The notes under the pieces are model-generated. The model was not told the origin of the DNA and ran no database searches. It saw only the letters and a program-made list of their open reading frames with translations. A program made the position numbers and the translations under genes. This document shows positions 1 through 61,837 of a stretch of DNA of 61,837 nt, in pieces. The stretch comes from Deltaproteobacteria bacterium (GTDB taxonomy: Bacteria > Desulfobacterota > Dissulfuribacteria > Dissulfuribacterales > JALVPX01). How positions within the stretch are numbered: position 1 is the first letter of the stretch; the number at the start of each line of letters is the position of its first letter. The stretch lies in NCBI GenBank assembly GCA_027023445.1, contig JALVVK010000015.1:1-61837 (forward strand), read 5' to 3'.

Positions 1-51
1 GATTTCAAAGGTATGATGACAGCTGTTGCATGTAAATTCATGTATTGGCAT
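1..51 (-). CDS. 5' end of a FmdB-family zinc-ribbon protein (runs off the window edge)
   Basis: Minus strand reads MPIHEFTCNSCHHTFEI, matching the MPxYEYxCxxC..FE start of the family; AGGAGG RBS upstream. Confidence 0.8.
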   Translation of the reverse strand, partial: MPIHEFTCNSCHHTFEI

Positions 52-569
52 GATTAATTCCTCCTGGTACCGATCGGCCGCTTATGGTTGATAATTCCTG
101 CCTGTCCGGTTCGGTGTTCTCCATTCCTGATCCGGCATATAATATGGCCTTGCGGCACAGGTTTCAACCCGGATTTAGGGCAAAAGAGGAGAAATCAATG
201 CCAGGGGTGCGGAGCGGCGCATTGGCAAGAAATCCAGGCTAAACGAAACAGGGGATGGGGGCAATCTTACGCCCCTTCCTCAGCAGGGGAAATCAGGTAA
301 AATTGTCATTGTCAATGCCCGGTTTTGGATGGATCTCAAGGGTAAGGTGGGCGTTGTCCATGCGATCAACCGGGGTAAACATCTGGTAACCAGCCGCTTC
401 GGTGAACGCCTCAACGGCATCCACATTCTCTTCCTGCCTTGATTTTACCTCACAGGCATCATCTGCGAAATTGTGAAATCCGGCCAGCGATGTGGTAAAA
501 GTCTGGGGAAATCACGGGCCTGCCAGGGCCTGACAAGTTAACAGATCATGAAACCAGAGGGCTCAAACC

Positions 570-1391
570 ATGGATAATGGATCAGTGAAACATACCTTTT
601 TTCTTGGAGTAGACATAGGCAATACCCACACGGTCATAGGCCTTTTCAAGGGTGTGGAGCTCCTCAGGACCTGGCGCATACGCACCCGAAAGGATGCCAC
701 GGAGGATGAATTATGGGCACTGTTATCACAGCTCATTCGAGAAGAAAACCTCATTGGGGAACGGATTGAAGATATTGTAATATGCTGTGTTGTTCCTCCT
801 CTTGTCGATCCATGGACAAGGCTTTCCGTTGCTCATTTCGGGCATGAGCCCCTTGTTATCAACTCCAGGACCCCTCTTGACATAAAGATAAAATATGAAA
901 GACCTTACGAACTTGGAGCTGATCGAATCGCCAACGCCATGGCTGCGTTCAGAAGGTACAAAAAGGCGGTTATAGTAGTGGATTATGGTACGGCTATTAC
1001 CTTTGATTGCATATCAACTCATGGAGAATACCTTGGAGGTGCGATCGCGCCGGGAATACAGCTCTCGGCCGAGGCGCTTTTCAAGGGTACTTCCAGGCTG
1101 CCCAGGGTGGACCTTTCCAGGGAACCAGGGGCCGTTATCGCCCAGGATACGGCCAGCGCAATCCAGGTCGGCCTGCTCTACGGATTCTCCGGCCTGACCG
1201 ACCGGATAGTGCGGGCCCTTGCCGAACAGTTTGATGACCGGCCAGAGGTAATAGCGACAGGAGGCCTGTCTTCGGTGATAGTGCCCTACTGCGAAACGGT
1301 AAAAAAGATTATCCCGAATCTGACACTTGAGGGAATAGCTGAAATCTATAAACAATTAACCTTCACGCAAAGTGCTGCTCCGCGCCATTAA
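570..1391 (+). CDS. coaX: Type III pantothenate kinase
   Basis: DIGNT, LGADR, VVDYGTAITFD, GGAIAPG and VIATGG motifs. Confidence 0.96.
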   Translation: MDNGSVKHTFFLGVDIGNTHTVIGLFKGVELLRTWRIRTRKDATEDELWALLSQLIREENLIGERIEDIVICCVVPPLVDPWTRLSVAHFGHEPLVINSRTPLDIKIKYERPYELGADRIANAMAAFRRYKKAVIVVDYGTAITFDCISTHGEYLGGAIAPGIQLSAEALFKGTSRLPRVDLSREPGAVIAQDTASAIQVGLLYGFSGLTDRIVRALAEQFDDRPEVIATGGLSSVIVPYCETVKKIIPNLTLEGIAEIYKQLTFTQSAAPRH

Positions 1392-1690
1392 GCATGAAAA
1401 TGCTGAATGATAAACCCGGATTATGTACTTCAAGTGTCTGAGAAAATGATTTTGGTCGAATAATTAAAGACTTAGCCGCAATCCAGCCAGACACTTTGTT
1501 CGCCTAAAAGTGCGGTTTCCTCCAGTGTTATATCTCAGGTGTTTGAAGCCACCGGGCGGCATAATCCGGGATAAATGGTAAATTTTAAATTGAGGCAAAC
1601 AAGTTTTTATTAAATTCGGAAAGATATAAATAAGTTAGTGTCTGAATTTAACATTCAGGATTTACCATTTAACATGGTATTTTCAATGTA
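1392..1690. repeat. REP-like AT-rich heptamer-palindrome repeat, interrupted by a MITE
   Basis: GCATGAAAATGCTGAATGATAAA|TGGTAAATT...ACATTCAGGATTTACCATTTAACAT aligns with uninterrupted copies at 34595-34720 and 58973-59110. Confidence 0.85.
1415..1570. mobile_element. 156-bp MITE-like element with terminal inverted repeats and a 5-bp target duplication
   Basis: Ends CCCGGATTATG...CATAATCCGGG; ATAAA on both sides (1410-1414, 1571-1575); interior matches the reverse complement of about 19000-19136. Confidence 0.88.
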
Positions 1691-1743
1691 TATCCATGGC
1701 TAATCAGAAAATGCATTTTCGGATAGAAATACACCCATCATCT

Positions 1744-2283
1744 TTAACCTTGAGCCTTTAACTTTGAGCTCTGAGCTGTCTGGCAGTCCATGATGGACTC
1801 GATTTTCCTGTTCAGCTCGGACAGGGCGAAAGGTTTGGGGATAAACCCCTTTATGCCATCTCTGACGGCCTGGTCCAGCTGGGAACTTTCAACATATCCG
1901 CTGGCCAGTATGGCCTTGATCCCGGGGTCCATTTCCTTGAGTCTGCGGAAGGCGTCAACCCCGCTCATTCCCGGCATCATGACATCCAGTAACACTATAT
2001 CCACCTGATCCCCGTAGGCGCTGTAATAATCCAGAGCGGCCTGACCACTGGAAACGGCATGGACCTCGTACCCTATGGACTCCAGCATTTCCTTGAGGAG
2101 ATCCCTTATCATGGGCTCGTCATCCACGACAAGTATCTTCACTTTGCCACGCTTCTTCTGGATATCCTTGGTAAAATTAAGAGATTTAAACGATGAATGT
2201 CTATATAAGAAATAATCCCGTTCCAGACAGGAGGGATGATAATTGTTTTCCCTGAATGACAAGTTGCCCTGCGCACTCCCCAT
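1744..2283 (-). CDS. Single-domain response regulator (receiver); alternative GTG start at 2142
   Basis: KILVVDDE, DIVLLDVMMPGMSG, ILASGY and FIPKPF receiver motifs. Confidence 0.88.
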   Translation of the reverse strand: MGSAQGNLSFRENNYHPSCLERDYFLYRHSSFKSLNFTKDIQKKRGKVKILVVDDEPMIRDLLKEMLESIGYEVHAVSSGQAALDYYSAYGDQVDIVLLDVMMPGMSGVDAFRRLKEMDPGIKAILASGYVESSQLDQAVRDGIKGFIPKPFALSELNRKIESIMDCQTAQSSKLKAQG

Positions 2284-2596
2284 TGTCGTTACCCCCGGAA
2301 CCTTACGCGAAAAAAATGTGCGCCATCCGGAAAATATGGCTTTCCCGGGCACACATGAAAGCTTCCCGGATTGGATCCGCAGACAGAAGCGGACGCATCC
2401 AGATTTTCCCAAAACTTAACTAATGAAATAAATTACAAAAACATGATTTTGGCTGATTTTTAATGAAATTATAGCTTAGAGAACGTCTTTTGGCAACTCT
2501 TTATCGCCATAAGATATAACTGTCTAAAATTGCCTGAAAAAAGAGTTTTCAAACGAAAAAAGCCTGAAAAAACGGAGGGATATGGATCTGAAAAAA

Positions 2597-3892
2597 TTAA
2601 TTGTCAGGGGCCTCCAGGACCTCCAGGAGCGCCTGTGCCTGACGGGTAGCGGCCCCGCGGGAGAGCTCCTTCAGCGCCCTTAAAGCGGCTCGTCCCATTT
2701 TTCCCCGCATGGTCTCATCCTGGAAAATATCACGCACATGTCTGCTGAGATCTGCCCCGTCATTGACAGTGATACCCCCTTCATAGCGCTCCATAAAGGC
2801 CTTTGCCTCTTCAAAGTTGTCCATGTGAGGGCCGAAAAACACCGGACATCCCCAGGCGGCAGGTTCCATGATATTCTGCCCCCCCCTTGGAACCAGGGAT
2901 CCACCCACAAATGCCGCAGTAGCAAGGCCATAGAGATCAAAAAGAGGACCTATGACGTCCACTACGACCACATCGGCGGAACGGGTCTCACCCAGGTCAA
3001 GTTTACTCCAGAGGACATATGAAATCTTTTCTGAACGAAGCCTTTTTTCCAGCTCTGGCACCAGACCAGGATGCCTTGGAACGGCAAAAAACACCATTTT
3101 GGGCCACTGTTTTTGCAGGTCAAGGTAGACCCTTATCACCTGCGACTCCTCTCCTGATCGGAGGCTGCCAGCCACAAAAACCTTTGAGGAAACAGGGATG
3201 TTCAGCCGTTCTCTGAGCGCATCCACCCTGGACGAATTCGGCCTTGTCAAAAGGCCTTCGAATTTGGCATTCCCGGTCACGGATATTCGCTCCTCCGGGG
3301 CGCCAAGGGCCTTGAGGCGTTCGGCATGCACCTCGGAGATGGCGCAAATCCGGCTAAAACCGGACAACAGGGGGGCGACCATTGATTTCAGCCTCATATA
3401 CCTCGGGAAGGATTTTACGGATATCCTTCCATTGAGCAAAACGGTTTTGCTGCCACTCAGGCGCATTGCCTGCAGCAGGTTGGGCCATAATTCCGTCTCA
3501 AGGGAGGCGTATACCCGGGGCTTCAACTGCTGAACCAGATGCTGAACCACCTGTGGAAAATCAAGGGGATAAGGGATAACGGAACAGCGCTCTCCAAGCG
3601 AAGACATAGCACGGGCAAAACCCGCAGGGGTGGTGGATGAAAGCAGGATGCGAAGATGCCGGCCGGGTAGCAGGCAATCCAGCGCCCTTACCATGGCCTC
3701 CGCTACTGACACCTCTCCCACTGATACTGCCTGGAGCCATATATCCTGCGGTCCAAGAGCGACCAGTTCAGGCGGAACATGCCCCAGACGCCCGGCCCAC
3801 ATCCCTTCTCCTTCCCATCTGGACCATGCCTCCAGGAACGGCCTGGCCAGTACATAGACGGCACCTGATAATTTTTCATACGCCTTTAGCAT
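2597..3892 (-). CDS. waaA: Kdo transferase
   Basis: WLQAVSVGE, ETELWPN, NGRIS, TGNAKF, VPRHP and FVGGSLVPRGGQNIMEPA motifs. Confidence 0.95.
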   Translation of the reverse strand: MLKAYEKLSGAVYVLARPFLEAWSRWEGEGMWAGRLGHVPPELVALGPQDIWLQAVSVGEVSVAEAMVRALDCLLPGRHLRILLSSTTPAGFARAMSSLGERCSVIPYPLDFPQVVQHLVQQLKPRVYASLETELWPNLLQAMRLSGSKTVLLNGRISVKSFPRYMRLKSMVAPLLSGFSRICAISEVHAERLKALGAPEERISVTGNAKFEGLLTRPNSSRVDALRERLNIPVSSKVFVAGSLRSGEESQVIRVYLDLQKQWPKMVFFAVPRHPGLVPELEKRLRSEKISYVLWSKLDLGETRSADVVVVDVIGPLFDLYGLATAAFVGGSLVPRGGQNIMEPAAWGCPVFFGPHMDNFEEAKAFMERYEGGITVNDGADLSRHVRDIFQDETMRGKMGRAALRALKELSRGAATRQAQALLEVLEAPDN

Positions 3893-4664
3893 GACTGTCA
3901 CCAAATCCCGCGCTTTTCCCCTTGCGATCCTGCCTCAGGGCCTCGTAAAGAAAGACCGTGGCCGCTGCGGAAACATTCAGGGAATCCACCGGCCTGCAGG
4001 AGGGAATCCTGAGCATAATATCACATGTCTGCCTTACAAGCTTCCTGAGCCCCGTACCCTCTGAACCCAAGACCATCACGGAATTTCCGGAGATGTCGGC
4101 ATCCCACAGTGCCTTGTCTGCCCCTGGATGAAGTCCGAAGACCCAGAAGTGACCGTCTTTTAGGATCTTCAAGGCACGAACCAGGTTGGACACGGTACAT
4201 ACCCTGACATGAACCGCAAGACCCGCGGAGGCCTTTATCACAGTACCGTTTACCTGGGCTGATCCCCTTTTTTGAAGCAGAACAAAACCGCCTGGTGCCA
4301 GGGCCGCCACGGAACGCAAAATGGCACCAAGGTTCCTTGGATCCGTAATCTGGTCGCAGGCGACAACGGTCGTCTGTTTTTGGGTTTGTCCTGAGGACAG
4401 GATACTGTTTAAATCCGACTTCCACACCGGAGACACAAGGGCAACCACCCCCTGATGCACTGCCTCCGGGAGGACACTGCCAGCAGGAAACACCTTTACC
4501 CTCGAAATCTCAATCCCTCTGGAGGAAGCCAGATCCAGTAACCTTGCCTGATGGGCCTTTTTGCCAAACGATGGCAGGGCCGATATCCCGTGGACGGAAT
4601 CCGGCCTGGCCTTTAAAAACTCCTCCACTGGATGAGTCCCCCAGATCGGGACTAAATCTTCCAT
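3876..4664 (-). CDS. rlmB: 23S rRNA 2'-O-methyltransferase, RlmB/TrmH (SPOUT) family
   Basis: HQGVVA, DQITDPRNLGAILRS, LGSEGTGL and SLNVS motifs. Confidence 0.9.
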   Translation of the reverse strand: MEDLVPIWGTHPVEEFLKARPDSVHGISALPSFGKKAHQARLLDLASSRGIEISRVKVFPAGSVLPEAVHQGVVALVSPVWKSDLNSILSSGQTQKQTTVVACDQITDPRNLGAILRSVAALAPGGFVLLQKRGSAQVNGTVIKASAGLAVHVRVCTVSNLVRALKILKDGHFWVFGLHPGADKALWDADISGNSVMVLGSEGTGLRKLVRQTCDIMLRIPSCRPVDSLNVSAAATVFLYEALRQDRKGKSAGFGDSHAKGV

Positions 4665-5245
4665 TTGCTCAAGACCCTCTGCGCCCTCAGCCTCCTGGCC
4701 CTGATTATGGCCTTAAGATCCTCAAGTGCCCGGGGCAGTTCGTCGTTTATTACCACGTAATCATAATCAGGTGCGGACCTGACCTCCAGCCCGGCGTTTT
4801 CCAGCCTGATGCGCAGCCTTTCGGCGTCTTCCGTGCCCCTTGCCCTCAGACGCTCCTCCAGCGCTGCCATGGACGGAGGGAGTATGAAAACAAGAACAGC
4901 TCCGGGAAACCGCTCTCTTACCTGTCTCGCGCCCTGTACATCAATGTCCAGCAGTACATCCCTTCCCGCCTCCAGGCACGAGAAGACCTCCCTGCTGCTT
5001 GTGCCGTAGCAATTTCCGTGCACCGTGGCCCATTCCAGGAATTCACCACGGGAAACCATTTCGTCAAATTTCATCCGGGAGACAAAATGGTAATCCCGCC
5101 CATCCACCTCGTTTTTTCTGGGTGGCCGGGTGGTATGAGACACGGAAAAATCTATATCGGGAACCTCTTTCAGGAGCATTTCGCACAAGGTTGTTTTCCC
5201 GGTACCTGAAGGGGCTGATATGACGAATAAATCTCCCTGAGCCAT
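4652..5245 (-). CDS. gmk: Guanylate kinase
   Basis: SAPSGTGKTT, SVSHTTRPPR, YHFVS, YGTS and DIDVQGA motifs. Confidence 0.97.
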   Translation of the reverse strand: MAQGDLFVISAPSGTGKTTLCEMLLKEVPDIDFSVSHTTRPPRKNEVDGRDYHFVSRMKFDEMVSRGEFLEWATVHGNCYGTSSREVFSCLEAGRDVLLDIDVQGARQVRERFPGAVLVFILPPSMAALEERLRARGTEDAERLRIRLENAGLEVRSAPDYDYVVINDELPRALEDLKAIIRARRLRAQRVLSKWKI

Positions 5246-5254
5246 AATATTGTT

Positions 5255-5542
5255 CTAATATTTGGGATCCTTTTCCTCTATCTTGGTCAGAAGGTCAGAG
5301 CTTAATCTTTGGGCAATGGTTTCCGCCTGAATTGCGGACAATATGACGTGGTCGCTGTCCGTAATGATGATTGACCTGGTCCTTCTTCCCTGGGTGGCGT
5401 CAATCAACTTGCTGTTGGTCTTTGCCTCTTCCCTGAGTCTCTTCATGGGTGCGGATGAAGGATTGACTATTGCCACTATCCTGTCAGTCACGATGGAGTT
5501 ACCAAAGCCTATGTTCAGCAATTTGCATTTACAACTCATCAC
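5255..5542 (-). CDS. remA: RemA/DUF370 family protein
   Basis: [10 protein letters not shown] and [31 protein letters not shown]; lies between yicC and gmk. Confidence 0.92.
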
Positions 5543-5706
5543 CCTTTCTCCTGTAATTTGTCAATTTATAAACAAAAAACTTTTCACTAACATGTTGGAA
5601 ACAGCATTGCATCTCTGGTAAACATGCATTGCCACATCCCGGAACACGCAACGCATTATCCGGAAAGTAAGGTCAATTTTATATAAATAAGGGCCGACAG
5701 CAAAAA

Positions 5707-6588
5707 TTAAACCAGATTTTGCACCTGTTCCCGGATCTTTTCCAGTTCGGCCTTAATATCCACCACGATGGAGGATATCTTCGCGTCAGCGGATTTTACT
5801 CCCATTGTGTTTACCTCTCTGAAAATTTCCTGGAGCAGAAAATCGAGTTTTCTTCCGACCAGGCCACTTGATTTTAACAGTGCCCTGAACTGGTTAACAT
5901 GGCTGTCCGCGCGCACCCGTTCCTCGGTAATATCAAGTCGATCTGCAAGAATCGCCGCCTCCTGCGCCACCCTTGCCTGATCCAGGGCCTGGCCTTCAAG
6001 GAGTTTGCCGAGACGCTCAATCAGGGCCTCCTGCGCACGGACCGTGTGCTGGTCCGCGCGTTCCCCCACGCCGGCCAGCATTGCCGAGATGCCTGATATC
6101 CTTTTCATGATATCTGCAGCCAGATTTTCTCCTTCCCTCTCTGACATGGAGTTAGCCATATCCAGCAGCTCATCAAGCGGAGAGCATATCATCCCCCATA
6201 GAACATCCGCGTCCATATCTCTTTCCCTGGGCCGTATCACGTCTTTCAGGTTGGCAAGGACAAAAGGCAGATCAACTTTTCCTGATAAACCCGCATCGCC
6301 TGACAGCTGTTCGCAGGTTCGAATATACGCCTTTGCCAGGCCCACGTCCGGTTCAAAGTCCACCGGCGCCATTTCCCCCAGATCCAGCATGATATTAAGA
6401 TCAATTCTGCCCCTTAACAGCCTGGCCTGAACCGTCTTCCTTATCCGGTCTTCCAGTGGAACCAGCCACCTTGGCACGCGCAGGGAGACATCACAGTATC
6501 TTCCGTTGACCGAACGAAGCTCCATGGAACAGAACCAGCCGTCCCCATATTTCCTGACCGATGCGTAGGTGGTCATACTCCGAGGCAT
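5707..6588 (-). CDS. yicC: YicC/YloC family endoribonuclease
   Basis: RSMT, ELRSVNGRY, DITEERVR, GRKLDFLLQE..RE.NT and ELEKIREQVQN motifs. Confidence 0.93.
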   Translation of the reverse strand: MPRSMTTYASVRKYGDGWFCSMELRSVNGRYCDVSLRVPRWLVPLEDRIRKTVQARLLRGRIDLNIMLDLGEMAPVDFEPDVGLAKAYIRTCEQLSGDAGLSGKVDLPFVLANLKDVIRPRERDMDADVLWGMICSPLDELLDMANSMSEREGENLAADIMKRISGISAMLAGVGERADQHTVRAQEALIERLGKLLEGQALDQARVAQEAAILADRLDITEERVRADSHVNQFRALLKSSGLVGRKLDFLLQEIFREVNTMGVKSADAKISSIVVDIKAELEKIREQVQNLV

Positions 6589-6776
6589 AAGCAACCCTCC
6601 TGATATTCCGGCTGCTCCTGATACATAAGGAGTCAGGGCAGCGCAAGATTTAACATTTGTCCCGTGGTCGTCCTGCAAATCGGTTCACGACACGTAAGGG
6701 CCGACTATACCGCGGCCGCGGATATTTGCCAGGCAAAAAAACACCTGCGGACAAGCCCGGATTATGCCATGAATTG

Positions 6777-7310
6777 TCATACTTCAGCATTTCTTCGCTG
6801 TGACATGTAGTTATCTCTCATCCGGTTCCAGAGGGAAATGGCTTCACTGGATGCGTAATCCGGATAGGTCCAGGGCAGAGGGTTGAACGATCCTGCGGTA
6901 TATACAAGGGTGAGATCAGCAAAAATTCCCTTTCCAAGATAGATTCTGTGGGTATAATTCTTGCCGCTTGCAAGTACCAGGCGCTCTGCGGTAAGGATTC
7001 CAGGGTCAATATTAACCAGTCTCTTATTCTCTTTGCTCAGTTCAGCCTCGATCTTCAGGGTCTGGTGCTTTACTTCCACCAGTTCACCCTGGTCTATCAG
7101 CCTGGCGCAACCGAAAAAACGCCTTTTCAGGTCAGAACCGAATTCACGTTCATAGTATGTAGTATAGTCAAAGGGCATAAGAGGACCTTTGAAATCACAG
7201 GGACCGTACAGGCCTGTCAGCATTTCAAAAGCCCTGTCGATAATTCCGGATTCCCGGGCAAAAATACTGAAAACAAGCTTTGCTCTGGGAGGGATCTTAG
7301 GGATACTCAT
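6777..7310 (-). CDS. DUF4416 family protein
   Basis: F.YT.YYE.EFG, VNIDPG, LASGKNYTHRIYL..GIFADLTL and LPWTYPDY motifs. Confidence 0.85.
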   Translation of the reverse strand: MSIPKIPPRAKLVFSIFARESGIIDRAFEMLTGLYGPCDFKGPLMPFDYTTYYEREFGSDLKRRFFGCARLIDQGELVEVKHQTLKIEAELSKENKRLVNIDPGILTAERLVLASGKNYTHRIYLGKGIFADLTLVYTAGSFNPLPWTYPDYASSEAISLWNRMRDNYMSQRRNAEV

Positions 7311-7337
7311 GAAAATTACCCCGCCTCCATGATTCGC

Positions 7338-7435
7338 AGTGAAAAGACAAAGGCTCAAAGGTCAAGATCCCAATGGTTAAGGCAAAAAACATCTGTCATC
7401 TTTTCTTTGAGTTTCCCGCCTTGAGCCTTGATCTT
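7338..7435. repeat. REP-like repeat, AAGGCTC/GCCTTGA heptamer variant
   Basis: AGTGAAAA left end; core GGCAAAAAACATCTGTCATCTTTT shared with the 31790-31905 copy; inverted heptamer runs. Confidence 0.7.
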
Positions 7436-8430
7436 TAAAGGTTTTTCCCGCAGGCAACAGATATTTTCTGAACCAACTCATCCAGACTGACCGTCGCGGT
7501 TCCCACCTTGCCCACAGCAATGCCTGCGGCCAGGTTGGCAAGATAGGCGGCCATGGGAAGATCGAGGCCCGCTACCACACCCAGGGCCATGGTCGCGATT
7601 ACGGTATCGCCCGCCCCGGTCACATCGAACACCTCCCTTGCCATGGTGGGAATGGTAAAGATGCTGCCATCTTCACCCCAGAGGGCCATGCCGTGTTTTC
7701 CCCTGGTAATCAGTACCCCCTTCGCGTTGGATGCTACCTTGATCCGATCCGCTATTTCCTGCAGGCCGGCGCCTTCGGCAAGGGAGATCCCTGCCATGGC
7801 TTCCGCTTCTTTTTCATTGGGAGTGACCACGGTAACTCCATTGTAAAGACCAACATTAGATGGTTTTGGATCAACAAGAAGGGGGATGGACCTTGTTTCA
7901 GACACCGAGGTCAGAATCTGCATCAGCCTGGCCGACACGACTCCTTTGGCGTAGTCCGAGACAATAATGCCATCGACGGATTGCGCCACCTTTCCCGCCA
8001 TGACCTCAAGGCTGCGTGATTCCGGCTCTTTCGGCTTCCCGTTTGATTCCCTGTCCACGCGGACAACCTGCTGCCCCCTGGCAATTATCCTGGTCTTTAA
8101 AATGGTGGGGGCATCTTCCAGGCTGATTGTCTGGCAGTCAATTCCCCTGGCCCGCGCCAGATCCTGAAAAGTACGGCCCATGTCGTCCTTTCCAAGAGTG
8201 CCGCACAGCGTGACCTTTACGCCAAGATCCCTGAGATTGTTGGCCACATTGGCCGCGCCCCCGAGAAGCAGGGTTTCGTTATGGACCTCCACCACGGGTA
8301 CCGGTGCCTCGGGAGAGATCCTTGAAACCTCACCCCAGACAAACTGATCCACCATTAGGTCGCCCACAACGAGGATGTGCCTGGAACCGGCGCGCTCAAG
8401 CGCTTCCAGTAACTGCCTGCCATCAACCAT
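7435..8430 (-). CDS. rfaE1: D-glycero-beta-D-manno-heptose-7-phosphate kinase (stand-alone HldE kinase domain)
   Basis: VGDLMVD, RISPEAPVPVV, GGAANVA, SDYAKG, TPNEKE and DVTGAGDT motifs. Confidence 0.94.
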   Translation of the reverse strand: MVDGRQLLEALERAGSRHILVVGDLMVDQFVWGEVSRISPEAPVPVVEVHNETLLLGGAANVANNLRDLGVKVTLCGTLGKDDMGRTFQDLARARGIDCQTISLEDAPTILKTRIIARGQQVVRVDRESNGKPKEPESRSLEVMAGKVAQSVDGIIVSDYAKGVVSARLMQILTSVSETRSIPLLVDPKPSNVGLYNGVTVVTPNEKEAEAMAGISLAEGAGLQEIADRIKVASNAKGVLITRGKHGMALWGEDGSIFTIPTMAREVFDVTGAGDTVIATMALGVVAGLDLPMAAYLANLAAGIAVGKVGTATVSLDELVQKISVACGKNL

Positions 8431-8434
8431 ATAA

Positions 8435-8626
8435 TTACCTCTCATCTCCTTCACCAAGGGGCCTGGCTTCCTCAATGAGCATTACCGGGATGCCCTCCCT
8501 TATTTCATAAACAAGGCGGCACCTGTAACAGATCAGGCCGTCATTGGACTGATTGAGTTTCAGCTCTCCCTTGCACTTGGGACAGGCCAGGATATCCAGA
8601 AGTTCCTTACTGACAGGGGTATTCAT
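8435..8626 (-). CDS. Trm112/YcaR family protein
   Basis: [14 protein letters not shown]...C..C...[11 protein letters not shown]. Confidence 0.93.
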
Positions 8627-8648
8627 AAAATCACTCCTTTGAAAATTC

Positions 8649-9698
8649 TTATTCAAAACCTGCGCTGCGCAGGCACCTTTCCACCTCATGCAGGACCCGC
8701 TCCGGCGTAATCCCGGTCATGCACCTTGGATCAGGGCAATTGCGCATGAAACAGGGACTGCATTCAAGCCCCAGGCGCACAACCCGGTGAATATCCCCGA
8801 ACGGGCCCGTCCTCCACGGAGCCGTAGGCCCGAACAGGGCCACAACCGGCACGTCACAGGCGGCGGCAATGTGCATGGGGCCCGTGTCCGTACTGACCAC
8901 CAGTTTACTCCTCCCGTAAAGAGCGGCCAAGGTCCTGAGGCTGGTTCTCCCCGTAAGGTCCATTACAGGAAGCCTTGCCATGGACTGGATGGCCCGGGCA
9001 AGAGGCCTGTCACCGGGAGCGCCCACGACCACCGGGGTAAGCCCCCAACGGGCACGGCATTCATCCGCCACCCTGGCAAATCCCTCACACGTCCACATCT
9101 TGGTCTTCCACCTGGTGCCCGGTGTGAGCACCATAATGGATTTTGAGGCAATTCCAAGATCTGCAAGAATATTCCGGACTTCCGCGTGGGCCTTATCCCC
9201 TGTCCAGAGGGGAAAGGCCGGTTCGTCCACGTCAACTCCCAGATGCCGGACCAGCCGCAGGTACCTGAGGACCGCGTGCTCATCCCTGTCAAAGGGGGGA
9301 AGTCTTTCGTTCAGAAACAGGGAACTGCCCTCTCTCTGACCGGCAAAGCCTATCTTGCGCCTGGCCCTGCACATGCCAATGAGCAGGCCGCTTTTCAGCA
9401 ACCCCTGAAAATCCAGAGCGATATCGTACGAATCCGCCCGCAGGGCGGAAAAGAAATCATGCGTCTCACGGAAAAGACCAGGCCATGTCCCGGGCCGCAA
9501 AAGCAGGCCCGACCATCTTGAACGGGGGAAAACAAGCAGCCTGTCTATGAGCGGATTCCCCCGCAGGACCTCTGCCGCCGCATCTCCCACAGCCCAGGTA
9601 ATGCGGGCATCCGGCCAGGCGGTACGCAGCGCGTTCAGCGCGGCGAGACATTGCACCACGTCTCCGATGGCGCTGAGTTTGACTATAAGGATCCGCAT
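8649..9698 (-). CDS. waaC: LPS heptosyltransferase I-like protein (GT9)
   Basis: [32 protein letters not shown] and ALFGPT motifs. Confidence 0.85.
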
Positions 9699-10258
9699 AT
9701 CCAACCGCACGCATCCAGAAGATCAGCCGCTACATATCCCAGCCGTTGCAGCATGTCCTCAGACATGGCTGTCAGGCTCCGTCGCCCGTAACCGGTTTTT
9801 ACCAGCACAGGCACCGAACCGGCGTTTAAGGCAAGCAGCATGTCTCTTTCGCTGTCACCTACCACATATGAAAAGGCAAGATCTATATCCAGGTCCCTGG
9901 CGGCCTTTTCCAACATGCCTGTGGCAGGTTTCCGGCAGGAACAGTCCCTGAGATATCTCCCCTTTCCCTCGGTTGGATGATGGGGGCAGTAATACCATCT
10001 GTCCACCTTTGCCCCGCGGGAATCAAGACGTCTTGTTATCTCCCTGTGAACCTCGGCCACAAAATTCTCGTCAAAAAACCCCCGGGCCACGCCTGACTGG
10101 TTGGTTACCACCACAACCCGGAAACCGTGCTGGTTGAGCAGCCTTATCCCCCTGGCCGCACCCTTGATCAGATCGAGGTCATCCATATTCCTGAGGTATT
10201 CCACCTCCTTTATTATGGTGCCATCCCTGTCCAGGAAAACCGCCCTCTTACCCGCCAT
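9683..10258 (-). CDS. gmhB: D,D-heptose-1,7-bisphosphate phosphatase
   Basis: AVFLDRDGT, TNQSGVARG, CPHHP, CSCRKP and VGD motifs. Confidence 0.95.
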   Translation of the reverse strand: MAGKRAVFLDRDGTIIKEVEYLRNMDDLDLIKGAARGIRLLNQHGFRVVVVTNQSGVARGFFDENFVAEVHREITRRLDSRGAKVDRWYYCPHHPTEGKGRYLRDCSCRKPATGMLEKAARDLDIDLAFSYVVGDSERDMLLALNAGSVPVLVKTGYGRRSLTAMSEDMLQRLGYVAADLLDACGWICGSL

Positions 10259-10261
10259 CTT

Positions 10262-11332
10262 TTATTCGCCTCCGCCTCTGTTCCTTATGCCGGACAGCGT
10301 TTCCATACAGGCCTCAAAAACCTCTTCCACCCGGATATCCTTCATGCATTTAAAATCAGCGGAACAGGTCCTTTTCAAACAGGGGCTGCAGGGCAACTCA
10401 TGCCTTACCACCACGGCGTTACGGGACCAGGGGCCCGTTGTCACCGGATTGGTCGAGCCGAAAATGGCGACCAGCCTTGTTCCAAGGGCCGCTCCCACGT
10501 GCATCAGCCCGGAATCATTGGTAACAAGCAAGTCCAGACCGTCGATAAGGCCCATCACCTGTTCAAGGGATGTTTTCCCGGCAAAATTATGGACATACCT
10601 GTCAGAGAATTCGCATATTTTCGCCCCTGCCGCCCGCTCTCCGCCCGTGCCGAACACCAGAATATGGCAGTCAAGAGCCTCCCGCAATTTCAGGGCCAGG
10701 CGCGCGTATTTTTCAACAGGCCAGCACTTGGCAGGTCCATAGGCGGCTCCAGGGTTAAGCCCTACCAGCGGACGGCCGTCGCCCGATATTCCAGCATCCT
10801 CAAGAAGGCGGCGCGCCCCGGCCACACCGTTTTCCGGCACCCTTAAAAAAAGATCCGGAGGCCGGGTTCCCGCATTCACCCTCTCGGCGCCCGGAATCCT
10901 GTGTGACAGTTCTTCAATCAGATGGCAATAATAATGGACCTGATGCCTTTTCCCCTTGTCGGCCGGCACCTTCACTGGCATGTTTAAGAAAAACCGGCGC
11001 GCGTCTGTCCGATAGCCGGCACGAAGTGTTATTCGGGAAAGCCATGGAATAAGCGCGGAATCAAAGGAATTCGGGAACAGCACTGCCAGATGGAAGCCGT
11101 CCTTTCTCAGGCGGGACGCCAGAGCCAGACGATAACGCAGGCCTCCTTTCTCAAGAGGGATTATCCTGCTTACCGCGGGATTAGAGGCGAATACCGCCTG
11201 GACCCATGGCCTTGCCAGAACCGAAATATTGGCGTCAGGCAAGGCCCTTTTCAAAAGGCCAAGCGCGGGCGTGGTCATTATGGCGTCACCGATCCAGTTG
11301 GTGGATCTTAGCAGTATGCTCAGGGGCGGCAT
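10262..11332 (-). CDS. waaF: LPS heptosyltransferase II
   Basis: NWIGDAIM, LNPGAAYGPAKCWP, TNDSGLMH and FGST motifs. Confidence 0.94.
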   Translation of the reverse strand: MPPLSILLRSTNWIGDAIMTTPALGLLKRALPDANISVLARPWVQAVFASNPAVSRIIPLEKGGLRYRLALASRLRKDGFHLAVLFPNSFDSALIPWLSRITLRAGYRTDARRFFLNMPVKVPADKGKRHQVHYYCHLIEELSHRIPGAERVNAGTRPPDLFLRVPENGVAGARRLLEDAGISGDGRPLVGLNPGAAYGPAKCWPVEKYARLALKLREALDCHILVFGTGGERAAGAKICEFSDRYVHNFAGKTSLEQVMGLIDGLDLLVTNDSGLMHVGAALGTRLVAIFGSTNPVTTGPWSRNAVVVRHELPCSPCLKRTCSADFKCMKDIRVEEVFEACMETLSGIRNRGGGE

Positions 11333-11394
11333 GTGATAAAATATTTCCCTTTAAACCTGTTCAACCTGCCATAACGGCCGGGCGGAAAGACAAT

Positions 11395-11598
11395 ATGCAC
11401 GAAAAAGACCAGAAAATCCAGGAAAAATCAAATGATCCGGACACTGTACCGCTGACCGAGCTGAAAATCCAGATCAGGGATGACCTTTACAGGGCGTTCA
11501 GAAGGTGTGTCTGGATGATCATTCACGAAACGGGCCTTACCCAGATAGAGGTTCACAACATGCTAATAGAGGAACTTCTGAAACGGAAAAAATGCTGA
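11395..11598 (+). CDS. 67-aa protein with a ribbon-helix-helix-like pattern
   Basis: ATG at 11395; ELKIQIRDDLYRAF...TGLTQIEVHNMLIEELLK; stop overlaps the glnE ATG (ATGCTGA, 11592-11598). Confidence 0.6.
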   Translation: MHEKDQKIQEKSNDPDTVPLTELKIQIRDDLYRAFRRCVWMIIHETGLTQIEVHNMLIEELLKRKKC

Positions 11599-14456
11599 AT
11601 TTAACGGAACAGGCAAGAATGAGATGGGAAAATTTCACAGGATCCTGCCTGGCTTCTGGCGTTGAGGTTCCGGGGGATCCAGACTTTATCCGGGAGGCGG
11701 AAAAGGTGTTCCTGTCCAGCCGTTTTGTTTATTCATCCTGCATCAGAGATCCCGGGCTGATCATTGGCCTGCGCGAAAAGGGTCGCCTTTCCGGCAGCAT
11801 GTCCCCGGAAGGCTATAAAATCCTGGCAGAAACGGTGCTTTATGGCAACGCCAACCCGGATGATTTTAATTCAAGGCTCAGAAGGCTCAGAAAAAAGGAG
11901 ATGGTCAGGATCGCCTGGCGTGACATTACCGGCAGGGCCGGACTCAACGAAACCATGAGAGACCTCTCGCTTCTCGCGGAAGCCTGCCTTGCCGCAGCCC
12001 TTGACAGTCTTTACGCCTGGTGCGTGCGTGAGCTTGGCCATCCGGCCCTGCACGGGGGCAGCCCTCCAGGCCTGATAGTTATCGGCATGGGGAAACTGGG
12101 GGCGGGGGAACTTAACTTCTCTTCTGATATTGACGTGATGTTCGCCCACCCGGGGCAGGGCACCACCGCCGGCGCGTCAAGGGTCGTATCAAATGACGAA
12201 TTTTTCGCCCGGCTTGCCAGACGCCTGATCAGCGCCATCGGCTCAATCACGCCAGACGGCTTCGTGTTCAGGATGGATACAAGGCTTCGGCCTTTTGGAG
12301 AGGGAGGGCCGCTTGTCACGAGCACTCAGGCTGTGGAGGACTATTACGAACAGTTCGGCAGGGACTGGGAACGATACGCACTTATCAAGGCAAGGCCCGT
12401 GGCCGGAGACATTGAAGCGGGCAAACGCCTTATTGAACGCCTGCGCCCGTTTGTTTACAAGCGTTACCTTGATTACGAAATGTTTGACGCCTTAAGGTCC
12501 ATGAAGGCCATGATAGAGACGGAAATGGCTGACAAGGATCTTAAAAATCATATAAAACTCGGCCCAGGTGGAATAAGGGAAATCGAGTTCATCTGCCAGG
12601 CAATCCAACTCATCCAGGGCGGTCGCGTGCCGGAGCTGCAGGAGCCGGGCACATTGAAGACACTGAAGCTGCTTGAAGCCCTGGACCAGCTTCCGGGACA
12701 GGTATGCCAGGACCTGCGCAATGCTTACTGCTTCCTGAGGACCCTGGAGCACCGGCTTCAGGAATATGATGACCAGCAGACCCATAACCTGCCCACGGAT
12801 CCATTTGAGAGACAGTGCGTGGCGTTGTCCATGGGATACCCGTCATACGAAGAGCTTTACCGATGCCTGGAAAGCCATAGAAGCCTTGTGCACACCCATT
12901 TTTCCGGGCTGCTTGCCCCTGGAAACAAAAAACACGGGGCTGCCGCGCACGGCCCCGGCGTATTCCCGTGGCAGAATGGAGAAAGCGCGGATGTCAGGGC
13001 GCAGAGGCTCAGGGAGATGGGATTCAGAGATCCTGAACAGGCACTGTCCCTCATTATGGCCCTGACACGCGGCAAGACCTCCTGCGCGCGCCGTGGCCCG
13101 GAACGCCTGAATCTTCTGATCCCTTCCCTGGTAAGGGAATCAGCTGCGACTGCCGACCCTGACACGGCCCTTTCCAGGGTAATCAAGGTGGTCGAGTCCA
13201 TAGGGAGACGACCCTGCTATCTTTCCCTGCTGACAGAAAACCCAGGGGTATTATCCCACCTGGCCAGTCTATGCCAGCAGAGTGCCTGGGTGACTGACAT
13301 GCTGGCCAGGCACCCCATACTCCTTGACGAGTTGCTTCATCCTGAGGCCCTTTATTCTCCCGTGGACAAAAAGGGTCTTGAAACGGAACTCAAGGGGATA
13401 ATTTCCAGGGTTCCGCCAGAGGACCTGGAACTGGCAATGGATGAGCTCAGAAGGTTCCGTCAGGCGAACATGCTGCGGGTGGCCGCTGCCGACCTTTCCG
13501 GGGCGCTGGATGTAAGTCAGGTGGGTGAGCGTCTCACGTATCTTGCCGAAATCATTATTAATGAGGTTATTTGTCTTTCGTGGGCACACATGCTGAGGCG
13601 CCACGGCATGCCCGACACGGACCTGCCATGCGACGGTCAGGACATCTGCGGCATAACGGTAATAGGATACGGCAAACTTGGCGGTGCCGAGATGGGATAC
13701 GGATCTGACCTGGACATGGTATTTCTCCATGCGGCATCTCCCGGAGGAATGACCAGTGGGCCGCGTTTTGTTGACGCATCAGTTGTTTATTCCAGGTTGG
13801 TGCAGAGGATGATACACATATTCACAGCACATACTTCTGCCGGGGTTCTTTATCCTGTGGACATGAGGCTTCGTCCTGATGGGGCTTCGGGGGTGCTCGT
13901 TACGGGTTTCAGGGCCTTTTCTGATTACCAGAATAATAAGGCCTGGATGTGGGAGCACTAGGCCCTGGTCCGGGCGCGGGCCCTTTGCGGGGACAGTAAT
14001 CTTGCAGCAGGCTTTCAGGGCCTGAGGGACAGGCTGCTCCGTAAAAAGAGAGACCGTGACGCGTTGACAGGAGAAATTTCCCGTATGAGATGCAGGATAA
14101 CGGAACAGGCGCTCAAGAAGGAAAACAGGGCGTTTGACCTGAAGAGGCATCCGGGCGGGCTTGTAGACATTGAATTTTTCGTTCAGATGACCGTGCTCTT
14201 AAACGCAAACCGATACCCGGAGCTTACGGCACACACAAACGCCCTTGACCTTCTTGCGATATTCAGACAAAAAAAATTGATGGAAACTGAAGAGGTCATG
14301 ATTCTTGAGAAGGCATACAAGACTTTTATGGCCGCCATAAACAGGCTTCTCCTGGACCAGAGGCCGCCTGTTTCCGATGATTCGCACCTTAAGGAATTAC
14401 GCGGGAAGGTCTTGAAAATATGGGAAAAGAATGTTCGACAGGGAAAGAGTTCATAA
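11592..14456 (+). pseudogene. glnE: Glutamine synthetase adenylyltransferase/adenylyl-removing enzyme with an internal TAG at 13959-13961
   Basis: GMGKLGAGELNFSSDID, DTRLRPFG, IKLGPGGIREIEF, GYGKLGGAEMGYGSDLD and DMRLRPDG; WEH*ALVRAR then in-frame FDLKRHPGGLVDIEF to TAA 14456 (954 codons). Confidence 0.9.
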
Positions 14457-15502
14457 TGAGCCGTACATCTGGGAATGACAGTATTCTCCCCCGTCTGAGA
14501 TCAGAGAGATCCGGCAGGGCGTTGCTGGCTTTCTTCCTGTGCGCCATGTTTTTCCTCTGCCTGTTCTGTTCCTGCTCCGGACAACGGGAAGAGAGGCAAG
14601 GTCCCATGGTGTACAGGCTCAAGTGGTTTTATAACGCCAGTGTCGCCGGCGATATATGGGCGGATGAAACCGGAATATTCCGATCTTTCGGTCTTAATGT
14701 GAAGATAAAGGAAGGCGGCCCGGGACAGGATGCCATAAAGGATGTTGAGCTTCAGAGGGCATGGTTTGGCGTGGCGTCAGCCGACCAGGTGATCAGGGCC
14801 GTTGCCAGGGGGGCTGATATCGTGGTCCTGGCCCAGATCTTTCAGGTAAACCCGCTGCAGTGGATATACCGGGCGAATAATATCTTAATAAAGACGCCTC
14901 GGGATCTTGAGGGGCTGCGTATAGGCATCACCTATGGCGGTAACGACGAGGCCATCTTTAACGCCCTTGCCCACAAATACGGCCTTCCGGTGGACCGGAT
15001 GAATCTTTATGCCGTGCACTATGATTTTACCCCGTTCTGGCTGGGCAAGGCGGATTTGTGGCCTGTTTACCGCAATACCCAGGGCATAATACTGTCTGAA
15101 AAACTGAAAAAGGAAGGATGCCTGCCCGGTTTTTTCAACCCGAACCAATTCGGCATCCGTTTTGTAGCCAATTCCCTGATTACATCCAGACGTCTCCTGA
15201 AGGAACATCCGGAGACGGTGCGTCGCTTTACAAAGGCCGTTTTAAAAGGCTGGTCCGAGGCAATGGACCCTCACATGGAAGATAAGGCCTGTAGGCTGAT
15301 ACAAAAGAAACAGCCGGATTACTCGCTCCAGGTCCTCAGAAAACAGGTCAGGGCCACAAGGGAAATGGTTGTTCCTTCAAGGGGCAAAATCGGGGAAATA
15401 AATCGGGAGGCATGGAAACAGACCGCCCGGATCATGCTCCGTCAGAAACTGATAGAACATCCGGTGAACGTGGACCTGCTGTTCGCACCACAGACAGAAT
15501 AG
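14456..15502 (+). CDS. NMT1/THI5-like ABC substrate-binding protein, probable lipoprotein
   Basis: Hydrophobic stretch ending LFCSC; RLKW, GLNVKIKEGG, IKTPRDLEGLRIG and RRFTKAVLKGW; TAATG coupling to glnE. Confidence 0.82.
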   Translation: MSRTSGNDSILPRLRSERSGRALLAFFLCAMFFLCLFCSCSGQREERQGPMVYRLKWFYNASVAGDIWADETGIFRSFGLNVKIKEGGPGQDAIKDVELQRAWFGVASADQVIRAVARGADIVVLAQIFQVNPLQWIYRANNILIKTPRDLEGLRIGITYGGNDEAIFNALAHKYGLPVDRMNLYAVHYDFTPFWLGKADLWPVYRNTQGIILSEKLKKEGCLPGFFNPNQFGIRFVANSLITSRRLLKEHPETVRRFTKAVLKGWSEAMDPHMEDKACRLIQKKQPDYSLQVLRKQVRATREMVVPSRGKIGEINREAWKQTARIMLRQKLIEHPVNVDLLFAPQTE

Positions 15503-15544
15503 GTTAACGGTGCAGGGTATGAGGTACACGGTAGGAAGCGGAAC

Positions 15545-15577
15545 AAAAAAGGGGAAGCCTTAATGAGGCTTCCCCTT
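15545..15577 (-). terminator. Intrinsic terminator between convergent genes
   Basis: 12-bp stem AAGGGGAAGCCT/AGGCTTCCCCTT, 5-nt loop, U-tract on the minus strand. Confidence 0.85.
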
Positions 15578-15622
15578 GAATATTCCACGTCAGGCACCAG
15601 GCCTGTCGGAATGCAGCGGGCC

Positions 15623-16348
15623 TCAGGCCCAGATTTCCACCTTTCCGGTATGCAGCGAGTAGTAACCGCCTACTACCTTGAGTTTTCCGTGATCCGCCAT
15701 CTTTTTCAGTTCTTTGCTCTGAAGCGTCTTGTCAATCATCATCCTGACATTTTCCCTGACAGCGGCCTCCACGAGGTCCTTGCCACTGGCGCCTGTTTGC
15801 GCCTTGGCCGCTTTTACGGCCGGCATGAGCAGTTCGACAATCTTCTCAATGCTCGGTGTCTCCTTGCCCCCTGGATGTTCAAAGGCATTGACAGCCGCCC
15901 CCACGGCACCACATGATTCATGGCCAAGGACCAGGATCAGGCGGCTGGTTGAGTGCAGGGACGCGTATTCTATGCTGCCCAGAGATACGTCATCGACCAC
16001 GTTGCCCGCGTTGCGCACGATAAAGAGCCGCCCAAGGCCCTCGTCAAAAATTATTTCGGGCGGCACTCTGGAATCTGAGCAGCTGAGTATAGTGGCGTAA
16101 GGCCACTGGCCCTTGGTAAGAGGCATCCTGGCGGCAGGGCCCACACCCGGATCAGAGAGCCTGCGCATCGTTGCGTAACGCTCATTGCCCTTGCGCAGAA
16201 GTGAAATGGCCTCATCAGGGGACACCAGCTTGTGTCCACCATGGCCATGGCCTGAAGATGCTCGGACGGGCGCGATCTCTCCCCTGGAAAGCGCCACGGC
16301 AGCCGCGCTTGCGGCTAACCCCTTCAAAAAAGTTCTACGGGAAACCAT
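15623..16348 (-). CDS. Beta-class carbonic anhydrase with a Tat signal peptide
   Basis: SRRTFLK twin-arginine motif; CSDSRV, RNAGN, GSIEY and GHESCGAV zinc-site motifs. Confidence 0.93.
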   Translation of the reverse strand: MVSRRTFLKGLAASAAAVALSRGEIAPVRASSGHGHGGHKLVSPDEAISLLRKGNERYATMRRLSDPGVGPAARMPLTKGQWPYATILSCSDSRVPPEIIFDEGLGRLFIVRNAGNVVDDVSLGSIEYASLHSTSRLILVLGHESCGAVGAAVNAFEHPGGKETPSIEKIVELLMPAVKAAKAQTGASGKDLVEAAVRENVRMMIDKTLQSKELKKMADHGKLKVVGGYYSLHTGKVEIWA

Positions 16349-16604
16349 TTTATACCTCCTCTCTCCTGAGTGATTGTTTGACGGTCGGAAACAATACGAT
16401 ATCTCTGCCTCCGCGCGCTATCCGTTCCCATGCGGATAACACGGGCATCCTGCCCCGATCACCTGGTTAAAAAACGTATAAAAATACGGGGCGGCGAAAA
16501 CGCAATGTTATTGTCAACCGTCAATATTCGGGAATTAGCAGTTTGAGAGGCACATGTCAAGCAAATGGAAAAAATATTTTTTAACCTTTTCTTCGGAAAA
16601 TAGA

Positions 16605-17675
16605 CTATGAGATGCCGGATACAGGAAGAACTTCCTGCTTCAACATGCAACAGGCTATCCTGTTTCTGGGATTGCCATGCTCGTCGTATGTTATATTTCC
16701 TGGGTGGAGGATCTTGTTCAGTACGCAGCCCTCGGGAATTTTGAGGTCAAAGAGATCGCATTCCCGGATCGGGGGCCTGGGACATATTGTCCCCTCCCTG
16801 ATCTCAAGCGAATGTACGGGGTAATCCTCGCATAGCGGACAGCGGTATATCCTGCCGTTGGGAAAGACGAAATAATTGTCGGCCACCAGCCCGGCACAGG
16901 CGAACTCCTCCGAGCTGTCCAGAAAAACCTTTGGGTAGGTGACGTGAATGCCTCTCTGCGCGGCCTGATCCGCCACCCTGGGCACCACGCCTGTCCATTC
17001 GGAATGGTGAAGCTGAAGAGAATCCCCCCGTGACCGTGCCGATTTACCGCGAATCCCTATAACCTGGATAAAAAAGCGCCTTACTCCAAGGTTCTCCAGA
17101 AGTGGCGGCATGTTTACAAGATCATGTATATTCATGCGGCTCGCGGTAAAGATCACGCTTACCCCGAATCCCCTTGACATGGCCTTTTTGATACCGGAGA
17201 CACATGTTTCAAAAACGCCCTCGCCCCTGATGGGATCGTTGACCTCCGGGGTTGAACCATCCAGGCTGAAGCTGAAATAGTCCACATCTGACGGACTGAC
17301 CTTCTCCAGGATATTGTGATGAAGATAGCCATTGGTATCCACTGTGATGGACTTATAGCCAAGTTTCCTTGCCCTTTGAACCCCGTGTGGAAGCGCAGGA
17401 TTCAACGTGGGTTCTCCGCCAAGGAAGATTACGTTTGTCTCATCCGGGCCCGCGGTGTAGTTCCCGGCCACTCCAAGATCCTTCAGGTTGGGCGCGCAGA
17501 AAAGCTCAAGCCATTCTTCAATAGTGGAGCGATCCAGTATCTTTTTCCCGTGCTGCTCCGGATTGATATAGCAGTGCCTGCAGCTCAGGTTGCACTGCGT
17601 CAATATATGGAAAAACAGATTGCGTTTATTGGGGCTGAACTGAACAGTGCGTCTTTTGGTTTTCATTTCCGTCAC
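16605..17675 (-). CDS. Radical SAM protein with a Cys-rich C-terminus
   Basis: CNLSCRHC (CxxxCxxC), GGEP, TNG and SLDG; C-terminal CAG..CPLC..C..C..CC. Confidence 0.9.
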   Translation of the reverse strand: MTEMKTKRRTVQFSPNKRNLFFHILTQCNLSCRHCYINPEQHGKKILDRSTIEEWLELFCAPNLKDLGVAGNYTAGPDETNVIFLGGEPTLNPALPHGVQRARKLGYKSITVDTNGYLHHNILEKVSPSDVDYFSFSLDGSTPEVNDPIRGEGVFETCVSGIKKAMSRGFGVSVIFTASRMNIHDLVNMPPLLENLGVRRFFIQVIGIRGKSARSRGDSLQLHHSEWTGVVPRVADQAAQRGIHVTYPKVFLDSSEEFACAGLVADNYFVFPNGRIYRCPLCEDYPVHSLEIREGTICPRPPIRECDLFDLKIPEGCVLNKILHPGNITYDEHGNPRNRIACCMLKQEVLPVSGIS

Positions 17676-17678
17676 GTG

Positions 17679-18233
17679 TCATTTAACCTCAAGGGTATAT
17701 CGGGCCAGCAGGCTGTCCCGCCAGTAACCGTTCGCCTCATCTGAAAAAAATTTCTTGAACAGGGAAAGGCTTTCATGTCTTCTGACCCCGGACACTATCT
17801 CAATGCCGCCGCCATTGTAAAGAAAATGCCTTTGGGCAGTGGAACGCCATTTCCCGGATCTGGCTGCGCCGGACAGGGGATCTGAGAGATCCAGGCCTGT
17901 GGCGCCGCCCATTATGTCTTCGTAGGCATAGACGATTTTTCGAACGCCGTGAAGCACCAGGGCGCCAAAGCACATCAGGCAGGGTTCAAGGGTCGTGTAT
18001 GCTACAAGTTCCTGGCTCTCAGGCCCTCCCCTTGATAACCAGTCCCTTATCGCGAGGATCTCCGCATGATCAAGTTCGTTTCTCTCGTGATAAATGGTAT
18101 GGACCCTGCTGCCACGGCCCACTATCTTGTCTCCTGAAACCAGAACGCAGCCAACAGGGAATTCCCCCTTGTCAAGGGCCGAGGACGCCAGTTCCAGGGC
18201 ATTATCCATGAATATTTGATGTCTGTTTTCCAT
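17679..18233 (-). CDS. Zn-dependent nucleoside deaminase (TadA/CMP-dCMP family)
   Basis: GEFPVGCV, HAE and TLEPCLMC motifs. Confidence 0.9.
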   Translation of the reverse strand: MENRHQIFMDNALELASSALDKGEFPVGCVLVSGDKIVGRGSRVHTIYHERNELDHAEILAIRDWLSRGGPESQELVAYTTLEPCLMCFGALVLHGVRKIVYAYEDIMGGATGLDLSDPLSGAARSGKWRSTAQRHFLYNGGGIEIVSGVRRHESLSLFKKFFSDEANGYWRDSLLARYTLEVK

Positions 18234-18798
18234 ATATGCCTCTTGAAAATAATGACTTCAGATATTCCTCGGCCACAAAGGCGACGTCCGCCTCACGGGC
18301 GATCTTCCCGTGCAGGATTTTAAGTCCCTGTGGCGGGATCTTCTGTTCAAGACGCCTGCAGATGTAATTTATACAGATGACATGTCTGGCCGGAATGGTG
18401 CAGCCCTGCTCGCCCAGAAACCAGCATCCCCCAGGCTCCTGCCTTCTGTCTGGAAGGCTTGCACCCAAAAGCAGGTTTATCAGCAGAAGCGCCGTGTCAA
18501 ACCTGTTTTCAATGCCGGCCCCGCAGCAACTTCCGCCATCATTTACCGCGCACTCCGTGCACTCGGCCGTAACTCCAATCTGACGCATGACATCCCAGGT
18601 TTCCTGGGCGGCCCTCCGGTATTCCTCAAGGCGGCGGACCAGGCCGGAATCTGACAGTAGCGTGCCGCCACAGTCTTCATACAGGGACTTCGCCCAACGG
18701 ATTTTTTCTTCAATGGAATGATCCGTGCCGATTGGCAGCACGTATCGTATATCAGTTGTGTTTTTGTGTCTGAATTTTGTCAAATTGGCCTTGCGCAT
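18202..18798 (-). CDS. Cysteine-cluster protein, YkgJ-like
   Basis: CTEC..GSCC...CWFL...GC....ICINYIC; overlaps the deaminase start. Confidence 0.7.
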   Translation of the reverse strand: MRKANLTKFRHKNTTDIRYVLPIGTDHSIEEKIRWAKSLYEDCGGTLLSDSGLVRRLEEYRRAAQETWDVMRQIGVTAECTECAVNDGGSCCGAGIENRFDTALLLINLLLGASLPDRRQEPGGCWFLGEQGCTIPARHVICINYICRRLEQKIPPQGLKILHGKIAREADVAFVAEEYLKSLFSRGIYGKQTSNIHG

Positions 18799-18881
18799 GG
18801 CGGATACCTAAACATCACATGTCAAAAAGGGCAACAGGGCCGGGAAGGTTCCTGGGTTTACCCACGCAAGTTTACGATAAA

Positions 18882-19136
18882 CCCGGATTATGCAGCCCGC
18901 AAGTTTGCCTAAGATGCAAGGCGAAGGGCACATAGACGTATTTGTGTACTTCAACTACCTGATAACGCAGCAGATTCGGTAAATTTGTGAGCCCCTTGAG
19001 GCTTCAAGCGCCTGAGATGTAATACTGGAGGAAACCACACCTTTTAGGTGAACAAAATGTCTGGCTGAATTGCGGCTAACTCTTTGATTGTTCGACCAAA
19101 ATCATTTTCTCAGGCATTTGAAGTGCATAACCCGGG
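18882..19136. mobile_element. 255-bp MITE-like element, same family as 1415-1570, inverted
   Basis: CCCGGATTATGCA...TGCATAACCCGGG flanked by ATAAA at 18877-18881 and 19137-19141. Confidence 0.88.
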
Positions 19137-19289
19137 ATAAAAGGCAACGGAGGTAAGTTTTGAATCATGCGTTTCACGCTTTTTGACCAAAAGAATCCCG
19201 TAAAAATGGTCATGAATGGCTTTAATAAATTGTCAAATTGCCTGGTTATCTGGTATCTTGTACGGGTACAGTGATTCTGGATCGATTTT

Positions 19290-19469
19290 TCCGTGAAAAT
19301 ATATGAGATTTTGAATGCCAGGTGTTGAATGTTGAGGTAGGTTGGCAGTAATAACTTATTGAAGTTAATAAATAATATTTGTCGCAATTCATTTATTACA
19401 ATTCATGATTCAATATTCACGGTTCAACCATTTCATGCCTATGAGCGCGAAGTACCGTTAGGCATGAGA
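19290..19469. repeat. REP-like repeat, degenerate copy
   Basis: CCGTGAAAAT left end, heptamer runs, ATATTCACGGT, then TTTCATGC..GCGCGAAGTACC..GGCATGAGA hairpin. Confidence 0.7.
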
Positions 19470-19488
19470 GTTGGGGAAGGAGTGTGTC

Positions 19489-20538
19489 GTGTATCAGAAA
19501 GATCCTTACGCTCAGGCAGGCGTGGATATAGACAAGGCCAACAGTTTGGTGGAAAAAATCAAGCCCCTGGTTTCATCCACCTTCAGACGTGGCGTTCTTG
19601 CGGGGATAGGCGGATTCTCGGGCATGTTCGCCCTTGATCCCGAACCTTATAAAGAACCTGTTCTGATCAGCTCCACGGATGGCGTAGGGACGAAAATCAA
19701 GCTTGCGATAATGACAGGTGTGCACAATACCATTGGGATAGATCTCGTTGCCATGTGTGTTAACGATATATTGGTTTCAGGTGCCAAGCCACTGTTTTTT
19801 TTAGATTATTTTGCAACGGGCAAGTTGTCCCCTGACGTGGGAGAGGCAGTGATACAAGGGATTGTGGATGGATGTAAGCAGTCGAAATGCTCCCTGATAG
19901 GCGGAGAAACAGCTGAAATGCCCGGCATGTACGCGGACGGAGAATATGATCTTGCCGGTTTCGTCGTGGGGGTGGCGGACAGGGCAAAAATTATTGACGG
20001 TTCGGAGATTGGGGTCGGGCAGGTTATCATAGGGCTTGCCTCAAGCGGCCTGCATAGTAACGGATTTTCCTTGGTAAGAAAAATAATCTTCGAGCAATTG
20101 GGGCTTGCCCCTGGAGACAGGGTGCAGGAGTTTGGAGACAGGACAATAGGCGAGGTGCTTTTAACGCCCACGAAAATATACGCCAACACCCTGGGCAACC
20201 TGCTTAAACAATATAAGATAAACGGGATGGCGCACATTACGGGCGGTGGCTTTTATGACAACATACCGAGGATTCTGCCTCACGGATGCAAGGCAGTCAT
20301 AAAAAAGAACACCTGGCAGATGCCCCCAATCTTCAACTTTCTTCAGGATAAGGGAGGCATTGAAGAGGACGAGATGTACAGGATTTTCAACTGCGGAATA
20401 GGCATGGTTCTGGTGGTTCCCGAATCCCAGGTAAATGATGTGCTTCTCCAGGCAAAGGCGCTTGATGAACATGCCTATATCATCGGTCGCATAGAATCCA
20501 GAAAAGGCTCGGAACCCGCCGTTGTGTTCAATTCCTGA
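19489..20538 (+). CDS. purM: Phosphoribosylformylglycinamidine cyclo-ligase
   Basis: YAQAGVDID, STDGVGTK, DLVAMCVND, GGETAEMPG, SSGLHSNG and HITGGG motifs. Confidence 0.97.
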   Translation: MYQKDPYAQAGVDIDKANSLVEKIKPLVSSTFRRGVLAGIGGFSGMFALDPEPYKEPVLISSTDGVGTKIKLAIMTGVHNTIGIDLVAMCVNDILVSGAKPLFFLDYFATGKLSPDVGEAVIQGIVDGCKQSKCSLIGGETAEMPGMYADGEYDLAGFVVGVADRAKIIDGSEIGVGQVIIGLASSGLHSNGFSLVRKIIFEQLGLAPGDRVQEFGDRTIGEVLLTPTKIYANTLGNLLKQYKINGMAHITGGGFYDNIPRILPHGCKAVIKKNTWQMPPIFNFLQDKGGIEEDEMYRIFNCGIGMVLVVPESQVNDVLLQAKALDEHAYIIGRIESRKGSEPAVVFNS

Positions 20539-20543
20539 GATCC

Positions 20544-20978
20544 ATGGGCCTTGTCCATATCCACAGGCAAAAAGATATAATATTGGTAAGTGCCTGTCTG
20601 CTGGGCATGTCCTGCAGGTACGATGGTAAAAGCAAGCCCTCGTCCGCACTCTCTGAACTTGCCGGAGGAGCATGCATGGTCCCTGTATGTCCGGAGCAGC
20701 TTGGAGGACTTCCCACTCCGCGTCCTGCCGCTGAAATATTTCAGGGAAATGGGGTGGACGTGCTTGAGGGAAGATCCCGGGTGTTAACAGTTGAGGAAGG
20801 AATTGACGTGACGGAATGTTTCCTTAAGGGTGCTCGGGAAACACTTTTATGCGCGCGTGCTGTGAAGGCCACGCGCTGCATTCTCAAATCCGGAAGCCCG
20901 TCCTGCGGGTTAGACCCCAGGCCGGGCGTCACTGCCGCACTACTTGTCTCAAAGGGTTTGGATGTATTGGCAATATAG
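20544..20978 (+). CDS. DUF523 (2-thiouracil desulfurase-like) protein
   Basis: LVSACLLG..CRYDG, PVCPEQLGGLPTPR and LKSGSPSCG motifs. Confidence 0.9.
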   Translation: MGLVHIHRQKDIILVSACLLGMSCRYDGKSKPSSALSELAGGACMVPVCPEQLGGLPTPRPAAEIFQGNGVDVLEGRSRVLTVEEGIDVTECFLKGARETLLCARAVKATRCILKSGSPSCGLDPRPGVTAALLVSKGLDVLAI

Positions 20979-20998
20979 CGCCGGCAGGCGACTCAGCG

Positions 20999-21286
20999 TT
21001 ACTGGCCTACCTTGTTCTTGACTCTTTCCCTGAGCCCCTTTCCAACCTTAAAGAAAGGAAGCCTTTTGGGCTTAACCGATATTTTTTCTCCGGTTTTAGG
21101 GTTTCTTCCCGTGTAGGATCCATATTCACGGATACTGAAACTGCCAAATCCCCTGATCTCCACACCTTCACCATTGATCAGGCTTTCTGTCATGGCGGAA
21201 AAGACCTCTTTCACCACCTGCTCTGCCACATTGCGATGCAGACCGGTTTCCTGGGCCAGAGCCTCTATCAACTCAGATTTATTCAC
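20999..21286 (-). CDS. ihfB: IHF-beta/HU family DNA-binding protein
   Basis: MNKSELIE, VEIRGFGSF, GRNPKTGE and PFFKVGK.LRERV motifs. Confidence 0.85.
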   Translation of the reverse strand: MNKSELIEALAQETGLHRNVAEQVVKEVFSAMTESLINGEGVEIRGFGSFSIREYGSYTGRNPKTGEKISVKPKRLPFFKVGKGLRERVKNKVGQ

Positions 21287-21470
21287 AGGTTATCCCCTTC
21301 CTCTAATCTAAAATTTAGTCATTGTTCCTGGGAAGTTGCTAATTAATACAAGTAAGTTAATATCAGGTCAAGTGGCGCAGGGCAATGCTTGATTCTTTTT
21401 CTTCCGATCCAGGGTAAACAGCGCCTGCGGCCTTGCAAAAAATAATTTTTATGATGCTACAGGACTGAAC

Positions 21471-22598
21471 ATGCTTAAGAAATGGATAAAGCGACTGAAA
21501 GGGGACACGGAGATTCCCTCCGAAGTAACGGATCCGACCGCTCCAGATATGCAGACGGTCCATAGAACTGATGAAAATGTTGGGATAACGGGGCCAGAAG
21601 CTGAAGAACAAAATGAATTTACTGTAAAATCAGGAGAAAACACCTCGGAAGACAATGTTGTCCCTGAATCAGCTTCTTCTAAAAACGGGCTTTTCAGCCG
21701 CCTCAGGGAGCGGATGAGCAAGAGCCGCAGAGGATTTGTTCATCAGATGGACAGCCTTCTGCTTGGACGCAGGACGATCGACCCCGAACTTCTTGATGAA
21801 CTTGAAGAAATCCTGATTATGGCTGATATGGGCGTGGAGACCGTACAGAATATCTTTGAACAGATTCGCTCCGATGTCCGGCGCAATGAGCTGAAAGATC
21901 CCAAAGCACTAAGGCAGCGGCTGAAGGAATGCCTTCTCGAACGCCTGAGTATCCAGCCCCCTGACATGGACTTCCGGCAGAAGCCCTTTGTAATCCTGGT
22001 AGTAGGGGTTAACGGGGTGGGAAAAACGACTACAATAGCAAAACTTGCCCACAACCTCAAAAAACAGGGGAAGAGCGTTCTGCTGGTCGCGGCGGACACC
22101 TTCAGGGCCGCTGCCGTTGAACAGCTTGAGGCCTGGGGGCGGAGAATCGGCGCCCCTGTCATAAAACATGGAATGAACGCCGATCCGTCCGCTGTTGCCT
22201 ATGACGGTATGGAGGCCGCGGTAAAAAGAAATGTGGACGTGGTAATCGTGGACACTGCCGGCAGGTTGCACACCAAGGTCAACCTGATGGAGGAATTAAA
22301 GAAGATCCGCCGGGTCCTTGGCAAGAAGATACCCGGCGCGCCTCACGAGGTCCTCCTGATACTTGATGCCACCACCGGGCAGAACGCCATATCCCAGGCA
22401 AGACTCTTCAATGAAGCCGCCAGGATTACATCTATCGCCCTGACAAAGCTGGACGGAACGGCCAAGGGAGGAATCGCCGCAAGCATTACCAGTGAAATGA
22501 AGATACCCATCCGCTACATCGGTATAGGAGAAGGGATGGAAGACCTGCGCCCCTTTGACCCGGCCGAGTTTGTTGAAGCGTTGTTCTCCCGTGACTGA
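21471..22598 (+). CDS. ftsY: SRP receptor FtsY
   Basis: GVNGVGKTTTIAKLA, DTFRAAA, DTAGR and TKLDGTAKGG motifs. Confidence 0.97.
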   Translation: MLKKWIKRLKGDTEIPSEVTDPTAPDMQTVHRTDENVGITGPEAEEQNEFTVKSGENTSEDNVVPESASSKNGLFSRLRERMSKSRRGFVHQMDSLLLGRRTIDPELLDELEEILIMADMGVETVQNIFEQIRSDVRRNELKDPKALRQRLKECLLERLSIQPPDMDFRQKPFVILVVGVNGVGKTTTIAKLAHNLKKQGKSVLLVAADTFRAAAVEQLEAWGRRIGAPVIKHGMNADPSAVAYDGMEAAVKRNVDVVIVDTAGRLHTKVNLMEELKKIRRVLGKKIPGAPHEVLLILDATTGQNAISQARLFNEAARITSIALTKLDGTAKGGIAASITSEMKIPIRYIGIGEGMEDLRPFDPAEFVEALFSRD

Positions 22599-22621
22599 TC
22601 CGTGTCCAGACAGGGGTCCTG

Positions 22622-24136
22622 TCAGGAGACATACAGGTCCGGAACCCGTTTCAGCCTGTCAACGACTCTCTTTTTCCCTATTGCCACCAGCACATCAAAA
22701 AGGCCGGGCCCCACTGCCTGCCCGGTCACCGCGGTACGGATCCCATTTATGATTATCCCGGCCTTAACGCCTATTTCCCCGGCAAAGGCCCTTACCACCT
22801 CTTCTGTTGTCTCCAGGTTCCATGATTCAACGCCATCGAAACGGTCCGCAAGCTCTGGCAGCCAGGTCTTCAGATCAGGGTGTTTCAGTATATTTTTTTT
22901 CAACGCCTTTGGCTCATAAGGAAATTCCTCGAAAAAGTACGCCCTGCCAAGCTCGGCAAAATCCCTGATAGTGTGATACCTGCTTCTTATGAGGTCAAGG
23001 GTGCGGAGAAACCACTCCCTTTTGTCCGCGTCAAAAGACGGGTCCCACAGCCCCTGGCCTGTAAAATCCTCTCTGACATGGGCAGCGAGTTCCTCTATTG
23101 GCATGGTCCTGAGGTAATGGGCATTGATGGACAGTGCCTTTGGATCTGTAAAAAATTTCTGGTCGCCAGGACGGTAATTAAAAATCGAATTTGCCCTGCT
23201 TATTCCATCAAGGGAAAAGGCTTCAATGAGTTCGTCCCTGCTGAAAATTTCCCTGTCATCAGAGGTATGCCAGCCTAAAAGCACCAGGAAGTTCACAAGA
23301 GCCCAGGGCAGAAAGCCTCGTTCCCTGTAAAACTGCACTGCCACCACCTCGCCATGGGTCCGCTTTGAGATCTTCCGTTTCTGAAGATCCAGGGTCAGGG
23401 GCATGTGCGCGAAAACCGGAAGCTCAGCGCCAAGGGCCTTATATATCAAAATCTGCCTGGGCGTATTGGCCAGGCCGTCCTGCCCGCGTATAACGTGCGT
23501 AATACGGTCCTTAATATCGTCCACCGCGTTACAGAGCAGGTAAAGAGGGGCTCCACTGGAACGTACTATGACAAAATCCTCTATGTCTTTGAACCTTTTC
23601 TCCATGTTGCCGTACACGGCGTCCCGGAAAGACACGGAGCCTTCCCCGTCAGGCACCTTGAAGCGAATCACATAAGGAAGACCCTGGGCCTCCCTGGCAG
23701 CCACCTCCTCGGGAGAAAGATCCCTGCAGGTGCGGTCATACTGATAGGGTTTCTTCGCCTTGCGGGCCTCCTCTCGTTTCTGGTCCAGCTCCTCCTTTGT
23801 GCAGAAACACTTGTAGGCGTGCCCGGTCTCCAGAAGCCTCTGGGCCGCTTCCCTGTGAGCTTCAGCGTTTTTCGACTGGAAATAAGGACCCTCGTCCCAA
23901 TCAAGCCCCAACCAGGCAAGACCGTCAATAATGCCCTGGATCGATTCATCTGTTGAACGGTCCAGATCGGTATCCTCTATCCTCAAAATAAAGGTGCCCT
24001 GATGTTTCCTTGCGAAAAGCCAGTTATAGATAGCGGTTCTCGCGCCGCCTATATGCAGATATCCGGTAGGACTCGGAGCAAATCTTACCCTTACGCCTTT
24101 CTTATCTGAAACCTCTTTGCCGTTTCTCTCATTCAT
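22622..24136 (-). CDS. gltX: Glutamate--tRNA ligase
   Basis: RFAPSPTGYLHIGG, LRIEDTD, ITHVIRG and KISKR motifs. Confidence 0.95.
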   Translation of the reverse strand: MNERNGKEVSDKKGVRVRFAPSPTGYLHIGGARTAIYNWLFARKHQGTFILRIEDTDLDRSTDESIQGIIDGLAWLGLDWDEGPYFQSKNAEAHREAAQRLLETGHAYKCFCTKEELDQKREEARKAKKPYQYDRTCRDLSPEEVAAREAQGLPYVIRFKVPDGEGSVSFRDAVYGNMEKRFKDIEDFVIVRSSGAPLYLLCNAVDDIKDRITHVIRGQDGLANTPRQILIYKALGAELPVFAHMPLTLDLQKRKISKRTHGEVVAVQFYRERGFLPWALVNFLVLLGWHTSDDREIFSRDELIEAFSLDGISRANSIFNYRPGDQKFFTDPKALSINAHYLRTMPIEELAAHVREDFTGQGLWDPSFDADKREWFLRTLDLIRSRYHTIRDFAELGRAYFFEEFPYEPKALKKNILKHPDLKTWLPELADRFDGVESWNLETTEEVVRAFAGEIGVKAGIIINGIRTAVTGQAVGPGLFDVLVAIGKKRVVDRLKRVPDLYVS

Positions 24137-24172
24137 GGATTTTTCTCCTGTTGGACTAAACTCTTAAACAAA

Positions 24173-24292
24173 ATGGTGCTTAGCACCCCTGGGTATTAAA
24201 ATGTTAAATGGTAAATGTTGAATGGTAAGTTATGGTAACTTGTTACCTTAATATAACATTCAAAATTTACCATTTGACATTGTTCTTATGGA
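24173..24292. repeat. REP-like repeat, AATGTTA variant
   Basis: GGTGCTTAGCACC hairpin, AATGTTA-AATGGTA-AATGTTG-AATGGTA run and inverted TTACCAT-TTGACAT; aligns with 58952-59110. Confidence 0.8.
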
Positions 24293-24299
24293 TCACCGT

Positions 24300-24728
24300 T
24301 CAGGGTGATGTCATGCTGAACCAGAGGTCCCATGCTATGGCCGCCATGGAAAAAACAAAAATAACCGCGTAGTTCCACTGCTCCTTTGAAGCTGACAGGC
24401 TTGAAATAATATATTTTATCGCATCATAATCCTCCGGGCGGAGATTATTCCGGTCTTTCAACTTCTCCACAAGCCTGAGCTCCATGATAAGCCTTCTTCT
24501 TTTGCGTGTTATGTAGGAACGAAACATGAAAAACACCATATTCCCGCAGACTCCAATGTACCAGAAAAGCCGTATAAGCTCAGGCCGGTACGCCTTGGCC
24601 AGGAGGATCAGACGCAGGGAGATCGCACCACATAGCCCAACGCCAAAGGCAAACCAGGCCACCCATCGGGGAAGGGTGTGAGGAATATTTCTATGCCCGC
24701 TTAACGGGCAGGAGCGGATATCTGTCAT
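24300..24728 (-). CDS. Hypothetical membrane protein (about 3 TM segments)
   Basis: Three hydrophobic segments and a protein-like sequence; start uncertain. Confidence 0.7.
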   Translation of the reverse strand: MTDIRSCPLSGHRNIPHTLPRWVAWFAFGVGLCGAISLRLILLAKAYRPELIRLFWYIGVCGNMVFFMFRSYITRKRRRLIMELRLVEKLKDRNNLRPEDYDAIKYIISSLSASKEQWNYAVIFVFSMAAIAWDLWFSMTSP

Positions 24729-24959
24729 GGACGGGGATATTAACCGCACTACACAGGCACGGCAACACCCTGCAGCCGATTACCCCCTGGCCGCAGATCC
24801 GGAAGAGATAAAAAGGTGGGTGGAATATCTGGCGGGCAGGATCGGTCCGGGACCATGCTCAAACCCCGCCCTTCTGAAAAATATCCTGGCGACTGACAGA
24901 CGGTATATCAAGGGCCATATTGGAACTGTGCTGATACAATTTCAGCCAGCAGTCCTGCT

Positions 24960-26495
24960 TTACCCGGCCTTTGCCTGCTGCATTGCCGCCAGTATGAGCA
25001 GCTGGCGCAATGCGGCTGTCTTTTTCAGGTCCGCATCCGAAAACTCACGTCCTCCGATGCTCCGGTCCAGCAAAAAGCAGCCGATAGGCCGGTGCCCCAC
25101 CAGAAGCGGACACACACATATCTGGGTATCAGGAAAATTATTTTCACCTGGAGGAGTCCACCCCCCGGACACCTTTCCCCATGTTGTTATCACCTCCCTG
25201 CCTTCCCTGAGCGCCCGATCTATGGGAGAACCTGATACGGGAGACGCAAGTTTGAACTGCAGCCTGAATTCCCTGGCCTTGCGTCCTATGCCGTAACGCA
25301 CAATGAGTCTTGCCCGATCCCTTGTAAAAAGACACAGGAGAACCCTGTTCAGGCCAAGGCCCTTGTAAAGGGCTTCTGCCACCATAAGGTAAAGCTGGCT
25401 GAGAGAAAAATTTCCGGATGAAACAGCTTCCCCTACCTGATTCAGCAATTCCATATAAAGTTCATTATTTTTATCGCTGGAGACAGGACTGTATTTCCTC
25501 CCGGATGTGCTATCCTTCTGTTTATCTATTCCAGTGATCTCGTCAGGTTCCTCGGCCAGTTTTTCCGGGAAAAGCCGGAGAATTACCCTTTTTATGTCGG
25601 GGGAAAGCCTTCTTGTGTTGTGCAGCGCAGTTTTAAGGCACTGATTGATGCTATCGGCCTCGAGATAAAACCTCTCGGCGATTTCGCTTATTTTGCGTTC
25701 CATCTCAAGAGGACTGCCCCCTTTGTTAAAAGCCTTATCAACAAGGAAATAGGACAGGGAGATAAGCCTGCCCAGGTTTGTGGCTGGCGCGGGGCTTACC
25801 TCAGGGCCTTTCCCTTCAAGATAAGCGGATATGTTGGATGGCAATTTCCACAAATCCACAAGTTTTTCCCCGACAAGGCCAACTATGCGGCACACCGTTC
25901 CGGCATCCGCATCGTTGCCGTTTTTTTCCAACTGCTCAAGTTTTTTGTACAGATCCAGGTTATAAACAGCAATAACCACCCTGGCTACCTTGCTAAAAAA
26001 CGCGGCCAAAAAGGCCTCTTCCGTATCATTACTTCCTGTTATATTACGTATCTCCTTGACTAGGTGGGCGGTTACCAACACCTTGGCCATGAGGGCTACA
26101 GCGTCGTCCGATGCTGTATCTGAAAGCAATACGAGAATAGACATTTCCAGGGCGATTTCACGAATGGTGTCAAAACCAAGAAAAACGATTGCCTGGGTCA
26201 CAGTGGCAATTTCATGGCCGGTACGGTTGTAATAAAAGGCATTGACCACTTGCAGAACCTTGCTGGTGAGCCCCAGGTCCTCCAGGATGATTTCGGAGAG
26301 TTCCTGCACGGATATCTCGCTGTTGGGATCCAGATCAACAAGCCTTTTTATGGTGGTGGAAAGAGCCGGAAGTCCCCCCTCTTCCAGCATTATGGAAAGA
26401 ATATGCCGAACTTCCATCAAATCATGATCATGACCAAAAGATGACAATGGGACCTCCGCGTCAAGCACCTCTGCATTCATCCTTTGTTTCGGCAT
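24960..26495 (-). CDS. HDOD-domain signalling protein with a C-terminal GAF-like domain
   Basis: LPAL, ILEDLGLTSKVLQVVNAFYY, QAIVFLGFDTIR and LWKLP; C-terminal CPLLVGHRPIGCFLLDR...FSDAD. Confidence 0.85.
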   Translation of the reverse strand: MPKQRMNAEVLDAEVPLSSFGHDHDLMEVRHILSIMLEEGGLPALSTTIKRLVDLDPNSEISVQELSEIILEDLGLTSKVLQVVNAFYYNRTGHEIATVTQAIVFLGFDTIREIALEMSILVLLSDTASDDAVALMAKVLVTAHLVKEIRNITGSNDTEEAFLAAFFSKVARVVIAVYNLDLYKKLEQLEKNGNDADAGTVCRIVGLVGEKLVDLWKLPSNISAYLEGKGPEVSPAPATNLGRLISLSYFLVDKAFNKGGSPLEMERKISEIAERFYLEADSINQCLKTALHNTRRLSPDIKRVILRLFPEKLAEEPDEITGIDKQKDSTSGRKYSPVSSDKNNELYMELLNQVGEAVSSGNFSLSQLYLMVAEALYKGLGLNRVLLCLFTRDRARLIVRYGIGRKAREFRLQFKLASPVSGSPIDRALREGREVITTWGKVSGGWTPPGENNFPDTQICVCPLLVGHRPIGCFLLDRSIGGREFSDADLKKTAALRQLLILAAMQQAKAG

Positions 26496-26609
26496 TCATG
26501 GCAAAAATCCTTACGATACAAGGGGGTAAGTTTCTTTAATGCAACCAGGAACGGGACTTCCCGCTTTTTTATTTGTGTCCTTTGGGGTCCGGTCTATCCC
26601 TAATTATTT

Positions 26610-26718
26610 TACCGTGAAAATAGCTCATAGCTCATGGTTTAAGAAACAGTGACTATCACCTGTGAGCTATGAGTCAACTTTCATGCTCTGGGGTGCGAAG
26701 CACCACCTGGCATGAAAG
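26610..26718. repeat. REP-like repeat, AGCTCAT heptamer variant
   Basis: ACCGTGAAAAT-AGCTCAT-AGCTCAT...GTGAGCT-ATGAGTC...TTTCATGC..GGTGCGAAGCACC..GCATGAAA. Confidence 0.85.
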
Positions 26719-26809
26719 ACTGGTATATGAAATGGCCATTTGTCAAAGTTAAAGATTTGACCCCATGTCGTGGCTGGAAATTGACTACAGGTGAAGTTAT
26801 AGTACTTTT

Positions 26810-27847
26810 ATGAATTCAGCCATCGTCAACCTGCCTGCGGACCTCATAGAAACCTGGGAGCTGATCAATCAGCCGGGGGCGCTGCACACCGAAGATACCT
26901 GTGTCTTGCCAAACCAGGCTTTTTTGAACCTGTTCGGCTATATGCGCACAGAGGAGGTGGCAGGCAGGGCCATGGGGGATTTTATTTCTCCATGGTCTGC
27001 CGGAAGGGCCAGGCTCGGAATGCGTGAGGCCACCGGCCGGCTGAAAAACGCCTCCAGCATAGACATAGAGGTCACCACCCTGCCCCTGCTCTCAGAAGGA
27101 CGGACCCTGTATCAAAGCTTTATACGGGACATAACTGAACTCAAAACCTGGGAAGGCAAACTCCTTCAGGCGGAACGGCTCACCGCAATGGGAAAACTCG
27201 CGGGTGAGATCGCGCACGAAATCAACAATCCCCTTGGTGGAATCCTGCTTTATGCCAACCTGATAAAGGAGGATATACCGGGTGATTCCCAGATGGCGTC
27301 CAACCTTGAGAAGATCATCAAACTTGCTACAAGATGCAGGATTATAGCCAAAGGGCTCCTTAATTTTGGCAGGTCTTCATCAAAAACCTTTGTTCCCGTG
27401 GACCTGAACCAGGTCGTCCAGGAGATGTTCCACCTTGTGGCGGACCATAAACTCTTCAGGGATGTGCAGACCCATATCCAACTTGCCCAGGACCTTCCGC
27501 TGCTCATGGGCGACAAGGGCCAGGTCGAACAGGTGGTGCTCAATCTCATTATAAACGCGGTTGAGGCCATGAATGGGTCTGGCAGGCTTCATATAAGGAC
27601 CAGGGTTCTGACAAAAACAAATGAGTTGGAACTTATTGTGCGTGATACCGGCCCCGGCATACCGGACGAGGTCCTTCATAAGATATTTGAACCTTTTTTT
27701 ACCACCAAGCGTCCAGGCAGGGGTACAGGCCTTGGCCTTTCCATCACCCACGGCATAGTGCAGCGCCACGGCGGAAGGATCGGTGTCAAAGGTGGCCCTG
27801 GCAAGGGCGCCTGTTTCGAGGTAATTTTACCACTGAAAAACAGTTAG
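26810..27847 (+). CDS. Cytoplasmic sensor histidine kinase (PAS-like input, NtrB-type)
   Basis: AHEINNPL H-box, NLIINA, DTGPGI, IFEPFFTTK and GTGLGLSI motifs. Confidence 0.93.
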   Translation: MNSAIVNLPADLIETWELINQPGALHTEDTCVLPNQAFLNLFGYMRTEEVAGRAMGDFISPWSAGRARLGMREATGRLKNASSIDIEVTTLPLLSEGRTLYQSFIRDITELKTWEGKLLQAERLTAMGKLAGEIAHEINNPLGGILLYANLIKEDIPGDSQMASNLEKIIKLATRCRIIAKGLLNFGRSSSKTFVPVDLNQVVQEMFHLVADHKLFRDVQTHIQLAQDLPLLMGDKGQVEQVVLNLIINAVEAMNGSGRLHIRTRVLTKTNELELIVRDTGPGIPDEVLHKIFEPFFTTKRPGRGTGLGLSITHGIVQRHGGRIGVKGGPGKGACFEVILPLKNS

Positions 27848-27908
27848 CACGGGCAGGTGACACAGGCGGGAACTCGCTTTCATGCCTGCCACACACTGAG
27901 AAGATACC

Positions 27909-29258
27909 ATGAAGGCACGAATACTGATTGTTGATGACGATCCGGCGATAAATGACGGCTGCGGCCAGGTACTGACCAGACAGGGATACGAGGTCTCCCA
28001 GGCTGAATCCGGAAGCAGGGCATGGTCACTGGTGGATCAATACGACTTTGATCTGATTCTTCTTGACCTCAAACTTCCGGATATAAATGGATTGGACCTG
28101 CTCAGGCGCATCAGGTCAAGGGACACAATGGTGCCGGTGGTTATGATAACGGCTTACGGCACAGTACAAAACGCGGTTGAGGCCATGAGGATGGGAGCTG
28201 ATGATTTCCTGCCCAAACCCTTCGAGCCTGATGAGCTGCGTTTTGTTGTACAGCGCACGCTGAAAACCCGCCAACTGGCCCTGGAAAACATGTATCTCAG
28301 GGAAGAGCTGAAGAGACAGGAAGGCGACGTAAAAATAATCGGGAGAAGCAAGGCGCTAACCGAGCTTCTGGATCAGGTGGAAAGGGTCGCCTCCACGGAC
28401 AGCACCGTGCTCATAACAGGGGAAAGCGGGACAGGCAAAGGCCTTATTGCCCGCAGGATACACGAACTCAGCAGGCGAAGGGATAATCCCTTTGTTTCCG
28501 TGGACTGTTCCACCCTGGTTCCATCCCTGTTTGAAAGCGAGCTTTTCGGTCATGTCAAGGGCGCCTTTACCGGGGCCGACTCAAACAAGATAGGCAAATT
28601 CGAGCTTGCCAACGGCGGAAGCCTTTTCCTGGACGAAATCGCCAACATTAACCTGGAGTTGCAGGCCAAGCTGCTCAAGGCGGTAGAGGAAAAGGAAATT
28701 TCCAGGGTGGGGAGCCACAGGCTTACCAAGGTGGATGTACGCATAATCGCCGCCACGAACAAGGACCTTCGGGCGGAAATCCAGGCAGGGTCGTTCAGGG
28801 AAGACCTGTATTTCAGGTTAAACGTGGTGGCATTGAGGACTCCCCGCCTGAGGGACCGCATGGACGACCTGCCCTTGCTGGCCACCCACTTCCTGAAGCG
28901 GTTTGCCCTTCGTCACCACAGGCCAGGGCTTTACCTGACTTCCAGGGCCATTTCAGTACTGCAGCATTATCACTGGCCAGGCAATGTCAGGGAACTGGAA
29001 AACACAATGGAAAGGCTGGTCATCTTTGCCAAAGACACTGCCATTGACGAAGAAGACATAAAATCCGCGGGCGCCCAGTTCAGGGCAAAAAAGTCTGAAA
29101 CACACGATCTCGGGCTGGTCCGCCTGGAAGAGGTGGAGAAAAGACACATATTGAACGTATTGGAACATACAGGGGGCAACCGTTCTGAAACCGCATCCAT
29201 CCTTGGGATAGACAGGAAAACCCTTCGTTCCAGGCTCAAAAAATGGAACATGGAATAA
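27909..29258 (+). CDS. Sigma-54-dependent response regulator (NtrC family)
   Basis: Receiver domain, GESGTGK, ESELFGH.KGAFTGA, FLDEI, WPGNVREL and a Fis-type HTH. Confidence 0.95.
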   Translation: MKARILIVDDDPAINDGCGQVLTRQGYEVSQAESGSRAWSLVDQYDFDLILLDLKLPDINGLDLLRRIRSRDTMVPVVMITAYGTVQNAVEAMRMGADDFLPKPFEPDELRFVVQRTLKTRQLALENMYLREELKRQEGDVKIIGRSKALTELLDQVERVASTDSTVLITGESGTGKGLIARRIHELSRRRDNPFVSVDCSTLVPSLFESELFGHVKGAFTGADSNKIGKFELANGGSLFLDEIANINLELQAKLLKAVEEKEISRVGSHRLTKVDVRIIAATNKDLRAEIQAGSFREDLYFRLNVVALRTPRLRDRMDDLPLLATHFLKRFALRHHRPGLYLTSRAISVLQHYHWPGNVRELENTMERLVIFAKDTAIDEEDIKSAGAQFRAKKSETHDLGLVRLEEVEKRHILNVLEHTGGNRSETASILGIDRKTLRSRLKKWNME

Positions 29259-29277
29259 TTAAGGATAAGGGGCCTTG

Positions 29278-29910
29278 TCACCGGCAGGAAGACTCACCTT
29301 CACCTGATATCATTCGCATCACAGCGTCTTCAATGTCCTTTTCTGGCATGGATGCGTCTATCCGCCTTACAAAAGGATCCTTTAAGGCGGCAAAAATCCG
29401 GGATACCCTTTCCAGGTATTCCAGTTCCTCCATGTTGTTCAGATCCTGGCCGCGACCATGCCTGATCCTTCTGACCGCTTCCTCCGGAGACAATTCCATG
29501 ATAATTACCAGGTCCGGTATCGGGGCAAATGCCTCATTCGCCTTTCTTATTGCCTCAGGGTCCAGCCCCCTGGCCCCCTGGTACGCCATGGTGGAAAAGT
29601 AATATCTGTCGCAGATTATGACCTTCCCCTGCTCCTGCGCAGGCCTTATCGTCTCCCGCACGTGTTGCATCCGGTCCTTCATGAACAAATCCATCTCTTC
29701 CTCTGGACCGGGCCTTTGCGGAGACAGGAATCCCTGCCTTAATTTAAGCCCCCAGGGGCCATTGGTGGGCTCACAGGTAAAAATGGCAGGGACACCCATG
29801 TGAATCATCCTGTCACACAGATTCCTTGCCAGGGTGGTTTTCCCCGAGCCGTCTATGCCCTCTATAACGATTAACCGGCCCCTGCGGCCCGATTCTTCAG
29901 CACCGGCCAT
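29278..29910 (-). CDS. tmk: Thymidylate kinase
   Basis: IEGIDGSGKTT, DRYYFSTMAYQG and PDL motifs. Confidence 0.94.
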   Translation of the reverse strand: MAGAEESGRRGRLIVIEGIDGSGKTTLARNLCDRMIHMGVPAIFTCEPTNGPWGLKLRQGFLSPQRPGPEEEMDLFMKDRMQHVRETIRPAQEQGKVIICDRYYFSTMAYQGARGLDPEAIRKANEAFAPIPDLVIIMELSPEEAVRRIRHGRGQDLNNMEELEYLERVSRIFAALKDPFVRRIDASMPEKDIEDAVMRMISGEGESSCR

Positions 29911-29919
29911 AAACCTTTC

Positions 29920-30705
29920 CTACCTCCCGGTCCCCCGTGACGGCAAACGGTCCCTCATTAGCGCGTAGGTAACCCCGGCTCCGCCATCCCACGCAGGAGC
30001 GCTGGCAAAGGCAATGATACGCTTCCTGTAGGGGCCACGGGAAAGCCAGTCTACCACCAGACGCTTCAATACCGGCCTTCCACGTGAAGAAAGGCCCCTG
30101 CCATGTATAAAGGCGATACATCGCTTACCCTCCCGCAAGGCATTTGACACGAATTCCTCGCACGTCTCAAGGGCTGTGATGGAATCCATGCCGTGGAGAT
30201 CGCAATAGGCCTGAACGGCAAAGGCCCCTCGATGAAGTTTTCTGGCAAGAATTGTCCCCTCCCGGCTCCTGCTTCCTTCTACATATTCAGGGGTCTGACT
30301 GATATTGACCGGCCTTTCGCCCCTCACAAGGGCGTTCAGCTCCCGGAAGACCTCCCTGTCAGCGGCAGCAAGGGTCCCGGCAGACTGTTTGGAAACAGGG
30401 GACCCTGAACCTCGCCCCGGACGGTTGTTTGTTGATCCCTTCGCCCTGCCTCGCCTGTCAGACAGGGGGATTACCCCTTCCATGGCCTTTTCAAAAAGAC
30501 GCATTTCAAGTTCTTCAGGCCTGGCAGGGACCTTCGTACGGGCATCCGCCGCTGGTCTGGCAGACACATTCCCGGCATAAAGGTCACGGGGCCTGCCACG
30601 GCGTGCCATGGGAAGAATGTCCGAGAGTTTTTCAAAGGGACGTATGGTAAAATAATCCCTTTTTTTCCGGTTCTGTTTGCCCGCATAGGGATTCCTTTTT
30701 CGCAT
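29920..30705 (-). CDS. Smr/MutS2 domain protein
   Basis: DLHGM, IHGRGLSS, PVLK..V and DGGAG motifs. Confidence 0.9.
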   Translation of the reverse strand: MRKRNPYAGKQNRKKRDYFTIRPFEKLSDILPMARRGRPRDLYAGNVSARPAADARTKVPARPEELEMRLFEKAMEGVIPLSDRRGRAKGSTNNRPGRGSGSPVSKQSAGTLAAADREVFRELNALVRGERPVNISQTPEYVEGSRSREGTILARKLHRGAFAVQAYCDLHGMDSITALETCEEFVSNALREGKRCIAFIHGRGLSSRGRPVLKRLVVDWLSRGPYRKRIIAFASAPAWDGGAGVTYALMRDRLPSRGTGR

Positions 30706-30763
30706 ACCGGGTTATGGCGCCTCCATTCCGGGCCGTACGGCTCGATTGCCGGCCCCCTCAGCA

Positions 30764-31711
30764 TCAAGTCAGTTGATACAGTTCATCCAGGGTCTTTCTC
30801 ATAAGACCGGCACTGGTGGCAAGGGCTGACGACTCTTTTTCGTCAAGGGGCAGGGGGAATGTGGCAAGCACCCCGTTACCCCCGACCAGATTGGGAACGG
30901 AAACGGTTACGTCTCTGACACCCGCAACCTCGGCAAGCGGGGTGCAGACCGTAAGAATCGCCCGCTGGTCATAGAGAATCACCTCGGCGATCCTGGCAAG
31001 GGCACTGCCTATTCCATAATATGTGGCACCCTTCCCCCTGATTATGTTGTATGCCGCGTTGCGTACCTTCTGATCAATATGTTCTTTTGTCTCCGTATCC
31101 ACATTCTTGCCTCTTAAACGGCAAAAATCCTCAATCGGCATCCCGCCTACTGTTGTAAGCGACCATGTGAGGACCTCCGAGTCCCCGTGTTCACCCACAA
31201 CATAGCCATGTATATGTGTCGGGTCCACTCCCAGGTGGCGGCCTAACAGGGTTCGGAACCTGGCGGTATCCAGGGTAGTGCCCGATCCAATGACCCGTTG
31301 AGAGGAAACACCCCGGTCCGAGGCAAAACGGGCTGCCATGTGTGTCATGATGTCCACCGGGTTGGTTGCTATCACGAGCACCGCGTCCGGCGCGTTGTCC
31401 AGCACAGAGGGAATTACATTTCTGAAAACCGTCGCGTTGCGGCACAGAAGATCCAGCCTCGTCTCCCCGGGTTTCTGAGATACTCCAGCCGCTATTATAA
31501 CAAGGCGGCATCCCTCCAGGTCCAGATAATCTCCGGCAATAACATCCAGGGGATTTGAAAACGGCACCGCGTGGAAAAGATCTTCCGCTTCCGCCTCCGC
31601 CCTGGCCATGTTCTTGTCAACAAGTACCAGTTGCCGCCCTATTCCCTGCATTATCAATGCGTAAGCAGCGGTCGCCCCTACAAAGCCGGTACCGACTATT
31701 CCTATTTTCAT
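30764..31711 (-). CDS. ldh: NAD-dependent L-lactate dehydrogenase
   Basis: [16 protein letters not shown] (Gln specificity residue), [21 protein letters not shown] and KGATYYGIG. Confidence 0.92.
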
Positions 31712-31789
31712 GACAACTAATCCTCCGTTGCACGGCCGCCCACCATTGGGCAAAAAATATTGTCACCAGATACCTCTTAAAAAGATTTT

Positions 31790-31905
31790 CTCATAAAAAT
31801 GGAGAGTTATCAAGCTTGAAAAGCTCAAGGCTGAAAGGTATGAGGCAAAAATACATCTGTCATCTTTTGCTTTGAGCTTTGGGCTTTCAGCTATTTTTAT
31901 GGTGA
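31790..31905. repeat. REP-like repeat, AAGCTTG/GCTTTGA variant
   Basis: CATAAAAAT...ATTTTTATGGT ends around inverted heptamer runs; core shared with 7338-7435. Confidence 0.75.
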
Positions 31906-32034
31906 ATTTGGGAAAAGACAGCAGACAAGGCTTGCCCATCGCCAAGAAAGTCTTTAATAATCTTTGATTAAATATTAGGATAACTGTTAACCTTTGTTGG
32001 GCATTTGCTCAAATAATACATGGGAGGTTTTTTT

Positions 32035-32973
32035 ATGGCCTGCGGGAAAAAACATTGCAAAAAGGGTAAGGCTTCGGGAACAAATCAGAAAAAGAACATC
32101 CATGGGGCTATCGTAGCCATAGTAACTCCCTTTAAGGATGGAAAAGTAGATGAGGATTCTCTGAAGGATCTCATCGAATGGCAGATAAAGTCAGGCACGC
32201 ATTGCATAGTGCCGTGCGGCACCACCGGTGAATCTGCCACCCTCAGCCATGAAGAGCATAAGAGGGTAGTGGAACTCACCGTGGAAACGGCAAGGGGAAG
32301 GGTTCCGGTAATAGCCGGCACCGGTTCCAATTCAACGGAAGAGACCATTATGCTGACCAGACACGCCAAGGACGTGGGTGCTGACGCGGCCCTTGTGATT
32401 ACGCCCTATTACAACAAGCCCAGCCAGGAAGGTCTGTATCAGCACTTCATGACCGTGGCGAAAGAATGCAAGTTCCCCATGATTCTATATAATGTTCCTG
32501 GCAGAACCAGTGTAAACATGCTTCCTGCGACCGTGGCCAGATGCGCGAGGAACCGTTACATCGTGGGTATCAAGGAGGCAACCGGCAATATGAAACAGGT
32601 TTCCGAGGTCATAAGACAATGCCCCAGGGGCTTCAAGGTGCTCTCTGGTGACGACTTTACGGCCTTTCATACAATGGCCATGGGAGGCCAGGGCGTGATC
32701 TCCGTTGCCTCCAACATAATGCCAAAACAGATGGCCAACATGATGAACGCCTGCGAAAAGGGAGAATTTGAAAAGGCGCGCCGCCTGCATTTTAAACTTT
32801 ATCCGCTTTTCTCGGCCATGTTCTGTGACACCAATCCTGTACCTGCCAAGACCGCGCTGGCAATGATGGGCAGGATCCCCTCGGAAGAAGTCAGGCTGCC
32901 ACTTGCCCCATTAAGCGAGACGAACAGGAACGGGCTGATGGATGTACTCAGATCTTATAAGATTGCAGGTTGA
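32035..32973 (+). CDS. dapA: 4-hydroxy-tetrahydrodipicolinate synthase
   Basis: AIVTPF, GTTGES, PYYNKP, LYNVPGRT, GIKEA and SGDD motifs. Confidence 0.97.
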   Translation: MACGKKHCKKGKASGTNQKKNIHGAIVAIVTPFKDGKVDEDSLKDLIEWQIKSGTHCIVPCGTTGESATLSHEEHKRVVELTVETARGRVPVIAGTGSNSTEETIMLTRHAKDVGADAALVITPYYNKPSQEGLYQHFMTVAKECKFPMILYNVPGRTSVNMLPATVARCARNRYIVGIKEATGNMKQVSEVIRQCPRGFKVLSGDDFTAFHTMAMGGQGVISVASNIMPKQMANMMNACEKGEFEKARRLHFKLYPLFSAMFCDTNPVPAKTALAMMGRIPSEEVRLPLAPLSETNRNGLMDVLRSYKIAG

Positions 32974-33005
32974 TATTAGCATATAATCTCATGCAAGGAG
33001 GAGAT

Positions 33006-33809
33006 ATGACAGGGGCCATAGTTGCCGGAGCTGCCGGCCGAATGGGTGGAAGGATTATCCACATGATTAACGAGGCGCAGGGGATCACCCTTGCGGCTGC
33101 CTTTGAACGCGCTGACAGCCCTGCTGTCGGACAGGATGCCGGACAGGTTGCCGGTCTTGGAGAACTGGGAGTGCCCATAGCGCCTGGTCTGGAAGATGTA
33201 ATTGACAAGGGAGATGTCATCATTGATTTTACCGTTCACGAAGCGAGCCTGGCCCACGCGAAAACGGCCTCTGCCCACAAGGTCCCCATGGTCATAGGCA
33301 CCACCGGGTTTTCAATGGAGGAACTGGACGAGATAAGCTCCCTGGCCGCCTCATTTCCATGCGTTCTGGCGCCCAACATGAGTGTTGGGGTCAACCTTTT
33401 ATACAAACTGGTAGATATGGCAGCCAGGGTACTTGGCGACGACTATGACATAGAAATAGTCGAGGCCCATCACCGCATGAAAAAGGACGCCCCCAGCGGA
33501 ACCGCCCTACAGCTTGGAAGGGTGGCGGCCGCCGCCCTTGACAGGGACCTGGAACGGGTGGGCGTGTTTGAAAGGTGCGGACAGATCGGTGAGAGAAGCA
33601 GGACGGAGATAGGCATTCAGACCGTCAGGGCAGGGGATATTGTTGGAGAACACACGGTGCTTTTCGGCGGCATGGGCGAACGCATAGAGCTTGTTCACAA
33701 GGCATCAAGCCGCGACACCTTTGCCAAGGGTGCTGTCAGGGCGGCCAGATGGATCGTCGGAAGGGAACCCGGAATTTATAACATGCAGGACGTGCTGGGC
33801 CTTAAATAG
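33006..33809 (+). CDS. dapB: 4-hydroxy-tetrahydrodipicolinate reductase
   Basis: GAAGRMG, IDFT, GTTG and EAHHRMKKDAPSGTA motifs. Confidence 0.97.
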   Translation: MTGAIVAGAAGRMGGRIIHMINEAQGITLAAAFERADSPAVGQDAGQVAGLGELGVPIAPGLEDVIDKGDVIIDFTVHEASLAHAKTASAHKVPMVIGTTGFSMEELDEISSLAASFPCVLAPNMSVGVNLLYKLVDMAARVLGDDYDIEIVEAHHRMKKDAPSGTALQLGRVAAAALDRDLERVGVFERCGQIGERSRTEIGIQTVRAGDIVGEHTVLFGGMGERIELVHKASSRDTFAKGAVRAARWIVGREPGIYNMQDVLGLK

Positions 33810-33837
33810 CCTGCCATCCGGAAGAAAGAGGTGAAAA

Positions 33838-34599
33838 ATGAGGCTTGTCAGGTTTCAGGTAGAGGAATCAGACACCCCTTTAAGCGGCATCTATGCGGAT
33901 GACCATGTTACCGTAATGGTTGGTGATCCGTACAGTGGCATGATAGTGGGCACATCTGAAAAGTATCCTGTTGACCAGATCCATCTTCTTCCCCCATGCG
34001 TCCCCACAAAGGTGGTGGCGGTTGGCCTCAATTACCGGGATCATGCCGCGGAGCTTGGCATGCCAATCCCTGAAGAGCCCCTCATCTTCCTCAAGCCGCC
34101 TTCTTCCGTAACCGGACCGGGCAAGCCAATCAAATGCCCGAAGATGAGCAACCAGGTGGAATACGAGGGAGAACTCGGAGTGGTCATAGGCCAGCGTACA
34201 AAAAAGGTGGCGGCGTCCAGCACGAAAAATTATATTCTTGGTTATACCTGTCTCAATGACGTTACAGCCAGGGATCTGCAGAAAAAAGACGTACAGTTCA
34301 CAAGGGCCAAAAGTTTTGACACCTTCTGCCCCATCGGGCCTTGGATAGAAACCGAGCTGGATCCATCGAATCTGCGGATCCAGTCCCGGGTGAATGGGCA
34401 AACGCGTCAGGATTCCAGCACCAGCCAGCTCATTCATTCTGTTTATGACCTCATCAGTTTTATCTCTCACGTCATGACACTGGAACCTGGAGATGTTATC
34501 GCTACAGGTACGCCAAAGGGCGTGGGGCCGCTAAATAAAGGCGACCGCGTGGAGATTGAGGTGGAAGGAATAGGTGTGCTGGAGAATACAGTACGTTGA
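33838..34599 (+). CDS. Fumarylacetoacetate hydrolase family protein
   Basis: GLNYRDHA, YEGELGVVIG, NDVTARD, KSFDTFCPIGP and GDVIATGTP motifs. Confidence 0.93.
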   Translation: MRLVRFQVEESDTPLSGIYADDHVTVMVGDPYSGMIVGTSEKYPVDQIHLLPPCVPTKVVAVGLNYRDHAAELGMPIPEEPLIFLKPPSSVTGPGKPIKCPKMSNQVEYEGELGVVIGQRTKKVAASSTKNYILGYTCLNDVTARDLQKKDVQFTRAKSFDTFCPIGPWIETELDPSNLRIQSRVNGQTRQDSSTSQLIHSVYDLISFISHVMTLEPGDVIATGTPKGVGPLNKGDRVEIEVEGIGVLENTVR

Positions 34600-34720
34600 A
34601 TGATAAATGGTGAACTATAATTTGCGGCAAACAAATTTTTATTAAATTCAAAAAACTATAACAACTTAGCACCTTAATAACATTCAGGATTTACCATTTA
34701 ACATTGTATTTCCACGGTAA
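34595..34720. repeat. REP-like repeat, AATGATA variant
   Basis: TTGAATGATAAATGGT..GGCAAACAAATTTTTATTAAATTCA..ACATTCAGGATTTACCATTTAACATTGTATTTCCACGGTAA. Confidence 0.85.
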
Positions 34721-34753
34721 CTGGCATCCCCGGGGCAGGCACAACAAACTACA

Positions 34754-34840
34754 GAAATGCACCTGGGAACATTTTGTTTTTTGTCCATGTATGATGTCCT
34801 TGTGTGTCCATGGCTGATTGAAAAAGATATTTCTGGATAA
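34754..34840. repeat. About 85-bp repeat (TGTCCAT family)
   Basis: Reverse complement aligns with 45456-45542; 3' part recurs at about 1689-1726. Confidence 0.8.
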
Positions 34841-34858
34841 AAAGGGGATTTTACTTTC

Positions 34859-36022
34859 ATGAATTTTTATAAATCCAGGCGGATAAAGCAGTTACCGCCC
34901 TATCTGTTTGTGGAGCTTGACCGCAAAAAGGCCGAGGCGGTGAGCAGGGGAGTGGACGTAATAGATCTCGGGATAGGGGACCCGGATCTTCCCACCCCTG
35001 ATTTTATCGTAAAAAGTATGGCAGAAGCGGTTCAGAGGCCGGAATACCACAGGTATCCGTCGTCTGCCGGTATGGCCTCTTTCCGGAAGGCTGCCGCACG
35101 GTGGTGTAAAAAAAGATTCGGCCTTGATCTGGACGCCGATACCCAGGTAACGGCTCTGGTAGGTTCCAAGGAGGCTATCGCCCATTTTCCGCTGGCCTTC
35201 GTGGATCCTGGAGACACGGTTCTGGTGCCCACTCCGGGATATCCCGTATATCATATAGGCACGCTTTTTTGCGGAGGGAACACCCATTACCTGCCACTGC
35301 TCAGGGAAAACGATTTCTTGCCGGACATTGACTCCATCCCTGAAGACGTGCTCCAGGGTGCCCGTATCCTTTGGCTGAATTACCCGAACAACCCCACAGC
35401 CGCGCTGGCGACAAAGGATTTTTTCGCAAAGGTAGTGGATTTTGCCAGGGAGCATGAAATCATCATATGTCATGACGCTGCCTATTCCGAGATGACCTTT
35501 GACGGCTACAGGGCGCCAAGCTTTCTTGAAACCCCTGGCGCCATGGACGTGGGCATTGAATTCCATTCACTTTCCAAGACCTACAACATGACCGGCTGGC
35601 GTATAGGCTTTGCCGTGGGCCATCCGGAGCTTGTGGGCGCGCTCAAAAAAGTCAAGTCAAATGTTGATTCCGGGCAGTTCGAAGCCGTTCAGGACGCCGC
35701 GGTGACAGCCCTTGACAGTGACCAGTCCTGCGTGGAGGAAATGCGCAGGATATACACGGAACGAAGGGACACCCTGGTCTCAGGGCTGAGGGATCTGGGC
35801 CTTGACGCCCCGTATCCAAAGGCCACCTTTTATGTCTGGACCCCGGTTCCTGATGGATACGGTTCGCAGGAATTCAGTAATTTCCTGCTGGAAAAGGCAG
35901 GTATTGTATGCACACCGGGCAATGGTTTTGGCGAACCGGGTGAAGGCTTTGTGCGAATGGCCCTTACCGTCCCGGCGGACCGCCTGAAACTGGCCATTGA
36001 CAGGATGAAGGCCGTTCTCTGA
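34859..36022 (+). CDS. dapL: LL-diaminopimelate aminotransferase
   Basis: LPPYLF, DLGIGDPD, NYPNNPT, DAAY and SLSKTYNMTGWRIG; dap operon context. Confidence 0.9.
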   Translation: MNFYKSRRIKQLPPYLFVELDRKKAEAVSRGVDVIDLGIGDPDLPTPDFIVKSMAEAVQRPEYHRYPSSAGMASFRKAAARWCKKRFGLDLDADTQVTALVGSKEAIAHFPLAFVDPGDTVLVPTPGYPVYHIGTLFCGGNTHYLPLLRENDFLPDIDSIPEDVLQGARILWLNYPNNPTAALATKDFFAKVVDFAREHEIIICHDAAYSEMTFDGYRAPSFLETPGAMDVGIEFHSLSKTYNMTGWRIGFAVGHPELVGALKKVKSNVDSGQFEAVQDAAVTALDSDQSCVEEMRRIYTERRDTLVSGLRDLGLDAPYPKATFYVWTPVPDGYGSQEFSNFLLEKAGIVCTPGNGFGEPGEGFVRMALTVPADRLKLAIDRMKAVL

Positions 36023-36031
36023 GCACGGAGA

Positions 36032-36565
36032 ATGGAAAAAACCAGGGGAAAGGTGTCCTGGCGCACGGTTTACATAGGCCTTGGGGCCAATATAGGCAGC
36101 AGGCATGAAAATCTTCGTGCCGCCCTGCATCTGCTGGACGGCCTTCCGGGTATCCGGGTGATCGCCTGCTCACACGCCTATGAGACAGAACCCGTGGGGA
36201 TGGATTCCTCCATGTGGTTTATCAACGCCGTGGCGAAAATAAAGATCGCCATGGGACCGGGTGCACTGCTGGAAATCCTGCTTGAAACCGAACGGGTATT
36301 AGGCAGAAACAGACAGGTGATGGATCGTACAGTGGACCTGGACCTCCTTTACATGGAAGGCGTGGCGCTTGAGGGAAACTGGCTTGTGGTCCCTCACCCA
36401 AGGCTTCATGAACGGCGCTTTGTATTGGCGCCCTGGTCCGAGATCGCCCCGGATCTGGCACTTAAACCCTGGGGCAAAACCGTGTCTGAATTGCTTGACG
36501 CCCTGGAACCCGGAGATGCGGAGGTCCGGGAAACGGACATAATTCTTTGGGAGCGCTCATCATGA
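36032..36565 (+). CDS. folK: 6-hydroxymethyl-7,8-dihydropterin pyrophosphokinase
   Basis: YIGLGANIG, YETEP, FINAV, RTVDLDLL and PHPRLHERRFVL motifs. Confidence 0.95.
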   Translation: MEKTRGKVSWRTVYIGLGANIGSRHENLRAALHLLDGLPGIRVIACSHAYETEPVGMDSSMWFINAVAKIKIAMGPGALLEILLETERVLGRNRQVMDRTVDLDLLYMEGVALEGNWLVVPHPRLHERRFVLAPWSEIAPDLALKPWGKTVSELLDALEPGDAEVRETDIILWERSS

Positions 36566-36843
36566 GACTTATCGTTTTCCTCGCCCTGTGTCTGCTTCTT
36601 TATTACCTGGTAAAAAACTACCTCAAGGAAAAAAGCGGGGGCGGCGCCGGATACCGGCCAGGAACCAGTGGCAGGCCTCCTGCGCCTGTTACAGACCAAC
36701 TGGTCCAGGATCCTGTATGCGGCGTATATTGCGCGAAAAAAGACGCGTTTCCGTTGATCTGGAAGGGAAAGGCCTATTATTTCTGCAGCGAGGAATGCAG
36801 GGATAAATTCAAAAAGGAGCACGGAAAGACCGGGAAACTCTGA
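36562..36843 (+). CDS. Membrane-anchored YHS/TRASH-domain protein
   Basis: N-terminal TM segment; DPVCGVYC..YYFCSEEC; ATGA overlap with folK. Confidence 0.85.
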   Translation: MRLIVFLALCLLLYYLVKNYLKEKSGGGAGYRPGTSGRPPAPVTDQLVQDPVCGVYCAKKDAFPLIWKGKAYYFCSEECRDKFKKEHGKTGKL

Positions 36844-38004
36844 TCAGCCCCACTGTTTTATGATTTCCAGAACGAGTTCTGTGGTGGACACCATGTCGTC
36901 CAGGCGGATAAATTCCTCCGTGGTATGGACCTTCCGCATTCCAATGCCCATGATAACCGTGGCAAGCCCCTTTCCGTTAAGCACGTTGGCGTCACTGCCG
37001 CCCCCTGTCTTTTCACTGCGCAGTTCCCTGCCAAGAGACCTTGCCGCCCTGCGGGCCGTTGCAACCAGGGGGTGTTCTTTTGGCACGGACATGAGGGGGT
37101 AGTCGTTCATGACCTCGGTCTGCACAACGGGCAGGGCCGGTCCGGAGGCACGGCCAGGGGGGACATCAGGCCTGTTTTCCCTGACGACCTTATAGAAAAT
37201 GGAAAGTATTTCATCCTGAACCTGTCCCAGGCGATCTTCGCTGTGGCTCCTGACCTCGCCTTCGATCTCGACCTCGTCCGGTACGATGTTCGTGGCCTTT
37301 CCACCTTTTATCAGGCCGATGTTGGCCGTGGTGTCAGGATCCAGCCTGCCCATCGGTACCTTGCTGATGGCCTTTGCCGCAAGGCGAATGCTGTTTATGC
37401 CATGTTCGGGATTAAGCCCGGCGTGAGCCGCCCTGCCCACTATCTTTACATTGAAGCGGGTCGCGCATGGCGCCTGGTTGATAAGCACGTCAGGGTCTAT
37501 GGAATCCAGGGCATAACCTGCTCTTGCCTGCAAAAGGCCGGTGTCAAGGGCCTTGGCACCTAAAAGACCGATTTCTTCACACACGGTAAACACATATTCC
37601 AGGGGAGGGTGCGGCATGCCCGTTTCACGTATCACCCTGGTTACCTCAATCAGAATGGCTATGGCGGCCTTGTCATCCGCGCCCAGTATGGTGGTGCCAT
37701 CAGATGTGAATACACCATCATCGAAAAGGACATGAATCCCCCTGCATGGTTCAACCGTGTCCATGTGGGCGTTGAAAAACAGGGGGGACGCCCCTTCCTG
37801 CCCGGGGATGCGGACTATGAGATTGCCCACCTGGGAACCGGTCAGGGCCGTGGATGAATCCTCGAGGACCTGGCCGCCAAGTTCCCTGGAAAAAATGTCT
37901 TTTAGAATCTCTGCCAGATCGCCCTCCCGCCTGGATGGACTTTCCACGGCGGCAAGCCGGACAAAGGCTTCCTTGAGCCTTTCCACTTGGATGGGATAAT
38001 GCAT
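36844..38004 (-). CDS. M20 family metallopeptidase (peptidase T-like)
   Basis: AHMDTV, LGADDKA, EEIGLLG, GGGSDAN and HTTEE motifs. Confidence 0.9.
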   Translation of the reverse strand: MHYPIQVERLKEAFVRLAAVESPSRREGDLAEILKDIFSRELGGQVLEDSSTALTGSQVGNLIVRIPGQEGASPLFFNAHMDTVEPCRGIHVLFDDGVFTSDGTTILGADDKAAIAILIEVTRVIRETGMPHPPLEYVFTVCEEIGLLGAKALDTGLLQARAGYALDSIDPDVLINQAPCATRFNVKIVGRAAHAGLNPEHGINSIRLAAKAISKVPMGRLDPDTTANIGLIKGGKATNIVPDEVEIEGEVRSHSEDRLGQVQDEILSIFYKVVRENRPDVPPGRASGPALPVVQTEVMNDYPLMSVPKEHPLVATARRAARSLGRELRSEKTGGGSDANVLNGKGLATVIMGIGMRKVHTTEEFIRLDDMVSTTELVLEIIKQWG

Positions 38005-40407
38005 TTATTCCTCCAGCAAAGTCAGTTCAAGCACCTCGTCCAGGTGTGAAACCGGTTTAAAATCCAGTCGCCGCCTCAGGTGCGGGGGGATCTCCTCAAG
38101 ATCCTTCAGGTTATCCTCCGGGATTATTACCATCGGAATGTCCGCGTTCAGGGCGGCCAGGGCCTTTTCCTTCAGCCCGCCAATGGGAAGCACCCTGCCC
38201 CTGAGCGTTATCTCTCCGGTCATGGCCACGTCACTGTTGACCGGTCTTCGGGTAAGGGCGGATACAAGGGCCACGGTCATGGTGATACCAGCGGAAGGGC
38301 CGTCCTTTGGAATGGCCCCTGATGGCACATGTATATGTATGTCGGTTTCCCCAAAGAGGTCTGAGGAAATGCCCAGTTTATCCGCCCTGGACCGGGCGTA
38401 GCTTAACGCCGCCTGGGCGGATTCCTTCATTACCTCGCCCAGGAGCCCGGTAAGGATCAGGTTGCCCTTGCCCTTCATAAGGGTAGCCTCCACCCTGAGT
38501 ATTTCCCCGCCAAACGGGGTCCAGGCAAGGCCTGTGGCAACTCCAACCTGGCTTTTTTCCTTTGCAAGCTCGGGCTGAAATCTCGGAACCCCCAGATAAC
38601 GTTCGATGTTGGCGCTGGTAATTCTGAAAGGCCCCTTGGCCCCTTCCGCCACCTTGACAGCCATTTTGCGGCACAGCGCGCCAATCTGCCGTTCGAGTTC
38701 CCTCAGCCCCGCCTCCTGGGTATATTCTGAAATAATCCTCAGGATCGTGTTGCCCGAAATCTCGATAATATCTTCGGACAGGCCATGTTCCCGGATCTGC
38801 CTTGGCAGAAGATACCGCCTGGCTATGGCCAGCTTTTCCTCGCTGGTATAGCCTGAAAGGTGTATCACCTCCAGGCGGTCCAGAAGGGCCGAAGGAATGG
38901 TGTCAATCACGTTTGCGGTGAGGATGAACATCACCCTGGAAAGGTCAAATGGCAGATCCAGGTAGTGGTCGGAAAAGGTATTGTTCTGTTCCGGGTCCAG
39001 GACCTCCAGAAGGGCGGCCGCCGGATCTCCCCTGAAATCCGCTCCGATCTTGTCCACCTCGTCCATCATGAATACCGGGTTGTTGCTGCCCGCCCGTTTG
39101 AGTCCCTGGATAATCCTTCCAGGAAGCGCGCCGACATAGGTTCTCCGGTGCCCCCGGATCTCGGCCTCATCACGCACTCCGCCAAGGGAAATCCGGACAA
39201 ATTTTCTTCCCAGCGCCCTTGCGACGGAACGGCCCAAGGAAGTTTTGCCCACACCGGGAGGACCGGCAAAGCACAAAATAGGCCCTTTGGTTCTACGGTT
39301 GAGCTTGCGCACCGCAATGTATTCTATAATTCGTTCCTTTACCTTTTCAAGGTCGTAATGGTCCTCGTCCAGGATTTTCCGGGCACGTTTTACGTCGAGT
39401 TTGTCCCTTGTGGACCTGGACCACGGGACCTCAAGCAGCCAGTCCAGATAGGTCCTGACAATGGAGGCCTCCGCCGCGTCAGGATGCATGAATTCCAGGC
39501 GCTGTATCTGTTTCAGCGCCTCCTTTTCCGCCTCGGCAGGCATCTTTGACTTGCTGACCCGCTTACGCAGTTCAGCCAGTTCCTCATCCCTGTCATCTAT
39601 CTCTCCCAGCTCACGTTTTATGGCCCTTAGCTGCTCTCTGAGAAAATATTCCCTCTGGGTCTTGGTCATCTCCTCCTTGGCCTCTGACTGAATCCTTGCC
39701 TGGACGGAAGAGACCTCAAGCTCCCTGGAAAGGATATTGTGTATTTCCTCAAGCCTCTTTACAGGATCCCCTGTTTCCAGAAGGGGTTGGGCCTCCTGAA
39801 AGCGGATCTTTAGATTGGACGCGACTATATCCGCCAGTTTTCCCGGTTCATCCACCCCGTTTATTACCGCCCCGATCTCAGGGGTAAAAATTCCTTTAAG
39901 GGTGAAGAGTTTTTCCGCCTGTTCCCGGACATCGCGCATCAATGCCTCGATCTCCACAGGAACCCCTCCGGCTTCCTCACTTTGTTCCCCTTCCTTCACG
40001 AGGCCGATGCGCGCCTTGAAAAAGGGCCTGTCTGAAATAAATTCCCGCACCTCTCCCCTTAAAAGGGCGTGTGCAAGGATCTTCAGCCTGCCGTCAGGCA
40101 GTTGCAGGGTCCTTATTATCATGGCCACCACACCAACTTCGTAGAGATCCTCCCTTTCGGGATGCTCCTTTGCCGGGTCTTTCTGGGCAACCAGGAAGAT
40201 CAACCTGTCTTCGGCAGTGGCCTCGCTAACTGCCTTCACGGAGGCCTCCCTGCCCACGAAAAGGGGCACGATCATGGACGGAAATATTATGAGATCGCGT
40301 ATAGCCATTACGGGCAGCTCCTCAGGAATCTCTATGGGCTGCTGCTCACCGAATTCAAGAAAGTTGGTCAAGCTGTCTTCTTTTTCCATATCTTCAAACC
40401 TTATCAC
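38005..40407 (-). CDS. lon: ATP-dependent protease La
   Basis: [33 protein letters not shown] and IGGLKEK motifs. Confidence 0.97.
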
Positions 40408-41425
40408 ACCATATTACATGACCCCTGGAGATTTTTTGGGGGCCAGGCCTGTTGTCAACACATTCACTCGTTCGTTTTGGGCACAGGGGATAAAAGGCGC
40501 AGCCCCTGGCAGGGGCCAGAGATCGCGTTTTTGTATCCTCCCGGGCCTGAAGAGCGGCCAATCCGCTCTTTCCCCTGTTTTTCTCCCGTAAACTCAACCC
40601 CGGAACCGGGAGAGGCACTGCCGATATCAGGTATTCCGTGTACGGATGATGCGGCCCGCCGGTATCGGCCAGAAAGGCCCTGCTGCCCATGATCTCGACT
40701 ATCTGCCCCCTGTACATGACCGCCACCCGATGGCTCACAAACTGGACCACCGGCAGGTCATGGGATATGAAAAGAAAGGAAAGCCCCAGTTTTTCCCTGA
40801 GATCCAGCAGAAGATTTATGATCTGGGCCTGGATGGAGACATCCAGGGCGGATGTGGGTTCGTCCGCCACGATCAACCCGGGGCGGGTCGCGAGCGCCCT
40901 CGCAAGCCCTATTCTCTGGCGCTGTCCTCCGCTGAACTGATGAGGATACCGGTGCATTGCCTGCGGATCAAGACCTACTTCCCCGAGAAGCCTTGCCACC
41001 TCTTCCGTGTATTTTCCCCTGGGACATAACCTGTGTATCTTCAGAGGTTCACACAGGGTCTGGAAAACCGTTTTCTTGGGATTAAGCGATGAGGACGGAT
41101 CCTGAAACACCATCTGGACCTGTCTGCGGAAGGCCATGAGAGACTGCCTGTCCATGGCGTCGAGCTCTTTCCCCCTGTATCTGACCGTACCCGAGGTCCC
41201 GGGCTCAAGGCCCAGGATGATTCGCGCAAGGGTGGATTTGCCACAGCCGCTTTCGCCTACAAGGCCCAGGGTCTCTCCCCGGATTATGGAAAGATCCACC
41301 CTGTCCAGCGCCCGTACCGTATGCCCCCTGGTATCAAAAAAAACCTCTCTGGCCCTGTAGTCCTTTGTGAGCTGATGAACCTCTATTAATGTCTCAGGCG
41401 TATCCGTCATAAAAGGTCTATTCAA
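40394..41425 (-). CDS. Oligopeptide/dipeptide ABC transporter ATP-binding protein (OppF/DppF-like)
   Basis: [33 protein letters not shown] and C-terminal Cys motif. Confidence 0.92.
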
Positions 41426-42974
41426 AGAGAACCCTGCCGGTCATGTCTCCGGGAATGGGCAGACCCATTATGCGAAGGATGGTGGGGGCCACATCGGCCA
41501 GGATGCCCCTGCGCAATGTACTTTCCCGCCGGGTGTCATCTATCAGGTAAAGCGGCACGGGAGACGTGGTATGCGCCGTGTGCGGGCCTCCATCGGTATC
41601 GATCATCATCTCGGCGTTTCCATGGTCAGCAGTAACAATTGCCGCGTATCCCCTGGCCTTCCACGCGTTCACGATCCTGCCCACACAGGAATCAACCGTA
41701 TGACAGGCCTTGATGGCAGCTGGCAGAACACCCGTATGCCCGACCATGTCCCCGTTTGCGAAATTGACTACGATCAGGGAATACCTGTCCTGTTCGATTC
41801 GCTCCATGAGCCGGTCAGCCACGGTAAAGGCACTCATTTCCGGTTTAAGGTCATATGTGGCCACCTCCCTGGGAGAGGGGACAAGGATCCTGTCCTCTCC
41901 CTCAAAGGGTGTTTCTTCCCCGCCGTTGAAAAAATACGTCACATGGGCGTACTTTTCGGTTTCCGCTATTCTCAACTGACTGAGCCCGGCCTCGCTTACC
42001 TGCTGGCCGAGTATGTGTTCCAGGTGCTCCGGTGGAAAGGCAACCGGCAGGTCAAATGTTTCGTCGTAAAGTGTCATTGTAGAGAAACCGGAAAGCCGAG
42101 GCCTGTCAGAGACATCGAATTCTGAGAATCCCTTTTCAGTAAAGGCCCTGGTAAGCTCCCTTGCGCGGTCCGCCCGGAAGTTGAAAAATATTATGCCGTC
42201 TCCGTCCCTGACCCTGGAATCCCGCCCCCCGGATTCTCCTGTGAGGATTACGGGTTTTACAAACTCGTCGGTTTCTCCCCGCTCATAGGCATCCCTGAGG
42301 GCGGCTGCCGGGTCCTGGCCATGTGCCTGGTATCCCTCGCCCCTTACCAGGGCGGCATAGGCCCGCTCCACGCGGTCCCAGCGTTTGTCACGGTCCATGG
42401 CATAAAAACGGCCGATCAGGGTGGCGATGACCGCGGAGCCGTTATCCGCAATGTACCTGTTAAGCCTTTCAATGTGTTCGGCGCCGCTGGTGGGCGGGGT
42501 GTCTCTTCCATCCAGAAAGGCATGGACATAAATCCGGTCCAGCCCGTTATCCCACGCGAGCTTCAGCAGGGCGAAAAGGTGCTCCATCTGGCTGTGCACC
42601 CCGCCGTCAGATACCAGGCCGAAAAGATGCAGGGCGCCCCCGCTGGCCTTAATCCCCCGGACAAGGGACAGGAATACCTGATTTTTAAAGAAACTCCCGT
42701 CTTTAATGGCCATGTTTATCCTGGTGAGTTCCTGATAAACAATGCGGCCGGCGCCCAGGTTCAGGTGCCCGACCTCCGAATTGCCCATTTGCCCCGCTGG
42801 CAGGCCCACGGATTCGCCGGACGCGGATACAAGTGTCAGGGGATATTCCTTTCCGTAACGGTCCAGGTTGGGGGTTTCGGCAAGCCTTGTTGCATTCCCT
42901 TCGGTCTCCTCCCTCCAGCCCCAACCGTCCATGATAACCAGCATTGTGGGTCTTATGTCACCAGGCCTGTTCAT
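41418..42974 (-). CDS. gpmI: 2,3-BPG-independent phosphoglycerate mutase
   Basis: MDGWG, MGNSEVGH, DGRD, AETEKYAHVT, NGDMVGHTG and TADHGN motifs. Confidence 0.97.
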   Translation of the reverse strand: MNRPGDIRPTMLVIMDGWGWREETEGNATRLAETPNLDRYGKEYPLTLVSASGESVGLPAGQMGNSEVGHLNLGAGRIVYQELTRINMAIKDGSFFKNQVFLSLVRGIKASGGALHLFGLVSDGGVHSQMEHLFALLKLAWDNGLDRIYVHAFLDGRDTPPTSGAEHIERLNRYIADNGSAVIATLIGRFYAMDRDKRWDRVERAYAALVRGEGYQAHGQDPAAALRDAYERGETDEFVKPVILTGESGGRDSRVRDGDGIIFFNFRADRARELTRAFTEKGFSEFDVSDRPRLSGFSTMTLYDETFDLPVAFPPEHLEHILGQQVSEAGLSQLRIAETEKYAHVTYFFNGGEETPFEGEDRILVPSPREVATYDLKPEMSAFTVADRLMERIEQDRYSLIVVNFANGDMVGHTGVLPAAIKACHTVDSCVGRIVNAWKARGYAAIVTADHGNAEMMIDTDGGPHTAHTTSPVPLYLIDDTRRESTLRRGILADVAPTILRIMGLPIPGDMTGRVLFE

Positions 42975-43354
42975 CTCGTCACCTCTTTTCCAGGCAATAT
43001 ATTGGCATCCTGATTTATTTCGACATCCATGCGCGGCGCCTGGCTCCACAACCCTTCCAGATCATAGAATTCCCTTACCGGGCCGTAAAACAGATGCACC
43101 ACCACGTCTCCATAGTCCATGAGGATCCATTTCCCCTCTTTTTCCCCTTCCAGGCCCACGCAGCGAATTCCCTTTTTCCTGAGAGCGCGGCGCATCTTGT
43201 CCGCCATGCCCTGAACATGTCTGGTAGAAAGACCGTGGGAAATTATGAAGTAGTCTGCCAGGGAGGACAGCCCCTTTACATCCAGGATTACTACGTCCTC
43301 TCCCTTGTTTCCAATGACCTCCGACGCGATCTCCTTGACTTTTTCCAAAGGCAA
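42971..43354 (-). CDS. rsfS: Ribosome silencing factor
   Basis: KGEDVVILDV, ADYFII, WILMDYGDVVVHLF and YDLEGLW motifs. Confidence 0.95.
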   Translation of the reverse strand: MPLEKVKEIASEVIGNKGEDVVILDVKGLSSLADYFIISHGLSTRHVQGMADKMRRALRKKGIRCVGLEGEKEGKWILMDYGDVVVHLFYGPVREFYDLEGLWSQAPRMDVEINQDANILPGKEVTR

Positions 43355-43391
43355 TCTCCTTGTTAAAATCTGCCTGACCCGGGTTTTAGAG

Positions 43392-43430
43392 CAATATCAA
43401 ATGGTAAATGTTGAATGTTAAATTGCAGAT
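43392..43430. repeat. Partial AATGTTA-type repeat arm
   Basis: AATATCA-AATGGTA-AATGTTG-AATGTTA-AATTG. Confidence 0.6.
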
Positions 43431-43475
43431 GGCAACCTGCTGCATGCCGTAACCAGGGCGTCAACAGATAGCCGG

Positions 43476-44150
43476 TCACCGGGTGTATAGGCCGTGTTTT
43501 TCAATATATGTTAAGACCTGTTCCGGTAAAAGGAAGCGGACAGAGCGCCCTTTTCTGAGTCTTTCCCTGATATCCGTAGAGGATATCTCAAGGGATGTGA
43601 CCCTGAAAAGCACTATATCGCCCTTTCCCGACGCGCTGTAAACCCGGCCGTTATCTTTCAGAACATGGGAGGGAAAGGCCTTTTGAACCACATCCCTTAC
43701 CTTGTCCCGGCAGGCCCCGCTCCTGCCCATGACCACAATATGGGCATAGTCTGTCAGATGATTATAGTCCTTCCATGTCTGAATATCCACGAAGGCGTCA
43801 GAACCCATGATGAAATATATGCCGATATTTTTATCCAGCCTGCTCCTTAGAAGCCTGAGGGTATCAATGGAAAAAGAAGGGCCGGGGCGTTCGGCCTCAA
43901 GGCCGCAGGCCCTGAAATGTCTGACAGGGGCCACCGCGGCCTGTACCATGGAAAAACGGTGATGAAACGGGGTCAGCGCCCCGTGCTGTTTGTGTGGCGG
44001 ACAGGCGGCAGGCGCGAACCAGACTTCGCTCAGCCCAAGGCCCTCCCAGACCTCTTCCGCGGAGCGGAGGTGGCCTATATGTACAGGGTCAAGGGTGCCC
44101 CCAAGGAAACCTATCCCGGGCGTGCCTTTCTGTTCACCGGGCTCAACCAC
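43476..44150 (-). CDS. nadD: Nicotinate-nucleotide adenylyltransferase
   Basis: GGTLDPVHIGH, PPHK, FIMGSD and ISSTDIR motifs. Confidence 0.95.
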   Translation of the reverse strand: MVEPGEQKGTPGIGFLGGTLDPVHIGHLRSAEEVWEGLGLSEVWFAPAACPPHKQHGALTPFHHRFSMVQAAVAPVRHFRACGLEAERPGPSFSIDTLRLLRSRLDKNIGIYFIMGSDAFVDIQTWKDYNHLTDYAHIVVMGRSGACRDKVRDVVQKAFPSHVLKDNGRVYSASGKGDIVLFRVTSLEISSTDIRERLRKGRSVRFLLPEQVLTYIEKHGLYTR

Positions 44151-45409
44151 TAAGACCTTACCTGTCCGTCCCCGTAGGCAATAAACTTGGTGGTGGTAAG
44201 TTCCTCCAGCCCCATCGGTCCGTAGGCGTGAAGTTTGGATGTGCTGATTCCGATTTCCGCCCCGAGACCGAGCTGGCCGCCGTCATTGAATCTCGTGGAC
44301 GCGTTCGCAAGGACCAGGGAGGCATCCACCTCGGCCACAAATCTCCTGGCCCTGGCATAATCCCTGGTTACAATGGCCTCCGTATGGTTGGATCCGTACT
44401 TGGCTATATAGTCCATGGCCTGTTCCATGGAATCAACCACCCTGACGGCAAGAACCAGATCAAGGAATTCCCTGCCCCAGTCATCTTCCGAGGCTGCCTT
44501 TGCATCCGGAAGAATGCCGCAGGTAACAGGGCACCCCCTGATTTCAACACCTGCCTTGCTGAACGCCTCAGCCATAACGGGCAGGAATTCCTTGGCAACA
44601 TCCCTGTGCACCAGCATGCCCTCCATGGCATTGCATACCCCGGGCCTCTGCACCTTGGAATTGAAGCAGATGTCCCTTGCCATCTCAAGATCCGCGCCCC
44701 TGTCCACATACACATGGCACACGCCCTTGTAATGTTTCAGCACCGGGATCCTGGAATTTTCCGTAACAAAGCGTATAAGCCCCTCCCCGCCCCTGGGGAT
44801 AATGACATCTATTTCTTCCTCCCTTTTCAGGAGTTCGGTCACCGCATCCCGGTCCGTGGTGGGCACAACCTGGACGGCCTTTCCGTTCACGGAAAACTTG
44901 TCCAGTGCCCTCTGCATGATACCGGCAAGGGCCAGGTTGGAATGCAGGGCATCAGAGCCTCCCCTCAGCAGCACCGCGTTGCCCGCCTTGAGACACAGGC
45001 CTGCGGCGTCAATGGTGACATTGGGCCGGGATTCAAAGATCATGCAGATGACTCCCAGCGGAACCCTCACTTTGCCCACAGTAAGACCATTTGGACGTTT
45101 CCACATTTTCGGAATCTCGCCCACCGGGTCAGGCAGGGTGGCCACCTCCCTCAGGCCTCCAGCCATGGATTCAATGACCTTGTCAGAAAGAGTGAGCCGG
45201 TCAATAAAAGCGGAAGAAAGCCCCTTCTGCCTGGCCGCCTTGAGGTCCTTTTCATTCTCGGCCTGCAGCATCCCCCTGGATGTGAGGATCATGTCCGCTG
45301 TCCACAGCAGGACCCTGTTTTTTACAGATGTGGAAAGCCCCGCCACATCTCGTGCCGCCCTTCTGGCATCCTTTGCCATATCCGCGATTATGTTTTTTAT
45401 TTCCCCCAT
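44150..45409 (-). CDS. proA: Gamma-glutamyl phosphate reductase
   Basis: [32 protein letters not shown] and GAEIGIST motifs. Confidence 0.97.
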
Positions 45410-45455
45410 CAAAATCCTCCCGTCATATTTTAAGGGGAATATACATTTCCCCGGT

Positions 45456-45542
45456 TTATCAGAAAATGCATTTTTTTGATTAGTTATGGACACACAAGGA
45501 CATACATGGACAAAAGGCAAAATGTTTCCAGGGGCGCATTTT
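45456..45542. repeat. About 85-bp repeat, inverted copy of 34754-34840
   Basis: ATGGACACACAAGGACAT..ACATGGACAAAA..CAAAATGTT.CCAGG shared with the other copy. Confidence 0.8.
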
Positions 45543-45717
45543 CATGCTTCGTTGTGCCCGCCCCGGGAATGACCGCTACCATGAAAACAGTTCAAGGCCG
45601 AAAGCTTAAGGCAAAAGATGGTAAAAACCAATTTTATTTTTAAATTCAGCAAATTGCAACAATTTATCACCTTGATTTATCATTAACCATTAACAATTAA
45701 CCATTAACAATTTAACA
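45538..45717. repeat. Composite REP-like repeat
   Basis: ATTTTCATGC...CCATGAAAA hairpin, AGTTCAA/AGCTTAA heptamers, then TTAACCA-TTAACAA runs. Confidence 0.65.
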
Positions 45718-45730
45718 GATCCGTCTCACG

Positions 45731-47916
<2,186 letters not shown>

Positions 47917-48034
47917 TCATTTACCGTAAAAAGGTTTTAAGGGTGTTAGGCTTGAAGTGTTCATGAAGGGAAAGGGGAAACAGTTTCTGCCCGCTGAAAT
48001 AGCGGAAAAAGCATTTTTTATGTTTTCAGGGGAC

Positions 48035-48074
48035 AAAAAACAACAAGTTGCAGCCCATTAATACGGGCCGCAAC
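48035..48074 (-). terminator. Probable intrinsic terminator after rpmA
   Basis: Minus strand GTTGCGGCCC-loop-GGGCTGCAAC followed by TTGTTGTTTTTT. Confidence 0.6.
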
Positions 48075-48118
48075 CTGCCGCCATGATCTGTCTTGCTGAT
48101 TAAAAACAGGAAGGGGAG

Positions 48119-48379
48119 TTATGCCGCCTGAACCGGATACACGCTGACGCGTTGACGGTTACGCACGACCTCGAACTTCACCACCCCGTCTATCTTGGAA
48201 AAAAGGGTGTAATCTCTGCCAATCCCCACATTATTGCCAGGATGAAAACGGGTTCCAAGCTGCCGGACAAGGATGTTCCCGGCCCTTACCTTCTGGCCAC
48301 CATACCGCTTTACTCCACGGCGCTGTCCTTTACTGTCACGACCATTGCGAGAGCTTCCACCTGCCTTCTTATGTGCCAT
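48119..48379 (-). CDS. rpmA: 50S ribosomal protein L27
   Basis: [17 protein letters not shown]-terminus. Confidence 0.98.
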
Positions 48380-48393
48380 TTGACTCTCCTCCC

Positions 48394-48705
48394 TTAACCG
48401 GTAATTTCCTTCACCTCAAGAGAGGTGTAGGGCTGGCGGTGACCCCGCTTTACCTTATAACCCTGGCGGCGTTTCTTTTTCATCACCACTACCTTCCTGC
48501 CCTTGCCATGTTCCAGTACTTCGGCCTTGACAACCATGCCATCTATAATGGGCCGCCCGACCTTTACATCAGAACCGTCGGAGTAAAGCAGAACCTCGTT
48601 CAGCTCCACCTGCGCGCCCACATCGGCGTTTATCTTCTCAACCCGGAATACCTCTCCGGGAGATACCCTGTACTGTTTGCCGCCTGTTTTAATAACCGCG
48701 TACAT
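48394..48705 (-). CDS. rplU: 50S ribosomal protein L21
   Basis: [12 protein letters not shown] and GHRQ motifs. Confidence 0.98.
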
Positions 48706-48910
48706 TATGCCTCCACATACCTGCCATAAAATGTGTTTAAAATTTAGATGAAAAGACCTCCAGGATCAAGCCCGGAAGCAGCGCACAAAATTAACATCTG
48801 TGTAGATTATGTCAAGATTTTTCGTCACTGAATTCCAAAAACCTTGCTTTTACGCGGTATTACTGGTTGATGACCTTGCAAAAAGCCTTTTCTCACGCAG
48901 CGGCACCTTT

Positions 48911-49072
48911 AACCGTGAAAATATAATGTTAAATGGTAAATGCTGAATGTTAAATTAAGGTACAAGGTTATTATATCTTTCTGAATTTAATAAAAATCTG
49001 TTTGCCACAATTTACCATTTATCATTCAACATTTTCATGCTTTGGGGTGCGAAGCACCACTTGGCATGAAAG
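48911..49072. repeat. Full-length REP-like repeat, AATGTTA variant
   Basis: ACCGTGAAAAT, heptamer arms, then TTTTCATGC..GGTGCGAAGCACC..GCATGAAA; inverted homologue at 58940-59110. Confidence 0.88.
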
Positions 49073-49349
49073 TCTGAGTTTAATAACAATAGACTACTTT
49101 TGACTCCTTTGCGAGCTTTGCGCCTTTGCGTGATATTTTGTTTTTCTTGTGAAATCGTGAGGTTTTTACCCCGTGCGGGGTGAGACGAAGACCTCAGTGA
49201 AACGGGAGTATACAGAAAAAACCTTTTGCGCTAAACTTGATAAGTGATAATCATCCGGCTGGCGGCCCTGGACATAAACCCGGGATAAAATCCGCTCATG
49301 GATCACGGTTCACAGGTCACGGACTTGATTTATCCGGAGTTTTCCGCGC

Positions 49350-49814
49350 ATGGACAGCATAACGGTTGCACAATTTTTAAAAAAACTCCCTGCTGACCGC
49401 CTCTCCCCCGTTGTGGAATCCGGGTCAACACTGGAAGACGTGGTAAGGGCCATGGTCAGGGGGTATGGCAGACGTGTGGTATATATCACGGATACAGAAG
49501 GGGCTCTTGTGGGGGGCATTACGCTTAATTACTTGAAAAATTTGATATTACGCTATCGCCTTGGAAACAGTCTGGGAGACTCCGGGGTATTGACCGAAAA
49601 GGTCGCGGAGGTTTTCTGGTGTGAAAAGGCCGCGGACTGCATGGAAACAGACATCCCTGTCTGCCGTCGTCATGAGCCGCTTTCATCTGCGATTGACCGC
49701 ATGTTAGAGTACGATACCACGGATATCCCTGTAGTGGACCGCAACAACAGGATACTGGCCTCCATAGACATCCTTGACATCATGCATCTGTGGCTCAGGG
49801 GTGGGATGGACTGA
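49350..49814 (+). CDS. CBS-pair domain protein
   Basis: TLEDVVRAM..VYITDTEGALVGGIT and IPVVDRNNRILASIDILDI. Confidence 0.8.
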   Translation: MDSITVAQFLKKLPADRLSPVVESGSTLEDVVRAMVRGYGRRVVYITDTEGALVGGITLNYLKNLILRYRLGNSLGDSGVLTEKVAEVFWCEKAADCMETDIPVCRRHEPLSSAIDRMLEYDTTDIPVVDRNNRILASIDILDIMHLWLRGGMD

Positions 49815-49817
49815 AAC

Positions 49818-51041
49818 ATGGTAGAAAATCCGCTTCTTGCAGCTGGCATCCTGATGCTTCTCGCTTTCTGGGGCGGCAGGGCGGCCAATGCGGTCAAACT
49901 TCCAAGGGTAAGCGGTTATCTCCTGTCAGGCATTATTCTCAGTCCCTCTCTTACCGGGATCCTGTCCCACCACCTTGTGGATCAGGATCTACAGGTTATC
50001 ACGGAAATCGCCCTCGCGATAATAGCCTATTCCATTGGCGGAAGCCTGGATTACAGGCGTCTCAGGCATCTTGGAAAAATTATCCTCTGGATTACCATAT
50101 TACAGGCAGCAGGGGCGTTCCTGGTCACAGCCACCGTGCTGGTGCCGGTTTTACCGGCCATAACCGGGCTGCCAGCCGGAAAGGAACAGGTGTTTCAGGC
50201 ATTTTTGCCCATGGCCCTGGTAATGGGAGCCATATCCGCGGCAACCGCCCCTGGAGCGGTCCTTGCCATAATCTCGGAATTGCGGGCAAGCGGGCCGTTT
50301 ACCACAACACTGCTTGGAGTCATCGCCCTGGATGACGCGCTTACCATTATACTGTTCGCAGTGGCGGGCACCGTTGCCCATGGCCTTATCAGCCCTGACG
50401 GCATGGAAATAGCGCATCTTATACGCATGCCGGCAATGGAAATAGGGCTTTCCCTCGCGCTTGGAATTCTGTGTGGTTTTGCGCTCAAGCACATGGGCAG
50501 AATCACCCATCGTGGTGAGTCCGCCATCATGGTGGTGTTAGGCACGCTGTTTCTCGCCGCCGGAGCGGCTGTTGCCTTGCATGCCTCACCACTGTTAACA
50601 AGCATGACCATCGGTTTTTTCCTGGTCAACATGGACCGGGGCCATCATGTGCTCTTTGAATCCATTGAAAAGATAGAAGAGCCGGTGTTCGGACTTTTTT
50701 TCGCGCTCGCAGGGGCGCATCTGGATCTTTCCGTGATTAAAACCGCCGGTGTTCTCGCCGTTATCATACTGTTTTCCCGCATAGTCGGCAAACAGGTGGG
50801 GGCGCTTGCCGGTGCGAAGATATCCGGCGCATCCAGGGAGGTCAGACGCTATCTTGGGTTTGCCCTTTTTCCCCAGGCAGGCGTCACAATCGGCCTGGTG
50901 CTGGCGGCGCGGGATATCTTCCCGCCGCACCTGGCAGAGATAATGATAAATGGCGTGGTGGGAACCGTGATTATAAACGAGATAGTTTCTCCTCCCCTTT
51001 TAAAATACTGTCTTCATAAGGCAAAAGAGGTTAAAATTTAA
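49818..51041 (+). CDS. Cation:proton antiporter (CPA2-like)
   Basis: Many TM segments; LPRVSGYLLSGI, ATAP, ALDDA, FFALAGA and PQAGVTIGL motifs. Confidence 0.9.
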   Translation: MVENPLLAAGILMLLAFWGGRAANAVKLPRVSGYLLSGIILSPSLTGILSHHLVDQDLQVITEIALAIIAYSIGGSLDYRRLRHLGKIILWITILQAAGAFLVTATVLVPVLPAITGLPAGKEQVFQAFLPMALVMGAISAATAPGAVLAIISELRASGPFTTTLLGVIALDDALTIILFAVAGTVAHGLISPDGMEIAHLIRMPAMEIGLSLALGILCGFALKHMGRITHRGESAIMVVLGTLFLAAGAAVALHASPLLTSMTIGFFLVNMDRGHHVLFESIEKIEEPVFGLFFALAGAHLDLSVIKTAGVLAVIILFSRIVGKQVGALAGAKISGASREVRRYLGFALFPQAGVTIGLVLAARDIFPPHLAEIMINGVVGTVIINEIVSPPLLKYCLHKAKEVKI

Positions 51042-51063
51042 TCACGAATTTACAGGTGGCACC

Positions 51064-51501
51064 ATGGGGAAAAAGATTAGGGAAATACTCAACAGGGTCC
51101 CTGAACATTCCTACATACAGGTCCCTGAAAACGCGTGTGTTGAGAGCGTGGCCGAAGAGATGTCTAAAAAACCTGGGATAAGAATAAGTTATGTGGTAGA
51201 TGAAGAAGGAAGGCTTAAAGGGACCCTGTCCCTGGGCTGCCTCATCAGAAATCTTACGGCCAAAAGGCACCGGCCCCGCTTTCATAAGCGCTCCATCATA
51301 GAGAGCATTACCTGCCGTAGGATCGGGGATATAATGGAGCGGGACGTGCTTTACACACGGGTGGACGATGATATTGAGAATGTGCTTGACCTTATGCTGG
51401 AAAACAACATCAAGGACATCCCCGTTCTGGATAGAGAAGGGAAAATTATAAGCAATATCGGGTTGCTCGACCTGTGGAGGCTTTCCGGGCATACTGGTTG
51501 A
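51064..51501 (+). CDS. CBS-pair domain protein
   Basis: YVVDEEGRLKGTLS, DIMERDV and IPVLDREGKII motifs. Confidence 0.85.
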   Translation: MGKKIREILNRVPEHSYIQVPENACVESVAEEMSKKPGIRISYVVDEEGRLKGTLSLGCLIRNLTAKRHRPRFHKRSIIESITCRRIGDIMERDVLYTRVDDDIENVLDLMLENNIKDIPVLDREGKIISNIGLLDLWRLSGHTG

Positions 51502-51526
51502 TCCGCGCAGATGAAAGGGCTGCATA

Positions 51527-52156
51527 ATGAGACGCTACAGACGCAAATACTACGATTTTTTCTCCCATTTCTATGATTGGATCATCAACCTGCATTCAAA
51601 GGACAGGAGTCTTTCTCTCAGGCATTACCTGGCGAAAAAAACCGGGGCCAGGGATGGCGACACGGTCCTTGATCTTTGTACCGGGACCGGGTCCGTGGCG
51701 ACGGTCATGTCAGAATACGTACCCAAGGGAATGGTCGTGGGCGCGGATTTTTCCATGGGTATGCTGATAAAGGCCAGGGAAAAAGCACGGAGGAAGGGTC
51801 TTAAAAACGTCTTTTTCGTGGCCGCCGACGCGGCCAGCCTGCCTTTCAGGCCAGATGCCTTTGACGTGGTAACCTGTTCCCATGCCATATACGAGCTTAC
51901 CGGGCAGACGAGAAAGTTCGCGTTAGAAGAAATAAAACGCGTACTCAGGCGCGGCGCTCCATTCTGCATGATGGAACACGAGGAGCCCAGGCAGCCTGTT
52001 ATCAGATTCCTGTATCACCTGAGGCTTCGTTCCATGGGCAGGGAGGGCCGTCAGATAGTCAAAAACGAAATGCAGGAACTTAAATCAATATTCAGTGAGG
52101 CGACCAGGGAAATCACGTCAACAGGAAAAACCAAGCTCATATGCGCGCGAAAGTAG
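51527..52156 (+). CDS. Class I SAM-dependent methyltransferase (UbiE-like)
   Basis: VLDLCTGTG, GADFS.GML, DAASLPF..FDVV and EIKRVL motifs. Confidence 0.88.
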   Translation: MRRYRRKYYDFFSHFYDWIINLHSKDRSLSLRHYLAKKTGARDGDTVLDLCTGTGSVATVMSEYVPKGMVVGADFSMGMLIKAREKARRKGLKNVFFVAADAASLPFRPDAFDVVTCSHAIYELTGQTRKFALEEIKRVLRRGAPFCMMEHEEPRQPVIRFLYHLRLRSMGREGRQIVKNEMQELKSIFSEATREITSTGKTKLICARK

Positions 52157-52437
52157 CGGATTGACATTCACCCGCAGAGCCATCACCAAGACCTGTGAGC
52201 CATATGCCCCATCACGCATGAGCAGGGACAAAAATTTTGCTTTGGAGGCTGTTTCTGGTGCCCTCTTCCATCTGGAACAGAAAGTCCTGCTTCATCATTT
52301 TCCGGCCCGCGCCTTAAAGGAACGAGCCATCCATTCATAATTCATAGAGGAAATGATCTGTGTCCGTCTGTGCAAATCCGTGTCCCATTTTTTCTGCGGG
52401 CACATATATTCTTTTCGCGGTCTTGGGGTCAACTGAG

Positions 52438-52525
52438 GGAAGGCCCTGTACGGGAAAGCCGTATACTCGGTTTGATGAGGGAGCCTTGATGAAAGGCAGA
52501 ACTTTGGTGAGATTAACCCACTCTC
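52438..52525 (+). mobile_element. Degenerate group II intron 3' fragment (domain V and part of VI)
   Basis: GGAAGGCCCTGTACGGGAAAGCCGTATACTCGGTTTGATGAGGG resembles the domain V pattern GGAAAGCCGTGTACGGGAAAACCGTACGCACGGTTTGATGAGGG; no RT ORF nearby. Confidence 0.7.
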
Positions 52526-53166
52526 AGGATGGGCTGTTTTCCATCCATTCGATGAGCCAGGTTCAGCCAGTCGATTTCATGCAGGTTCTGCACAAGACCA
52601 TTCAGGTACCCCATTTTTACGGCCTGCCTGCGTTTCGCCCTGTCCTTTATTCCATGGAAGGGAAGCATTGCATTAATGGCCTTGTTTTTATACCGCTCAA
52701 TGGGGGTGAGAACGTCTTTCCTCCTGGTGTAATAGGGATCTTCTCCAGGAGAGCATGAACGGTTGAACACGTTAAAATGCCTGCATGCCAGGGGCCTCAT
52801 GGCATGGACACCGCATATTCCGTCCAGCAGGAAGGGGCAGGGTTTCCCTGGGTGAAAATCCGTGAGCTGTTTTTTGATTATTCTGCGTTCATCGCCCATT
52901 ATCTTTTCAATGACATACCAGTAAAGACCAACAAGCTCCAGTGGATAAACCGGAATTGTAAAGTGGATTTCGCAACAACTGGAACAGCCCTTTGCGCAGG
53001 CAAGGGTCTCCCCCCTGGCCAGTCTTTTCTTTATTCCCTCATGGATCCCCTTGTCCGCAATATAGTAGGCGTCAAGAAGCATGGAGAGCCATCCCAGCCT
53101 TTCCTCATCATGCGGAAAGGAAAGACGGATTGGCTTTGGCATATCTGTCTTGATTTTTTTATTCAT
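52513..53166 (-). CDS. YkgJ family cysteine-cluster protein
   Basis: CAKGCSSCC, CPFLLDGIC.VH..RPLACR motifs. Confidence 0.88.
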   Translation of the reverse strand: MNKKIKTDMPKPIRLSFPHDEERLGWLSMLLDAYYIADKGIHEGIKKRLARGETLACAKGCSSCCEIHFTIPVYPLELVGLYWYVIEKIMGDERRIIKKQLTDFHPGKPCPFLLDGICGVHAMRPLACRHFNVFNRSCSPGEDPYYTRRKDVLTPIERYKNKAINAMLPFHGIKDRAKRRQAVKMGYLNGLVQNLHEIDWLNLAHRMDGKQPILRVG

Positions 53167-53433
53167 TTTCCCCCCTCCCACACACAATATCAATAGACCC
53201 CATGCCGTCCGGTTTTTGTGCTTCTCTCCTGACCAACCGTAACAGAATGATTAAAAAATATATCAGCGGACGCACAGGCGTACAAGAAGCAAACGCTGAT
53301 GAAACATTGTCCTCCCAGGCAGGTGTCTGCGTTTACAGATTTTTTAAAAATGATACCATTTAATTGGATACATCTTCCGTGAATGTTTAACTTTATAAAA
53401 TACAGGGGAAAATGGCGTTTTCGGAGGCAATCC

Positions 53434-54138
53434 ATGGAAACTGATATCAGTAAGGCCCTGACCTACCAGGTAAAAAGGGAAATAGCCGAGAGGTACTTTG
53501 GTTACAGGAAGATTATCGAGGAGGACAAGGAAAATCTGAACACCATGCTGAAAGACCTCCGGCGCTTTTACGAGGAAAGGGTGGGGGTGGATTTTATAAG
53601 GATCTACGTGCTGTTAAAGAACAGGGATCTTATCCGCTCATTTCTGGATATTCTGGGCTGGCCTGAGGGTGAGATCCCGTTTTACGATGATTATATTGTC
53701 CACTCCCCTACCATAAAAGAAAAACTTTTGAAAGGGCTGGAGCCCCATGGATGGACATACAGGGGAAGACTCGTCAACCTGCTCGCGGACTGTTATAAGA
53801 AATTGTTTGATGATATCGTTTCTTATCAGGACAGATATGAGGAATGTCTTGAAGAGGCAAAGATAATTAACGAAGAGATACGCCAGTTTAAGGAGAATTT
53901 TTCCCTGGATGAAATCCTGGGCTTTATAGGAGGCCTGGACAGGCACGATGATCTGGCGGGCGCCCTTGGAGAGAATATTCCTGTGGGGCACATGCAGGAG
54001 CTGGCTGAAAAACTCATAATTGAACCTGTGGACACGGAGTGTATAGGCCCCAGGCCGCCGATTCTTCCGCCACTGAAAAAAATAAAAGGCAGACTCAAGG
54101 AGCTTGTAGCTAAAGCGGAGGAGACTTTTACCCTGTGA
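53434..54138 (+). CDS. Hypothetical protein, largely helical
   Basis: GGAGG RBS, long charged ORF with no recognised motif. Confidence 0.75.
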   Translation: METDISKALTYQVKREIAERYFGYRKIIEEDKENLNTMLKDLRRFYEERVGVDFIRIYVLLKNRDLIRSFLDILGWPEGEIPFYDDYIVHSPTIKEKLLKGLEPHGWTYRGRLVNLLADCYKKLFDDIVSYQDRYEECLEEAKIINEEIRQFKENFSLDEILGFIGGLDRHDDLAGALGENIPVGHMQELAEKLIIEPVDTECIGPRPPILPPLKKIKGRLKELVAKAEETFTL

Positions 54139-54178
54139 ATGCAATCAGGAAACAGTAAGAATCGTTTACCTTCAGGAG

Positions 54179-55324
54179 ATGTTTATGACCGCGGATAAAG
54201 ATAAAATCACCTTTCCTTTTGAGCACCTGTGGAACGTGGTGCCGGTAAAAGTTCCGGGCAACACCTATGAGATCCTCATAGGCCCTGGAATTCTCACTGA
54301 ACTTGCCGGAGATCTTGGAGAACTCAATCTCTCTGATCATTACATCATAGTGACGGATTCAAATGTGCGGGATCTGTTGGGTGAGGATCTGCTTTCATTT
54401 TTGAGGGCCGGGGGACTGCGCGTGGAGATGATTTCATTTGAGGCGGGGGAAGAATCCAAGCATATGGGCACGGTAACAGACCTGGCAAGGCAAATGGTGG
54501 CCCTTGGGGCCGACAGGAATACCGTGGTGCTTGCCCTTGGAGGAGGAGTGGCCGGAGACGTAGCCGGATTTCTTGCCTCGATCTATATGCGTGGAATACG
54601 CTTTGTGCAGCTTCCAACCACCCTTCTTGCCCAGGTGGACAGTTCTGTTGGAGGAAAAACAGGGGTTGATCTTCCGGAGGGCAAGAATCTTCTTGGCACC
54701 TTCTGTCAGCCTGAAAGGGTTTACGCGGACATTGGCGTGCTTTCCACATTGCCTGCGACTGAAATCAGGAACGGTTTGGCAGAGGTAGTCAAATACGGAA
54801 TGATTCGCAGCCCGGGACTCTTCAGACTTCTTGAGGAAAGGTGGTGGGATGTTGTCAACCTTGATCCGGAGGTTACAGCGGATATTGTGGCGCAGTCATG
54901 CCGGATCAAGGCAGAGGTGGTAGCTGCGGATGAAAAGGAAGGCGGGCTTCGCAGGATCCTTAACTTTGGCCATACCATTGGACACGCCATAGAAGCGGCG
55001 GCAAATTTCCAGATTCCCCACGGAGAGGCGGTCGCCATAGGGATGGTCGTCATATCAAGGCTTTCCGCGAAAAAAGGCATTATGCCGCAAGAAGATGTCA
55101 CGCGTCTCGAAAATCTTCTTGAAAAATTCGGCCTGCCGACCAGGATTCCCGACTATCTTTCCACAGATGAACTTCTGGAGTTGATATTACATGATAAAAA
55201 GAAGATCGCCGGGAAGGTCCACTTTGTCCTGTGCAAAGGAATAGGGGAAACCTTGATTACAGATGATGTAGAGACTAAAGAGCTTAAAATGCGGGACGTG
55301 ATGCTTCAGGAGACCAGTCGCTGA
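54179..55324 (+). CDS. aroB: 3-dehydroquinate synthase
   Basis: GE.SK, ALGGGV.GD, PTTLLAQVDSSVGGKT, LNFGHT.GHA.E, HGEAV and DKK motifs. Confidence 0.97.
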   Translation: MFMTADKDKITFPFEHLWNVVPVKVPGNTYEILIGPGILTELAGDLGELNLSDHYIIVTDSNVRDLLGEDLLSFLRAGGLRVEMISFEAGEESKHMGTVTDLARQMVALGADRNTVVLALGGGVAGDVAGFLASIYMRGIRFVQLPTTLLAQVDSSVGGKTGVDLPEGKNLLGTFCQPERVYADIGVLSTLPATEIRNGLAEVVKYGMIRSPGLFRLLEERWWDVVNLDPEVTADIVAQSCRIKAEVVAADEKEGGLRRILNFGHTIGHAIEAAANFQIPHGEAVAIGMVVISRLSAKKGIMPQEDVTRLENLLEKFGLPTRIPDYLSTDELLELILHDKKKIAGKVHFVLCKGIGETLITDDVETKELKMRDVMLQETSR

Positions 55325-55395
55325 AATCTCCGCACAGGATGCCCGGTTGTTTGCCTCATCTTGGGTTCCTTGTTGGACATGGTTTCTGTACAGGA

Positions 55396-55593
55396 TCAGG
55401 GGAGGGACCTGATCTTCCAGTGGCCGGAAATCCAGATGCCCTTCCAGTTATAATGACCTGGAATCCATATCCTGGCATATCCGTACCTGCATCTGTGGGC
55501 CCTGATCCGGCGAGGCTGAGACACTATCACGGTGCATGCCTGAAAAGCCAGGGTGAGACATAAAAGCGCCATGATTAAAACGGATTTTTTCAC
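55396..55593 (-). CDS. 65-aa lipoprotein with YXWGXW-type repeats
   Basis: GTG start with AGGAGG RBS; MKKSVLIMALLCLTLAFQAC lipobox-like signal; WIPGHY and WISGHW repeats. Confidence 0.75.
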   Translation of the reverse strand: MKKSVLIMALLCLTLAFQACTVIVSQPRRIRAHRCRYGYARIWIPGHYNWKGIWISGHWKIRSLP

Positions 55594-55923
55594 AATAGTT
55601 ACCTCCTGTTGAGCCTTTTTATGAGGCCTTGGCCGACAGGCACGTCCACCTGCCGGGAAGGCATTCACAGGGTCTGTGTCTTTTATCTGTTACTTTTGAT
55701 TCCATCCCTTTTCATCCCTTGGTTTGTCATCATGTCGTGTAAGATCCGGCATTTTTATTATTTAGCTGATTATTTCATTATGCCATATAGTGTCGCGTCC
55801 GGACATGAAAGACTTGTTCGGTAAATTATACGGAAATAACGAGTGTGGATGCGTATGCAGGATTATAATTAACATCCCATAATTTTTCTATCTGGCAGGG
55901 CGGATAAAGGGAAAATTTCCTTA

Positions 55924-55951
55924 TTGACAGGAAGTTTTTTCTGTATAAAAT
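55924..55951 (+). promoter_or_regulatory. Putative sigma-70 promoter for the DUF2589 cluster
   Basis: TTGACA-N16-TAAAAT about 150 nt upstream of the ATG at 56101. Confidence 0.5.
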
Positions 55952-56100
55952 CTTTTTATGTGTCTTTTATGTCTTTCTGACATCTCCTGTTTGTCAAAGG
56001 CCTCCGCCTTTTTGTGGATTACAGGTCTGGTGGCGCTTTGTGATTTTCCGGAGTTTTTTATGCCTGAGTTTTTCCCCTACCGCTTCAAGGAGGCCTCTAA

Positions 56101-56628
56101 ATGGCAGACCAGGTATCCCTTGACAACCTGATCGAAGGACTTGCCGGTGCTGTGGTAGAGGCTCAGCGCCGTATCGAATCCCGTCAGATCGAGAATCTGC
56201 AAGGTTTTTTTGATAAACATAACCGGCCCAGGGCCATTAATATAAGAGTGCCGTCTCTTGATCCCAACGCAAAGCCGGGACAGGATGATATCTACAGGGT
56301 TCCTCTCCTGCCGCTTGTCGCAAGCAGCCTGCTGAAAATTAAAGAGGTGGAGATCAGCTTTGATGCGGATCTCCTGAGCCTGGAAGATGAAGAAAAGGAG
56401 AAAGTAAGGGAGGCGGAAAACGTGGAGGATGAGTCAGAGGGCACAGCCCATAGGGGGGTGGGGAAAAAGAGGTCCATCAACGTGGATGTGCGTGGAGGAA
56501 TGTTTAGGCGAAAGGCCGGGGGGGTTCATGTGGTTCTTAAGGTGGAGGGAAGGGAGCCCTCCGAGGGTATGGCCCGGCTTATTGACCGGCTTATACAGTC
56601 CCAGGGTGTAGTAAAAATACCGGAATAA
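56101..56628 (+). CDS. DUF2589-like protein, paralogue A
   Basis: SLDNLIEGLAGAVVEAQ, VPLLPLV..LKIKEVEISFD and PSEGMARLID; AAGGAGG RBS. Confidence 0.78.
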   Translation: MADQVSLDNLIEGLAGAVVEAQRRIESRQIENLQGFFDKHNRPRAINIRVPSLDPNAKPGQDDIYRVPLLPLVASSLLKIKEVEISFDADLLSLEDEEKEKVREAENVEDESEGTAHRGVGKKRSINVDVRGGMFRRKAGGVHVVLKVEGREPSEGMARLIDRLIQSQGVVKIPE

Positions 56629-56690
56629 ATATGTGGTCAGGTATATGAAAAGCGTCGGACAAGAACATTTAAAGGAAGGAGGAAAACAGC

Positions 56691-57386
56691 ATGGCAAATG
56701 AATTAGTCAACATGTCGGATCAATTCCAGGGGCTTCCCATGGACAGCCTGATAGGAGGGCCTCTGGCCGCGGCCTGCGAGGCTCAGTTGAAACTGGCCAA
56801 TGCTACCGCGGATTTTATCAGGGTGGTTGGTTTCCTGCCTCCTGAAAAACCGGATCCCAACGACCCGAATGCCGTGGGAGACACGAGAACCGCGACTTTC
56901 AGGTTCAAGCGTCCTGTTGAGGTGCCGGCACCTCCGGGCGCGGATCTGACCGCGGGTGAACTGCCCGTGCCGACCATACACGAAGAAAAAGTGGAAATGG
57001 AGGTGCCCCTGCTGGCCATTGTAAAGGTGCCTGCCCTGAGCATCACATCGGTTGATATCACCTTTGACATGGAGGTTAAATCCTCGTTTTCCACATCCAC
57101 AAAGATTGCGGCAGAGGCCTCCATGAAGGGGGGGATTACCGCGGGCTACCCGCCGTTCATAAGCGCTCATGTCAGCATCCAGGGATCAGTGTCAACTCAT
57201 AAGGAAAATACTCGTTCATCAGACAATTCGGCTAAATATCACGTGGAGGTACATGCCGAGGATTCAGGAATGCCCGAGGGTCTGGCCAGGGTGATGGATA
57301 TCCTTCAGACTGCTATAGCCCCCAAGAATATCGAACGTCAGGGGAGTAAATCTAACCCGTCGCCCGCTGCCCCAACTTCTCCCTGA
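56691..57386 (+). CDS. DUF2589 protein, paralogue B
   Basis: GLPMDSLIGGPLAAACEAQ, EVPLLAIV, ITFDMEVK, NTRSSDNSAKYHVEVHA and PEGLARVMDIL. Confidence 0.85.
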   Translation: MANELVNMSDQFQGLPMDSLIGGPLAAACEAQLKLANATADFIRVVGFLPPEKPDPNDPNAVGDTRTATFRFKRPVEVPAPPGADLTAGELPVPTIHEEKVEMEVPLLAIVKVPALSITSVDITFDMEVKSSFSTSTKIAAEASMKGGITAGYPPFISAHVSIQGSVSTHKENTRSSDNSAKYHVEVHAEDSGMPEGLARVMDILQTAIAPKNIERQGSKSNPSPAAPTSP

Positions 57387-57482
57387 GGGGGATAAGGGTG
57401 ATGGATAAAGCAAAGGAACAGGCGCTCGCCTCCCTTGCGTACCATTTAGATATAGTCCGAACATGGCAGGGAACGGACGTTC

Positions 57483-57737
57483 ATGTTTGATCTGACAGAT
57501 ATTCGCTTTGTGAAGCGTATTTCCGTGGGCACAAGCAATCCTGCGCGCGTACTCACGGAAGAGGAGATCCAGAGCGCGGTGAACCTTCTAAACCGATGTC
57601 TGTCAGGTACCCCTAGGGGCACGATCATCGGTATTGAAAAGAGCTTCAGGGTGTTGAACATAGGCGAGCACCAGGCTGTTCTGCAATGGATTGTCTATCA
57701 TGTTGGATTTCCAAGAAAACCCGCATGGCTTGATTGA
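57483..57737 (+). CDS. 84-aa hypothetical protein in the DUF2589 cluster
   Basis: Compact alpha/beta-like ORF co-oriented within the cluster, ending YHVGFPRKPAWLD. Confidence 0.75.
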   Translation: MFDLTDIRFVKRISVGTSNPARVLTEEEIQSAVNLLNRCLSGTPRGTIIGIEKSFRVLNIGEHQAVLQWIVYHVGFPRKPAWLD

Positions 57738-57918
57738 CATATTCCGCTTTTGATGGCTTTGAATTTGAATTGTTCATCAAGCAATGTTGTTTAAGGGTCG
57801 AGGTGTTTGAGATTCATAACCTTTTTCCAGGCATTTTAAGCGCATTATCCTGGATAATTAGGGTTAAATAAATAATCAGGGTAAATCCCTGCCTGTATGC
57901 CAGAGGGGGCGTGTTGGC

Positions 57919-58551
57919 ATGAACATAAAAGGAGAGACGGAAGGCCTTGATTTAGATAGCCTTACAGATACGCTGCGCAACGCATTATCCGGTGCGAACC
58001 GTACTCTTCTGGCAGACCAGGAATCCGCCTTGCGGCGAATAATTGACGTAGGTGAAGACGGTGAGCCTGAATATATTACATGGCTCTGTTCCGTTGCCTC
58101 GCGGGACGGGCAAGACCAAAATTACGAAATGTTGCGCATGCCCATATCCGCCCTCAGAAGTGGAGACGTCATGGGCATTTCGGAACTATCTGTGGAGGTT
58201 GACTGCGTAACGGAGCACCCCCGTCAGGAAGAAGAAAAAGGCCTGGTCGAGCCATCCAGGTTGATACCTCTTTTAACAGGGAAGAAACGGCGTGGGGCGG
58301 CCGTGCGACATGTGAAAATTGCCCTTAAGGGCCCGGATGGAGCCGAGGGGAGTATTCGGATTGAAGAAGATTATCCCAAACCAGGGATTTTGTCTGTTTC
58401 AGAAGGTGATGAAGGACAAAACAGAGTCGGGGAGGAGCAATATGGATTTTTCAAGGGACAGTTACTGCCGTATTTTTGTCATCTGTATCATGTGGTTATT
58501 TCTTTCCTCCGCAGGCTTATGCGTTGCAGGGACCGCCCGCTGCGACCTTAA
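57919..58551 (+). CDS. Divergent DUF2589-like protein, paralogue C
   Basis: LDLDSLTDTLRNALSGAN, LRMPISAL..GISELSVEVD and HVKIALKGPDGAEG parallel the motifs of A and B. Confidence 0.6.
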   Translation: MNIKGETEGLDLDSLTDTLRNALSGANRTLLADQESALRRIIDVGEDGEPEYITWLCSVASRDGQDQNYEMLRMPISALRSGDVMGISELSVEVDCVTEHPRQEEEKGLVEPSRLIPLLTGKKRRGAAVRHVKIALKGPDGAEGSIRIEEDYPKPGILSVSEGDEGQNRVGEEQYGFFKGQLLPYFCHLYHVVISFLRRLMRCRDRPLRP

Positions 58552-58882
58552 ATCGGCAAACCTTGCCGGCAACTGGAAGGGCGTTTTGATTGAATCCGGC
58601 GGAGACCGTATTCCAGTTGATCTGCATGTGACCACGGAAAGAGATGAACCTGGATGCGAGCTGGATTATGGTCCTGATCGCAACTGTTCCCTGGAAGCAG
58701 TGGGTGCCGGTTCCGACGAGAAGACCTTCTACTTCAGGTTCAAGGACAGCGACGGCGGATGGTGTGACCGTTTGATAAACGGAAAGATGTCTCTTGAGAT
58801 AAAAGACCGCAATACCCTGGATCTTGATGTGCAAAACGCCAGTGGGTCGGTCAACGAATCCGTTGAGCTGAAAAGAAAATGA
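58442..58882 (+). CDS. Secreted beta-rich hypothetical protein
   Basis: GGAGGAG RBS, hydrophobic signal-like N-terminus, LAGNWKG first-strand motif, four Cys in the mature region. Confidence 0.7.
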   Translation: MDFSRDSYCRIFVICIMWLFLSSAGLCVAGTARCDLKSANLAGNWKGVLIESGGDRIPVDLHVTTERDEPGCELDYGPDRNCSLEAVGAGSDEKTFYFRFKDSDGGWCDRLINGKMSLEIKDRNTLDLDVQNASGSVNESVELKRK

Positions 58883-58939
58883 TCCCGGGTGCGGAGGGAA
58901 GGATTGTGGCCTGTCAGTTGCCGGGTATTCACAGGCCAA

Positions 58940-59110
58940 ATTTCATGCTGAGTGGTGCTTCGCACCCTTGGCCATGAAAATGTTGAATGATAAATGGTGA
59001 ATTGTAGATTGTGGCAAACAGATTTTTATTAAATTCAGAAAGATATAACAACCTGGCATCTCAACTGAAACATTCAGAATTTATCATTTAACATTGCGTT
59101 TTTATGGTAA
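58940..59110. repeat. Full-length REP-like repeat, inverted relative to 48911-49072
   Basis: TTTCATGC..GGTGCTTCGCACC..CCATGAAAATGTTGAATGATAAATGG...TTATCATTTAACATT..TTTATGGTAA. Confidence 0.88.
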
Positions 59111-59896
59111 ATTTTCAGTGGACGCGCTTGATGCCTGCCCGTTCGGTATTTCCTGCCCGGAAATGGGATGATTTGCCGGGCTGAAAACAAATATATCCCC
59201 GCCCGCCTCATCCTGGTGCACCCTGGCCATGCCCTGTTTAACCATCTCCAGAAGGGCCAGGAATGTCACTATTACCGCCTCCAGGTCTTCCCATGGCATA
59301 AATTCGAACAGGCTTATCCTGCCCGCCAGGGAAAGCTCTCTGCCAATGGCATCTATTCGCTCGGCCATACTGATTCTCGCCTTGGCAATCTTTATGGTCT
59401 GCGCCAGGTCTTTTGCGCTTATCACCGTTTTCAGGGCGTCAATAAGGCCTATTAAATCAGCGCATACCGGGATGTCCTCCGGAAGATCATCTCCCTGGGT
59501 CTGTCCCGAGAGAAATGGCGCCGCCACATCCGGCAGGAATATTTCCCGCCCCAGCAGGGGATATTCGGCCAACTCTCTGGCGGTCTGTCTTATTTTTACC
59601 AGTTCCTGCAGGGGTCGGACTATCTCCAGCCGCGGATCGTCTTCAGGGTCCAGCGGCTCTGGCTTTGGAAGCAGGGTAGCGGATTTTATGTGTAGCAGTG
59701 TGGCTGCCATGGCCAGATATTCGCCGGCAACGGCTATATCCAGGGCCTTCATGAATTCCAGATAATTCAGGTACTGGGATGTGATCAGCGCTATGGGGAT
59801 GTCTGATATTTCGATACGGTTTTTCTGTATCAGGTGCAGGAGCAGGTCTAACGGGCCCTCAAAGGCCTCAATTCTTATCCGGCATTGGGGTTCCAA
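59102..59896 (-). CDS. scpA: Segregation and condensation protein A
   Basis: FEGPLDLLLHLI, ITSQYL, EYLAMAATLLHIKS and VTFLALLEM motifs. Confidence 0.94.
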   Translation of the reverse strand: MEPQCRIRIEAFEGPLDLLLHLIQKNRIEISDIPIALITSQYLNYLEFMKALDIAVAGEYLAMAATLLHIKSATLLPKPEPLDPEDDPRLEIVRPLQELVKIRQTARELAEYPLLGREIFLPDVAAPFLSGQTQGDDLPEDIPVCADLIGLIDALKTVISAKDLAQTIKIAKARISMAERIDAIGRELSLAGRISLFEFMPWEDLEAVIVTFLALLEMVKQGMARVHQDEAGGDIFVFSPANHPISGQEIPNGQASSASTENLP

Positions 59897-60882
59897 AGGG
59901 CGCTCCGCACCTGGCTCATGGTAGATTTGGCCACCTGGGCGGCCCTGGCGCCGCCGTCTTCCAGTATGGATTCAACCCTTCCCGGTTCGTCTGAAAGGCT
60001 TTGCCTCTTTTCCCATATAGGCTCAAGCGCCCTGACCACTGCCTCGGCCAGCTCTTTTTTGCATGCAACGCATCCAAGTTTGGCTGCCTTGCAGTCCCGG
60101 ACGATCTCCCGGTTCCGCTCATCCGGCATGTACAGCCTGTGGAGGTTGAATGCAACGCATCTGTTTTCCGGGTCTCCCGGATCGGAACGCCTGGGTCTCT
60201 CCACGTCTGTTACATAGGAGGATACCTTTTGTCTGACCACATCCGGGCTGTCAGAAAGGAATATGGAATTGCCGTAGCTTTTGCTCATCTTCCGGCCGTC
60301 AATCCCGGGCAGTTTGGGTACCTCTGCGAGGAGCCCTTCCGGGATGGGGAAAACCTCTCCGTACAGGTAGTTGAAGCGCCTTGTAATCTCCCTTGTGAGT
60401 TCGATATGCGGGAGCTGGTCAACGCCAACCGGGACCTTGTTCGCCTTGTACATGATGATGTCGGCGGCCTGAAGCACCGGGTAGCCTAAAAAGCCATAGG
60501 TGGCGAGATCACGTTCCTTGAGCTGCTGCTGCTGTTCCTTGTATGTGGGGTTTCGTTCCAGCCAGGAAACGGGTGTGATCATGGAGAGCAGGAGATGCAG
60601 CTCCGCGTGTTCCTTTATGGCGGACTGGACGAAGAGTGTGACCTTGGCCGGATCAATGCCTACCGCCAGCCAGTCCAGGACCATGTCATATATGTTTGCC
60701 GGGATATCAGAGGGGTGTTCGTAGTTGGTTGTCAGCGCGTGCCAGTCAGCCACGAAGAAAAAGCAGTTGTACTCATCCTGAAGGCGTCTCCAGTTTTCAA
60801 GAACTCCGTGAAGATGCCCGAGATGAAGCTTGCCCGAGGGCCGCATTCCGCTCAGTACTCTCTGTTTTCCCTCTTTGTCCAT
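59875..60882 (-). CDS. trpS: Tryptophan--tRNA ligase
   Basis: SGMRPSGKLHLGH, ADWHALT, YPVLQAADI, VPVG.DQ and KMSKS motifs. Confidence 0.97.
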   Translation of the reverse strand: MDKEGKQRVLSGMRPSGKLHLGHLHGVLENWRRLQDEYNCFFFVADWHALTTNYEHPSDIPANIYDMVLDWLAVGIDPAKVTLFVQSAIKEHAELHLLLSMITPVSWLERNPTYKEQQQQLKERDLATYGFLGYPVLQAADIIMYKANKVPVGVDQLPHIELTREITRRFNYLYGEVFPIPEGLLAEVPKLPGIDGRKMSKSYGNSIFLSDSPDVVRQKVSSYVTDVERPRRSDPGDPENRCVAFNLHRLYMPDERNREIVRDCKAAKLGCVACKKELAEAVVRALEPIWEKRQSLSDEPGRVESILEDGGARAAQVAKSTMSQVRSALWNPNAG

Positions 60883-60946
60883 AAATATCTACCTCTTTGC
60901 GGAGTTATGGATTCCCCTGGTGCCCGGGGGGCTGGGCACTGCCGGT

Positions 60947-61585
60947 TCAGGCGCCCAGCAGTAACCGGTTAATAAACACGATCAGCGGGACTATAATCCG
61001 GCTGGTAACCCCTGTAAAGACGAGCAGAAGAATCAGCAGGAAGCCGTATCGTTCAAACTGCGCGTATCGGAATGCCAAGTCCCTGGGTAACATCCCCTCA
61101 AGCACCTTACTGCCGTCCAGGGGCGGGATGGGAAGCAGGTTGAATACCGCGAGCCCGATGTTGATCTGAACGCTGACATAGGCCATATATATCAGGGGCG
61201 TTAGCACGTAACCCTCTATGCCTGTAAAATAGCCATAGCCTCCGAGCAGATTCCGGAGAAGAAACGCGCTGGCTGCCGCAACCAGCATGTTCGCCCCGGG
61301 GCCTGCGAGAGATACCCATATCATGCCCTTTCTGGGATTTTTGAAATACATGGGATTGATTGGCACGGGCCGTGCCCATCCAATGGTCTGGGTCAGGAAA
61401 AATACCATGGTGCCCACCGGGTCCAGATGTTTGATCGGGTTCATGGTAAGCCGTCCGTGCATCTTTGCCGTGGGGTCGCCAAGGCGATAGGCCACCCATC
61501 CATGGGCCAGTTCGTGTATGGTCACCGCGAAGAGGATTGGAGGGGTGAGTATGGCTATCTTTTGTATAATCGATCCTATATCCAA
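60947..61585 (-). CDS. Site-2 protease (M50) family protein
   Basis: HELAH, GDPTAK..GRLT.NP, AGP and FNLLPIPPLDG motifs. Confidence 0.93.
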   Translation of the reverse strand: MDIGSIIQKIAILTPPILFAVTIHELAHGWVAYRLGDPTAKMHGRLTMNPIKHLDPVGTMVFFLTQTIGWARPVPINPMYFKNPRKGMIWVSLAGPGANMLVAAASAFLLRNLLGGYGYFTGIEGYVLTPLIYMAYVSVQINIGLAVFNLLPIPPLDGSKVLEGMLPRDLAFRYAQFERYGFLLILLLVFTGVTSRIIVPLIVFINRLLLGA

Positions 61586-61684
61586 TTTTTCTCCTTTTTC
61601 CGGGGAAAACCTGCAATCTCAAACCCGGATAATGTGTCTGTTGTTTTTTTAAAAACGCCGTTCTGTCAACTGATACGCATGGTT

Positions 61685-61740
61685 ACTGTGAAAATACAAT
61701 GTTAAATGGTAACTGAAGTTTCCCAAAAATGTTTCATGCC
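61685..61740. repeat. Truncated REP-like repeat
   Basis: ACTGTGAAAATAC-AATGTTA-AATGGTA...GTTTCATGCC. Confidence 0.65.
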
Positions 61741-61837
61741 GCCATCCGTAGTAGTGCGGTTACAACGGAATTTATCACCGGTTTGACGGGTGGCGGGCAA
61801 AGTATTGCAAAATCCTCGCTGAGCGCTGCCTTTGCCA

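Follow-up and report, generated by a model that had tools for sequence, protein, structure and literature searches.

A five-gene module with three DUF2589-related paralogues, patchily distributed and linked to phage-type endolysins in related loci

The locus lies in a window of 61,837 nucleotides, the whole stretch of DNA that was analysed, and consists of five genes, all in the same orientation and here called A, B, D, C and E in the order in which they stand, between aroB upstream (PF01761/PF24621 by Pfam) and a convergent scpA downstream (PF02616 by Pfam). Their coordinates (Table 1) are those at which a preliminary description of this DNA had placed five co-oriented reading frames. That description had also pointed to a promoter-like sequence ahead of the locus; a TTGACA-16-TAAAAT element is indeed found, but the promoter scan returned 5 sites against 4.5 expected and the element therefore counts as a consensus match only. 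An AAGGAGG ribosome-binding site precedes gene A, and the GC content of the five genes (0.49–0.55) shows no difference in composition from that of the window (0.523). The reading frame of gene E was called at 58319–58882; its likely true start is the ATG at 58442, which has a GGAGG Shine-Dalgarno sequence 5–6 nt upstream and gives a product of 146 aa. Genes C and E share 110 nt, so that the tail of C covers the start of E, an overlap that the preliminary description had missed.

Table 1. Positions of the genes and other features of the locus, numbered from the first nucleotide of the window.
Feature	Position	Strand	Basis or remark
Promoter-like TTGACA-16-TAAAAT	55924..55951	+	11/12 matches; stands some 150 nt before gene A
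Gene A, DUF2589 paralogue, 175 aa	56101..56628	+	PF11655 E 3.9e-29
Gene B, DUF2589 paralogue, 231 aa	56691..57386	+	PF11655 E 1.3e-44
Predicted amphipathic beta-hairpin, B residues about 143–167	57117..57191	+	Ortholog alignment; candidate membrane-inserting element
Gene D, 84 aa, predicted beta-alpha-beta-beta	57483..57737	+	Without Pfam family
Gene C, probable diverged third DUF2589 paralogue, 210 aa	57919..58551	+	Profile-profile match to A
Gene E, predicted Sec-signal protein	58442..58882	+	ORF open from 58319

A Pfam search of the five reading frames, a check that the preliminary description had proposed, places two of them in DUF2589: A and B match PF11655 with 102.4 and 152.7 bits, against a gathering score of 23 bits, and by this measure are clear members of the family, but C, D and E have no Pfam hit, with no match for C at E≤1. 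Searches of the five proteins against NCBIfam, PADLOC and the PHROGs gave nothing usable. C aligns colinearly with A (BLASTP E 0.002), and the profile of the C family matches that of A with an hhalign probability of 97.5% (E 5.4e-12, 143 columns) and that of B with only 62%. On these comparisons C is a very diverged DUF2589 relative, outside the current Pfam model. The proposal of three paralogues with an ordered motif set agrees with the A/B/C alignments, in which all three motifs are visible. Gene A has a charged insert between core strands, and its orthologues are 30–60% identical.

Gene B is the most conserved member of the module, with 54–71% identity across phyla, 56 invariant columns in 42 sequences and 2821 relatives in the databases. 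Its hairpin, formed by predicted strands 143–151 and 156–167, is conserved and has an aromatic tip, G-W/Y-G-P-F, while A and C have charged sequence at the matching position. Column hydropathy alternates along the hairpin with an alternation score of 1.5–1.9; since the core strands reach 2.34 (residue 120) and the hairpin is not above them, the alternation could reflect an ordinary sheet face. The AlphaFold2 model of B has a pLDDT of 72.8, and its low-confidence stretches, 134–169, include the hairpin. Comparison of this only moderate model with known folds gave a best Foldseek PDB match of E 0.47 (an eCIS baseplate chain, TM 0.14) and a best VIA wide Z of 3.8, and the DUF2589 profile found nothing significant among the sequences of solved structures (best E 0.036, to TrfB). 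A TM-like helix is present at the C-terminus of C in 5 of 12 aligned orthologues; such a tail is absent from many lineages, and that of the window is weakly hydrophobic (Kyte-Doolittle, KD, 1.03). Complex prediction of A, B and C with D as partner gave a score of 0.01 against a mark of 0.32, which speaks neither for nor against binding.

Homologues of D share 51–73% identity and 15 invariant residues. Its model is confident (AlphaFold2 pLDDT 93), and the best matches in the fold searches, which yield no fold assignment, are an Alba-like structure in the PDB (Foldseek E 0.066, TM 0.46), a VIA wide match of Z 4.5 and a BFVD match of E 0.027; the D profile has no significant match among the sequences of solved structures. 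The description of E as a secreted, cysteine-containing protein is borne out by a signal-like hydrophobic N-terminus (KD 2.45), followed by a domain of about 110 aa, and by two cysteines that are invariant in 25 of 25 aligned homologues. E has no family match in Pfam, PHROG or PADLOC, and in the ESM Atlas both D and E fall only into unnamed clusters (0.91–0.92).

We surveyed the neighbourhoods of the best 80 of 229 confirmed loci, fetched with B, taking the longest frames as ORFs and covering flanks of 6 kb; the 80 are not independent, as many come from Luteibacter and Oxalobacteraceae. A single-linkage clustering of the locus ORFs merged families and took in antisense ORFs, and served as a lead only. 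A multi-component system with dedicated partners had been proposed, with this kind of survey set beforehand as the test that might refute it, and the 84-aa and secreted genes turn out to be co-conserved with DUF2589: A accompanies B in 79 of the 80 loci, D likewise in 79, and E in 57. A C-like gene stands directly after D in at least 71 of 79 loci, with 5 further loci having over-extended ORF calls. The gene order is ABDCE in 45 loci (beside which we count 5 further loci that read as ABCDE through over-extended ORFs), ADCB in 20, BDCEA in 4 and some other order in 6. Judged by gene content, the five genes are a co-conserved module with a core of A, B, C and D, usually joined by the presumably exported E.

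The distribution of the module is patchy. It is absent from all 40 relatives of the same order; PF11655 itself is likewise missing from the order (0 of 40) and occurs in the phylum in 7 of 401 genomes. Within DUF2589, gene D accompanies the B-type subfamily alone: it occurs in 2 of the 6 other DUF2589-bearing genomes of the phylum, exactly those with strong B-like matches. The B tree mixes phyla. From these patterns we read the module as horizontally spread; the copy in the window is intact and stand-alone. Because B has a single match among 50,697 phage records and 7 among 72,556 plasmids, an origin as prophage debris was rejected. As a test for a clean insertion we looked at aroB and scpA in five relatives; they are adjacent in none of the five, so that no empty site can be demonstrated.

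The result that the preliminary description could not have anticipated, since the window contains no hydrolase, concerns the neighbours of the module elsewhere. A phage-type, peptidoglycan-hydrolase-like ORF lies within the 6-kb flanks in 72 of the 80 loci, and in 66 it is on the same strand and within 300 nt. The enzymes belong to seven unrelated families, with representatives confirmed by Pfam: GH19 (34), GH108 (28), PG_binding_1+X (4), GH24 (3), a type with a VgrG3-like C-terminal domain (2), DUF5675 (2) and PF11860 (1). They match PHROG endolysin families with E down to 5e-84, and the hydrolase label switches at least 16 times on the B tree, where the clade of the window itself contains GH24, GH108 and no hydrolase at all. 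As far as gene neighbourhoods can tell, the DUF2589 module is coupled to phage-type endolysins, with repeated swapping of the enzyme family, which is a new result. A hydrophobic 15-aa stretch with KD≥2.2 is found in 0 of 74 hydrolase ORFs, compared with 26 of 58 E proteins, and the hydrolases would therefore need a route across the membrane. Two proteins, P0121 and P0135, are fusions of D to a GH19 lysozyme, with D at the N-terminus, then a linker and then the catalytic domain; other GH19 neighbours carry PG_binding_1 in the N-terminal position. Modular Gram-negative endolysins with an N-terminal binding domain are built in a comparable way, but D resembles none of the known peptidoglycan-binding domains as far as the searches can detect, and its usual form is a gene of its own within the module. 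We also considered E as a specific lysozyme inhibitor and rejected the idea, since E occurs beside hydrolases of several unrelated families and is lacking from the 20 ADCB loci with GH19.

A holin-like gene by PHROG is found in 19 of the 80 loci, all Xanthomonadales (one representative matches phrog_2359 with E 3e-12), where the module, in the order A-B-D-C-E, follows a GH108 endolysin and precedes the holin-like gene. The string A-D-C'-B-GH19 of a Collimonas locus (L046) includes no TM protein. The flanks otherwise hold housekeeping genes, and LuxR/AraC regulators are common. In the window, as in 8 of the 80 loci, no hydrolase is found among the module genes or their neighbours. Of the hydrolase families, the genome gave no PF00959 or PF21277 in searches that matched in the control (weakly for PF21277), and no PF05838, PF00182, PF11860 or PF18925 in searches that were silent in the control genomes too. 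PHROG finds no holin in the window, where strong hydrophobicity is confined to the signal peptide of E; the maximum KD is 1.2 in A, 1.71 in B and 0.62 in D. The stand-alone copies, that of the window and those of the 8 loci, retain every invariant residue of B and D, which fits a self-sufficient activity.

The relatives of B alone make DUF2589 a family of some size, yet it is uncharacterised and almost absent from the literature, where full-text searching finds passing mentions in two papers only. Two or three partner genes always accompany the B-type subfamily, and together with the link to endolysins this leads to a testable hypothesis of function, namely that soil, rhizosphere and sediment bacteria might employ it in regulated lysis or in releasing proteins. 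Earlier suggestions for the locus were a pore, a filament, or an antagonism or defence module. The endolysin context favours a membrane- or envelope-active role among these, and a known defence system is not supported, as PADLOC finds none.

We tentatively prefer to see in the locus a module that is coupled to endolysins and breaches the envelope, in the manner of a lysis cassette or a type 10 secretion system, and hold this to be somewhat less than an even bet. A, B and C would come together on the inner side of the cytoplasmic membrane, with C anchored in some lineages through its C-terminal helix, and the conserved amphipathic hairpin of B would insert and open the membrane. D may couple the muramidase to the A/B/C assembly and E would work in the periplasm, and the result would be a regulated permeabilisation or lysis that releases cytoplasmic contents. 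In the present genome, where the partner hydrolase was not found, the module might permeabilise alone or use a housekeeping autolysin. The likeness to lysis cassettes and type 10 systems consists in a signal-less, phage-type endolysin in the gene string of the 66 loci, in the holin-like gene of the 19 and in the common local LuxR/AraC regulators; non-orthologous replacement of the endolysin family is a further trait in common with phage lysis cassettes. The differences are that the core (the DUF2589 trio, D and E) is not homologous to holins, spanins or any known cargo, that most loci are without a recognisable holin and the window without endolysin and holin, and that lysis or release is for every member a prediction. 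If the DUF2589 proteins were themselves the conduit, this would be a new mechanism of membrane breaching.

Several observations count against the envelope-breaching reading. The hairpin of B alternates no more strongly than core strands of the same protein. A separate pore exists in the 19 Xanthomonadales loci with a holin-like gene, and there the DUF2589 genes sit between endolysin and holin in the manner of type 10 secretion cargo. Many lineages lack the TM tail of C, which is weak in that of the window. The window and 8 of the 80 loci are without a nearby hydrolase, and searches for six hydrolase families, four of them with silent controls, found none in the present genome.

Given less credence than the envelope-breaching reading, and on balance unlikely, is the proposal that the DUF2589 trio makes a holin-independent, hetero-oligomeric beta-hairpin pore, for which D would recruit the signal-less endolysins and which E would complete from the periplasm. 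Such a pore would be functionally like gasdermin and structurally unrelated to it. It would amount to an unrecognised machine for lysis or the release of large cargo, horizontally spread across Pseudomonadota, Thermodesulfobacteriota and Spirochaetota.

We regard it as similarly doubtful that A, B and C are cargo, a membrane-active toxin or particle that would be folded in the cytoplasm and released by the embedded endolysin/holin cassette, with D as a cytoplasmic chaperone and E as a periplasmic protective factor. The 19 loci in which endolysin and holin-like gene enclose the module argue for it, since this arrangement resembles toxin operons with embedded type 10 secretion genes, as described in part of PMC10847048, and the hydrolases are of phage endolysin types; the cassette of Yersinia entomophaga releases Tc toxin according to excerpts of that paper and of PMC10109510 and PMC9527704. 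Acting together, A, B and C would be like the tripartite alpha-pore-forming toxins AhlABC, SmhABC and MakABE (extracts of PMC6602965, PMC7979752 and PMC8617504), with which they share three diverged paralogues encoded together, one of them with a conserved amphipathic element, modelled poorly as a monomer in B. The resemblance is in logic only and not in membership, as those toxins are helical proteins of the ClyA family, whereas the model of B is alpha/beta and has no structural match. Several observations go against cargo. The window and the 8 loci have intact copies but no neighbouring lysis gene, searches of the window's genome for six hydrolase families found none (with controls silent for four), and many loci, such as L046, have an endolysin and no recognised holin. 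P0121 and P0135 join D to a lysozyme rather than to a DUF2589 protein, and the conservation of B across phyla is unusual for an antagonistic toxin. The B model gave no fold match to known pore-forming toxins, such as the beta-barrel toxins of aerolysin or haemolysin type, but with a model of only moderate quality this carries no weight. If the proteins were cargo they would represent a new multi-component membrane-active agent with type 10-like release, and conduit or cargo alike would be relevant to research on lysis, secretion and bacterial antagonism.

Two further explanations appear improbable to us. The genes might specify an envelope-spanning apparatus, with A, B, C and D in the cytoplasm, a membrane anchor and E in the periplasm, and the hydrolase as a dedicated, non-lytic peptidoglycan remodeller of the kind used in flagella and in type III, IV and VI secretion. 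This would account for components on either side of the inner membrane, for the hydrolase adjoining in 66 of 80 loci and for the VgrG3-like C-terminal domain of one hydrolase type, but an ATPase, a secretin or other machine components are not conserved in the flanks, the hydrolases are of complete phage endolysin type and carry no export signal, and 23 of the 80 loci are without E. Alternatively, the module might act in abortive infection or defence, lysing or permeabilising the cell upon phage infection, as could be suggested by its patchy horizontal spread (7 of 401 genomes in the phylum, none of 40 in the order, phyla mixed on the B tree) and by a lytic effector adjoining in most loci. However, no PADLOC model matches, the nearest being Cas8a to A with E 0.012 over 34 residues and the other four proteins giving nothing at all. 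Beside housekeeping genes and LuxR/AraC regulators the flanks show no defence genes, and no component is sensor-like.

Least probable of all is a cytoplasmic structural or storage assembly, R-body-like and unrelated to the envelope, next to which the hydrolases would be prophage debris: B and D are highly conserved, as is often true of self-assembling proteins, and DUF2589 genes of Archaeoglobus fulgidus are up-regulated on lactate according to a part of PMC3949148, but 66 of 80 loci have the hydrolase on the same strand at no more than 300 nt, with seven families, B is found just once among 50,697 phage records, housekeeping genes make up the flanks, E is presumably exported, and RebB (PF11747) was not found in the genome by a search that was silent in the control genomes too. 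A link of DUF2589 to R-body (reb) genes, mentioned in the preliminary description, is not supported here, as no RebB hit appears among the Pfam-scanned flank proteins of related loci (91 + 12). The A. fulgidus genes, AF0414–AF0417, are themselves arranged in tandem, as the same excerpt of PMC3949148 reports.

The five co-oriented ORFs of the preliminary description were found where it had placed them, in ORF calls over the window, with aroB upstream and a convergent scpA downstream. Its claim of three DUF2589-like paralogues (A, B and C) is likewise correct, since A and B match PF11655 (DUF2589; E = 3.9e-29 and 1.3e-44) and C can be related to A both by alignment and by profile. Specifically, A and B share 25% identity (E = 2e-7), and C, which has no match in Pfam, aligns colinearly with A (E = 0.002). 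With hhalign, the C profile (24 proteins) and the A profile (35 proteins) match along 143 columns at a probability of 97.5% (E = 5.4e-12), compared with only 62% when C is set against the B profile. Two more C-like groups match the C profile (95.8% and 97.9%), and a jackhmmer search with C as its seed, run on the ORFs from 80 related loci, recruits ORFs of the B type (80), the A type (79) and the C type (39).

Module genes and neighbouring features in the window
Feature	Position	Strand	Length
Gene A	56101-56628	+	175 aa
Gene B	56691-57386	+	231 aa
Gene D	57483-57737	+	84 aa
Gene C	57919-58551	+	210 aa
Gene E	ORF 58319-58882; most plausible start ATG 58442	+	146 aa from 58442
C/E overlap	58442-58551		110 nt
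Sigma-70-like site	55924-55951		
ORF between aroB and module	55396-55668	-	90 aa
ORF upstream of aroB	53383-54138	+	251 aa

AAGGAGG stands ahead of gene A and GGAGG upstream of the E start. The near-consensus sigma-70-like site upstream of A is a consensus match only, because promoter-like sites in the scan are no more numerous than shuffled sequences give. The GC content of the module genes (0.49-0.55) is in line with that of the window (0.523).

We scanned species-representative genomes, which gave 229 confirmed loci, and used the best 80 of these, many of them close relatives, with 6 kb of flank each; their ORFs are longest-frame calls combined with iterated profile searches and are unreliable in high-GC genomes. 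B occurs in 80 of the best 80 loci, A and D in 79 each and E in 57, the sole locus without A and D being a 2.7-kb contig. The order ABDCE is found in 45 loci, with five more scored ABCDE through an over-extended C ORF call, and ADCB in 20; the others are BDCEA (4), ABDE (3), BDCA (1), ABDC (1) and B alone (1). Of 79 loci, 71 have a C-like gene immediately after D; counting the five ORF-call artefacts makes it 76. The core is four genes, A, B, C and D, with E as a usual addition.

Conservation is sharply unequal among the members. Across phyla B keeps 54-71% identity to the window's copy, and 56 columns are invariant among 42 sequences; D keeps 51-73%, with 15 invariant residues (R12, G16, N37, C39, G46, E52, F55, G61, E62, H63, Q68, Y72, F76, R78 and P80); the ranges are 30-60% for A, 14-26% for C and 13-31% for E. 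B and D are under strong purifying selection. The copy in the window is intact, retaining every invariant residue of B and D as well as the cysteines of E.

The AF2 model of B (94 sequences, pLDDT 72.8) combines four long strands with two helices, a long one at the N-terminus (17-47) and another at the C-terminus, and has three low-confidence stretches within 134-169. That region is well conserved, and hydrophobic residues alternate with polar ones along it (~143-151 and 156-167) in what looks like a hairpin with a G-W/Y-G-P-F tip; the alternation is no stronger than in the core strands of B, and the same position in A and C is charged sequence. D is modelled as beta-alpha-beta-beta (pLDDT 93). 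Fold searches gave no convincing structural neighbour for either model, and no solved structure was found by sequence with the DUF2589 or D profile. E carries a signal peptide and a domain of ~110 residues with two invariant cysteines, a domain present in tandem duplicate at two related loci (L007, 7545-8297; L018, 7804-8589). The C-terminus of C is a hydrophobic, TM-like helix in 5 of 12 aligned orthologues, and other loci have a separate TM ORF between C and E. In the window the tail is weakly hydrophobic (KD 1.03) and overlaps E, whereas close orthologues at L005, L022 and L030 have a clear TM-like helix and no overlap, which suggests that this end of C was remodelled locally.

In a large protein collection B has 2821 relatives at E ≤ 0.001, and identity runs at 63-100% in the best 120 of these, whose sources include Xanthomonas, Luteibacter, Rhodanobacter, Desulfuromonadales and Desulforhopalus. 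The D family is small, with 111 clusters at E ≤ 0.001 in a set of 1.84 billion representatives. A search of 40 further genomes from the window's order found neither PF11655 nor D in any of them, and PF11655 occurs in 7 of 401 genomes sampled evenly from the phylum, the window's own included. Of the six others, only the two whose B-like matches are strong have D, which adjoins B there. In the B tree Thermodesulfobacteriota, alpha-, beta- and gamma-Pseudomonadota and one Treponema are interleaved, and matches to B number 1 among 50,697 phage records and 7 among 72,556 plasmid records. Taken together, these observations identify a horizontally spread, patchy accessory module and not a phage gene set. 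Because aroB and scpA are apart in all five relatives checked, no empty insertion site can be demonstrated.

At L097 (G405:C10:127700-127960), a locus from the same phylum, the matched frame of the D homologue beside a B-like gene contains a single in-frame TGA. The sole phage-collection match (MT839761.1, 3341-3868; 28.8% identity) is on an unannotated 4-kb contig from a faecal sample labelled 'Bacteriophage sp.'. A 16-kb Francisella hispaniensis plasmid (NZ_CP018094.1, 1-1888) has a response regulator and then a single annotated DUF2589 gene, a different and simpler context; no D-like gene is among the annotations of that stretch. In the full-text literature searched for DUF2589 (PF11655, IPR024510), the family is mentioned in passing only.

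Clustering of the locus ORFs brought up lysozyme-like neighbours, and a new result here is that the module is tightly linked to signal-less, phage-type endolysins whose enzyme family has been exchanged repeatedly. A hydrolase ORF lies in the 6-kb flanks of 72 of 80 loci, on the same strand and within 300 nt of the module in 66; the counts of hydrolases and holins come from seeded profile searches, and only representatives were confirmed by Pfam or PHROG. The families, each of them confirmed in this way by Pfam, are GH19 (34 loci, some with PG_binding_1), GH108 (28, with PG_binding_3), PG_binding_1 with an unnamed C-terminal domain (4), GH24 (3, Phage_lysozyme in Pfam), LysM with a T6SS_VgrG3-like C domain (2), DUF5675 (2), which a 2026 preprint groups structurally with C82-like peptidase lysins (10.64898/2026.04.11.717860), and PF11860 (1, Muramidase with PG_binding_1). 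Representatives have matches among the endolysin families of PHROG (E = 2.6e-42 to 5.4e-84), and in many loci the GH108 ORF ends 4 nt upstream of A. On the B tree the hydrolase label requires at least 16 changes against a possible minimum of 7; the clade nearest the window holds GH24 (L022), GH108 (L030) and none (L004, L005 and the window). A hydrophobic 15-residue segment of KD ≥ 2.2 is present in 0 of 74 hydrolase ORFs versus 26 of 58 E proteins, so the hydrolases are predicted to be cytoplasmic until something lets them through.

D is occasionally fused to a lysozyme: a search for longer D-containing proteins found D N-terminal to a GH19 domain in P0121 (340 aa) and in a separate representative, P0135 (363 aa), and a partial D joined to an astacin-like peptidase in P0123. 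Five proteins of ~270 aa (P0203, P0205, P0207, P0211 and P0218) end in a diverged D-like domain, which is preceded by a ~190-aa N-terminal region without a Pfam family or similarity to DUF2589. E is followed by two genes for small membrane proteins in 19 loci, all from Xanthomonadales, and one representative matches the PHROG holin phrog_2359 (E = 3e-12); the lower-GC Collimonas string A-D-C'-B-GH19 (L046; C' is a C-like gene) has no TM protein at all. Regulators are common nearby (LuxR-type response regulators at 33 loci, AraC-type at 15), and on a Deltaproteobacteria plasmid the module is followed by an annotated peptidoglycan-binding protein. The window locus has no hydrolase or holin, and searches of its 99.4%-complete genome for the six linked families of hydrolase found none of them, with silent controls in four of the six.

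An enzyme family swapped repeatedly beside a constant partner is the signature of phage lysis cassettes. The closest known systems are therefore the holin/endolysin cassette and type 10 secretion, its domesticated form; in the latter, controlled lysis frees cytoplasmically folded cargo, and the genes are embedded in toxin operons (PMC10847048). Two readings fit. We tentatively prefer a conduit, in which the DUF2589 proteins would be the part that breaches the membrane, because an endolysin without a recognisable holin is the rule among the loci, D occurs fused to the enzyme, the components are distributed over both sides of the membrane, and nine copies, the window's included, persist intact without a lysis gene. 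Alternatively, the DUF2589 proteins may be the cargo, a multi-component membrane-active agent that the lysis genes release. This possibility, which we consider less likely than the conduit, is in keeping with the 19 loci whose module stands between endolysin and holin. A fixed apparatus in the envelope, served by a dedicated wall remodeller, is improbable, an abortive-infection defence equally so, and a purely cytoplasmic assembly is the least probable of all.

Two other ORFs of the window can also be mentioned. The one upstream of aroB has no Pfam family above the cut-off, and its best match, to the clostridial neurotoxin translocation domain (E = 0.007), is probably due to chance, being below the cut-off (16 bits versus 25). 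The one between aroB and the module has only a weak match, to DUF6726 (E = 0.16), and from an internal start would carry a lipoprotein-like signal (…LCLTLAFQAC…).
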